From positions 6,138,001 through 6,202,000 of the forward strand of contig CATNEN010000003.1 of the NCBI GenBank assembly GCA_950097015.1: 64,000 nucleotides of DNA. Reading direction: 5' to 3'. The translations under genes and the position numbers were made by a program. Numbering within the stretch: the stretch's first letter is position 1; each line of letters opens with the position of its first letter. This document shows, piece by piece, positions 1 through 64,000 of the stretch. Below the pieces are notes generated by a model that saw only the letters and a list, made by a program, of their open reading frames with translations, did no database searches and was not told the origin of the DNA. The DNA is from Macrostomum hystrix (lineage: Eukaryota > Animalia > Platyhelminthes).

Positions 1-383
1 CCAACATTAGCTGGGATAATTGAGGGTGGGAGTAGCGCAGGGTTTGGCAAACTTATTAGCGTGCGGGCTACGGAGAGAACACAGAAAAGACGACAGCGGG
101 CCGCAATGACTTATGAGAAGGAGAGAGATAAGTCACACGATAGATAAGACAGTGGAGATATGAGACAGTGGAGAGATGATAATCTTCATCTCCAATTGAG
201 AAAGAGATGAGACAGGATACTATAGGTGTTGGAAGGGGCATTGGGCCGGATTAGGGAGCAACGAGGGCCTGATCTGGCCCGCGGGCCCGAGTTTGCCGAC
301 CCCTGGAGTAGCGTCTTCCCAGTCCGTGGACTGAACAGCTGTACGCAGCCTTCAAATGCGCCGCGCAATAGCTACAGCTGCGA
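1..383 (+). mobile_element. 3' part of tRNA-derived SINE (family B), interrupted by a hAT MITE
   Basis: CATTAGCTGGG.TAATT..GGGTGGG and CCAGTCC.TGGACTGAAC...CAAT.GCT.C.GCT match 1835-1930 once 38-305 is removed. Confidence 0.6.
38..305. mobile_element. hAT-superfamily MITE
   Basis: TIRs CAGGGTTTGGCAAAC / GTTTGCCGACCCCTG; perfect 8-bp TSD GAGTAGCG at 30-37 and 306-313. Confidence 0.85.
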
Positions 384-503
384 TAATTGATATTATCGAA
401 GTAATCGATGGGAATTCATATTTTTAGCACAATAACCTTTTGCTTTTTTCATACTTTTAGGTGTTTTTCATTTTCATTTTTAAGTCGTTTATACGCCTTT
501 TAG

Positions 504-3500
504 GCCCAACGAGAGCGCCGACCCCTGGCTCAGCACTGCTTCATCAAATCTCTGGATCTGGATCCGGGCCAAGCTGAAGTGTGGACAGCTCTGGGCCTAT
601 TCTATTGCCAGCTGGACAAGCTTGAGCACGGAGCTGCCTGCTTTCGCAAAGCAATCGACGCCGATCCCACAATGTCTGCTGCTTGGGCCAGCTGCGCCAT
701 TGTGGCCAGGATTGAGGGAAAGCAGAGCCAGATGCGGGACCTGCTGCGTCACGCTTGCAGCCTGCCTAATCCGCCGCTTGAGGTTATAATCGTGTTTTGA
801 TATTTTTTAATAGCCGATATGTATCGAAAAACTGATTGCCATAATATTTAGGGCATTTTTTCATTTTCTCCTAGCTTTTTTACTGCCGATGTGCTATCAA
901 ATAGATAAAATATCGCAGAAAATTACACTTAACAATTGTGTATCAATAGTTTATTAAATGGGATTTTTATCGTAGTTTAAAAATTTATTTTTTTTCTAAT
1001 CATATTGGCAGTAGTCAAATGTAGAAAAATTATCTTTTATTATTGCTTGACGGCGTAAATGAATTAAAGAAAGTACTAGAAAACATATGATTTATATTTT
1101 ATATGATTTATAGTTTACTTTTTGAGGTCTGTATTGCCGATTTGCGTCGAAAAAATGTTTTAAAAACTCGAACTCGCGACCTTTTGCATAAACCAACTAT
1201 GCAGGCTCTCCGCGAATTCACCCACTGCGTTGCCATGGAGATCACTAAGCGCCTAACAGGCAATGAATCATACTCTAGTCAATTTGGCAGCGAGTCTCAG
1301 CAATTATCCCTGACAGCCATCGATGCCTTGGCTATGCTAGCAATTCAAGCGTCCGAGTCTACTCTACCCCTAGCCCAGAGTCTGTGGCACAGACTGGGCC
1401 TACTTAATCATCGTCTGCTGTGCTTGGAACGCCTCGGTCTAGTCCGGGCCTCAGCCACTGTGGCTTCGGATCTGTTGCAGCTGGCTCTGGATGATATGCG
1501 ACTAGCCGAAAATGTTGCAGAAGAAGAGGCCGCAGCGGCTGCCTTCTCGGAGTCGTCGTTGGAGCTGCGAGCGACCATTTCTAATTGTTTGAGATGCCTC
1601 ACCTTGGCTGGAGAGTATTCCACGGTAGCGGCTAGGGCTAGTTATTTGCAAGAGTTCGTTGGCAGTGATCTTTCTGCTCAGGTGAGAATTTTCATGATTA
1701 TATGGCTTTAGTTGGATTCACAACTTGTAGGTCAGGAGTTCGATTCCTGTCCTGACTTGAACAGTTTTGTGTTCTTTAGTAAAATTATTCATTCTGCGTT
1801 GCTTCAGTGCACCCAGCTGTTAAATTGGGAACCAGCATTAGCTGGGGTAATTTAGGGTGGGTTTGGCGTCCCCCCAGTCCATGGACTGAACGCAGCGTTC
1901 TGATGCTCCCCACAATTGCTGCGGCTTTGCTCAGCAATATAAAGGATAAATATATAAAGATATAAAGGTTATTATATTTTTAAGCAAAAATGTTTTTGAG
2001 AAATTTGTTGCTTTAATACTGCCGATATGTATCGAAAATTATATGTTGTTTTTTTACTTCGATGTTTCTACTTTTTGAAATTTGTTTTCTCTTTTGCAGT
2101 CTTTTAACTTGTAGACTCATTTTTTGAAGGCTTTTTCAAACTTTTCGACATAAAACTTGATGTGTTATCCCCTCACTCCAGGACATGTGCTACATAGGCT
2201 TCAGTGTGGCGAAATCATCTTCAAGAGATTCGCCTGACGCGCTAGAGAAACTCGAAATTGCCACCTGGTACTTTAGCGAAGCTGTGGAACGCGTCACAGT
2301 TCAAGAACTGGCTGGCTCGGTATGGGCTACAGTCATGGCGGCCGCTGAACATCTGGACAATCCCGACACTGGCACCGACGCTATGGGATCAGCGCTGGAG
2401 TTGGCGCCTAAAGATGCAGGGGTTGTGCGCTGCGTGCTCGCCTATGTGTCCCTGCGCCTGCCGAAAATGGTGATGCTTGGTAGATCTTCATCGTACAATA
2501 TCAGAATCCCATCTCACATTGTCAAGATCCCCTTCTCACATAATCAGAATCCCATCTCACATTGTCAAGATCCCATCTCAAAAGATCAAGATCCCATCTC
2601 ACAATATCAAGATCCCATCTCAGAATATCAAGATCTCATCTCAGAATATCAAGATCCCATCTCACAATATCAAGATCCCATCTCACAATTTCAAGATCCC
2701 ATCTCACAATATCAAGATCACATCTCACAATTTCAAGATCCCATCTCACAATATCAAGATCACATCTCACAATTTCAAGATCCCATCTCACAATATCAAG
2801 ATCCCATCTCACAATATCAAGATCCCATCTCAGAATATCAGAATCCCATCTCACAATATCAAGATCCCATCTCAGATTATCAGAATCCCATCTCACATTG
2901 TCAAGATCCCATCTCACAATATCAAGATCCCATCTCACAATATCAAGATCCCATCTCAGAATATCAGAATCCCATCTCACAATATCAAGATCCCATCTCA
3001 GAATATCAGAATCCCATCTCACATTGTCAAGATCCCATCTCACAATATCAGAATCCTATCTCACAATATCAAGATCCCATCTCACATTGTCAAGATCCCA
3101 TCTCACAATATCAGAATCCCATCTCACATTGTCAAGATCCCATCTCACAATATCAGAATCCCATCTCACATTGTCAAGATCCCATCTCACAATATCAGAA
3201 TCCCATCTCACATTGTCAAGATCCCATCTCACAATATCAGAATCCCATCTCACATTGTCAAGATCCCATCTCAAAAGATCAAGATCCCATCTCACAATAT
3301 CAGAATCCCATCTCACATTGTCAAGATCCCATCTCACAATATCAGAATCCCATCTCACATTGTCAAGATCCCATCTCACAATATCAGAATCCCATCTCAC
3401 ATTGTCAAGATCCCATCTCACATTGTCAAGATCCCATCTCACAATATCAGAATCCCATCTCACATTGTCAAGATCCCATCTCACAATATCAGAATCCCAT

Positions 3501-4211
3501 CTCACAATATCAAGATCCCATCTCACATTGTCAAGATCCCATCTCACAATATCAGAATCCCATCTCACATTGTCAAGATCCCATCTCACAATATCAGAAT
3601 CCTATCTCACAATATCAAGATCCCATCTCACATTGTCAAGATCCCATCTCACAATATCAGAATCCCATCTCACATTGTCAAGATCCCATCTCACAATAGT
3701 TTATCCCCATCTCATCGCACAGGTTGCTCCTGGCCTAGAGATGCTGCGCTCTCTTCTACCTGAAGCTACAGCCAAATCTGATCCTCAGCTTAATCTATAC
3801 ACAATATTCAAAGCTTGCTCATCTGGCGAGCACAGCGTTGCCATAGCAACCGCTGTGAACCTACTGTTGCTAGCTAGGAGCAATGTGGAACGAGCCACCG
3901 CCTGGATTGCGGCCTTGCGCACTTCGCTTGTCATCAGTGAATCCAGTACAAACGGCAGTCTGAAATCACTAAGCTGTTTAGCCGTGTTTGAAGTAGGCAC
4001 CCAGCAGCTGGCTCGCCTCACGGCCCCTATTGAACATCGTGATTATGTTGGCAACTATATCGACGAAGTTTTCGCTTGTCTGACCTCGTCGGAAAATATA
4101 AGAGCTGCCTGTACTAATAAAAATGGTAGAACTCGTTCCATAGTTCAAAGACTGTGCGCCGCGGCGGCTAGATATCCGACTTTAAGTCTGATTGTCGACC
4201 TTCTGCGTTAG
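504..4211 (+). CDS. TTC37: Tetratricopeptide repeat protein 37 / SKI3 subunit of the SKI complex, 3' exons (5' end outside window)
   Basis: Exons 504-782, 1205-1681, 2182-2469, 3723-4211 join in frame via GT-AG introns; LAQHCFIKSL...AEVWTALGLFY...FRKAIDADP...DLLRH matches the Ski3/TTC37 TPR region. Confidence 0.8.
1702..1940 (+). mobile_element. tRNA-derived SINE (family B, CORE-like central domain) in TTC37 intron
   Basis: A-box-like TGGCTTTAGTTGG, B box GTTCGATTCC, central CTTCAGTGCACCCAGCTGTTAAATTGGG; shares 3' part with 1-383. Confidence 0.6.
2495..3697. repeat. 21-bp minisatellite (CAAGATCCCATCTCACAATAT) in TTC37 intron
   Basis: Direct tandem array; source of the repetitive ORFs at 2185-4211. 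Confidence 0.95.
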
Positions 4212-4254
4212 ATGCCAAATATTTGTTTGAAAAAAGACTAAATACACTCCGAAT

Positions 4255-5215
4255 ATCTAAAAATTAACACCTTTATGTTTGGTTATTAATTTACATTTTA
4301 ATTTTGTTCTCACGTCAGATCCACCCGCAAAACGCCCACTATGCCATTTTGTCTTCAATGTACATTCTTTCTCTCCCCCCGGTGGGACATTTACTATACG
4401 CCCCTCTGTACGCCCCACCGGCGCAATCCCACCAGTCACCGGTGGGTGGGCGTACGGTTTGGCCAAGCGCCCCGCTGGTGGCCCGCCGGCGCGGGTAGGG
4501 GCGGGGGTGGGGGCGCAGGGTAAATAAAATTCGGCGCATATCCTCAAAGTCTACTGTTAGTAGGCTGTGCAGTATTTTTTGAGCGCAGTAATTGAGCCGC
4601 CGGTGGGGGCGCAGAGTAACTAAAATTTGGCGCAATTTCCTCACAGTCTACTGTTAGTAGGCTGTGCTGTATTTTTTGAGCGCCGTAAAAAGCCTAGCAG
4701 CAGGTCCGCTCCTGCCCCAGCAGCTCCGCTCGCCACGCTGCCCCCTCGCTCCTGACCATGTACTTTTCATACGTATGTTTCATTTTGTTGTATGCATGCC
4801 GTATATATAAAGCGGCAGTCACTTTAAATAAATAAAATTGAACATGCTCATATAAATTTCCTATTCGTCACCGCTATAAATGGTTTACGAATATGTCTCT
4901 TCTAGTCTCATTAAATACTTGAGACTATCTGGGGGCCCCCAGACCAACCACAAAAGCACCCACCACTCCATTTTTTCGTCAATGTACATTCTTTCTCTCC
5001 CCCAGACCAACCACAAAAGCACCCACCACTCCATTTTTTCGTCAATGTACATTCTTTCTCTCACCCCTAGACCAACCCCAAAAACACCCACCACCCCATT
5101 TTTTCAAAGTACATTCACTCGTTCCCCCAGATCAACCACCAGAAAACCTACCACCCTATTAGCTACTCCTAAGTGCATCACAATTAAAATTTTTACAAGT
5201 AATTTAAAACTCTAA
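4255..5215. repeat. Unclassified GC-rich repetitive insert with internal direct repeats
   Basis: Repeated CCATTTTT.CGTCAATGTACATTCTTTCTCTC motif (about 4345, 4970, 5035) and duplicated GTCTACTGTTAGTAGGCTGTGC block; no credible ORF. Confidence 0.4.
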
Positions 5216-5505
5216 TCTGTTTTGTTATTTTAATATTTATTTATATATTTGTTACCGGTCGCTTAAAGTACTTATTTGTTTTTTTAATATACATTTTTGA
5301 CTTGTAGTTGAAGTCATATCAACTTTTTAATCATTTTTATCGAAATAAAAAGCTATATGAAATACGAATTATAATGTTTAGTCGACTAAATAAATCGTTA
5401 CATTTTCTTTTGAAAATAGTTTATGCTGTCGCAAATACAATAAAGCATCGTTATTTAAATTAACTTTCAGCTGTAAAAATCCTAGAAAAACTAGCGCAAA
5501 GCATA

Positions 5506-7089
<1,584 letters not shown>

Positions 7090-7681
7090 AATAAAGCATC
7101 TTTTGTTTGACCACGACGCCATAAATATTAAAATCATGCTAGCATAGATTGTAAATTAAAACAATTATGCATACTGAGAAAATATTTCAATAAATAGCTT
7201 AATATTACTATTGTTAAAGAAACGAAGAATGATTCTAAATTTTCTAATTATGTCGCTGATTATAAAAAAATGTTGATTCACGTGTGCCGAAAATATAGTT
7301 AAATTTGTTTTTTGTCATGTTTACTCTTTACTGTCTTATTTATTTAAAAACCGTATAGTTTTATTAATATTATTTACTATAATAGGTCAAATAAAGGTAG
7401 TTTAACAAATTTCCGGGTTTTCATTTCCAAGAAACGTGTCGTTATTTTTGTTTATTCAAGTTCAATACCATTCCGTCAAATATTCAAAGCTCCCAAAGAC
7501 TGCTTTAGTATAATGCCGGGACCACTCAAAATAGATAAATATTTATGTACGAGGGTAGACTTGTTTTCGTAAAAAAAATTTCCTTTGTAAAACATTTGTA
7601 ACTTTGGCTTTAATTTTGTATTTGTTTTTTTTAATTGCTTGAAGTATAAGACACAATATTTCTTAAAAAACTTGCCTTTCT

Positions 7682-8030
7682 GGGGGGTGTGAGCGGCAGA
7701 GCGGTTAACGCGTTTGCCTCTCGCACCAAGGTCCCTAAGTTCGATTCCGCGGCGAGGCCACATTTATTTGGGGCGCAGCCGCGGAGAGAAGGCTTGGGGG
7801 CTTGTCGTGCAATTTACGCCCTTGAGGGCCAACCTCCAAGGCACAATGAGAGTGTACACTGCCTGACGATGAGAAAGTCAGGGCAGATGTACACACCTGT
7901 GTCAGCGTCTGCCTGCGTACAGTATCTGTGTGCGTGTGTGCTCAGGAGTCAGCGAAATGGGCAGAACTGCCTCCTCGCTGGCTGCGGGTCTAGCGTCAGC
8001 AATTGATGTGTCACCAAATGAATTCATTTG
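7682..8030 (+). mobile_element. tRNA-derived SINE (family A), full-length copy
   Basis: A box GGCAGAGCGG, B box GTTCGATTCC; body near-identical to 13413-13725 and 26890-27795. Confidence 0.8.
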
Positions 8031-8054
8031 CAGACTTCAAAGACCAGACTTTGA

Positions 8055-9600
8055 ATGAGTTCGCTAGACGGCAAAGAGCGCTCCTGGAAGCCAGCAGACT
8101 GGATGTCCGAACTGACGCCAGCAGTCACCGAGCTGCCACTGTGCCACCTGGCCCTGCCGGGCTCTCACGATAGTTTTGCGTCAAGTTTCGATCTGCGACG
8201 ATCGCTTGGTCCCGACTCGCCCGAGGTTCTGCTGGCTTTGCTGAATAATCCTCTGGGCAGGCGTCTAGTTCGTCGCTGGTCTAAGACTCAATCTTTGAGT
8301 CTGTTGGATCAGCTGGAGGCCGGCGTTCGCTATCTGGATTTGAGAGTCGCTCTGATTAAAGGCAATTTTTACCTGCTGCACTCTCTAGTGGCTATCAGTG
8401 TGCCGGATGCTTTGGATGAGGTTGGTCATATTGCTCATGTACTGATCTATTGATCATTGCTCATAATATGATCAAATCTACCTACTAAATATTGGCCACG
8501 ATATGACCAATTCGATTTTCTGATCATTGGTCACTGTATGACTAAATATATTTAGTGATCATTGGTCACTGTATGACTTAATCTATTTACTGATCATTGG
8601 TCAGTGTATGACTAAATATATTTAGTGATCATTGGTCACTGTATGACTAAATATATTTAGTGATCATTGCTCACTGTATGACTTAATCTATTTACTGATC
8701 ATTGGTCAGTGTATGACTAAATATATTTACTGATCATTGGTCAGTGTATGACTAAATATATTTAGTGATCATTGGTCAGTGTATGACTAAATATATTTAG
8801 TGATTATTGGTCAGTGTATGACTAAATATATTTAGTGATCATTGGTCAGTGTATGACTAAATATATTTAGTGATCATTGGTCACTGTATGACTAAATATA
8901 TTTAGTGATCATTGGTCAGTGTATGACTAAATATATTTAGTGATCATTGGCGATGATTCAACCAATCATTTCTAACTGTAAATATTTCCCCTACCGAAAC
9001 CCGAAGGTCGCCACCTTCGCAGCCGCTCACCCGAACGAGGCCATCCTGCTGGACTTCAATCACTTCTACTCCATGGACAGCCTGGCAGACATGCAAGCCT
9101 TTCAGCAACTGCTGGTCGTCAAGCTGGGGACGCGACTTCACCCGCCGCCGCCGCAGCAGCAGCAGCAGCAGCAGCAGCCGCTAGTTCCAAGCCTGTCGCA
9201 GCTCCGCTCCCAAGGTCACTCTGTGCTGGCATTCCAGGCTTCAAAATACTCGCAGGTTGACCTGCCGCACCTGTGGGAGGGAGGGAGGTGGATGCCCAGC
9301 CCGTGGCCAAACACAACCAGCGTTGCCAGCATGGTGTCAGCTCTAGACCAGACCTACTCGATTGAGCATAGCAACAATTTTCTAGTGCTGCAAGGCGTGT
9401 TAACACCCGATGTCGGCTTCATTGTCAAACATCCTCTGAGCAGTCTGAAAAGCTCCCTTAGTCTGCCTAGCAACGAGGCCATTGTGAACTGGCTCAAAGG
9501 TAAAAAATCACTAGATAAGCACGGCGTGAATGTGGCCATCACCGACTTTGTTGAAGCCAACGGATTCATTGAGGCTGTGGCCGCACTCAACTTTCAGTGA
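8055..9600 (+). CDS. PLCXD: PI-PLC X domain-containing protein, copy 1
   Basis: Exons 8055-8420 and 9007-9600; DWMS.L...LALPGSHDS, TQ.L....QL.AGVRYLDLR, LLDFNHFY, SPWPNTT, LQGVLTP, VN....DFV. Confidence 0.9.
8450..8950. repeat. 35-bp minisatellite in PLCXD copy 1 intron
   Basis: TGATCATTGGTCAGTGTATGACTAAATATATTTAG tandem array. Confidence 0.9.
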
Positions 9601-9914
9601 GCAATCAACTTTAAGGAGGCCTGCGATTTTTTCGACAATTTTACGACTTGAGATTTCGAAAATTTTACTGTCTTCGATGAAGAGATACATTTTTTATCTA
9701 TTTTTTAATTCTATTTTTAGTTAAGCGAAATGTTTTTTACAGTTTTAAATTTTTTGTGCATAAAACTCATCCTTTTTATTAAAATGTGTTAAATATATTT
9801 TCTTTGCCAATAGTGCTTCGAAAATTACGTAATAGTAATCTGACCAATGTCGTTTTACGCCAATTACAAACAACAAAGACTCACTATTTATAAAACCTAG
9901 CGCAAACAATCGCA

Positions 9915-10400
9915 TAGTGACCAGAACGAATTCCCACACAAATGATCAGAACAAAGACCTACACCAATGATCAGAACCGAGGCCAACAGAAATGATCAGA
10001 ACAAAGACCTACACAAATTATCAGAACCGAGGCCAACAGAAATGATCAGAACAAAGACCTACACAAATGATCAGAACCGAGGCCAACACAAATGATCAGA
10101 ACCAAGACCTACACAAATGATCAGAACCAAGACCTACACAAATGATCAGAACCAAGACCTACACAAATGATCAGAACCGAGGCCAACACAAATGATCAGA
10201 ACAAAGACCTACACAAATGACCAGAACCAAGACCTACACAAATGATCAGAACCAAGACCTACACAAATGATCAGAACCAAGACCCACACAAATGATCAGA
10301 ACCAAGACCTACACAAATGATCAGAACCAAGACCCACACAAATGATCAGAACCAAGACCTACACAAATGATCAGAACCAAGACCCACACAAATGACCAGA
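9915..10400. repeat. 25-bp intergenic minisatellite
   Basis: AATGATCAGAACCAAGACCTACACA tandem array. Confidence 0.9.
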
Positions 10401-10764
10401 ATCGAAATCCACCAATGGTCTGCACGAAACTTTTTAAATATTGCTTCGTTGTTCAGAAAATTATTTTTCTTATATTTTAAATGTTTTCGGTTTTTTGTTA
10501 TTCGCCGACAATTATTTTACATCTGCCTTTCATTATCTCCTAATCTCTCTTATCCTTCTTGTGTTTTTTCCCGTAATTTTTCGTGAGTTGAAATTTTTGC
10601 CTTAAACGAATAAATCTGAAAATTTGGAATTTAATTACTAATTGCTATTTTATTAATTATAAAAATTGAATTTATTTGGTTTTTTTAATTTGCTTGCTTG
10701 ATAATAAGCAAAAATAATTTAATTCTTGGACCCTACAATGACCATAGACATTAGTGCCAACCTG

Positions 10765-10910
10765 CTTGGCACAGTGAAAGTGTACACAGTCAAGGTGGAT
10801 GTACACACCTGTGTGCGTGTGCTCAGGAGGTCAGCGAATTGGGCAGAATTGCCTCCTCGCTGGCTGCGGGTCTGGTGTCACCAAATGATGTTCCATTGCC
10901 CGCAGCCCTC
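10765..10910 (+). mobile_element. 3' fragment of SINE family A
   Basis: GATGTACACACCTGTG...GCTCAGGAG.TCAGCGAA..GGGCAGAA.TGCCTCCTCGCTGGCTGCGGGTCT..TGTCACCAAATGA matches the other copies. Confidence 0.7.
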
Positions 10911-11041
10911 CGTCAATTATTTTTATTATGGCCCCTCAAACTAGACTCTGTTACATAAATTACACCTGTCAATCACTGAAACAATCGTATTAATAAACAA
11001 TGGAAAACCGAAAACCCGCAGTCTTCGCTGAATTTTTATCA

Positions 11042-13042
11042 ATGTCGGCAAGCTCCGCAACATTCTCTGGCGCCGACTGGATGTCGCGACTGCCGACTGC
11101 GGCTGTTGAACTACCTCTGTGCCAGATGGCCCTGCCTGGCTCTCATGACAGTTGTACAGAATTCCTGGATTGTCACCGCCCTATGGGGCCTGACGCCTTG
11201 GAGGCTCCGAAACGGTTGGTTGACTTTCCTCTTATTCTTCAGGACCTCAGTTTTCTGTCCTCCGATTCTTCAGGACCTCAGTTTTCTGTCCTCCGATTCT
11301 TCAGGACCTCAGTTTTCTGTCCTCCGATTCTTCAGGACCTCAGTTTTCTGTCCTCCGATTCTTCAGGACCTCAGTTTTCTGTCCTCCGATTCTTCAGGAC
11401 CTCCGTTTTCTATCCTCCGATTCTTCAGGACCTCCGTTTTCTATCCTCCGATTCTTCAGGACCTCCGTTTTCTGTCCTCCGATTCTTCAGGACCTCCGTT
11501 TTCTGTCCTCCGATTATTCAGGACCTCAGTTTTCTGTCCTCCGATTCTTCAGGACCTCCGTTTTCTGTCCTCCGATTATTCAGGACCTCAGTTTTCTGTC
11601 CTCCGATTCTTCAGGACCTCCGTTTTCTGTCCTCCGATTCTTCAGGACCTCAGTTTTCTGTCCTCCGATTCTTCAGGACCTCCGTTTTCTGTCCTCCGAT
11701 TCTTCAGGACCTCCGTTTTCTGTCCTCCGATTCTTCAGGACCTCAGTTTTCTGTCCTCCGATTCTTCAGGACCTCAGTTTTCTGTCCTCCGATTCTTCAG
11801 GGCCTCGGCTTTCTATCCTCTGATTCTTCAGGGCCTCAGCTTTCTATCCTCTGATTCTTCAGGGCCTAATTTTTTTATCCTCTGATTCTTCAGGAACTCA
11901 GTTTTCTATCCTCCGATTCTTCAGGGCCTCGGCTTTCTATCCTCTGATTCTTCAGGGCCTCGGCTTTCTATTCTGATTCTTCAGGGCCACTCTATCAGAC
12001 ATTAAAAAATCAATTAATCTGTTAATCCATATTCAGCTACTTCAACAGCACTGTGGGCAGGTACTACATGCGCAGCTGGTGGCGGACACAGAGTCTCACC
12101 ATTCGTCAACAGCTGGACGCCGGGGTTCGCTATCTGGACTTGCGGCTGGCTAAACTCGACGACGGCTTCAGACTGCTGCATTCGCTCATATCCATCAGTC
12201 TGGAGGAGGTCCTTGATCAGGTGTGTGCAATTTAACACTTGACCCACTGAGAGAGGTACTTGATTAGACTTAAATGACACTTGACCCATCTTAAATGACA
12301 TCTGACCCATCTAAAATGGCATCTGACCCATCTAAAATGGCATCTAACCCATCTAAAATGGCATCTGACCCATCTAAAATGGCATCTGACCCATCTAAAA
12401 TGGCATCTGACCCGTCTAAAATGGCACCTGACCCATACCTTGGATCAGATCTCGGACTTCGTTAACGCCCACTCGGCCGAAGTGGTTCTGTTAGATTTCA
12501 ATCATCTCTACTGCATGGACAGCCTCGCTGATCTGCTGGAGTTTCAAAGCCTTCTAGTTGACAAGCTTGGATCTCGACTTCACCCGCCGCCGCCGCAGCA
12601 GCAGCAGCAGCAGCAGCAGCCGCTAGTTCCAAGCCTTTTGCAGCTCCGCTCCCAAGGTCACTCTGTGCTGGCATTCCAGGCTTCAAAATACTCGCAGGTT
12701 GACCTGCCGCACCTGTGGGAGGGAGGGAGGTGGATGCCCAGCCCGTGGCCAAACACAACCAGCGTTGCCAGCATGGTGTCAGCTCTAGACCAGACCTACT
12801 CAATTGAGCATAGCAACAATTTCCTAGTGCTGCAAGGCGTGTTAACACCGAATGCTAATTTCATTGTCGAACATCCTCTGAGCAGTCTGAAAAGCTCCCT
12901 TGGTCTGCCCAGCAACAAGGCCATTGTGAACTGGCTCAAAGGTAAAAAGTCGCTAGATAAGCACGGCGTGAATGTGGCCATCACCGACTTTGTTGAAGCC
13001 AACGGATTCATTGAGGCTGTGGCCGCACTCAACTTTCAGTGA
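11042..13042 (+). CDS. PLCXD: PI-PLC X domain-containing protein, copy 2
   Basis: Exons 11042 (or 11000)-11214, 12037-12220, 12449-13042 join in frame; same PLCXD motifs as copy 1. Confidence 0.88.
11230..11985. repeat. 31-bp minisatellite in PLCXD copy 2 intron 1
   Basis: TTCTTCAGGACCTCAGTTTTCTGTCCTCCGA tandem array. Confidence 0.95.
12270..12436. repeat. 21-bp minisatellite in PLCXD copy 2 intron 2
   Basis: CTGACCCATCTAAAATGGCAT tandem array. Confidence 0.85.
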
Positions 13043-13412
13043 TTTTAGAATCAGTGTTTGCAATTGCAATTTTATTTCATTTGTTTTGTTATTTTACGTT
13101 GTCGAATATTTTGTTCCAAAATCAGCTGCTGTGCAATTTTACATTTCTACACCCGAGCACACGCACACAACACTTCCGCGTGAATTACAACAGCTTTCCA
13201 TTTTAATTATATAGAAAATATCTGATTGGTTTCTTTTTTTAATGTGTGCTAAACTATCAAGGTGGATATTTATTCGGTTTCCGAAATATACAAACTTTTA
13301 TTTTGCTTTTAAGAGCCCGCAATTTTTGGTTTCTTTGACATGAAATTTATGAATGGACTTTGTGAGCTTACTGTTTCCTGGAAATCAACTTAATACATGA
13401 AATTGCCATTAT

Positions 13413-13725
13413 GGGAGTCGGTGGCAGAGCGGTTAACGCGTTTGCCTCTCGCACGAAGGTCCCGAAGTTCGATTCCACTCATTTGGGTAGAGAAGGCTTG
13501 GGGGCTTGTTGTGCAATTTACGCCTTTGAGAGCCAACCTCCAAGGCACAGTGAGAGTGTACACTGCCTGACTATGAGAAAGTCAGGGCAGGTGTACCCAT
13601 CTGTGTGAGCGTGTGCCTGCGTACGGTATCTGTGTGCGTGTGTGCTCAGGAGTCAGCGAAATGGGCTGAAGGCTGGCTGCGGGTCTAGTGTCACCAAATG
13701 ATGTGCCATTGCCCGCAGCCCTCCT
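13413..13725 (+). mobile_element. tRNA-derived SINE (family A)
   Basis: GGGAGTCGGTGGCAGAGCGG...GTTCGATTCC head and the same body as 7682-8030. Confidence 0.8.
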
Positions 13726-13879
13726 GCTATTATCATTATTATCAAGATTGCCATCCCAATATGGGGATCTTCTGGGTGATAGAAATCCCAATATGAGGAT
13801 CGGGGATATTGGTTTCCTAATCTGTGGATCTGGCAGATTGACATCCCCAATATGAGACTCTGGGTGATATATATCCTCA

Positions 13880-14850
13880 ATTTAAGGATCTGAGTGATTA
13901 TTATCCCCAATTTGAGTGATTGATATTCCCAATTTGAGGATCTGAGTGATTATTATCCCCAATTTGAGTGATTGATATTCCCAATTTGAGGATCTGAGTG
14001 ATTATTATTCCCAATTTGAGGATCTGAGTGATTGATATTCCCAATTTGAGGATCTGAGTGATTGATATTCCCAATTTGAGGATCTGAGTGATTGATATCC
14101 CCAATTTGAGGATCTGGGTGATTGATATCCCCAATTTGAGGATCTGGGTGATTGATATCCCCAATTTGAGGATCTGGGTGATTGATATCCCCAATTTGAG
14201 GATCTGGGTGATTGATATCCCCAATTTGAGGATCTGGGTGATTGATATCCCCAATTTGAGGATCTGAGTGATTGATATCCCCAATTTGAGGATCTGGGTG
14301 ATTGATATCCCCAATTTGAGGATCTGGGTGATTGATATCCCCAATTTGATAATCTGAGTGATTGATATCCCCAATTTGAGGATCTGGGTGATTGATATCC
14401 CCAATTTGAGGATCTGGGTGATTGATATCCCCAATTTGAGGATCTGGGTGATTGATATCCCCAATTTGAGGATCTGAGTGATTGATATCCCCAATTTGAG
14501 GATCTGGGTGATTGATATCCCCAATTTGAGGATCTGGGTGATTGATATCCCCAATTTGAGGATCTGGGTGATTGATATCCCCAATTTGAGGATCTGGGTG
14601 ATTGATATCCCCAATTTGAGGATCTGGGTGATTGATATCCCCATTTTGATAATCTGAGTGATTGATATCCCCAATTTGAGGATCTGGGTGATTGATATCC
14701 CCAATTTGATAATCTGAGTGATTGATATCCCCAATTTGAGGATCTGGGTGATTGATATCCCCATTTTGATAATCTGAGTGATTGATATCCCCAATTTGAG
14801 GATCTGGGTGATTGATATCCACAATTGATGATCTGGGTGACCTGAGGATG
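13880..14850. repeat. 30-bp intergenic minisatellite
   Basis: CCAATTTGAGGATCTGGGTGATTGATATCC tandem array. Confidence 0.95.
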
Positions 14851-15434
14851 TGGCAGATCACCTAATATAAAAATAGTTGCTAGAAAAAAAATTAAAACAA
14901 ATTAGATTATAGCAAGTATATAGTAAGTTGTGTCGGAGAGAATAAATTGTTAAATTTATTTCTAAATAAGACAACTGAGCAGACACAATAAGATACAATG
15001 ACATATAAAAAGCAAATCATGCTGCTAGTCGTGTATAACAAAAGGTTATGGAGCATTGGCGGAGATATATAAGTGATATAAATAGTTTTTTCATATTTAC
15101 TTTGCATCGCCTTACATATTTTAGTGCAAAAATATGAACACACATCTTCTTACGTTACTAGTTCTGCAGAGTAGTATTTTAGCAAGCATTTTAATATTTG
15201 ATTATTATCGTATTTTTCTAATACATAATGTGAATAATAAAAAAGTTATTTCATGAAAGATAAGCAAGTAACACAATTAAATAAAGATAATAGGACAATT
15301 AATTCACAACGAAAATTATAACAAGCTTAGAAAATATACGATTACGAAAATCGTATACTACATACTACTAGCATAATTGTGAGCCCAGCAGTAGTATATA
15401 ACTGGAGTTATACTTCAGTCCAAAATTAAGTTAA

Positions 15435-18147
15435 TCAACGCGGCCGCTTATCAGAAGCCTTCGGCGATTTCGGATACAAAGGCGACCATTGCAGACAGCT
15501 GACATCGATCAACTGGGGCTTTCTAGGCAGAATGCGCAGCAGATGCTCCTGGACTGTACGCTGTGGCAGGCACAGATCATAGCTGCCCCGCCAGTACTGA
15601 AGAAGGCCCAGTCCGTGCAGTGTGTCCTGCACATCGTCTCTAGAGATGGCGGTGGCCGAACAGATGTCTCTGATTGTGCAGCTGCAGTGCGACTGGATGT
15701 ACTGCAGGATGGCGTATTCCCAGTAGCTCCTGCGGATTTCAATTTCAGTGAGTTGAGTGACAGTAGATTGGTAGATTTAGACAGTAGATTAGTAGATTCA
15801 GACAGTAGATAGGTAGATTCAGACAGTAGTTTGGTAGATTCAGACAGTAGATTAGTAGATTCAGACAGTAGATAGGTAGATTCAGACAGTAGATTGGTAG
15901 ATTCAGACAGTAGATAGGTAGATTCAGACAGCAGATTGGTAGATTCAGACAGTAGAGAGGTAGATTCAGACAGTAGATAGGTAGATTCAGACAGTAGATT
16001 GGTAGATTCAGACAGCAGATTGGTAGATTCAGACAGCAGATTGGTAGATTCAGACAGTAGATTGGTAGATTCAGACAGCAGATTGGTAGATTCAGACAGT
16101 AGAGAGGTAGATTTAGACAGTAGATTGGTATACTCAGACAGTAGATTGGTAGATTCAGACAGTAGATTGGTAGATTCATACAGTAGATTGGTAGATTCAG
16201 ACGGTAGATAGGTAGATTCAGACAGTAGATGGGTAGATTCAGACAGTAGATTGGTAGATTCATACAGTAGATTGGTAGATTCAGACAGTAGATTAGACAA
16301 ACCTGTAAGTGACTTTGCCCAGATCGCTAAGCGGTTTCTCGGGTCCGCCAACCAGACCTTCAATTCTGGCCAATTCATAGCTCAGTGAGATGAGCAACTT
16401 GCCGTAACCTTTGCGCTGATGAGGCGGCAGAGTGAGAATGCAGGCTAAATTATTACTATCAGGTGAGTCCTTCTCCTTGCTAAAATAGCCGACAATGTGA
16501 CAGCCGTGTTTGTCAACTTCGCACAGGATGTAGAACAGAAAGCCGGACACATCAAAGTACAAAGTTTTGTGGTCTAGGAAGAGTTTAGCCAGCAGGCACA
16601 AGCATTGGCAATAGAGTTTTCGCTGTTTTCCATCCACTTCAAACACGGACAGATTGGCCTTGCGATAGATCTCTCTGCCAGGTGGCTGCCTGTACTCGCA
16701 CTGAGACAGGTGGTACTTGTAGGACTTCTCTAACCGCATGTACTTTAGGCAGTACTCGCAGATCCACAGTTTGGTCTGCTTGCCGTATTCGTCTGGGTAA
16801 GGGCTAAAGTACCAGGTGGTGATGTCGAACTTGCCCATTTGAATGTGATCGATGTACTTTACCTGGGGACAGCGGGTGAATGGGGTGGCGTTAGAAATCA
16901 GTGAGTACTGGATACTGATAAGCAGAGTGACTATTTAGTGCCTGGCACACTAAATAGAAAAGTGACAATCCGAGTGCCTGGCACTAATTTGTAGAGTGAC
17001 AATCCGAGTGCCTGGCACTAATTGAAAGAGTGACAATCCGAGTGCCTGGCACTAATTGAAAGAGTGACAATCCGAGTGTCAGACCCTAGTTATAAGAGTG
17101 ACAATCCGAGTGTCAGACCCTAGTTATAAGAGTGACAATCCGAGTGCCTGGCACGAATTGAAAGAGTGACAATACGAGTGCCTGGCACTAAATAGAAGAG
17201 TGACAATCCGAGTGCCTGGCACTAATTTGAAGAGTGACAATCCGAGTGCCTGGCACTAATTAGAAGAGTGACAATCCGAGTGCCTGGCACTAATTTGAAG
17301 AGTGACAATCCGAGTGCCTGGCACTAATTTGAAGAGTGACAATCCGAGTGCCTGGCACTAATTTGAAGAGTGACAATCTGAGTGCCTGACACTAATTATA
17401 AGAGTGCCAATCCGAGTGCCTGGCACTAATTAGAAGAGTGACAATCCGAGTGCCTGGCACTAATTAGAAGAGTGACAATCCGAGTGCCTGGCACTAATTT
17501 GAAGAGTGACAATCCGAGTGCCTGGCACTAATTTGAAGAGTGACAATCCGAGTGCCTGGCACTAATTTGAAGAGTGATAATCCGATTGTCAGACAAATCG
17601 AGTGCTAGATACGCACAATAGGAGTGACCTATAATTTCCCCACAGTAACCTTGGTCAGCTCCTGATGCTCTTTCTCCAATGCGGCTGTGGCGGCGTCCAT
17701 CTCTTCAACAGACTGTGGCACATGATGAATCTCGTGATATTTTCTTTTCTGATGCCTGGTTAATCGGGTTTTATCTGATCCGCCGCTAGCAGACAATGGG
17801 TCCAAGCCGGATGTGTCCATAGATGAGGTTTGATGGCTGGTATCAATACGATCCGGTCCAACCCATTCGTCTAGGCGCCTATCAAAGTCGAGATAATGCA
17901 CGAAATATTCTAGCGAATTCGGTACATCTGATTCGCGCCTGTGAACTATTTCAGCCGGATACCAATGGTTGTCTGAGGTTCGCATCACCGGATACCGACT
18001 GCCAACCTCCAATTGGGCCGGTTGTAGGCTAAATGACTTTTGATACTGCTGCTGCTGTGGCTGCTGCGGCGGCAGCGGCGAAGGCGGAACGACAGCTGTG
18101 GCAGCAGGCACAGAAGTCAATGATGAACTCAGTGTTATAGCTGACAT
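15435..18147 (-). CDS. KAT8: Histone acetyltransferase KAT8 / MOF / MYST1
   Basis: Exons 18147-17650, 16862-16303, 15729-15435; chromobarrel [26 protein letters not shown]|[68 protein letters not shown]|SYW. Confidence 0.95.
15760..16295. repeat. 21-bp minisatellite in KAT8 intron 2
   Basis: GACAGTAGATTGGTAGATTCA tandem array. Confidence 0.95.
16925..17590. repeat. 34-bp minisatellite in KAT8 intron 1
   Basis: GAGTGACAATCCGAGTGCCTGGCACTAATTTGAA tandem array. Confidence 0.9.
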
Positions 18148-18252
18148 TCTTTATTAATATTAGTTGCTTATTCAATTTAAAACTGTTTTCATTTGTGTCT
18201 GAAAAACATTGTGATAAAATGTGATGTTGTTTTCTACTTTCAAGCCATATCA

Positions 18253-18750
18253 AACCTACCCAACATCTACCTACCTGGCATGTGTTAACCTACCCAACAT
18301 CTACCTACCTTACATGTGTTAACCTACCCAACATCTACCTACCTGACATGTGTTAACCTACCCAACATCTACCTACCTGGCATGTGTTAACCTACCCAAC
18401 ATCTACCTATCTGACATGTGTTAACCTACCCAACATCTACCTACCTGACATGTGTTAACCTACCCAACATCTACCTACCTGACATGTGTTAACCTACCCA
18501 ACATCTACCTATCTGACATGTGCTAACCTACCCAACATCTGCCTATCTGACATGTGCTAACCTACCCAACATTTACCTACATGACATGTGTTAACCTACC
18601 TAATATCTACCTACCCGGCATGTGGTAACCTACCCAACATATACCTACCTGACATGTGTTAACCTACCCAACATCTACCTACCTGGCATGTGTTAACCTA
18701 CCCAATATCTACCTACCTGACATGTGGTAACCTACCCAACATCTACCCAT
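18253..18750. repeat. 34-bp intergenic minisatellite
   Basis: AACCTACCCAACATCTACCTACCTGACATGTGTT tandem array. Confidence 0.9.
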
Positions 18751-18989
18751 CTAAATTCTGATTTTTACAGAAAAATAAAATAGTATTTACTTCAATAACT
18801 CCAGCGACACAATTTATTTTAGGAAAATCTTTATCTTTATAAATGACAAACCTGGTTCAAAATGCACAAACCGTTTATGCATTAAACAAAAATGCAGCAC
18901 CAGCAGTATCAAAATACAAGGAACTGCGTTACACGATTTTTAAACAAACATTGATTGATTTTTGTAGTTCTTAATTCTGGACCCTAGTC

Positions 18990-19475
18990 AGATTATCAGA
19001 TTTAATCCAGAGGATCTAAAAATATAGAAGGATTATCAGCGTTAATCCTCAGGATCGGGAAGTATAGAAGGATTATCTACTTTTATCCCGAGGATCTAAA
19101 AACATAGAAGGATTATCAGGTTTAATCCTGAGTTTAATCTGGGAATAAAGAAGGATTATCAACTTTAACCCTGGGGATCTGGGATTAAGGAAAGATTATC
19201 AACTTTGATCTGGGAAGATGTATGGATTATCTGCTCCAATCCTCAGGAGCAGGAAATATAGAAGAATTATCTGCTTTAATCCTGAAAAATTGGGAATAAT
19301 GAAGGATTATCTGCTTTAACCCTGGGGATCTGGGATTAAGGAAAGATTATCAACTTTGATCTGGGAAGATGTATGGATTATCTGCTCCAATCCTCAGGAG
19401 CAGGAAATATAGAAGGATTATCTGCTTTAATCCTGAAAAATTGGGAATAATGAAGGATTATCAGGATCTGGGAAA
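18990..19475. repeat. Degenerate ~40-bp repeat with higher-order duplication
   Basis: Recurrent GAAGGATTATC..TTTAATCC..GGATCT; about 150-bp block duplicated (about 19150-19300 / 19300-19460). Confidence 0.7.
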
Positions 19476-19567
19476 TTTACCAAGCCAAGAATGTCGATCT
19501 AAGAAGGAATATCATTTGAAATGATACGAAATGATAAGATTGATTATGCCTTATAATCGTCAAACTT

Positions 19568-22500
19568 TCAACAGGATGTCATTCGCAAACTAGATGACAC
19601 AGGAGTAGAAGACAGTAGATAGTCTCTAGCAGTTAATAATCTAGCAAGAATTTCACCGCTTTCCAAATTGCAACTCGATTCCAGCTTCAATCGATAAACA
19701 GCGCTTGGACTGGTTTCTAAGAAATATTTCTGCCTACTACGTTGATACAATGGATCGTAGTGATCTAGCAATAGGCGGCGAACAAGTTGTTTAACATCGC
19801 CGTTAGCAGCCAGTGAGAGCCAGTTATTCAAAACCGATTGTGTCTGATGTCGGCCAAGCAAATTTAGGCGATTAACTAACAGCTCCGATTGTTGGGCTAG
19901 ACTGCCGTAGCAATTAATCAGGTGTCTAACTCGATCATCAATGTCGGCCACTTCCAATAGAATCCTAGGCGCATCGGAGAGCCTAGCAACCAATGATTGC
20001 GGTAGGTAACGATCCCCTATTCGGGCTGACTCACACTCTAACCAGACGGGTCGCGTTGGGTCAAGTTGGGTCAGGCGAGTGTGCAGAGCAGATTCAAACG
20101 ATTTTTGAGATGGTTGATTGGGCGATTCGGTATCTGCGCCAAGTAGAGAGCCGCGATGATTGGCCAGCGATTCCAGGTCTATCACCTGAGTGTAGGACGA
20201 ATAGGGATTGGTGAATATGGATTCACATTGTCCAGGATTGGTGAATATGGATTCACATTGTCCAGGATTGGTGAATATGGATTCACATTGTCCACAATTG
20301 GTGAATATGGATTTCGATTGTCGAGAGTTGGAGAATATGGATTCACATTGTCGAGAGTTGGTGAATATGGTTCTACGAAACCTAAAATCAGTGAATAATT
20401 TTCTAGGAAACCAAAAATTAGTGAATAAGGTTTAATAAACAACAAGAAATGGTAAATAAGGTTCTACGAAACCTAGAATTTGTGAATAATGTTTAGGAAA
20501 CCTTTAACTGGTGAATAAGGTACTAGGAAACCTATAATTGGTGAATAAGGTACTAGGAAACCGAGAATTGGTGAATAAGGTACTAGGAAACCTATAATTG
20601 GTGAATAAGGTACTAGGAAACCTATAATTGGTGAATAAGGTTCTTGGAAACCTATAATTGGTGAATAAGGTACTAGGAAACCGAGAATTGGTGAATAAGG
20701 TACTAGGAAACCTATAATTGGTGAATAAGGTACTAGGAAACCTAGAATTAGTGAATAATGTTCTAGGAAACCTATAATTGGTGAATAAGGTTCTTGGAAA
20801 CCTAGAATTGGTGAATAATGTTCTAGGAAACCTAGAATTAGTTAATAATGTTCTAGGAAACCTAGAATTAGTGAATAATGTTCTAGGAAACCTAGAATTG
20901 GTGAATAATGTTCTAGGAAACCTAGAATTAGTGAATAATGTTTTAGGAAACCTATAATTGGTGAATAAGGTTCTTGGAAACCTAGAATTGGTGAATAATG
21001 TTCTAGGAAACCTAGAATTAGTGAATAATGTTCTAGGAAACCTATAATTGGTGAATAAGGTTCTTGGAAACCTAGAATTGGTGAATAATGTTCTAGGAAA
21101 CCTAGAATTAGTGAATAATGTTCTAGGAAACCTAGAATTAGTGAATAATGTTCTAGGAAACCTAGAATTGGTGAATAATGTTCTAGGAAACCTATAATTG
21201 GTGAATAATGTTCAAGGAAACCTAGAATTGGTGAATAATGTTCTAGGAAACCTAGAATTGGTGAATAATGTTCTAGGAAACCTAGAATTGGTGAATAATG
21301 TTCTAGGAAACCTAGAATTGGTGAATAAGGTACTAGGAAACCTAGAATTAGTGAATAATGTTCTAGGAAACCTATAATTGGTGAATAAGGTTCTTGGAAA
21401 CCTAGAATTGGTGAATAATGTTCTAGGAAACCTAGAATTAGTGAATAATGTTCTAGGAAACCTAGAATTAGTGAATAATGTTCTAGGAAACCTAGAATTG
21501 GTGAATAATGTTCTAGGAAACCTAGAATTAGTGAATAATGTTTTAGGAAACCTAGAATTAGTGAATAATGTTCTAGGAAACCTAGAATTAGTGAATAATG
21601 TTCTAGGAAACCTATAATTGGTGAATAATGTTCTAGGAAACCTAGAATTGGTGAATAATGTTCTAGGAAACCTAGAATTGGTGAATAATGTTCTAGGAAA
21701 CCTAGAATTGGTGAATAATGTTCTAGGAAACCTAGAATTGGTGAATAAGGTACTAGGAAACCTATAATTGGTGAATAAGGTACTAGGAAACCTAGAATTA
21801 GTGAATAATGTTTAGGAAACCTTTAACTGGTGAATAAGGTACTAGGAAACCTATAATTTGTGAATAAGGTACTAGGAAACCGAGAATTGGTGAATAAGGT
21901 ACTAGGAAACCTAGAATTAGTGAATAATGTTCTAGGAAACCTATAATTGGTGAATAAGGTTCTTGGAAACCTATAATTGGTGAATAAGGTACTAGGAAAC
22001 CTAGAATTAGTGAATAATGTTCTAGGAAACCTATAATTGGTGAATAAGGTTCTTGGAAACCTAGAATTGGTGAATAATGTTCTAGGAAACCTAGAATTGG
22101 TGAATAAGGTTCTTGGAAACCTAGAATTGGTGAATAATGTTCTAGGAAACCTAGAATTAGTGAATAATGTTCTAGGAAACCTAGAATTAGTGAATAATGT
22201 TCTAGGAAACCTAGAATTGGTGAATAATGTTCTAGGAAACCTAGAATTAGTGAATAATGTTTTAGGAAACCTAGAATTAGTGAATAATGTTCTAGGAAAC
22301 CTAGAATTAGTGAATAATGTTCTAGGAAACCTATAATTGGTGAATAATGTTCTAGGAAACCTAGAATTGGTGAATAATGTTCTAGGAAACCTAGAATTGG
22401 TGAATAATGTTCTAGGAAACCTAGAATTGGTGAATAATGTTCTAGGAAACCTAGAATTGGTGAATAAGGTACTAGGAAACCTATAATTGGTGAATAAGGT

Positions 22501-24977
22501 ACTAGGAAACCTAGAATTAGTGAATAATGTTTAGGAAACCTTTAACTGGTGAATAAGGTACTAGGAAACCTATAATTTGTGAATAAGGTACTAGGAAACC
22601 TAGAATTGGTGAATAAGGTACTAGGAAACCTAGAATTAGTGAATAATGTTCTAGGAAACCTATAATTGGTGAATAAGGTTCTTGGAAACCTATAATTGGT
22701 GAATAAGGTACTAGGAAACCTAGAATTAGTGAATAATGTTCTAGGAAACCTATAATTGGTGAATAAGGTTCTTGGAAACCTAGAATTGGTGAATAATGTT
22801 CTAGGAAACCTAGAATTGGTGAATAAGGTTCTTGGAAACCTATAATTGGTGAATAAGGTACTAGGAAACCTAGAATTAGTGAATAATGTTCTAGGAAACC
22901 TATAATTGGTGAATAAGGTACTAGGAAACCTAGAATTGGTGAATAATGTTCTAGGAAACCTAGAATTAGTGAATAATGTTCTAGGAAACCTATAATTAGT
23001 GAATAATGTTCTAGGAAACCTAGAATTGGTGAATAATGTTCTAGGAAACCTAGAATTGGTGAATAATGTTCTAGGAAACCTAGAATTAGTGAATAATGTT
23101 CTAGGAAACCTAGAATTGGTGAATAATGTTCTAGGAAACCTAGAATTGGTGAATAATGTTCTAGGAAACATAGAATTGGTGAATAATGTTCTAGGAAACC
23201 TAGAATTGGTGAATAATGTTCTAGGAAACCTAGAATTGGTGAATAATGTTCTAGTAAACCGAGAATTGGTGAATAATGTTCTAGGAAACCTAGAATTGGT
23301 GAATAATGTTCTAGGAAACCTAGAATTGGTGAATAATGTTCTAGGAAACCGAGAATTGGTGAATAATGTTCTAGGAAACCTAGAATTGGTGAATAATGTT
23401 CTAGGAAACCTAGAATTGGTGAATAATGTTCTAGGAAACCTAGAATTAGTGAACAATGTTCTAGGAAACCTAGAATTGGTGAATAATGTTCTAGGAAACC
23501 TAGAATTGGTGAATAATGTTCTAGGAAACCTAGAATTGGTGAATAATGTTCTAGGAAACATAGAATTTGTGAATTTGGCTTTCGTTGTAAAAAACTGTAT
23601 TTCGTTAGAATTCAGTGAATAGATTTCGAGATAACGCAAATATGTGAATAGATTTTTAACTAAAATTTCGTGAATAGATAACAAAAATAATAATTACAAC
23701 TGAAAAGAACACACACCTGTTCTCCAATTAGAGCCAATCTCTGCAGTAGAAATGTCTTCCCAGATCCTGTCAATCCAGCTAGCACAAGAGCGTGTCTTAG
23801 TTTTCCTGACTTAGCAACTAACCGTTCAGTTTCATTTACAACCAACTGTCTGTAGGCTCGATAACCGCCGGTTAACACAGTGGGCATATAGCCAATCTGA
23901 GACAGAACCGTGGCCAATGAGTAAGATCTTTGACCGCCTCGCCAGCAGTAGATTAGTGGCCTGAGGATTAAGGTTAATCAGATACAAGCTTATAGCATGA
24001 GAACTTATTGGATTGCTAGCCTCACCTGTTAGATACAAACAGAATGGATTGCTAGCCTCACCTGTTAGATCCAAACAGAATGGATTGCTAGCCTAACCTC
24101 TTAAATACAAACAGAATGGATTGCTAGCCTCACCTGTTAGATACAAACAGAATGGATTGCCAGCCTCACCTGTTAGATACAAACAGACTGGATTGCTAGC
24201 CTCACCTGTTAGATACAAACAGACTGGATTGCTAGCCTAACCTCTTAGATACAAACAGAATGGATTGCTAGCCTCACCTCTTAGATAAAAACAGACTGGA
24301 TTGCTAGCCTAACCTCTTAGATACAAACAGAATGGATTGCTAGCCTCACCTCTTAGATACAAACAGATTGGATTGCTAGCCTCACCTCTTAGATCCAAAC
24401 AGAATGGATTGCTAGCCTCACCTCTTAGATACAAACAGAATGGATTGCTAGCCTCACCTCTTAGATACAAACAGAATGGATTGCTAGCCTCACCTGTTAG
24501 ATCCAAACAGAATGGATTGCTAGCCTCACCTGTTAGATCCAAACAGAATGGATCTTATCTACTTGAAAATATTTAATAATTTAATGAAGTGGGTTTTAAC
24601 CCTTACCTATAATCCGCCTCCTTATTAGCAAAGTGACTTTTTAAAAGTTCCCCGATTCGTTGCGCAATCACCGATGCGCCCAATCGTCTGCCGTCGAACG
24701 GAGATTCTGAAAATTTACGCCCAACAACCTGACGATCAACATCGCCAAGTAGGGCCAGATTGATAGCCGTAGGCAGGTGATCTTCAGTAAATTCAGCCGG
24801 TGTTCTGACGTCAATAACTTCGTGATAAGCGGCAAAGTTCATAGGATTGACTTCCGCGTGAATAAGACCAGTTGCTTTTGTCGTTCCATTTGTTCGTCTG
24901 TTGCTTCTGAGAGAAGTGCAGACAGCTCTAGCGAGTTGGCGACTAGATGTCGCTAAATTTAAGCAAAAACGACAATT
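19568..24977 (-). CDS. selU: tRNA 2-selenouridine synthase (SelU/MnmH/YbbB)-like protein with putative mitochondrial presequence
   Basis: Exons 24977-24607, 23960-23717, 20185-19568 join in frame (410 codons plus stop). Rhodanese domain IDVRTPAEFTEDHLPTAINL and YCWRGGQRS, GGYRAYR, P-loop GLTGSGKT, QVIDLESLANHRGSLLG, QPSQKSFES, VWLECESARIG, HYDPLY. First genomic ATG is at 24842 but the frame is open back to the acceptor at 24978. Confidence 0.9.
20205..23575. repeat. 3.4-kb 30-bp minisatellite in selU intron 2
   Basis: GTGAATAATGTTCTAGGAAACCTAGAATTG array, preceded by a related GTGAATATGGATTCACATTGTCCAGGATTG variant. Confidence 0.95.
24005..24552. repeat. 42-bp minisatellite in selU intron 1
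   Basis: TGGATTGCTAGCCTCACCTGTTAGATACAAACAGAA-based array. Confidence 0.9.
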
Positions 24978-25049
24978 CTGAAATTTAATTTTTTATTAAC
25001 GGTAATAATTTGAGGACTTTAAAATTTAATAGGTGAGATTTTGAAAGAC

Positions 25050-25770
25050 AAAGGTCGCAATACTAGGAGTGAGATTTTGAAGCTAAAAAACTAGGGGTGA
25101 GATTTTGAAGCTAAAATACTAGGCGTGAGATTTTGAAGCTAAAATACTAGGGGTGAGATTTTGAAGCTAAAAAACTAGGGGTGAGATTTTGAAGCTAAAA
25201 AACTAGGGGTGAGATTTTGAAGCTAAAATACTAGGCGTGAGATTTTGAAGCTAAAATACTAGGGGTGAGATTTTGAAGCTAAATTACTAGGGGTGAGATT
25301 TTGAAGCTAAAATACTAGGGGTGAGATTTTGAAGCTAAATTACTAGGGGTGAGATTTTGAAGCTAAATTACTAGGGGTGAGATTTTGAAGCTAAAATACT
25401 AGGGGTGAGATTTTGAAGTTAAATTACTAGGGGTGAGATTTTGAAGCTAAAATACTAGGGGTGAGATTTTGAAGCTAAATTACTAGGGGTGAGATTTTGA
25501 AGCTAAAATACTAGGGGTGAGATTTTGAAGCTAAAATACTAGGCGTGAGATTTTGAAGCTAAAATACTAGGGGTGAGATTTTGAAGCTAAATTACTAGGG
25601 GTGAGATTTTGAAGCTAAATTACTAGGGGTGAGATTTTGAAGCTAAAATACTAGGGGTGAGATTTTGAAGCTAAAATACTAGGGGTGAGATTTTGAATCT
25701 AAAAAACTAGGGGTGAGATTTTGAAGCTAAAATACTAGGGGTGAGATTTTGAGGCTGCAATACTAGGGGT
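25050..25770. repeat. 28-bp intergenic minisatellite between YIPF1 and selU
   Basis: CTAGGGGTGAGATTTTGAAGCTAAAATA tandem array. Confidence 0.95.
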
Positions 25771-26395
25771 TTGATACTTAGACCAGAATACAAGGATTGA
25801 GATTTTGAAGCTTACAGGGGTAAGAGTTTGAGACTAAGCAATTAAGGATACAATTTTAAGATAAAAACTGAAAGAAAATAAAAAGACGAATAATTATTTG
25901 CCACATGCCCATGAATATTATCTTAAAAGTCTTCCATAGCGTTTTTTCATGCAAGTTTTGTAATACTTAAAGTACAATATAATAGTAATTTAATAGAACA
26001 TACTCTTTTGTTAGTTTGGCAACTCAACTAATGTCTACAAAATATATCTAGATAGCTTTGTGTAAGTGAATGTAGCATGTTATTTCTAATTGTATTTTAC
26101 AATAAGTTATTTGCAGTAACTTGCACCACTATCAATAGCTTTTATTTATGCTATCACCGAAAAAGCAACGATTTAAAATTAACGGATTTACCAATTCGAT
26201 AGAATAAGGTAAATCCGGTTAGTTACAGTGAACTTGAAATTGCACACAAATGAAAACTTCAAGATATATAGACTTAACAATGTTCATAATGTATTTGAAT
26301 CACGCAAAATTGTTTATCCTAAAAAGAAAGTCATGAAAAAAGCAGAAATAATGTAATTTACTGGATAAACAATCTCGTTACATGAAACTGTCTGC

Positions 26396-29337
26396 CTATT
26401 TAGTCGAAGCAGGGGCTTTCACCGAGCCAGTTGAAGAACCAGACGGTTTCAGAGTTGTAGCCAATGGCAACAATGTTGAACCTGGAGCTGTAGAACCACC
26501 GCCACTGCTGCTGACGTGGAAGAAGTAGAGCTGGAAAATAATTGCGAGGCTCAACTAAATCTGGCACCCATTTAACAGTTGGGGGAACTGAGTTATGCAA
26601 AATTAGATTCTTGTAATAACGGGAATAAATGATCCATAGAGTGGTTCTTGCTAAAGGGCTATAGTAACAGAAACTGTTGTGAAGTCTGGAATCGAACCCC
26701 CGACCTTTAAGTCGAAGATTCTGAAGCTCTAACCACAATCTAGGTTACAAATCACTTTAAAATGAACACACAGTTATCATCATAGGAGTTGATCGAAAAA
26801 GTTTTTATCAAAACTTTTTATCATAGAGGAATTGTGGAATCAATATTTGTATTACAAATGTACAAATAGGCATAGTTACTCCCACCCTTGGGGAGTCCGT
26901 GGCAGAGCGGTTACCGCGTTTCCCTCTCGCGCCAGGATCCCTGAGCTCGATTCCGAGGCGAGGCCATATTAATTTGGGGCGCAGCCGCGGAGAGAAGGCT
27001 TTGGGGGCTTGCCATGCAATTTACACTCTTGAGTGCCAACCTCCAAGGCACTATCTATCTATTTGCAGGGGGCCCGGGGCACTTGTCGCACAAGCGACGG
27101 AGCGGCACGCCCCCAGACCGGCGAACTAGGCGCTTTAGCGCCCATCGCGCCGCCTCCCCTGAGCAGGCACCACACACAGCAGCACAGACCAGCCGGGGAG
27201 GGCAGGAGGCACCCAGAATAGGCAGCAGTGTCCCCCACCCCCGCCCCACACGCACAGAGCAGACCAAGCCGGGGCGGAAGGCTGATAAGAAATCAGTCCT
27301 CAGGGGGAGCCGGGTGATGAGTGTACACTTATCCAATCGCGCTGACGGAAGTCCAGAAAGCGCGCGGCGGTGTACACCTGCCCTCCAGCCACCCCCCGCA
27401 AGGTCTCACGCCCCAGCGCCAACGCACACAACTCACACAACGCAGAACAGGCACACAGAAGGTAGGAGCGAAGCTATTATTTCAAGCTTTGATTGCACGA
27501 AATATGGTGCACCTCCGCCGGTCGCTACTGTCCAAACCCCCCAAGTCCCGAAATTAATCGTGACTTGAAGGGTGAATCGAACTAGCGTCCATTGGAGTGC
27601 GAGGCAGCGACGTTAGCCGCTGACCCACTCGCCCCAACCTCCAAGGCACAGTGAGTGTACACTGCCTGACGATGAGAAAGTCAGGGCAGATGTACACACC
27701 TGTGTAAGCGTGTGCCTGCGTACAGTATCTGTGTGCGTGTGTGCTCAGGAGTCAGCGGAATGGGCTGAATTGCATCCTCGCTGGCTGCGGGTCTAATGTT
27801 ATTTTAACCGTTTTACCAAAAAACCTGCAGGTTAAACAAACCTTAAATCCGACAGCCAGTAAAGCGTGCAACAGCATAGCAACCGTTAATAGACCAATAG
27901 CTGTTCGCCGTTCACCAGAAGACACGCTGGGCCATAGAGCTAAAGCTAGCACAATGCCAGATAGAACTAGAGCCAATAGGATTAGAATCCATTGAAGAAT
28001 GGCTAATTGTATAACGCACAATATAGCCACAGGAATATAGATAGACAATGAATAGCCGTACAGGCACAGCAGCTCCAGGTAGGCATATTTCTCAGGCAAT
28101 TGTCGCCACCAGGCTACAGCCCACAATAGCAGTGGTACTAGCCACCAATACAGATAGATTGCTGTAGCGGCGAATGTAACTTTGCGAAAATCGTACACCC
28201 AGATATAATCTCCACCGGATGCGGATGTTTGAAAGTAATCGGCCAAATTGCCGGCGATAGCTGTTGTAAATATAAGCGTAGTGCAAATCCAGAATGGGCC
28301 GTATAGATCTGGCGAATGGCGAATATCGTCCGCTACTAGGTTGCGACCTGGGCGTGGCACGAACGAGCTGAGAATACGTTTGCCAACCTGCGAGCATGGT
28401 TAGTATGGGATAATTCAAGTTGGATACTTTTAAGGTAGGGTAGAGAGCGTGATGGGAAACACGAGAGGGCGAAAGAGGGAGGAAGAGAAAGGGAAGGAGA
28501 GAGAATAAAATGGGGAAGGAGCGGATGAAGAGTGAAGGCAGAGAGGGAGAGAGTGAAGGGAGAGAATGAAGGGAGGGGGGAGTGAATAGAGGCAGTGGTT
28601 GGAAAAAAACTGAGAACTATCATGTGTGAATGAAGTTTTGAATGTGTCAGGGAGAATGTAGAGGTAGAGAACTTACAAGATTACTGATAATAAACTATCC
28701 AACTACTATTATGTTAGTATATAGTCGCAAAAACTAACCTGATTAGTATCAACATTGAAGAATCTTTGATAATAGGCCATAGACAGTACGCTAGGCTTTT
28801 TCTCTGGTTCACCGTCTGCACCATCGGAACCATCTTGACGACTGCCACCCTCGCGCAATAGCTGGGCTTGATCGCTGGAGCGTCCACTACTATCATACTG
28901 AACTTCGTCATCCTCTTCACCTTCGCCAAGACCAATAGAGGTGTCCCTAGCTGGGAAGTCTTTGTGCGGACTGTTTAAGTCAACTTTGGTGTATTCAATG
29001 TCTGGCGGGTAAATGAAGGAATTGGATATGAAGGCACACAATCACACAGGTTTGTACATCTGTTTTGACCTTCACTCTAGAATCATGCTTAAGGACTTTA
29101 ACAAACTCTACCATGCAAAATGTAGCTAAAGTTTCCATTAAATAAATCTCAATCTAAGCCTCCATCTTGGTAATGTTCTTGGTAATAATCTTCACTATTG
29201 TCTATCTTATATGTCTTGACTATAATGACTTTTACTATAAAAACTATATAGTGACCCCATTCATTATTAGAGAATTTTGTAACAAATTTCTTACAAAAAG
29301 TTTGCAAAATTAACTTACCTCTGAAATTTCTTGCCAT
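26396..29337 (-). CDS. YIPF1: Protein YIPF1 (Yip1 domain family)
   Basis: Exons 29337-29319, 29001-28739, 28387-27842, 26530-26396 join in frame; YYQRFFNVDT.QV..RIL.S..P, PDLYGPFWICTTLIF...IAGNL, DFRKV..AA..IY.Y, ELLCLYGYSL.IYIP, LHALLAVGFK|LYFF. Confidence 0.92.
26545..26742 (-). mobile_element. tRNA-derived SINE (CORE-like) in YIPF1 last intron
   Basis: Minus strand GTGGTTAGAGC...GGGTTCGATTCC...CTCAGTTCCCCCAACTGTTAAATGGGTGCCAG. Confidence 0.55.
26890..27795 (+). mobile_element. SINE family A split by a nested antisense SINE
   Basis: 26890-27051 plus 27634-27795 reconstitute the 7682 element. Confidence 0.8.
27052..27633 (-). mobile_element. Nested tRNA-derived SINE (family C)
   Basis: Minus strand starts GGCGAGTGGGTCAGCGG...GTTCGATTC and ends in an (ATAG)n tail; flanked by TSD CCAACCTCCAAGGCAC (27036-27051 / 27634-27649). 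Confidence 0.8.
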
Positions 29338-29999
29338 CTTCTTTGGTGTGATTTTAATAACAATTTAATTCTGAAAACATAGAATGATTTTTGTTGTTAA
29401 AAAGCATTCTTGTTGTTTAATATGTATAATATAGATTATAGACTATCTATAATCTTATTAGTCTAATAAAATAAACTGCCTATATTTAATTTTATAACCT
29501 TGCATCAAAAGTTGCTTCAAATATACATTTGTTTATGCAATATAATAATTTTCTACTAGTTCAGCATAACTTTTTATATTTAAGATAATGCTCAAACTTA
29601 TTGCTGTTTTTTGATTACATTGAATAGTATTCTTTTGATTAAACACGGGATTCAAACATAATTGGAAATAATATTTCATATCAGGTTTTTCATTTATTAA
29701 AGTATTAATTGAGTGAAATGTGCACAGTGTGCATATTGACATGTCTGTCATGCGCAACTATTGATCATGTGTTATATGACTTAAAACCTTTTAGGTTTTC
29801 AAAACCAACCAGTCACAAGACCTTGCAATTAAGTCATTGCTAATAAAAAACAACATTTTTAGGAAATTACCAGATAGTCACAATTAAGTATACAAATTTC
29901 AATCAATAAGATAACTAGTACATTTTTTTACATTTTAGCTTATAATGTATTGCTTTTGTGGCTGATATGGCCTCAAATATTGATCTTCTGATATGCTAC

Positions 30000-30765
30000 C
30001 ATACATGCGCAACACCCGGCTGAACTGGCCGAACCAGCTGGGTGAAACAAGGGCCAAGCAAGGTAAGTCGCAAAAACCAATCAACCAAGTGCAAAAATCG
30101 AAGGGGGGACCAAGGGACAAAAAAGGAAGGCGTGAAGAAGAGGAAAAAGGGGAGAGAAAAAAAGAGCAAATGAGAGCAAACTAAGTTGTAAATGTAGTAG
30201 GGATGCTTTTATCTTTTTTTAAGTCAAATTCATACCTATGCTCTTTGTTTTAATGCTCCAAATATTTTTATATGTAAAATATTATAAATATTCTGTCAAA
30301 TTCATTCATTTAAACAAACCTTTTTTGTGTATATAAACGAGTGCAATTCTTGTGAGACAAAGCAATGTGCCAGTGTGGCGAAAAGCAAATAAGCTATAAC
30401 TGAGTAAGAAGGTGTTGAGTTGGTTATTTGAGGCTGTGACCCTCTGATCCACAGAAAATGCCTAGCAGAGACTGGAGAATAAGAGACCAGTGCCTTAGAG
30501 GGATAAACTGCTCATGCCAGTGCAGAAGCGCTACCTAGGAGAAGCTCACAACGTAAGAGTTGTGATGTTAAAATGGCCCTTTTCAGGGCCACCAAGTTAA
30601 AGACATGGAGAGTGTGAATAGTAGAGAAGGAGCTAAAAGAATGGAAGAGGCCAAAAGATACGCTACCAAGAGAGAGAAAAGAAGCAGTCATAAGCCCTGA
30701 TTACATAAATAAAGCAAAAACTAAGTTGCATGGCTGGCTAAACTTTGGGAGGTTGCACATGTATG
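30000..30765. mobile_element. MITE with 8-bp TSD (hAT/P-like), carrying a solo LTR
   Basis: TIR CATACATG.GCAAC / GTTGCACATGTATG; TSD TATGCTAC at 29992-29999 and 30766-30773; body matches 32259-32530. Confidence 0.85.
30193..30705. mobile_element. Solo LTR (about 513 bp)
   Basis: TGTAGTAGGG...CCCTGATTACA termini, 4-bp TSD TAAA, absent from the sister MITE at 32259. Confidence 0.75.
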
Positions 30766-32258
30766 TATGCTACACTGAGCTAAGCAGCTTCCTATGTTTT
30801 GGACTTGCTGCTTTGAAAATGGCAATAGAACCCTTTCCTATCAGAACTGTGCACTAATGATTGTCAAATAACTCTGTCTTCTGATATAAAGTGACTGCTA
30901 TGCTTATTTTTGATGATAGTAACAACCACAAGTGGTAACATTATTGCTAGTTCAACATGAGCATTGTAGCTTAAAGATATCACTACAAAAACTTTTTAAT
31001 GCTGCATATGTAAGCCTAGGCTATATATAAGTAGAAATGTTTTTTTTATTTTAGTAAACTTAATTGGAAATCACTATTTACAACTTCTGACTGTCCTAAT
31101 GAGTAGGCCTAATGACATATCTACATTGTATAGTAGGTGACTAGGATCAAATCAATATCTCATTATAGGCCTAAGAATATCTTCTATTGTAACAATTATA
31201 GTGTAAAACTAGGAGTTTGAAATGCTTTAGTAATGTTTTTCACAACTTATTCTCCAACATTCCAATGTGCATATATATGATTTTAATCAGAAGAATAATT
31301 AGCAAGAGAATAATAATCCTGATAAGATTAAAAGACCAAAGGGGTTTCATAAAGACACTTTGGTAGGACTATGGCTTAAAGCCAGATGTAAGAGAGAAAG
31401 ACATTTTAGAAGCACTAGAACACTAGCCAACTTGCATTAGGCTAGGCCCCTACTTCTTGGTGGCAAAAATGCTAACTGCAAAATGGAGTTGGAAGCTCAC
31501 TGGGCACATTTGCTCTAACAACAATACTAGGCCTAGCATCAGCAGAGCCTATGGTCATGGTAGTTGTCAGAATGTCAAAAAGTATGATGGTCAAGCAAGC
31601 TAGGGTAATGTATCATCAACCGAACAAGAATTTTAACTCCTTCCTTGGTCTCATGTAAGACAGAAACAAGCCATTGTGTTTCACCGAACAACTAATTTAA
31701 AAGTCAAAGAAATTATCTATAAGCTGAGGCATGTCATGCAACGAAGCATTAAAAGGAAGGAAAGATATAGATGTTTCAGTAGAAATTTTTATCACAAAAG
31801 CATACTTTTTAACAACATTTTATCAGCATGTACTTTATACTAAGATTGTATGCGGTTGCTTTCCAATTAAATGACCATAAATGTAGTTATTTATAGAGCA
31901 TGAAAAATACTATCAAATGACATAATTCATGATAGTTCACTCCTTAAAATAAGATTAAACCACTCACTCAAATTGTAAAACCGAACATCAAATTCTCCGT
32001 TCAGTTTGAAGATATATGAAAATCATTGTTTGGTTTTAGATGAAAAACATGAATACCTTTTTTCCTATTTGACAAAATAGCAAAAGCATATACTCTTTAG
32101 AAAGATGTAACTGTTTTCTATAACTTGGCTTTTGATTTATAATCATATCTTAAATAGAAAATCTGTAGCTTAGGTTTGAAGTTAAAAAAATCCATATTCT
32201 TGTTTGGTTGATGATACATTACCCTACCAATTATGTGTAAGGCCTAATTGATTTCAAT

Positions 32259-32530
32259 CATACATGCACAACACCTGGCCGATCTGGCTAGGTGAAACGA
32301 GGGCTAAGCAAGGTAAGTCGCAAAAACCAATTAACCAAGCGCAAAAAAATCAAAGGGGGGACCAAGGGACAAAAAAGGAAGGCGTGAAGAAAAGGAAAAA
32401 GGGGAGAGAAAAAGAGAGCAAATAAGAGCAAACTAAGTCGTAAATAGAGCAATGAAACGAACTAAGTCGCAAATGAGAGCAAAAACTAAGTCGCACGGCC
32501 AGCTAAGATTTGGGAGGTTGTGCATGTATG
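32259..32530. mobile_element. MITE, same family as 30000-30765 (uninterrupted)
   Basis: TIR CATACATGCACAAC / GTTGTGCATGTATG; 8-bp TSD ATTTCAAT on both sides. Confidence 0.9.
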
Positions 32531-32956
32531 ATTTCAATTTTAAATTTGTGTTGCTAGCTTGCCTTGATTTGATTCCTTATGCAAGGATATTTTTTGGGTT
32601 GGCACACTACTAGACCTATGCTATCTAAGTACACCAGGGCCTACTTTGATATCTACTTGGCTTGTTGTTTGTAATTCTTTATTTTTACTAAAATTTACAT
32701 TTCCTATTATAAAGAAGTTGTCTAAACTGTTGTTAAACTATATATTTTAATTAATGTGAAAAAAATGCAAAACTAGAGGATTGCCTGTCAAAGCTAGGCC
32801 TATGTGTCAAAAGAATAATTATCAGTGAAAACTGTAAAAAAATATATATATACTTGAGATTTACAAATTAAGAAGTGTCTTACAACTCAGACACAGAAGC
32901 ACCAATGCACCATTTGTTTCTGAAATAAGCAACCACTACGCTCAATAGCACATGCA

Positions 32957-33067
32957 CCCTATGACCTACCGTTTAGTAGGGTGAAAGGGCATGAAAGCGC
33001 GATTTAACCGCGTCTAGACGCCATCGTTTTACGAGATCTTTTCCATCTAGACGGTAGGTCACAGGTT
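32957..33067. mobile_element. Small inverted-repeat element (MITE-like)
   Basis: ACCCTATGACCTACCGTTTAG vs reverse complement of CTAGACGGTAGGTCACAGGTT. Confidence 0.45.
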
Positions 33068-33674
33068 GGCACATGGGTTTTTCTGTTTAAACAGAAAATC
33101 CAGCAATTAACAATTTAAAAAAAAGTATTAACTTTTTGTTACAACTTAACAAAGTTTTACTTAATTTTAAATATTTCAACAGATTTTTACTAGAAAATTA
33201 CATGATAGTTATAAATTAAACTATTTTGAATAATTTATATTTATTAATACATTATCTTTTGTACTTTTTAAACGTGTGTTGCAGTTCCTGGAAGGACAAC
33301 GAAAGTCTTAAACGTCAATTTACAAGCTAGGCCCTACATACGGGTCCGACTTTCAGGCCGCTAAATAACGATCTAAGCAAACATTCTGTGTCGAATTGGT
33401 ATGAATTAAATAGTAACCCTTGAGCAAAAACAACGCTCTTTTCGTATTGAGCAAACATTTTACTAGGCCTATGTCAAATGCTTTTGCACATTTTTTAGTC
33501 ACTTCGAAATGTAGCTGTATACATAAATCGTTGAATCCTATTCATCATCACCATCAAATGCAAGCTAGATTTTGGCTATAGGCCGATTGCTACCCACCTA
33601 TTGTTGCTAAGTCAATATGCTTGGCTAAGCAAATTATACTATATTTGACTTAGTCAATAGTCACATACAAGTTA

Positions 33675-34134
33675 GGGTACCTGGACACTTCGTCATCTTA
33701 CAACTTCGTCACCCAGATGACAATCTGTCCAATATCTCAGAGGGTGGATGACGAAGAGACTTAGACTTGTGGACACTTCGTCATCTATAAAACAAGTTTT
33801 CAAAGTTACAACAGAACCACCCCTCCCTACCTCCTCACACTGTGTTGGCACCTATTTTTTAACTCTTATAATGAAATCAGTTTTGACACCTCTTTTTGAC
33901 AATTTAGAGTGTGAAGTGTGTTCACACCTCTGCCCCACCACCCCACCCTCACTTTATTGATGACAAACTTGATTAGGCCTACTTGTTATTAGTAGATGAC
34001 AAACTGACTAAACTTTAAAGCATGCCAATTGGCTGGATAATGAAGTGTCCTATCTTCCAAGTGGATGACGAAGTTGTAAGATGACGAAGTTGTAAGATGA
34101 CGAAGTTGTAAGATGACGGGGTGTCTAGGATCCG
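33675..34134. mobile_element. MULE-like MITE with repeat-built TIRs
   Basis: GGACACTTCGTCATCTTACAACTTCGTC at left; inverted GATGACGAAGTTGTAA arrays ending GTGTCTAGGATCC at right; no convincing TSD. Confidence 0.6.
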
Positions 34135-35469
34135 ACCAATAGGACATAATACTGGAACTTAAGGGCACAGGGGTACCGATCACTTTGGCAACAAGTCACT
34201 TCGGCGACAGTCATTTTGGCAACAAGTCATTTCAATGAATTGACTTTGGAGACAAGTTTTGATCACTTAGGCAATAATTATCCCCGAAAGATTATACCTG
34301 ACTCGATCATAAAACAATTTCATGCACAAAGTTTCAGATCACGCCAGTGTGTTATAGTTGATCACACTAGTTAGGTCGAAGTGCAGTCCGGAAAAATTGC
34401 CAACGAGGAGCGAAGCGAGCGAAGCGAGCGTAGCTCCTCGTTGGCAATTTTTTCGGACAAACGAGACCGATATAAGATTGCCCGGAGACTCCCCCAACGT
34501 AAAATCAACGTTTTAGAAACTAAAATTGATGCAGAATTAAAACCACTTCAGATGAAACCATGTGTGACCCCTCTATGGACGTAAAACATTTAGGGCTACA
34601 AGATGAGCGACGTGAAAGTTCCATAGCAACGCGTCTTGGTTGCCATGGCAACAAAAAAGTGACTTTTTTTAGACCCGTCGAAATCTTGAATCTCAAAAAA
34701 TAAGGATTCACAATATGGACTCAAAAATTGATTGAACCCAACTTTTGGCGAATTTTCAGACCTTCAAGACACTGATTGGTTATTTTCCGCTAAATGCTTA
34801 CCTTGATAGGTAATTCTGTAAAAGTGTGTTTTTTAAGTGTCAAAAAATGCGCATTTTTATCAACTTTCAACTGACGCAGCTCAAAGGTCGCGCGTCAGCG
34901 CGACCTTTGAGCTGCGTCATTCTAACGATGACACCTGGGACTCTTACATGACGCACGACTTTAACCAAGATACTCACTTTAACTGTACATTCGCACCTGT
35001 TAATTACATTCGAATATTCGACGGGTAGGTATTCGAACCGAAATAAAGGAAATTCAACCTTGTTGCGAGACTCTAAAAAGTACATGAATGCGGTCATTTA
35101 GGTAAGATCTACATGTTTATAGTACATTTTGAGCCGTTTCGTTGCACTGACTCTGAGCCATACACTGCTAAAGTCGATAAACGTGATTTAGGCTATTTTT
35201 ATGCATTTTTCATGATACAAATGTACAAAAAATAAGAAACGACGACATGCTAGGAAAATCAGACTTTTTAGGCAAGGTGCACAACTAAATTGCGCACAAT
35301 ATGTATATCTTGAAATTTCGTCTTAGTCTATTGACGTCGCTGCCGGTACAGAAATGTACTTTAACGACGGTACGGGGGGCTTGCATATCGAACATACTTT
35401 TTAGCCTGTAACTTTTGAGCGGATTACCGGAGCACGACGCACTTGGTGTCATTGAACTACATTTTAGAT

Positions 35470-36532
35470 GTACTTTAATTTGAATGTATGTTCGCTGTCA
35501 TTGCACGATGCGTTGTACACCTCAGGTCAGGTCACGTGACTTGCTGGAAATGAAATAATGACTTTGTACCTATACTAAGGATAGGTGAAGCGTAAGAATG
35601 AGCCAAAATTTGTACTTATTAGAAACACCTAGATGACTACTGTCAGAAAAAATGATATTCACGTCTGTCAGTTGCAAAATTTTGTTATAATTGACTTTTA
35701 AAATCAAAAAACGTGATTTTGTGCAAAAACAACCCATATGAGCACACATAGGGTGAAAAATTTATTGATTTTCGCTATGAGGTTCTTAGCTTCCAAGAGC
35801 ACTATTGTGCCCAGTAAACACGTACAGATGACTGCTATCTTCGTTAGTGTGCGAAAATTCGTATTTTTACGCTAATAACATTTACCGAATTACGAGGTTC
35901 CGGTGTTATGCGTTTTTTTTGCTATATTTCACGCTGCCATTTATTAATGATGCTACGCCAGGCCCTCAGTGTGGTGTCAATAATTAGCATTTAAAAAGTG
36001 CTTTAATTTGAGTGTATGTTCGCTGGCATTGCACGATGCGTTGTACACCTCAGGCCAGGTCACGTGACTTGCTGGAAATGAAATAATGACTTTGTACCTA
36101 TACTAAGGATAGGTGAAGCATAAGAATGACCCATATTAGTACTTATTAGAAACATCTAGATGACGACTCTCAGAAAAAGTGAGATTCACGTCTGTCAGTT
36201 GCAAAAAAAATTTATAATTGACTCTCAAAATCGAAAAACGTGATTTTGTGCAAAAACAACCCATTTGAGCACTACATAGGGCGGAAAATATATTAATTTT
36301 CGCTATGAGGTTCTTAGCTTCCAAGAGCACTATTGTGCCCAGTAAACACGTACAGATGACTGCCATCTTCGTTAGTGTGCGAAAATTCGTATTTTGACGC
36401 TATTAACATTTTACCGAATTACGAGGTTCCGGTACTATGCGTTTTTTGCTATATTTCACGCTGCCATTTATTAACGATGCTACGCCAGGCCTTCAGTGTG
36501 GTGTCAATAAATAGCATTTAGCAAGTGCTTTA
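35470..36532. repeat. Tandem duplication, unit about 530 bp
   Basis: TTTAATTTGA.TGTATGTTCGCTG.CATTGCACGATGCGTTGTACACC starts at about 35474 and 36002; copies highly similar. Confidence 0.9.
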
Positions 36533-39426
36533 AGATGACATCATGCGCATTGCGTTGCGTAAAAGTGTGGGTCCACAGTTTCGTAATAAGTTAAAAAGAC
36601 CTGATTTCGCAAAAATCTTTAAAAGAAGAAAATACCAAATAGGTAACTAAAAAGCCTTTTGAAACTGAATAAAAAATGCACATAAAAGTGCTATTTTGTA
36701 ACGTAAAAAGTCTTGCGTCCTGCAAAAATCTTCTATGGTGACTTTTTGGAGCCGTGAAGTGAAAAAACGTGCACATTTTTAAAGCTCTTGAACTTACTTT
36801 TTGAGTGGATATTTTGAAAATCAGCACTTTATAAATTGTATAACAAAATATAATTGAAGAAAGAAATAAGTTGCTTCAAAAACTGAATTAAAATAATTTT
36901 TAAATAATCAAATTGTACATTTCAGTCGTTCTGTTTCATATGGTTTCTACAAGAAAATCAAATTCAAATCGGCTATGTTAACAGTAGCATTCGAAATTTT
37001 TGTCGTACGGCAAATTTGACATGAAAATTTCAAAGCAACTTAACCAAGCAATCACTATCTAAATCTGAATTTTTTTCAAGCCTTTAATCTGTAGCTATTA
37101 TATTCGCTTTTTACTCTATATATTAGTATCCTACCTTATAAATACTTGTTTTACAATATATTGTATTCTACAAGTACAAGTTTTACTTGTAAATAATTCA
37201 ATTGTTACATAGGCCTATTTTACATTGTAAGTGTAAGCTTATAGTTTTCTTTTAAATTCTAACTGATGTATAGTATTTGAATAATATTTTATTATTCAAA
37301 CATTCTTTACTTTTATAAGGCGTAGATAATTAAGCAGAAGTGTTTATGTGTTAAACGAGATTCTTAGCAGTTTAATGCAATAATGCAGTTTTTAGATTGA
37401 TAGTTGCTGAATTTTTACCAAACCAAAGCTCTTGAAATGCACCATTTGCATTTTTGCAATTAATTGCCTTTTGGCGATTTATAGTGCAATTTGGGCTGCA
37501 ATGGCTGCAGAATTATTATAAGCAAAGCACTTACAAAATAAACCATTTGACTGTTTGGCAATTAACTGCCTTTAGGCAATAACTACTGTGAGATTAGTTA
37601 AATGCTCAATGCTTTTTGTTTTAGGCATGGCAGTACTTTTCTCTCAACATTGATTTGGATATTGATTGATTGATTTAATTTGTTTTGCATTTTTTAAGAT
37701 ACTATGTCTAATTATGGACTTAGCTAAATAATTAGCCTAGGCCTACCTAATGTTGGGTAACTTGTATTGAATGGCAAAGCATTTCACTGCAAAGGCATAT
37801 CTTGTGGTTTCACGTACCTGTAGGTGTTAAAATATACATTTAAAATGCTTAATTTAGTGGAAAATCTCATTTTAATATAAAGACACAGTGAACAGAATCC
37901 GAGTTTAAAAAAGTTTTTAAAACATAATTATGTTGTTAATTATAAGACTTTTTTTACAGAAATTTTCAATTTATTAAGGTAGCATGTTCACTTTCAACTT
38001 TGTAAATTTATTACCATTGCTAGCTATTCTACTTAGCCCATTTGTAGAAGAACTAATAAACAAGATTTAGTTTTTTTATCTAATTTTAAATATATTTATT
38101 ACTTGGTATTTTTCTACCAATAGCATAAATTGTATTGTTCAGATTTTCATCTTTAGAATTCCTAATCCAAATATACAGAATGTCCAAGATTTTCTATTAT
38201 GAGTATTATTTATTGGACCTTAGTATATGATATTAATAAAGTGGCTCACTTTGATTTTTAAATCTATTTAATAGAACTTTGTGATAAAAAAAATTAATGA
38301 ATGGTAAATTATAATTAATTAGGCCTAGTCACACAGGACATCTGTAACTAAAAAAACTTAGCATCTAAGTAGTTTACAATAGTTTAGCATTTTTAGGGTT
38401 TTATGTGTTGCCAAACTGTTTGCTTTCTACAGTATTTGGCTTAGGGCTGTATCCATAATTGGAAACAATAAGCTTCTAGATATGTACATTAGAGACATAT
38501 CTAGTATGTCTCTAATGTCTCTAGCTGTAACAAAAGAAAGAGCTTGTTACAGCTGGTGGTGTGTCTATGACGGATTTCACAATCTACTTCAAATTAAAAA
38601 TAAGACTTCCTGACTTCAGCAATCCTGCCAAAACGAAGAAAATGAACGCAACTCACAAGATCTGCGATCTGCGATTCGATCTGCAAATTCCAAGATCGAA
38701 CAACAGGTATCTACTTGAGTTAGAATTTAGTGATTTTAGAGACTTGTCAACATATATATTTGTTTCTTGGAGTCAATCGATACAAAATACAACACAAAGT
38801 CATTGTCAAAATAACGAATATAAAATACGAAAATAAATCAACAAGGAAAAAACGAGCACTATTTTTAATCTGCACAAGGCATGCTGTCCACAAAAAATGA
38901 CTATTATGAAATTTAAAAGTACACAAAAAAACCTTAAAAAATAAAGATTCGTCCAATTCATAACTGCAATAAGGCGGAAGGCCTTTTTGTTTACGAGTTA
39001 GAGTGGCAGCAAAGTTTGTGTGCTGCATTGCATGTATATTAATATACAACGCGAGAGCGAGATAGAGGGGTCTAGGGAGGTGCGAACTGGTGGCGTGACT
39101 TCATACCCCGGCTTAGCAAGCCGGCTGGCTGGGTGCACCAACCCCCACCTCAACTAGACTGAGGTTGAGGGGTTTTGGGTGCGGCTGCACTGGCGCTGGC
39201 TGGTCGCGTGTTGACTCTCCGCCACAGCAAAGTATTGTTCTTTTAGTTTCGACGACAAAAAGAAATTCTCGTAGTGGAAAGTTCCAAGGCAAGGATGAAA
39301 TGCAAAGATACATTTCTACACATTGCCATCATTTTGAAGAAATAAGCATATTGGCAGGAGTAAGTCATGAAATAAAATCTTATTGTTGACACTTAGAAGC
39401 AATAACCAAAGCACAGGCACAAACTT

Positions 39427-40674
39427 TGTGTTGTAGGGCTAATTTAATCTTACTGTTATCACCAAAGTTGTTCTAGTGCTTCTTTATATTATATTTACTG
39501 TTCCAATGTTATTATCAAAATTGTTATAGGATTGTCACACAATATTTAATATCCGATTGCTGTTATCAAAGTGGTTATTAACCTTTCTTATAATTTAATG
39601 CAATATGAAGCTTTTAACTCTTAATGGTAGCATATTTTAAGTCTGAATTGGTAGCGTTTTATATATATAGTAACCAAGTTCTAATAATAAGGATTAGAGC
39701 AAAGAGGCTAGCTAAGGAAATGTCCTAGGGCTCTTACTAAATTCAATATTACTTCTTTAATAATGCCACCAAAGTTGTCGTAGGTCTAAATTAATTCTAC
39801 TGCTGTCACCAAAGTTGTTACAGGCCTTTTATACTTTTGTCAATCTTATAAATGTCTTTTAATTATTCGCTTTATGTATTTCTTATCTCAATTCAAATTG
39901 GTAGCGTTTATGTATTCAAATATGGTAGCGTTATATATTCAATCTGGTAGCGTTATACTTTTAGTATGGCCGGTATCTTTACTGTATATTCCCTTCTGCT
40001 TATAACTTTACTGTATTATTTCTATAAGTACTTTGTATCTATCTTTATCCGTCTTTATCAGTCTTTACCCGTCCTTATCAGTCTTTATCCATCTTTATCA
40101 GTCTATATCCGTCTTTACCAGTCTTTCAATTATCATTCAGTTTAACCTTCAATTTTAGTCTTCAGTTCAGTCTTCAATTTCAATCTTCAGTCCGTTTCAT
40201 AGGGCTTTCCAGTGGATCTAGAGTCACAGCTCTTCTTCACTTTATTTACTTTTCTTTCGCAAATAACTTCAATATAACACTTTAAGATTCAAGCTTTCTT
40301 TACTCTGAACTCTTTTCCCAATCGAGGTGGTACGAGTTAGTTTTTCGCCCTCGTCTGCTCGTGTATTTATAGTAAAATTTCTCACTCTCGCGACTTCAGT
40401 AAAACATTTTATTTTCGGTGCATTCGAACAAATTGGTGCAGTTAAACAAATTAGTCTAGTTAAACAAAAGTTTTCGTAAAGTAAAAATAAATTTGCGCGG
40501 GAAAATATTTCTAAGAAAACGAGGCCTATCTCAACTGACCTCCCTAAATTGCCTATATTCGAATAAACACAGTGAGTGAAAATATAGCAAAATAATAGTA
40601 CTTATGTATGAGTTAGGCAAAATAAAATGAGTAGCAGCATAAAATACAACATGTAACCTAAAATTTACAACACA
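39427..40674 (-). mobile_element. Putative 3' LTR of a truncated LTR retrotransposon
   Basis: TGTGTTGTA...TACAACACA inverted termini; minus-strand TATAAATA (about 40365) and AATAAA (about 40243); preceded on the minus strand by purine tract GGTGGAGGTAAAA. Confidence 0.55.
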
Positions 40675-40719
40675 GTTTTACCTCCACCAAAAAGAAAGTT
40701 AATAATTGTCCTTATTCCT

Positions 40720-41460
40720 TCAGAATTCACATGGAGCGGGCAGTGCCTTGTAGTAGGGCCAGCGAATCTGGCGGAATGCCCACCGAAATTCCATCGTCAG
40801 GACCTTGCGATGCATCGTCCCCTCGCTAGTCGTCGCGCCGTTATGCAGACACTGAGCCACCTCCCTCAGGACATTGATGGCTTGCTCCTGTGGCATATTT
40901 TTCAGCGTAGTCATAGATTTCCATATATGGGTCCTTTGTGGATACGACAATTCGTACGTGTGGTAGGCCACACGATCCATGTACTCTCGCAGTTCATGTA
41001 CGAGTATTTCGCGCTGCTCCTCGTCGAGCTGTGGGGCCATCTGCGGCGTTGGCGTCTTCTGTTGCTGTGGCGGTGTTGACCTCGGCGGCGGTGTCGGCTG
41101 CGGTGTTGGCTGTGGCTCTCTCCTAGCACGAGCCTCCTGTGGTGCTGACTTCAGTTGTTGTGATGACCCCGTCGAGTGCCGATTACCTCCTGCGGTAGCT
41201 TCTGCCATACGTGCCGGGCCTCCAGCGCTAACTCTAACCACTGATTTTAGTTGTCTGCCGGCACTTGAAGCTTGAGCCAATCTTGCTTGCTTTACCGCCA
41301 CTGGGGACGGGGTGCGCGCTCGCTTTATCGTCAGGGTGGTCGCTGCTGGCAGTTTGGGCCATGTGGCGACCCTCTCTGGTGCGGCTGGTTCCATGTTTTC
41401 TTGGGCTGAATTGCCCTCGCCTAGCAAATCCTCTAGAAACGAGTCCAAATCACGATCCAT
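40720..41460 (-). CDS. Intronless ORF of unknown function (about 246 aa), probably an accessory ORF of the LTR element
   Basis: GC-rich uninterrupted ORF MDRDLDSFLEDLL...; Pro/Gln low-complexity linker plus helical C-terminal region; ends about 30 bp before the putative PPT/LTR. Confidence 0.5.
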   Translation of the reverse strand: MDRDLDSFLEDLLGEGNSAQENMEPAAPERVATWPKLPAATTLTIKRARTPSPVAVKQARLAQASSAGRQLKSVVRVSAGGPARMAEATAGGNRHSTGSSQQLKSAPQEARARREPQPTPQPTPPPRSTPPQQQKTPTPQMAPQLDEEQREILVHELREYMDRVAYHTYELSYPQRTHIWKSMTTLKNMPQEQAINVLREVAQCLHNGATTSEGTMHRKVLTMEFRWAFRQIRWPYYKALPAPCEF

Positions 41461-42326
41461 TTTTGTTGTCTTAATTGTATGCACAAGTTTGGCTCTCTTA
41501 GTTGTCTTGGTAAAATTTCTCTGGCGGGTTTAGGTGGTCTGAGGATATATGCCAAAAACTGGACCGCATCAATGTGTCCGGGCTCCCCAGGGATCTGAGG
41601 GCCACTTTTGACACCTTCTTCTTGGCGAGTCATAGATCACGAGTCATGCTGTATACTTCATAAATATATAAATATTTGTAGAAATTGATTTATTAGGCCT
41701 AGTCTAAGTGCTAATTAGACAATAAAAACAATTGAAGTATGCAGCTAAATATTTTGAAAAGCCTACTCCTAACATTTACCAAACTAGTGTTTAGCATTAA
41801 GAAAGTATATTTGCCTCTTTAAATTGCACTTTTTGTTGTTGTGATTTGGAATCACATTAACAACAATTATAACACAGCTGTTTTTAATAACAAAATGAAT
41901 AAAAAAAATACACAAAGGAAGAAAAAAAATTTAAACAATCCATTTTAGATTTAAGACTATAAATGATTATAATGTTAAAGTTAGAAGCATTATATTTCTA
42001 TAGGGCCTATGCTTTGTTTTTATAATAGTAATATAGATAATATGATATTTAAGCCTAACTATCTTTGTTTGTTCCTTTTTAAGCAGCTATAACAGTGTAA
42101 TATGACAATATAATATGGTGCCTAGAAAATGTAGTGTCCTAGTTGTGCCACTATCAGTAGGCCTAGGCCTATTTGATATCATTGGATGAGATGCCTAAGC
42201 AACAATATAAGCAAAGGCAAATTAGCAGTTTTGTTATTGACAAAGTTAATAGTACTAGGTGTACAGGTGGATAGTAGCATGGCCAATATAGCATTGGGGC
42301 CTAGTCAGTAAAATTAGTAAAATTTT

Positions 42327-42492
42327 ACACCACTTCACACCTCTTCAGATGCAATGCCAGGCCTACGGAGATCACGTTAGAAAACCTCTGGACTGATCCT
42401 GTTAAGGCCGCCACCTTCCTGAGACTACCGACGAGCGAGGTAGAGTGTGAGCGTCCCGAACTAGCCTAAAGGAAGGCTACAACATACAACAC
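42327..42492 (+). mobile_element. 3' end of non-LTR retrotransposon (LINE) ORF2 with (CAA)-type tail
   Basis: Translates TTSHLFRCNARPTEITLENLWTDPVKAATFL..stop, followed by GGCTACAACATACAAC. Confidence 0.65.
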
Positions 42493-44693
42493 ATTGCTAA
42501 TCCGGGCTTCATCTCGCTGCTTTTATATATTTTTTGTTAATTAAAAGTAAAGTACTTGTCTTCGTTCCTCGAACCCAGTTTCTGTTTAAGGCAGTGTTTT
42601 CACAGTGTACTCTTTGAGCACTCTTAAGTACTCGTACTCTGGTACTCTTTAAAGGCGTAGCAATAGAGTACTCTGGTATTCATTTAAAGTGCGTACTTTG
42701 AAGTGGGCGAGTACTTTTTAAAGTGCAACGCATTTCAGTCTGTCATCATCAATCCTAATTTTGTACTATATGAAAGTGTCAATAATCGTTGGTACATTAG
42801 TACATTCTCGCAACGTAAAATTAGTAGATTTATTATATGCATTTTAAAGATACGTTGCTTAGGAAATAACAGATATGTTATCAGTCCCATTAATTATACC
42901 CTACGTACTGAAGTAACACAACATAATATACATGGTAACGTGGCTTGATGGCACTGCTAATGTGTGTGTCTGCCCATTCGTGTTGTTGCATGTACAAAAC
43001 AAGTGCTGTTTGGATAAATCTTTCCTTTAATTATGTTTTACGTTTTTTGACAGATGGGCATAGATAGATAGGTAGATAGATCTCATACTGTCTCTCTCAC
43101 TCTCCGATTCTCCGCTCCCTCCCGCTGTTTTAATTTTGTTTATTTTGTTCCCTAATAAAAACAAAAATTCACCCTCCCTCCATATGTGGGTCCCACATTC
43201 GGCTGTCAGTCAGTCAAGGAGATATTAGCGCTCATCAAGATTTTGATACAGGAGTCAATGATGCAGTAGTCTGCTCTATTAAAGTGCTTCAGTGAGTATC
43301 CTCAGTACAAAGGCCGCTAAGTTTTGGAATATTTATTAAGTTTTTTGTTCATTTTATTGGGTGACATGATCAGAAGTAAAAAATAATTTCGAAATATTGA
43401 GCAATTAATGCACTTCGACCTGCTAAGGTGGCACACCTTCAATCTAGTTAGATTTAAAATTAAGGTCCTTAGACAACTATAAGCCTTTAGGAGCGAGCGT
43501 GTTGACCATTCACCTGATTCATGCTCTGCCCACAGCTTGAAGTAGGTGGCCTACAACAAATAAAACAAAAACAAATATAAAACAAATCGCATACCCATTT
43601 AAAGAACAATTATTGCTTATAATAAAAAATGGTCAACAAGTGATCCTTTTGTCGCCTAAGTGATCAAAACTTGTCGCCGAAGTGAATTCACTGAAATGAC
43701 TTGTCGCCAAAATGACTGTTGCCAAAGTGATTTGTCACCCAAGTGATTGTAACCCAGGGCACAGCAGCCATTTGTACAAGTGATTTATAGAGCACATTTT
43801 CAATTAATTGAACTGTTATACAGCTGCAAATAATTTGACCAAGGACAATGCTGTTGACTGAGCCTTAAAATTACTTAAAAGTGTAGATTTCTAAGCCTAA
43901 TTGAAAGTGTAGATCACTAAGTAAGCCTACAAGTTACCAATTATAACAGACACATTAAATAAATTTGGATTCTTTTGTGCCTAATACACTTTCCTATTGA
44001 TTTCCTAAAAGAGATTAATTAATCAAAATTCAAATCACAAGTGACTGTTTAACTTTTAAGCAAGGTTTAAATTAAAATGGTAATTTTCAAGTCAAAATTT
44101 AGGTTATGCCATGTAGTGCTACTATTTTTTGCAAATTATGATATAATAGGCCTAGCAATATGAAAATTCTATCTCACTTGTATTCCCCAAACAGTTTTTA
44201 CATATATTTTGTTCCTAAATAAAAATATTTTGCTTTGAAAAATATTTGATAGCACTGAAAAAAGTCATATTTACTATTTGTATGATTTTGGCTAAACAAA
44301 ATGTGTGCTATTTAAAGTGGACAAAGTGTCTGAGTGTTTAATACTCTACATTGCTCAGTTCTAGGCCTAAAGCTATGAGAATTCATGTTGTTTGTTCCTA
44401 TCCCATGCAACATTTTCTGTAATTTTATTTTTAGTGGCTCACTATAATACTTTAAGGAATATATTAATCTTATAATCAGATTTTTATCCTCTAGTGATTG
44501 TAGCTTCAATTAAAACACAGTATTTTTTTGTTTTTGTAGCTGCTGTGCAACATTATTACATAGATCTATCACTAGAATGTATTAAATGTATATGCTAATC
44601 ATTTTATTTTTGCTAAATTCTTTCACCCTTTTTCCATTTGTAAAAATTCACATATTAAAAAAACTGGTGGTTTTAAATTTCATTTTTTCAGCC

Positions 44694-47600
44694 ATGGATC
44701 TACTGCTTGCAACTGAAACTCAAGTGTCACTGTATCATATTGACAGTGCTACAACATGGCAAACAATTGCCAGTGTGACACCATGCTCATCTACTGATTG
44801 CGTCTCTCAGGTGCAACTAGCACCTTGTGGAGAATATATGCTAGCATTATCTGAATCTGGAAGGCATCTGTTTCAAGTTAGTCTTACATTTGAATGATTA
44901 TTTACTTCAACAATCATCTCCAATGATATTAAGAAATTGCAAAATATTTTTTCGGTTGTTACTAAGTTACTAAGTTACTAAATATTTACTATTTTTTACC
45001 TTAACATTCTTCAAGATCGTTGAACTTTGATCTACTATTCTCCCAAATCCTCAAAGATTGATCTACTATTCTCCCAAATCCTCAAAGATTGATCTACTAT
45101 TCTCCCAAATCCTCAAAGATTGATCTACTATTCTCCCAAATCCTCAAAGATTGATCTACTATTCTCCCAAATCCTCATAGATTGATCTACTATTCTCCCA
45201 GATCCTAATAAATTGATCTACTATTCTCCCAGATCCTAATAAATTGATCTACTATTCTCCCAGATCCTAATAAATTGATCTACTATTCTCCTTCTCCCAG
45301 ATCCTAATAAATTGATCTACTATTCTCCCAGATCCTCAAAGATTGATCTACTATTCTCCCAGATCCTCAAAGATTGATCTACTATTCTCCCAGATCCTAA
45401 TAAATTGATCTACTATTCTCCCAGATCCTAATAAATTGATCTACTATTCTCCCAGATCCTAATAAATCAATCTACTATTCTCACATATCCTCAAAGATTG
45501 ATCTACTATTCTCCCAAATCCTCAAAGATTGATCTACTATTCTCCCAAATCCTCAAAGATTGATCTACTATTCTCCCAAATCCTCAAAGATTGATCTACT
45601 ATTCTCCCAGATCCTCAAAGATTGATCTACTATTCTCCCAGATCCTAATAAATTGATCTACTATTCTCCCAGATCCTAATAAATTGATCTACTATTCTCC
45701 CAGATCCTCATAGATTGATCTACTATTCTCCCACATCCTCATGGATTGATCTACTATTCTCCCAGATCCTCATAGATTGATCTACTATTCTCCCAGATCC
45801 TCATAGATTGATCTACTATTCTCCCACATCCTCATGGATTGATCTACTATTCTCCCAGATCCTCAAAGATTGATCTACTATTCTCCCAGATCCTCATAGA
45901 TTGATCTACTATTCTCCCAGATCCTAATAAATTGATCTACTATTCTCCCAGATCCTAATAAATTGATCTACTGTTCTCTTAGATCCTCAAATATTGATCT
46001 ACTATTCTCGCTATTCACGAACTTTAATCCGGGATGTATAGGGCCTACTTATAAAATCTTCCCAAATTATCCCAATTCCGCCACAGATCCCCCTAGCCAG
46101 CCTGTCTGATCAACTATCGCATCGGCAGTTTCCCATAGTTGGCCAGCACAGCTGCATAGCTCTGTCGCCTGGCACTGGTCGCAGTCTAGCAGCTGGTTCG
46201 CACAGCGGTCAGTTGACTGTTTATGACTCGCCAGACGGTCATTGTCGTTGGCAGCGTCCGTCGCTATCATCGCCAGTTACTTGTCTGGCATTCGACATAA
46301 GTTCGTCAAATCTAGACGCGATCTGTTTAGCCGGCTATCAAAGCGGCGACGTGTCAGTTATTAACATAGCAACCGGCTATAGGCATTCTCCCATGGGATT
46401 ACGAACAGAGGATCGATCGGCTTGCGAATCCTTAGCTACTGGACCATTCTCGCCTGCTATAACCGCTGCCGGCTATAGAAATGGCGCCTTGCTATTGTGG
46501 GACACTAATAGCGGCTGTTCTAGATCTGTGCTAGCCACTCCGTTAGATCAGAACAGTAGCGGCTCTAAACTATTGCAACAGCCTGTTAGAGCTGTGAGAT
46601 TCTCGCCAGTCAATGCTAGCCTGTTGTGTTCAACTAGTGCTATTCCCAGTGCGGGATTGTATGACACCAGGGCCGCTGTTGAAATTGGTCGCATTCGTCT
46701 ACCAGACGAGGCTACAAAAGGCTTAACATTTAGTCCCGATGGGCAGACTGTGTTTGTTGGCACTCGCAAAACTGGTTGCTTTGCTTACGATTTGCGCAAA
46801 ATGCTATCGCCAGTTCTGCACATAGCCTGTGAAGCAACTGACGAGAGCAGTGCGGCCAGTAGTCGCAATTCTATTAGAGATTTGCTGGTGAGTGAATTTT
46901 TCTTCTCTTTCTCAATTTTGTTTGTTTGTTTACGTTTTTGTCCCATCTTCCCAGGTTGTACAGGTTTTTATCCCATCTTCCCAGTTTGTATAGGTTTTTA
47001 TCCCATCTTCCCGGTTTGTATAGGTTTTTAACCCATCTTCCTAGTTTGTATAGGTTTTTATCCCATCTTACCAGTTTGTATAGGTTTTTATCCCATCTTC
47101 CTAGTTTCTATAGGTTTTTATCCCATCTTCCTAGTTTGTATAGGTTTTTATCCCATCTTCCTAGTTTCTATAGGTTTTTATCCCATCTTCCTAGTTTCTA
47201 TAGGTTTTTATCCCATCTTCCTAGTTTGTATAGGTTTTTATCCCATCTTCCTAGTTTCTATAGGTGTTTATCCCATCTTCCTAGTTTGTATAGGTTTTTA
47301 TCCCATCTTCCTAGTTTCTATAGGTTTTTATCCCATCTTCCTAGTTTCTATAGGTTTTTATCCCATCTTCCTAGTTTCTATAGGTGTTTATCCCATCTTC
47401 CTAGTTTGTATAGGTTTTTATCCCATCTTCCTAGTTTCTATAGGTTTTTATCCCATCTTCCTAGTTTGTATAGGTTTTTATCCAATCTTCCTAGTTTGTA
47501 TAGGTTTTTATCCAATCTTCCTAGTTTGCATAGGTTTTTATCCCATCTTCCTAGTTTGCATGGGTTTTTATCCCTTCTTCCTAGTTTGTATTGGTTTTTA

Positions 47601-48311
47601 TCCCGTCTTCCGCTTATTTTTCAGCTCATAACCCAACGTCGCGAGTTCGATTCCCCATCTGCGATGCGTTATTCGCCACTATCGGTTGCCAAGCAGCAAC
47701 CTAAGCATGCTGGCTGCAATCGGACCAATCAGAATGAGTTCGCCAGTCCGCTGACTGACCTGACCAATAGGCAGTCAGCTGTGGCCCCTTTAACCGTCCA
47801 AATGACACCGTCAGCAACCAGAGACAGCAGCGGCTTCTCTGACAGTAGCGCCGAAGGTCGCGCACTCGATCGGATCCTGATGGCACCGTTGCAGTTAACT
47901 CAGGCTGATCAGACTCTGCCCCAGCAGCAGCAGCAGCAGCAGCAGCCTAGCAAACGAGTCACATTTGCTGAATCATTAGCTACGGCATTTTCCGATTCTA
48001 ATAATTCATCAGCTGTCAAATCTGTCAATTCCTGTCTGCCTCTAGTTGACAGCGCCTGTCAAACTGTTAACAATGAGAACCATTGCGATGCTATTGATAA
48101 TCGATTGCGTAGCCTGATTCGAGAAGAGACTCAAGAGTTGCGAAGGCAGCTGGTTGATCTACGCTACCTGTTAGTTCATCAGTTGGACATTACTGAGACT
48201 AATCTAATGGATTCTATTAGACAGGCTGTTACTGAGGCCGTCACTGCTCAAGCTAACCTAGCCGAGAACAACAAAGCAGACGAGTTTCGGTTCCCATTTA
48301 GAAAGATTTAA
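44694..48311 (+). CDS. NEDD1: WD40-repeat protein with C-terminal coiled coil, NEDD1/GCP-WD-like
   Basis: Exons 44694-44876, 46087-46887, 47625-48311; WD blades (LLLWDT, VRAVRFSPVNASLLCS, LTFSPDGQTVFVGT...YDLRK), Ser-rich linker, LRSLIREETQELRRQLVDL tail. Confidence 0.65.
45025..46008. repeat. 31-bp minisatellite in NEDD1-like intron 1
   Basis: TTGATCTACTATTCTCCCAGATCCTCAAAGA array. Confidence 0.95.
46935..47610. repeat. 30-bp minisatellite in NEDD1-like intron 2
   Basis: TCCCATCTTCCTAGTTTGTATAGGTTTTTA array. Confidence 0.95.
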
Positions 48312-48769
48312 TAAACATTTCTCGATGTGAATTTACATAACCCCGGCATTGACTAAGACAGTTGAAAAATGTTCGTTCATTTTAATACTGACTACTGGGC
48401 TCAGTAGTGCATTTGTATTTTTTTATTTTGTTTGCATGCATTTACTGATCCCGTTGCTAAGCTACAGTTTATTCCTAGGTTTATATTAATTGCTAAACGA
48501 TTGTGCAATTGGCCAACTTTCATTTATAATTTATTTAATAAATTACCGAATTTATTTGAGTTTGCACTCATCTCAAGAGTACATACTGACTTAATAAATT
48601 TTTAACTTGTGCTGTAATGAAAGGTCTACTTTTAACTATTTTTGCTACAGCTTTACCTTCTAAATACCAAGATCTAGATCTTTGCCAACCCAATTTAGAT
48701 GTTCTGGCACATTTTTCGCATCAATTCCTAGCTTACCGCCACTACGGTGAAGTTTGGAGATCCCAAATC

Positions 48770-50012
48770 GATAAACTGGCATCGTCACCATCCCAAATCC
48801 CCAAACTGGCACCGCCATCATCCCGAATCCCCAAACTGGCACCGCCATCATCCTAAATCCCCAAACTGGCACCGCCATCATCCCAAATCCCCAAACTGGC
48901 ACCGCCATCATCCTAAATCCCCAAACTGGCACCGCCATCATCCTAAATCCCCGAACTGGCACCGCCATCATCCTAAATCCCCAAACTGGCACCGCCATCA
49001 TCCTAAATCCCCAAACTGGCACCGCCATCATCCCAAATCCCCAAACTGGCACCGCCATCATCCTAAATCCCCAAACTGGCACCGCCATCATCCTAAATCC
49101 CCAAACTGGCATCGTCACCATCCTAAATCCCCAAACTGGCACCGCCATCATCCCGAATCCCCAAACTGGCACCGCCATCATCCTAAATCCCCAAACTGGC
49201 ACCGTCATCATCCTAAATCCCCAAACTGGCACCGCCATCATCCCGAATCCCCAAACTGGCACCGCCATCATCCTAAATCCCCGAACTGGCACCGCCATCA
49301 TCCTAAATCCCCAAACTGGCACCGTCATCATCCTAAATCCCCAAATTGGCTCCGCCACCATCCCAAATCCCCAAACTGGCACCGCCATTATCTCAAATCC
49401 CCAAACTGGCACCGCCATTATCCCAAATCCCCAAACTTGCACCGCCATCATCCCGAATCCCCAAACTTGCACCGCCATCATCCCGAATCCCCAAACTGGC
49501 ACCGCCATCATCCTAAATCCCCAAACTGGCACCGCCATCATCCTAAATCCCCAAACTGGCACCGCCATCATCCTAAATCCCCAAACTGGCACCGCCATCA
49601 TCCTAAATCCCCAAACTGGCACCGCCGTCATCCCAAATCCCCAAACTAGCACCGCCATCATCCTAAATCCCTAAACTGGCACCGCATTCATCCCTAATTT
49701 CAAAATCAACCCTGTCAATATCTTAAATCTCGAAAATAAAACCCGTCACTAATCCCCAAACTACCATCTTCACTATTCCTAATCCCCAAATCAACTCCAC
49801 CACCAACCCTGATCCCAAAGTCAACCCCGTCCCCAACCCTGATCCCAAAGTCAACCCCGTCCCCAACCCTGATCCCAAAGTCAACCCCGTCCCCAACCCT
49901 GATCCCAAAGTCAACCCCGTCCCCAACCCTGATCCCAAAATCAACCCTGTCACCAACCTTGATCCTAAAGTCAACCCCGTCACCAACCCTGATTCCAAAG
50001 TCAACCCCGTCA
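48770..50012. repeat. Two adjacent 30-bp intergenic minisatellites
   Basis: CCAAACTGGCACCGCCATCATCCTAAATCC (48770-49690) and CCAACCCTGATCCCAAAGTCAACCCCGTCC (49790-50012). Confidence 0.95.
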
Positions 50013-50066
50013 CTATCTATATTCCCAAATCCCAAAATTAACATCAGACACTAAAAATTCCCGCAG

Positions 50067-53000
50067 CCATCCTCAGCGCCGCAATCCGGCACCGCTGGTG
50101 TCCAGCTATTCGTTAACGGTTCTGAGAGTTCAGCCAATGTCAACCCAGGCAGCAACTGTCAACAGTTTCAATGGAGTCACGACTTCGGCAGCGGAGTTGT
50201 GTACAGCCTGACGGAGCTGCTGCCCATTCCACTTCCTGGCGTCGTGACAGTCGAAGATCTACTTCCAGTGCTGGCATCGTGGCATCGTTTGCCTATATTT
50301 GTTTGGCCCCAGCTGCGAGCTGATCTTGTTGAATTTGTTGCCAAAGCTCGGACAAGGTATTTTGATTGGCAATGCGAGCACAGACAGACTGCCACTGCTG
50401 CTGCTCTGCGAAACGATCCGGGAGCTATTGACTCACCCGATGTTATTGAGCAGATCTGCAGTGAATTTCGACTTGTCAAAGTTAGTTGAACCACTTTCAC
50501 TTCATTACCCACTGCCTCACTTCATTCCCCACAGCCTCACTTCATTCTCAACTGCCTCACTTCATTCCCCACTGCTTCACTTCATTCCCCACTGCCTCAC
50601 TTCATTCCCCACTGCCTCACTTCATTCCCCACTGCCTCACTTCATTCCACACAGCCTCACTTCATTCCACACAGCCTCACTTCATTCCCCACAGCCTCAC
50701 TTCATTCCCAACTGCCTCACTTCATTCCAAACAGCCTCACTTCATTCCCCACTGCCTCACTTCATTCCCCACAGCCTCAATTCATTCCTCACTGCCTCAC
50801 TTCATTCCCCACAGCCCCACTTCATTCCCGACAGCCTCACTTCATTCCCCACAGCCCCACTTCATTCCCGACAGCCTCACTTCATTCCCCACAGCCTCAC
50901 TTCATTCCCAACTGCCTCACTTCATTCCACACAGCCTCACTTCATTCCCCACAGCCTCACTTCATTCCCCACAGCCTCAATTCATTCCTCACTGCCTCAC
51001 TTCATTCCCCACAGCCTCACTTCATTCCCCACAGCCTCACTTCATTCCCAACTGCCTCACTTCATTCCACACAGCCTCACTTCATTTCCCACTGCCTCAC
51101 TTCATTCCCCACAGCCTAACTTCATTCCTCACTGCCTCACTTAATTCCCCACAGCCTCACTTCATTCCCGACAGCCTCACTTCATTCCCCACAGCCTCAC
51201 TTCATTCCCAACTGCCTCACTTCATTCCACACAGCCTCACTTCATTCCCCACTGCCTCACTTCATTCCCCACAGCCTAACTTCATTCCTCACTGCCTCAC
51301 TTAATTCCCCACAGCCTCACTTCATTCCCGACAGCCTCACTTCATTCCCCACAGCCTCACTTCATTCCCCACAGCCTCACTTCATTCCACACAGCCTCAC
51401 TTCATTCCCCACTGCCTCACTTCATTCCCCACAGCCTCACTTCATTCCACACAGCCTCACTTCATTCCACACAGCCTCACTTCATTCCCCACAGCCTAAC
51501 TTCATTCCCCACAGCCTAACTTCATTCCCCACTGCCTCACTTCATTCCCCACAGCCTCACTTCATTCCCAACTGCCTCACTTCATTCCACACAGCCTCAC
51601 TTCATTCCCCACTGCCTCACTTCATTCCCCACAGCCTAACTTCATTCCTCACTGCCTCACTTAATTCCCCACAGCCTCACTTCATTCCCGACAGCCTCAC
51701 TTCATTCCCCACAGCCTCACTTCATTCCCCACAGCCTCACTTCATTCCACACAGCCTCACTTCATTCCCCACTGCCTCACTTCATTCCCCACAGCCTAAC
51801 TTCATTCCTCACTGCCTCACTTAATTCCCCACAGCCTCACTTCATTCCCGACAGCCTCACTTCATTCCCCACAGCCTCACTTCATTCCCCACAGCCTCAC
51901 TTCATTCCACACAGCCTCACTTCATTCCACACAGCCTCACTTCATTCCCCACAGCCTAACTTCATTCCCCACAGCCTAACTTCATTCCCCACTGCCTCAC
52001 TTCATTCCCCACAGCCTCACTTCATTCCCCACAGCCTCACTTCATTCTCTAAAGCATCTGATATTCTAAGAAGCACAATTGAAAACTACAAAAATTGCAG
52101 ACCTATCCTAAATTAGTCCAACCTGCTGGCTCGCAAGCAAATCACGATGATCAGCAGCAGCAGCAACAAACTACTGATTCAGTCTCATCTTCCTCCCTAT
52201 CGCCTACAACTATTCATCAATCTCAGTCTCAGGACTCGATCAGCATTGGCGCCGGCTCCATCGCTTCATCCAACACTGTGGTCGACGAACGCTCAGAATT
52301 TCGTCGATCCTATCTACAATTGTTGAATTCAACAGCACCCGGCAAAGCTGCTAGATTGATTCGAATTGAACGCGCCATGGCTAAACAGGTGGCCGAATTA
52401 TTGGCTAGCGCTGGTAGGGCTATGAAAGAATTGTCAGCTAAACAGCAGGCCGTGATGGAGGAGGCAGTTGCGCAGAGTGGCAATCTATACTCTGGTCAGT
52501 TATATTGAACATTATTGTTTTAAAATTGAACTTAATATTTTTAGTGTAATTTCTTGATGTCTTGATGTAGCAATTGAAGTTTTTTTTCAATTGCTTTTTC
52601 AATAATTTTGTAAGGTCTTATGAGAAAAATCTTACCTTACGCCAGAACCATTGAATATCTCGACAGTCTGAAGAGCTGGCGACTTGATTATGGCAACAAA
52701 AGTTTGGCCAGAAAGTTTCTGAGTTCTACTGTAAATTTGCCTAGGTTTAACTTCTATTTACGAGTATATATCAATCTAAGGTACACTGTTGTCAGTAGCA
52801 ATAATAGGAAATAATCCTTAAATATAATTTTAAAAAACTACGCTGCGTTCATTTATCCAGACTACGCTACTGTCAGTAGAAATATATGAAAAAACGTGTT
52901 TTTTCTCATTTAAACATAAAACGCTGACAAAAAATTGCCAGACGAAGACATCAATCGGCTGAACGCTCAGCACGTGGCCAATCTAACTGGCGAAGCTCAG

Positions 53001-56000
53001 CGATGGCGCAACGAGCTGGTGATGCTGAAGGATCGCCAGAAGGCCGCTCATCGTCAGCTAGTAGCCTGTCAGCTGACTAGCTTAGCCGCATTGGATCCCA
53101 GACTAATGGCCGCGGCTTCCGTTGCCTCTATTGAATCGTCGGCTTCTTCAACATCGCTGGCTGGCCACTCGGCTGGCAACGAATCTAGCGACAGCATTGC
53201 CGACTTGCCCGACGATGCCGAAGATAGTTATCGCAATCCGGTCGCGTGGGAAGAGAGTTTCACAATTAGCGTTGGCACCCAGTTGAAGACGCAGCACAAT
53301 CTAAGATTGTTAAGCGCCAATTTGCAACGCCTACTGACGCCTCTGACAGCCGCTGACAGACTGCAGTCCGCTTTGAGTCTGTACTCTGATTCTTTGTCAG
53401 CATTTGTCCTGCTGTCTAGTAGAGATCAGGTAATCATAGTCGATTCTTAGTTTTCTCTTAGTAACTGAAAATGTCCTACTTTTCTAATAAAAAATATCCT
53501 TAACAAACATCTTCCTTCTCCCATCTTATCACTAATCTCCCGTTTCTATCAAAATCGCCATTTTTTCCTATTTTATCGTCTCATTTGACTCACATTCTAG
53601 GCCTGCAATCCGTACATCACGGCCACTCTGCGCTTCGGCGATCTCTGCGAAAGAAGTGCCGATTTTCATTTCGACGATTACGGCCGACAAATGGAGGCGA
53701 TATGGAGGCGAATCAATGGCCAGTAGTTTATTGATGTGGGGATCTTATGAGTGGGAACAAGAATTTTGGGATTCTATTTTGGGTGGGAATAAGAATTTGA
53801 GGATTCTATTTTGGGTGGGAATAAGAATTTGAGGGTTCTATTTTGGGTGGGAATAAGAATTTGAGGATTCTATTTTGGGTGGGAATTAGAATTTGAGGAT
53901 TCTATTTTGGGTGGGAATAAGAATTTGAGGATTCTATTTTGTGTGAGAATTAGAATTTGAGGATTCTATTTTGGGTGGGAATTAGAATTTGAGGATTCTT
54001 TTTTGAGTGGGAATAAGAAATTGAGGATTCTATTTTGAGTGGGAATTAGAATTTGAGGATTCTATTTTGGGTGGGAATTAGAATTTGAAGATAATATTTT
54101 GGGTGGGAATAAGAATTTGAGGATTCTATTTAAGGTGGGAATTAGAATTTGAGGATTCTATTTTGGGTGGGAAACAGAATTTAAGGATTCTATTTTGGGT
54201 GGGAAACAGAATTTGAGGATTCTATTTTGGGTGGGAATAAGAATTTAAGGATTCTATTTTGGGTGGGAATTAGAATTTGAGCATTCTATTTTGGGTGGGA
54301 ATTAGAATTTGAGCATTCTATTTTGGGTGGGAATAATAAATTGAGGATAATATTTTGGGTGGGAATAAGAATTTGAGGATAATATTTTGGGTGGGAATAA
54401 GAATTTGAGGATTCTATTTTGGGTGGGAATAAGAATTTGAGGATTCTATTTTGGGTGGGAACAAGAATGTTGGGATTCTATTTTGGGTGGGAATAAGAAT
54501 TTGAGGATTCTATTTTGGGTGGGAATAATAAATTGAGGATAATATTTTGGGTGGGAATAAGAATTTGAGGATTCTATTTTGGGTGGGAATAAGAATTTGA
54601 GGATTCTATTTTGGGTGGGAATAAGAATTTGAGGATTCTATTTTGGGTGGGAATTAGAATTTGAGGATTCTATTTTGGGTGGGAATTAGAATTTGAGGAT
54701 TCTATTTTGGGAGGGAATTAGAATTTGAGGATTCTATTTTGGGTGGGAATAATAAATTGAGGATAATATTTTGGGTGGGAATAAGAATTTGAGGATTCTA
54801 TTTTGGGTGGGAATAAGAATTTGAGGATTCTATTTTGGGTGGGAATTAGAATTTGAGGATTCTATTTTGGGTGGGAATTAGAATTTGAGGATTCTATTTT
54901 GGGTGGGAATAATAAATTGAGGATAATATTTTGGGTGGGAATAAGAATTTGAGGATTCTATTTTGGGTGGGAATAAGAATTTGAGGATAATATTTTGGGT
55001 GGGAATAAGAATTTGAGGATTCTATTTTGGGTGGGAATAAGAATTTGAGGATTCTATTTTGGGTGGGAATTAGAATTTGAGGATTCTATTTTGGGTGGGA
55101 ATAAGAATTTGAGGATAATATTTTGGGTGGGAACAAGAATGTTGGGATTCTATTTTGGGTGGGAATAAGAATTTGAGGATAATATTTTGGGTGGTAATAA
55201 GAATTTGAGGATAATATTTTGGGTGGGAATAAGAATTTGAGGATAATATTTTGGGTGGGAATAAGAATTTGAGGATTTTATTTTCGGTGGGAATAGGAAT
55301 TTGAGGATTCTTTTTTTAGTGGGAATAAGAACTTGAGGATTCTATTTTGGGGGGAACAAAAAATTTGGGAGTTAATTTGAGTGGGAAAAATAAATTTTGT
55401 ATTCTATTTAGATAGGAATGGAAAAATGGATCCTTTTTATTGGAAATAAGAATTTGATGCACTATTTAAGTTGAATTAAAATTGGGATCATATTTTCGAT
55501 TTGGATTTGAGAATTTAGCCTATTACTTACATGGGATTAATATTTGGGGATCTATTTATATAGAAAAAAATGTATTTTTTAGATTCTAATTTAGAGATAG
55601 CAAATATAACGTTTTTTCACCTCTTTTATTTAGAGAACAACTCAATCGTTGGCAGCAGCAGCAGCAGCAGCAGCATAATCACTAAGCCCTCAGTTGGTGA
55701 CGTGTTCATCACTCGTCACTCAAATCTAAACGGTGCACAATTAGTATTTCACCTAGTTACCGAGTCGGGAGATTGTCCCGAGTTAACTTCCCAGCATCCG
55801 GTCATTGCTCAAGGTCTCAGGCGAATTGTTAGGACAGCATTGGCTCACGATGTGAACTGTCTAACACTGCCATTGTTGCTAACCAATCAGCTGTCGGAGC
55901 ACATGACCATCAGCTGGTGCCAGAGGCGAGCTGAGCTAGTGCTGAAGACAATCAAAGGCTTCCTAGTCGAGTACATCACTTGGCAGAGTCATCGAACGCC

Positions 56001-56118
56001 TCGGTGTTTTCAATTTCTAGTTCCAGCCGGCCTGTCTGAATCTATGCTGCAGTCATTCAGCTGCTGCATTCAATCCATATTCAGTCTGAGCAATGTGGCG
56101 CTGATGAAGTCCAATTAA
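50067..56118 (+). CDS. C12orf4: C12orf4 / FERRY endosomal RAB5 effector complex subunit 3 homologue (DUF2362)
   Basis: Exons 50067-50480, 52101-52494, 52942-53429, 53601-53718(?), 55634-56118; EESFTI.VGTQLKTQHNLRL, ADRLQSALSLYS..LS..VLL, DFHF, GDVFITRHSNL....LVFHLV, WC.RRAELVLK.IKGFL; no ATG at the 5' end. Confidence 0.88.
50495..52050. repeat. 20-bp minisatellite in C12orf4 intron 1
   Basis: TTCATTCCCCACAGCCTCAC array. Confidence 0.95.
53750..55350. repeat. 32-bp minisatellite in C12orf4 intron 4
   Basis: GAATTTGAGGATTCTATTTTGGGTGGGAATAA array. Confidence 0.95.
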
Positions 56119-56539
56119 CAATACATTCGTGGATTTGACATCAATTTTCTGTTTTGTTTTTATCTACGAGCGTAGAAATTTAATCCAATAGGTTTTGGAA
56201 TTACAAATCTATAATTAATTGATTGATTGATTAAAACTACTGCTCGCTTTCTATCCTAAATTGATAAAATATGTTGATTATGATTAAAAGCAACAATAAA
56301 TATTTTATCCTATAAATAAACAAAATGTTTTTGAAAAATTAATTGTTTTACTTTTCTGATTCAGAATAGCTTTTCTTGTGTGTTCTGTTAGTCTTTTTAT
56401 TACCAAAACTTCAACTATTATAACAATTTCATTAAATCCGTTAATTCTCATTGTTTCTTAATTTCACTTTTAACTGTCCCAAATCCTTAAATCACATAGC
56501 AAGTCTTCTCAATTCCTCTAATCAAAAAATGCCACATAA

Positions 56540-57310
56540 AACTATCCCACATCCTCAAATCCCACATTAAATCATTCCGTATCCTTAAATCCCACATTAA
56601 ATCATCCCAGATCCTCAAATCCCACATTAAATCATCCCAGATCCTCAAATCCCACATTATATCATCCCAGATACTTTAATTCTACATTAAATCATCCCAG
56701 ATCCTCAAATCCCACATTAAATCATCCCAGATCCTCAAATCCCACATTAAATCATCCCAGATCCTCAAATCCCACATTAAATCATTCCAGATCCTCAAAT
56801 CCCACATTAAATCATTCCAGATCATCAAATCCCACATTATATTATCCCAGATCCTCAAATCCAACATTAAGTTATCCCAGATCCTCAAATCCCACATTAA
56901 ATCATCCCAGATCCTCAAATCCCACATTAAATCATTCCAGATCCTCAAATCCCACATTAAATCATCCCAGATCCTCAAATCCCACATTATATCATCCCAG
57001 ATCCTCAAATCCCACATTAAATCATCCGAGATCCTCAAATACCACATTAAATCATCCCAGATCCTCAAATCCCACATTAAATCATCCCAGATCCTCAAAT
57101 CCCACATTAAATCATCCCAGATCCTCAAATCCCACATTAAATCATTCCAGATCCTCAAATCCTACATTAAATCATCCCAGATCCTCAAATCCCACATAAA
57201 ATCATTCCAGATCCTCAAATCCCACATAAAATCATTCCAGATCCTCAAATACCACATTATATTATCCCAGATCCTCAAATCCAACATTAAGTTATCCCAG
57301 ATCCTCTAAT
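56540..57310. repeat. 30-bp intergenic minisatellite
   Basis: ATCCTCAAATCCCACATTAAATCATCCCAG array. Confidence 0.95.
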
Positions 57311-57497
57311 CCCATTACTTTCACTTATCACAATCACCAGATCTCACGTCCAGTCACCCCCAGATCCTTAATTACCAGCTAAAAATAATCCCCAGATTCT
57401 CGAAGTTACCAGAATTTTTCTTCTTAACTCTTGATACTAAACTACGCAATTTAATGTCACTATTATTTACTTAACTAATTAGTTTTTTACATTTCAG

Positions 57498-58247
57498 TCT
57501 CTTCAACGCCTAGCAACTTTGACAACCAGCGGTTGTCGCCATCTATGGCGGCATCACAGCAGCCGCACTCCATCATCAGTTCTGTTCACTTCTATTTCAC
57601 GAGCCAATCTGAATCAGCTACAGCGCTTTCATCTCCCGTCGAGTTCGTTTTCATCGTCGTCCACCACAGGGCGTCAGTTGACAGATGGCGAGCAGCAGAT
57701 CGAGTCTGCTCTGCGCTCGGCATTTCCCGGCACACGATCTGTCACGGTTGAAGACGTCAGCGGAGGCTGCGGACAGATGTACCAGGTGGGCTTCTAAGGG
57801 TGGGCCTATAGTTGCGTTTTTTTGCCACCAGACACCCTAGACAACGAGAATCGTTGAATATCTTGATGATGCCGACCCACAGGAAAATGTGGGTATTCGA
57901 AATCCCCTGCTAAAAATAGCCCTGACGTCACTTATACGGGAAAATTGTATGACAGGCAGATTTGCAGCTAAAAATAGAACATGACTCATCAGTGCAATTA
58001 AGCAGGCACAATGTCCTGTCCTGGATCACATGAGGCTGTCTTAAGTTCTATAAATTTCATTTGGCACTCTTCCGCCTGCGTTCAGGTGCGCATCTGTGCG
58101 GAAGAATTTCGTGGGGCTCGAACCCTGGCGCAGCATCGGATGGTAAAGTCCGCACTAGCTGGCTACATAGCCAACATGCACGGCCTCTCAATCGACACGG
58201 AACCGCCGCCAGAAGATGCTACTGATTCTGGTATTATCAAGAAGTGA
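57498..58247 (+). CDS. BOLA3: BolA-like protein 3, mitochondrial
   Basis: Exons 57498-57785 and 58086-58247; GEQQI...L...FP.....VEDVSGGCGQMYQV.I.AEEFRG.RTL.QHRMV..AL...I.NMHGLSI.T; presequence-like N-terminus without genomic ATG. Confidence 0.9.
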
Positions 58248-59159
58248 ATCCGGTTTATTTTTACTTTCGACTTTATTGCGTTTTCTCTGGAAATTGATCA
58301 TAAAATTGTTGTAAATTGCTCAGGCCGTGCTCCTATCTCAATAATTGGTTAGCTTTTAAGCTACTATTAGTAGCAGAAAACAGATATTATGTCGATTTTA
58401 ATGTAGTGTTAAAAGTCTAATGTTTTTAAGCTAAAACTACTGATAGTAGTATGGTTCTAACTCATTAAAACTATTAGTAGTATGAAACATCCAATCAGGC
58501 CATTTTTACCTAGTTTATATCATGCCACCTTCAGTATATACCTGTTTGACTACTTATATATGTAAGTAGTTTGATGAAGATAATAAAGTTTCAAAATATA
58601 TACATTTTTAAATGAAATTCGACTTGTTTATTTGTTTTCTTCGGGGGTTAAAATTTATTTATTAGAAATTGTGCGTCTAATAGTTTGATGTGCATTGTCA
58701 AGTAGCAGTTGTTGAATAAACAAAAATTCACATATAAGTCAAATAATTCGTATTTAACTAATTATATTCCTAAACGAGTTTTCATAGCGACCAAAAAGCA
58801 GAATAAATGACAATTTGCGAAAAAAAATATAAAGATGACAATTTTACTATCTTGAAATAAGGGTTAGTAATGAACATTAGATTCCTAATATGGGTATATC
58901 AGGTAACAGTGTGGTTAGGCATAGTTAGATTAATGACAATCAGATTATCGTTAATAAAATATTCTAATCTAATCTAGTGCTGTTTTGAATTCCTTCGATT
59001 GCCGAAAAAATGATTGACATCTCCAATTTCAATTCCAACATCCAATTACTTTAATGTAATTGAACAGTATCTTTTTTTAAAGAAGAATTTTACCTAAATC
59101 AGATCATGTTACACATTTCATGGCTTGTCTAACTGTATTGTTACATTGTCTCTTTGAAA

Positions 59160-59548
59160 ATTGACATTCGCACCTTAAGAATTCACATCGGCCATTTGAG
59201 AATCGACATCCGCACCTTGAGAATCGACACCCGCTCTTTGAGAATCGACATCCGCTCTTTGAGAATCGACACCCGCTCTTTGAGAATCGACATCCGCTCT
59301 TTGACAATCGACATCCGCTCTTTGAGAATCGACATCTGCTCTTTGAGAATCGACATCCGCTCTTTGAGAATCGACACCCGCTCTTTGAGAATCGAAATTC
59401 GCTCTTTGAGAATCGACACCCGCTATTTGAGAATCGTCATCCGCTCTTTGAGAATCGACATCCGCTCTTTGAGAATCGACATCCGCTCTTTGAGAATCGA
59501 CACACGCTCTTTGAGAATCGACATCCGCTCTTTGAGAATCGACATCCA
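59160..59548. repeat. 21-bp minisatellite
   Basis: TTGAGAATCGACATCCGCTCT array. Confidence 0.95.
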
Positions 59549-59743
59549 CTTTTGGAGTGACACCCACTTGTCTTCCTAAGCTTCTTGAAAATCCATTTGA
59601 GTAGCGATAAATTTGGCATAAAATTCATTAAAAATATAAAATCAGTTTCTGCACTTATTTGAGTATAACATAATCAAGCAACATATAGGTTCATTGTGCG
59701 GTCATAAGTTTGAAATCAAATCAGAAGTCTACATTGGTAGACC

Positions 59744-62238
59744 TTACTTGTCTCGCATAACGGCCTGCTGCTGATGAGGCGGATGCTGTGGTGTCTGTGG
59801 GCCTGACTGCTGCCAACCGGCATTGTGCCGGTGCCTGTTTGCCAGCTGCTGCTGCTGCTGCTGATCAGCGCCTGCTGAGCTGTAGACTCCAGAATCTCGA
59901 CTATCAATTGACGAAGAAGCGATGGCTCGTTGGGCGGAGGCGCCGACAGCTGGGGTCGGGCCAGCAACTCCGTCATAACCGGCGTCCTTTCGCGAGATGC
60001 TGATCTGATAGCTGAACAGCTGCTTCTCCAGGCTGTAGTTCTCCGACTGCAGGGCGGCAACCTCGCGGCTGTTGATTGGTTGAGACGAGATTTGATTAAA
60101 AGGCTATGTCCATGAATTCGTATTGTATCTACATTAACTGGGTATTCGTAAAATGTTTGCGAAAGGAAGAGAGATCTACGAGATTTCGTACAATAAATTT
60201 CTCCCTTCATCTCTCTTTTCCTTTACATCCTCTCCTATCTTTGTCTCTCCTCTCTCCTCTCTCTCTCCCTTTCTTATTCTCTCTCACATTCCTAATTGCA
60301 AAATCGCAATCAAATGATCCGACAAAATGAATTAAGAAATTACAATTTGATCTCTCCTTAGCCTGTCAGATAGAAAGCTTTCAATGCGTAACTAATATTT
60401 AAAACGGAACATGAAATTGGAAATTAGATTTGTGTCGGTAGAGAAAAAATGCTTTTATCGTTTTTAGTAAGAAAATTAAACTCAACCTAGGCCTCAGTGT
60501 GTATTTCAGTTTGGAATAGTTAATTACACACGCCTCATTGCGCCATTTTGTTATAACAAAAAATACTGGGCCACCTACCATAATAAGTCTGCGATTCCTC
60601 TTCGTCAATTTTAATTCCCCAGTCGCATTGGCACCAATTAAGAATGCCCAGATGCATTATTATTCTTTTATCCCCACTAAATTCTCCCTTCTCTTACAAC
60701 ACCCCCTGATTCTGTTGGCCTTAATGGCGCACTCCCGGGTCTCTATAGCGCCTGGCTATATTTCCTGCAGCTCCCACTCTTTAATCTTTCTGCTTCGCTT
60801 TTGCTTCTGGTGCTGGCATCGAGTTTATTTCTGATGAGAAATCTGGGGTTAGAGAGAGCAGAAAGGCTTACCCTGTGCTTTTAATGCATGATCCTTGACT
60901 CTGGCAATCGCTTCTGTTCTAATATAAAAGAGTGTTTTAGCTGCGATTCTAGCCGCGATTCTAGCTGCGATTCTAGCTAGCTGTCATTCTAGCTTCGATT
61001 CTAGCTGCGATTCTAGCTGCGATTCTAGCTAGCTGTCATTCTAGCTTAGATTCTAGCTGCGATTCTAGCTAAGATTCTAGCTAGCTGTCATTCTAGCTTC
61101 GATTCTAGCTACGATTCTAGCTACGATTCTAACTGCGATTCTAACTTTGGTTCTAGCTAGCTGTCATTCTAGCTTAGATTCGAGCTACGATTCTAACTTT
61201 GATTCTAGCTGCGATTCTAGCTTTGATTCTAACTTTGATTCTAGCTGCGATTCTAACTTTGATTCTAGCTTCGATTCTAGCTTTGATTCTAGCTAGCTGT
61301 TATTCTAGCTTCGATTCTAGCTTCAGTTCTAGCTTCGATTCTAGCTAGCTGTCATTCTAGCTTCGATTCTAGCTGCGATTCTAGCTTCAGTTCTAGCTGC
61401 GATTCTAGCTAGCTGTCATTCTAGCTTCGATTCTAGCTTCGATTCTAGCTGCGATTCTAGCTTCAGTTCTAGCTGCGATTCTAGCTAGCTGTCATTCTAG
61501 CTTAGATTCGAGCTACGATTCTAACTTTGATTCTAGCTTCGATTATAGCTTCGATTCTAGCTTCGATTCTTGCTTCGATTCTAACTTCGATTCTAGCTAG
61601 CTGTCATTCTAGCTTCGATTCTAGCTTCGATTCTAGCTGCGATTCTAGCTTCAGTTCTAGCTGCGATTCTAGCTAGCTGTCATTCTAGCTTAGATTCGAG
61701 CTACGATTCTAACTTTGATTCTAGCTTCGATTATAGCTTCGATTCTACTTGCTTCGATTCTAGCTAGCTGTCATTCTAGCTTCGATTCTAGCTGCGATTC
61801 TAGCTTCGATTCGAGCTTCGGTTATACCTTCGATTCTACCCTCGATTATAGCTTCGATTCTAGCTTCGATTCTAGCTAGCTGTCATTCTAGCTTCGATTC
61901 GAGCTACGATTCCAACTTTGATTCTAGCTTCGGTTATACCTTCGATTCTACCCTCGATTCTAGCTTTCTAGCTTCTATTCTTGCTTCGATTCTAGCTGCG
62001 ATTCTAGCTAGCTGTCATTCGAGCTTCGATTCTAGCTTCGATTCCAGCTTGATTCCAGCTGCCATTCTTTGGCTACATCTAGCAGTTGCTCTCACCTCAT
62101 TTGATGCTTGTGCAGTCTCGACACATCGTCGTAGTGATGATAAAAGTCCTGATAGAGCAGATGCGAATGCAACCACTCGATCTGGGCTGTCAGGTAGCCA
62201 GTTTCCCGCTCGGTGTAGCCTCCGGAATTGTCGCAGAT
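59744..62238 (-). CDS. Uncharacterised coiled-coil protein (two exons; 5' end uncertain)
   Basis: 62238-62096 (ICDNSGGYTERETGYLTAQIEWLHSHLLYQ...HKHQM) joins in phase 2 to 60068-59744 (SREVAALQSENYSLEKQLFSYQISISRK...stop); good splice sites, coding-like GC. Confidence 0.6.
60935..62058. repeat. 12/16-bp compound minisatellite (TTCTAGCTTCGA family), intronic
   Basis: Repeats of GATTCTAGCTTC / GATTCTAGCTAGCTGTCA. Confidence 0.9.
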
Positions 62239-63194
62239 CTGGGGGTCAGAAAAACCATAGATTTTTTTAACGACTATTTCATGGGCTTGCAGCTCGCACT
62301 GAGAGTTAAAAAATTGTTATATAGCGTTAACTGTGTTAAGCGGGAAATTTAGAAAGATTACGAATATCTTTATTGGATATAGCTCGTACAAGAAGCCCAT
62401 GTGTATTGAAAAGTTGACTGTAGCTCAACCGAAATGTATTGAAAAGCATACTTTACCAAGCCGATGTGTATCGAAAGATTATTTTACCACGCTGATATGC
62501 ATTGAAAAAAAACACATTTTAGCCAGCCTATATGTATCGAAAAAACTGATTTTACCATAACTATATATGCATTGAAAAGCATTAAAGCCAAAAATGTTAC
62601 TCAGTCGAAATGTATTGATAAAGTATATATAAGTCCACGGAGTTTAGAAATAAAATTTAATGTAATCTGTACAGCCATACAGGCAGGTGACGTTTGTATG
62701 TACACAGATGAAGCGAAGACTGTATTAGCTTCATCATCGAGAGAAAAGAAAATTATGCAAAGAAGAAACTGTAAATAGACGATGCACAAACAAGAAATTT
62801 TTACCAAATATTTACTAAACGCCGGTTCGTGATTTTCTCTTAAATTTTTTTGGAAAAATCTCATTATAAAAATAACATTTGACTCGACAAGATTTCCGAC
62901 TGTATAAAATACATTGTAGAAACAATTTTTTGTTTAAATTAATTGTTTCGTTACGTTTTTTACAAAAAAATGAAATTAAACTAATTCAATTAAGATTAAA
63001 AAGTATTATCCTACTTATGAATATTTCTGCATACATAAAATAGTAGCGACTAACGCTAGTATTTATAATATCGTTACATAATCAATTTAGACTTTATAAG
63101 TCATAATAGTTTGCACTATTGCGGGATGTGACTCTGACATAGCCTCAGTTTACTTTCCAGTTCAGCCTAACACTCTCCCAACAGCTGAAATCAG

Positions 63195-63368
63195 TCACTC
63201 TGCTTTTGTCAAATATTTGCGCGAAGCAGCAGCAGCAGCAGCAGCAGCAGCAGTGCTGCATGCTCGCTCAATACAGCTATATAAATCGTTGCTTCCACTA
63301 GAGATCGATCCAGATTTTTCTGTTTGGCAGGTAGCTAAAGGCAGAATTTGAGCTGAGAAGGTTGAAAT
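63195..63368 (-). CDS. Probable terminal exon of an upstream gene outside the window
   Basis: TATCAG acceptor, then open frame ISTFSAQILPLATCQTEK...AAAAAAAAASRKYLTKAE stop. Confidence 0.35.
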   Translation of the reverse strand: MSTFSAQILPLATCQTEKSGSISSGSNDLYSCIERACSTAAAAAAAAASRKYLTKAE

Positions 63369-64000
63369 CTGATAATCACACGTTTGTCAGTTTTTTTACT
63401 TAACTTTGATCTTTCTCTCGCGTGATTCGATTCCAAACAGTATTTGTTAGTAACTACTGTTCTGCGGTGTAGTGTTCATTGGATTTCGAACTTCTGTGGT
63501 TTTAGTGTCTATGGCTTCATTAGGTATAGTGTGTGACTCCAGTGGGTAGTGTCTATGGATGCAGTTGGCAGTGTCTATGGCTTCATTAGGTATCATCGAG
63601 GTATCATGGTAGCTTCTATGGCTTGAGTGGATTGTCTGGACACTAGAAAAAACTATCATCGCAAATATATATCGGTAAATGAAAGTTCATTTCAGCGCCA
63701 CTAAGGATACGCTCGTATTTCTAAGTATAATAATCAAATTAACTCCCCAAGTATCTCAAATCTCGATTCATAGAATAAGTCCTCACCTAAAAGCTACTGT
63801 ACTAATAGTATTCAAGTAAGTAACTCGATCAGCAATATATATTAGTTTATCGTTTTCTAATTAAAAAATTGGATAAATTCAAAAGAATGAAAGAGAAATG
63901 ATAATTATTTAGATAACGACTTGAGTGAGTGAGGATGACCGAAGGATAGATTAATAGGTGTGAAATATAAGTAAAACTATAATTATAGTTAACTTTCCAA

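What the first reader, a model, noticed from the sequence alone, without database searches (positions are those of the whole stretch)
19568..24977. Intron-containing SelU/MnmH (tRNA 2-selenouridine/geranyl synthase) in an animal genome
Seen: three GT-AG exons splice in frame into a complete rhodanese + P-loop protein with the SelU hallmarks (DVR.P.EF..DH.P.A.N, YCWRGG.RS, G.TGSGKT, DLE.LANHRGS, QPSQK.FE, E.ES.RIG, YDPLY). The gene lies between animal YIPF1 and KAT8, and its introns carry the same kind of minisatellites as neighbouring host genes, so contamination is very unlikely. Established: SelU/YbbB converts s2U34 of tRNA-Lys/Glu/Gln to ges2U and se2U using geranyl-PP and selenophosphate, and is characterised as a bacterial/archaeal pathway. 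Inference: this lineage may selenate or geranylate wobble uridines, a selenium-utilisation trait not considered part of the standard animal repertoire, acquired by old HGT or retained patchily.
Basis: partly seen in the sequence, partly recalled or inferred. Interest (0 to 1): 0.9.

Follow-up and report, generated by a model that had tools for sequence, protein, structure and literature searches.

The report
Flatworm nuclear gene for tRNA selenouridine synthase
The free-living flatworm Macrostomum hystrix has an expressed, intron-containing nuclear copy of SelU, the bacterial enzyme that puts selenium (or a geranyl group) on tRNA wobble uridines; its start codon appears to come from the trans-spliced leader, ahead of a presequence-like extension, so this tRNA selenium trait may exist in an animal, possibly in its mitochondria.

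Summary
On the minus strand, three GT-AG exons (24977/24842-24607, 23960-23717, 20185-19568) encode a complete SelU/MnmH. They match consecutive parts of the NCBIfam equivalog NF008752 and keep the catalytic Cys (CWRGGQRS), the Gly67 equivalent and the Walker A motif (GLTGSGKT).

The assembly's size and contig count match Macrostomum hystrix. The gene is single-copy, lies between a Yip1 gene and a KAT8-like MYST gene, and has host-like GC. Spliced contigs from two studies show both introns removed as predicted.

New here:
- The mRNA is trans-spliced at 24978/24977 to the Macrostomum spliced leader.
- The leader's terminal ATG is in frame with 45 open codons upstream of Met-24842. These codons are basic, Ser/Thr-rich and have one acidic residue.
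- The M. lignano orthologue (420 aa, 382 bits on NF008752) has no methionine at all, so the leader AUG must be its start.

The genome also encodes a Sec-containing SPS2 and MTU1/MnmA. The nearest relatives are bacterial (43-49% identity). A separate, undescribed eukaryote-type SelU clade (a choanoflagellate and algae) also carries long basic N-terminal extensions.

Best reading: an old bacterial-type SelU, domesticated and probably sent to mitochondria. Activity and location are untested. I found no paper describing a eukaryotic SelU.

The parts
24978..24979 (-). AG of the spliced-leader trans-splice acceptor (…aaatttcAG|AATTGTCG)
   Evidence: RNA-derived contigs of X1 and X4 align up to 24978. 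They then carry 22 unaligned bases. Together with the ambiguous G, these equal the last 23 nt of the Macrostomum SL.
24843..24977 (-). Forty-five open codons in frame with the SL's terminal ATG and with the SelU frame: a presequence-like N-terminal extension (7 R/K, 1 D/E, 10 S/T)
   Evidence: Translation and composition. The M. lignano orthologue has a comparable 53-aa extension and no Met anywhere.
24839..24889 (-). Out-of-frame ATG (aaATGg) opening a 16-codon uORF whose TGA overlaps ATG 24842 (ATGA)
   Evidence: Sequence. It lies between the SL AUG and Met-24842, which argues against Met-24842 as the main scanning start.
24607..24842 (-). Conserved part of exon 1: start of the rhodanese domain (DVRTPAEF…), the SelU-specific insertion and the Gly67 equivalent
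   Evidence: NF008752 positions 16-91, 74 bits; alignment to E. coli SelU.
23961..24606 (-). Intron 1 (GT..AG, phase 2) holding a 36-bp x 15 minisatellite (24009-24553)
   Evidence: A joint skipping 646 bases appears in contigs of X1, X4 and X6. Tandem repeats from TRF.
23717..23960 (-). Exon 2: catalytic Cys motif YCWRGGQRS and Walker A GLTGSGKT
   Evidence: NF008752 positions 93-169, 93 bits; alignment; covered by RNA contigs.
20186..23716 (-). Intron 2 (GT..AG, phase 0) holding a 30-bp x 107 minisatellite (20354-23574)
   Evidence: The loose end below 23714 in X1, X4 and X6 equals the reverse complement of the first bases of exon 3. Tandem repeats from TRF.
19568..20185 (-). Exon 3: rest of the P-loop/AAA_SelU domain and the C-terminal helical part (DLESLANHRGS, QPSQKSFE, ECESARIG, HYDPLY); stop TGA at 19570-19568
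   Evidence: NF008752 positions 171-336, 164 bits. 63% identical to M. lignano P0001.
19417..19567 (-). 3' UTR (about 150 nt).
   Evidence: X1 contig of 1407 nt, of which 766 nt lie 3' of exon 2.

Best explanation
This is a domesticated bacterial-type SelU/MnmH gene in the nuclear genome of the flatworm Macrostomum hystrix.

Shown:
- It is single-copy and sits between ordinary animal genes.
- It has two spliceosomal introns, which are removed as predicted.
- Its mRNA is trans-spliced to the Macrostomum spliced leader.
- Residues conserved in bacterial SelU are retained in two deeply divergent Macrostomum species.

Inferred:
- Translation starts at the AUG that ends the spliced leader. This gives a protein of about 411 aa whose first ~46 residues form a fast-evolving, basic, hydroxylated presequence.
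- The mature enzyme is imported into mitochondria. There it acts on MTU1-made 2-thiouridine at the wobble position of mt-tRNAs (Glu, Gln and possibly Lys).
- As in E. coli, it would first S-geranylate with geranyl-PP, bound at the Walker A site. It would then replace geranyl-S with selenium from selenophosphate, using the rhodanese Cys. The worm's own Sec-containing SPS2 would supply the selenophosphate.
For: Family membership: the exons hit consecutive parts of equivalog NF008752. The M. lignano orthologue scores 382 bits against a cut-off of 266. Cys97, Gly67 and Walker A Lys155 equivalents are conserved (their roles are described in PMC4830565). Of 74 columns conserved at 90% or more in bacteria, 66 are kept in M. 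hystrix; M. lignano keeps 68 of 75.

Host gene: only one locus is found in the 220-Mb assembly. It is flanked by Yip1 and MYST genes. GC is 0.47 and GC3 0.40, like the neighbours. The assembly's size and contig count are those published for M. hystrix.

Expression and splicing: contigs from studies P1 and P2 lack both introns.

SL and start codon:
- The 5' loose end equals the last 23 nt of the published SL.
- The SL RNA gene with a GTAAG donor is present elsewhere in the genome and absent from the window.
- The SL ATG is in frame with 45 open codons.
- The M. lignano protein has no Met and is annotated as partial.
- Flatworm SL AUGs can serve as initiators (Cheng et al. 2006, cited in PMC12582326).

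Presequence character: the extension has 7 R/K against 1 D/E. It is only 29% identical between the two species, against 64-69% for the mature part. In the Atlas model of the orthologue, residues 45-399 superpose on bacterial SelU. The other eukaryote-type SelUs also carry long basic N-terminal extensions.

Pathway partners: SPS2 with an in-frame TGA at ...LKG*GCKVPQ and MTU1/MnmA.
Against: - No enzyme assay and no nucleoside data exist.
- No targeting predictor was available, so 'mitochondrial' rests on composition and analogy.
- SPS2 is normally cytosolic, and no route for selenophosphate (or geranyl-PP) into mitochondria is known.
- M. hystrix, unlike M. lignano, has an internal Met (24842) that could give a cytosolic form.
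- The long stem branch (1.42 changes per site) could reflect a change of function.
- No dN/dS could be computed, because no M. lignano DNA was reachable.
- In rhabditophoran flatworm mitochondria AAA is read as Asn (established knowledge), so tRNA-Lys may not be a substrate.
Confidence: 0.6

Rival explanations
1. Same enzyme, different compartment. It works in the cytosol on the mcm5s2U wobble uridines of cytosolic tRNA-Lys/Glu/Gln, next to cytosolic SPS2. The N-terminal extension would then be a linker or another signal, or be skipped in M. hystrix by initiation at Met-24842.
For: SPS2, the selenophosphate source, is cytosolic in animals (established knowledge). M. hystrix has Met-24842, preceded by a uORF whose stop overlaps it, which could allow re-initiation. 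E. coli SelU tolerates different C5 substituents (PMC9105526; PMC4830565). Old reports list mnm5se2U among eukaryotic modifications (PMC7694415).
Against: M. lignano has no internal Met, so the extension is obligatory there. The extension has presequence-like composition in both species. The other eukaryote-type SelUs also carry long basic extensions.
Confidence: 0.2
2. The protein has changed function. It keeps the rhodanese and P-loop folds but now only geranylates, or serves another sulfur/selenium-transfer or RNA-binding role rather than making se2U.
For: The stem branch is long. Eight bacterial near-invariant positions are changed in M. hystrix, seven of them also changed in M. lignano. 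In MnmH, geranylation and selenation can be separated genetically.
Against: The catalytic Cys, which is needed only for selenation, is kept, as are Walker A and 66 of 74 conserved positions. SPS2 is present. The orthologue passes three equivalog cut-offs.
Confidence: 0.12
3. Artefact or dead gene: bacterial contamination, a mis-assembly, or a transcribed pseudogene.
For: The family is otherwise bacterial and archaeal in the literature.
Against: The gene has spliceosomal introns filled with host-type minisatellites and SL trans-splicing. It lies in a long contig between animal genes. Its frame is intact, and an orthologue exists in M. lignano on three scaffolds. Functional residues are conserved.
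Confidence: 0.02

Closest known systems
[quoted passage not shown]
   Same: Rhodanese domain with the SelU-specific insertion, catalytic Cys in C-x-x-G, the Gly67 equivalent, a P-loop domain with Walker A GxxGSGKT, the C-terminal HYDP motif, and about the same mature length.
   Different: Only ~30% identical to E. coli SelU. Nuclear gene with two introns, SL trans-spliced, start codon apparently from the SL, with an N-terminal extension of ~46 aa. The host is an animal.
Nearest bacterial SelUs (Caulobacterales, Rhodobacterales, Burkholderiales/Rhodocyclales, Nostocales and other cyanobacteria)
   Same: 43-49% identity over the whole mature protein, and the same equivalog model NF008752.
   Different: No single donor group is indicated. 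Macrostomum sits on a long stem in an unresolved fork with cyanobacteria, planctomycetes, an alphaproteobacterial MAG and the Verrucomicrobia + eukaryote-type group.
M. lignano 'Rhodanese domain-containing protein' (UniRef A0A1I8J182; NCBI PAA63748.1 and others, hypothetical, partial)
   Same: Orthologue: 64-69% identity in the mature part, the same architecture and a basic N-terminal extension.
   Different: No Met anywhere in its 420 residues. Its extension is only 29% identical. It carries no functional annotation and I found no paper on it.
Eukaryote-type SelU clade (Diaphanoeca grandis, Diacronema lutheri, Cymbomonas tetramitiformis and many marine environmental proteins of 420-540 aa)
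   Same: Full SelU by NF008752 (373-391 bits), with long net-basic N-terminal extensions.
   Different: A separate well-supported clade (99*) next to Verrucomicrobia. Its Walker A variant is GSAKG, where Macrostomum has GSGKT. A common origin with Macrostomum is neither shown nor rejected (AU p = 0.33).
Archaeal split SelU (Methanococcales, two adjacent genes)
   Same: The same two domains are required together (PMC4830565).
   Different: The Macrostomum protein is a single chain and scores far below cut-off on the archaeal models TIGR04568 and TIGR04569.

Membership tests
SelU/MnmH tRNA 2-selenouridine(34) synthase (NCBIfam NF008752 / TIGR03167; Pfam PF00581 + PF26341) | Whole-protein score above the curated equivalog cut-off | tested here: met
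   The M. lignano orthologue P0001 scores 382.3 bits (cut-off 266) on NF008752, 307 (219.75) on TIGR03167 and 280 (241) on NF008750. The M. hystrix exons were scored apart: 74 + 93 + 164 bits on consecutive profile parts. The joined M. hystrix model was deliberately not scored.
SelU/MnmH | Rhodanese domain with the catalytic Cys (E. coli C97, C-x-x-G), required for selenation | tested here: met
   YCWRGGQRS in exon 2 aligns with E. coli CCARGGQRS. The residue's role is from PMC4830565.
SelU/MnmH | SelU-specific insertion of ~33-36 aa in the rhodanese domain, including Gly67 | tested here: met
   Exon 1 aligns through this region with only a one-residue gap, and LG(ASVI) lies at the position of E. 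coli LG67(HKLV).
SelU/MnmH | P-loop domain with an intact Walker A (G-x4-GKT, K155), required for geranylation | tested here: met
   GLTGSGKT in exon 2. PF26341 AAA_SelU is precomputed on the orthologue.
SelU/MnmH | A selenophosphate synthetase (SelD/SPS2) in the same genome | tested here: met
   One SelD locus on C1, with an in-frame TGA at the Sec position ...LKG*GCKVPQ.
SelU/MnmH | A source of the substrate: an MnmA-type 2-thiouridylase making s2U34 | tested here: met
   MTU1/MnmA homologue at C37, 266 bits, above the cut-off. The tRNAs themselves were not examined, because the mitochondrial genome is not in the assembly.
SelU/MnmH | Catalysis of s2U -> ges2U -> se2U on tRNA | not testable with these tools
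   Needs nucleoside LC-MS, 75Se labelling or complementation.
Mitochondrial matrix proteins with a cleavable presequence | N-terminal basic, hydroxylated, acid-poor extension outside the conserved fold | tested here: inconclusive
   The composition fits in both species, and the fold starts at about residue 45 of the orthologue. No predictor or localisation data were available.

The most novel reading that the evidence does not exclude
An animal uses selenium in tRNA. Macrostomum would import a bacterial-type SelU into its mitochondria, translated from an AUG that exists only after spliced-leader trans-splicing, and convert wobble 2-thiouridines of mt-tRNAs to 2-seleno (or S-geranyl) uridines. 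Together with the presequence-bearing SelUs of a choanoflagellate and several algae, this would make the selenouridine trait an overlooked organellar trait of eukaryotes. It would also name an enzyme for the old, unexplained reports of selenium-containing tRNA in eukaryotes.
Probability: 0.4. Interest if true: 0.8.

Novelty: new member of a known kind. Interest (0 to 1): 0.66.

Why it matters
Comparative-genomic papers on selenium use tie the selenouridine marker ybbB to prokaryotes. Reviews nevertheless list mnm5se2U as present in eukaryotes, with no enzyme named.

An intact, expressed, conserved SelU in a metazoan gives a concrete candidate enzyme. A Sec-SPS2 and MTU1 are encoded in the same genome. 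The genus has laboratory tools: RNAi and transgenesis in M. lignano (my own knowledge, not checked here).

It is also a clean case of an open reading frame that depends on the spliced leader for its start codon, and of a bacterial-type gene that has acquired introns, trans-splicing and a probable targeting peptide.

Tried and rejected
Ideas rejected:
- Contamination or mis-assembly is rejected by the introns, the SL, the animal neighbours and the orthologue in M. lignano.
- An upstream cis exon as the source of the 5' end is rejected. The 23 nt equal the published SL, have 43 genomic copies (some in arrays with an ~11.6-kb period), and do not occur in the window.
- The TGA inside the MTU1 match is just the exon end, not a Sec codon.

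Steps that could not be run or were limited:
The part 23600-25058 was laid instead, so exon 3 and the 3' end were seen only as a loose end and through contig length.
- Run X9 (a related organism, holding 21% of the exon-3 words) laid nothing on exons 1-2 at 88% likeness.
M. lignano DNA, its intron positions, synteny and dN/dS could therefore not be examined.

Searches that found nothing further:
- The exon-3 searches found no protein of intermediate identity other than M. lignano. These blanks are limited by length windows and database content.
- The AU test does not decide between an independent transfer and a common origin with the other eukaryote clade (p = 0.33).
- No full-length SelU structure exists in the PDB.
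- Seven paper searches found no description of a eukaryotic SelU. The library lacks most subscription journals.

Handling of the spliced model:
- No joined M. hystrix coding sequence or protein was searched, folded or placed in the tree.
- Exon 3 alone and the database protein P0001 stood in for it.
- In script 59 the exon translations were concatenated only to count residue composition.
Full report
**Observation**

The region holds a three-exon gene on the minus strand.
- Exon 1 runs from 24977 to 24607, with an in-frame ATG at 24842.
- Exon 2 runs from 23960 to 23717.
- Exon 3 runs from 20185 to 19568, ending in the TGA stop (19570-19568).
- Both introns begin with GT and end with AG, and the phases fit: 236 + 244 nt = 160 codons, followed by 205 codons.

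Scored separately, the three exon translations match consecutive, non-overlapping parts of the NCBIfam equivalog NF008752 (tRNA 2-selenouridine(34) synthase MnmH). They cover positions 16-91, 93-169 and 171-336 of 357, at 74, 93 and 164 bits. Pfam detects the rhodanese domain in exon 1. The full-length database orthologue stood in for it.

**Organism and setting**

The window is contig 3, positions 6,138,001-6,202,000, of an assembly of 220,453,370 bases in 42 contigs. These are exactly the figures published for Macrostomum hystrix, a free-living flatworm (PMC10468722).

The SelU family matches only this one locus in the genome. The neighbours on the same strand are:
- a KAT8-like MYST acetyltransferase (Tudor-knot, zf-MYST and MOZ_SAS domains; 16296-18147);
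- a Yip1-domain gene (27755-28360).

Minisatellites with units of 21-40 bp fill both SelU introns (36 bp x 15 and 30 bp x 107 copies), the KAT8 intron and the intergenic DNA. The exons have 47% GC and 40% GC3, similar to the neighbouring genes.

**Expression and splicing**

- Contigs of runs X1 and X4 (study P1) and X6 (study P2) skip 23960|24607 exactly.
- Below exon 2 they continue with letters that are the reverse complement of the first bases of exon 3. A three-base GTG ambiguity at this junction is resolved by the GT-AG rule.

Both introns are therefore removed as predicted, in two independent studies. The assembly holds no intron-less copy.

**The 5' end**

The X1 and X4 contigs stop matching the genome at 24978 and then carry 22 further bases. 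Together with the ambiguous G, these read GCGAAGACTCAATTTATTGCATG in the sense direction. This is the 3' part of the 35-nt spliced leader published for M. lignano (PMC8629364).
- The sequence occurs 43 times in the genome at up to one mismatch (29 exact copies), some in tandem arrays. None is in the window.
- One copy read in full shows the whole leader followed by a GTAAG donor.
- The genomic site is a good acceptor (aaatttcAG|AATTGTCG).

The mRNA is therefore SL trans-spliced.

**The start codon**

All flatworm leaders end in AUG, which can act as an initiator (Cheng et al. 2006, as cited in PMC12582326). Several observations point to the leader AUG as the start here.
- The leader ATG is in frame with 45 open codons (24977-24843) that run straight into Met-24842 and the SelU domain.
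- About 16% of random 45-codon frames in this window are open. The splice phase must also be right, so chance would give this roughly one time in twenty.
- Between the leader AUG and Met-24842 lies an out-of-frame ATG in a strong context (aaATGg). Its 16-codon frame ends in a TGA that overlaps ATG 24842. Under scanning, Met-24842 is thus a poor primary start.
- The M. lignano orthologue is decisive. UniRef A0A1I8J182 (420 aa) and three NCBI entries marked 'partial' contain no methionine at all. They have Leu where M. hystrix has Met-24842. In that species the reading frame can only be opened by an AUG that is not in the gene, which the leader supplies.

**The extension**

- The M. hystrix extension has 7 Arg/Lys, 1 Asp/Glu and 10 Ser/Thr in 45 residues. 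The M. lignano extension has 6, 1 and 10 in 53 residues.
- The two extensions are 29% identical (not significant). The mature parts are 64-69% identical.
- In the Atlas model of the orthologue, residues 45-399 superpose on a bacterial SelU model.

This is the pattern of a cleavable organellar presequence. No targeting predictor was available, so the compartment remains an inference.

**Is it a working SelU?**

Aligned with E. coli SelU, the flatworm protein keeps:
- the rhodanese catalytic Cys (YCWRGGQRS against CCARGGQRS), which is required for selenation;
- the SelU-specific insertion, with the Gly67 equivalent;
- the Walker A motif (GLTGSGKT), whose lysine is required for geranylation (roles from PMC4830565).

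Of the alignment columns conserved at 90% or more among 29 bacterial SelUs, M. hystrix keeps 66 of 74 and M. lignano 68 of 75. Overall identity to those bacteria is only 37-45%. The M. lignano protein passes the curated cut-offs of three MnmH equivalog models (382 against 266 bits on NF008752).

**Pathway partners**

- The genome encodes one selenophosphate synthetase. Its upstream exon reads ...DLKG*GCKVPQ... with an in-frame TGA at the selenocysteine position, so it is a Sec-SPS2.
- It also encodes MTU1/MnmA, the 2-thiouridylase that makes the SelU substrate.

**Origin**

The best matches outside Macrostomum are bacterial SelUs at 43-49% identity: Caulobacterales, Rhodobacterales, Burkholderiales/Rhodocyclales and cyanobacteria.

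One unexpected hit, from the choanoflagellate Diaphanoeca grandis in EukProt, led to a second group.
- It includes Diacronema lutheri, Cymbomonas tetramitiformis and many marine environmental proteins of 420-540 aa.
- These proteins pass the same equivalog cut-off.
- They have a median of 89 residues before the DVR motif, against 21 in bacteria. Their extensions are net basic.

In a tree of 87 sequences (quick IQ-TREE search), the two M. lignano rows and M. hystrix exon 3 form a 100%-supported clade on a long stem of 1.42 changes per site. That clade sits in an unresolved fork with cyanobacteria, planctomycetes, an alphaproteobacterial MAG and a Verrucomicrobia + eukaryote-type group. The eukaryote-type clade itself has 99% support. 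Forcing Macrostomum together with that clade costs 6.5 log-likelihood units and is not rejected (AU p = 0.33). Neither an independent old transfer into the Macrostomum lineage nor a shared, patchily retained eukaryotic gene can be excluded. No other animal sequence of intermediate identity was found, but those searches have known blind spots.

**Mechanism proposed**

Shown: the gene, its splicing, the leader, residue conservation, and the presence of SPS2 and MTU1.

Inferred:
- The leader AUG opens a frame of about 411 codons.
- The presequence directs the protein to mitochondria.
- There, as in E. coli, the P-loop domain binds geranyl-PP and geranylates the sulfur of wobble s2U.
- The rhodanese Cys then mediates replacement by selenium from selenophosphate.

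Open problems:
- how selenophosphate and geranyl-PP would reach the matrix;
- whether M. hystrix also makes a cytosolic form from Met-24842;
- which mt-tRNAs qualify, since AAA is read as Asn in rhabditophoran mitochondria (established knowledge).

**Comparison with the literature, and verdict**

Comparative-genomic papers on selenium use tie the ybbB/SelU marker to prokaryotes. A review lists mnm5se2U as occurring in eukaryotes but names no enzyme. Seven full-text searches found no description of a eukaryotic SelU. The M. lignano orthologue has sat in public databases as a 'Rhodanese domain-containing' or 'hypothetical' protein.

The finding is a true member of a well-known enzyme family in an unexpected host, with two added features: the leader-supplied start codon and the probable organellar targeting. 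I rate it as a new member of a known kind. Interest is fairly high because it makes the question of selenium in animal tRNA directly testable.

Noticed in passing
G000:C1 about 6246016 (L096 nt ~6017), later exons C1:6247895-6249063: The only selenophosphate synthetase gene of the genome has an in-frame TGA at the selenocysteine position (...DLKG*GCKVPQAVL...), so it is a Sec-containing SPS2.
   Followed up: partly
G000 contigs C15, C17, C42 (e.g. C17:2765, 14410, 26055, 37700): Spliced-leader sequences recur with a period of about 11.6 kb, suggesting that SL RNA genes sit inside a larger tandem unit. Single copies are scattered on other contigs. One copy (L004:1489-1528) shows the full 35-nt SL followed by GTAAG.
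   Followed up: partly
window 24839-24889 (-): An out-of-frame ATG in a strong context opens a 16-codon uORF whose stop overlaps ATG 24842 (ATGA). This could allow termination-reinitiation and a shorter, extension-less SelU isoform in M. hystrix.
   Followed up: no
proteins P0132, P0321, P0329, P0314-P0338: An uncharacterised eukaryote-type SelU clade: Diaphanoeca grandis, Diacronema lutheri, Cymbomonas tetramitiformis and abundant marine environmental proteins. They carry long basic N-terminal extensions and a GSAKG Walker A variant.
   Followed up: partly
window 13904-14824 (-) and 15512-16378 (-): Long ORFs hit Pfam 'Decapeptide repeat', Tox-URI2 and 'Grass antifreeze beta roll'. The second ORF lies on the 21-bp minisatellite (15759-16294). 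Both hits are probably translations of tandem repeats rather than genes.
   Followed up: no
window 15759-25812: Unusually dense minisatellites with units of 21, 28, 30, 34, 36 and 40 bp, in arrays of up to 107 copies (3.2 kb). They lie in introns and between genes, each array with its own unit.
   Followed up: no
run X9 (organism B): A run of a different organism holds 21% of the 31-mers of exon 3, which implies a SelU orthologue of roughly 95% identity in a close relative of M. hystrix. Nothing from it laid on exons 1-2 at 88% likeness.
   Followed up: partly
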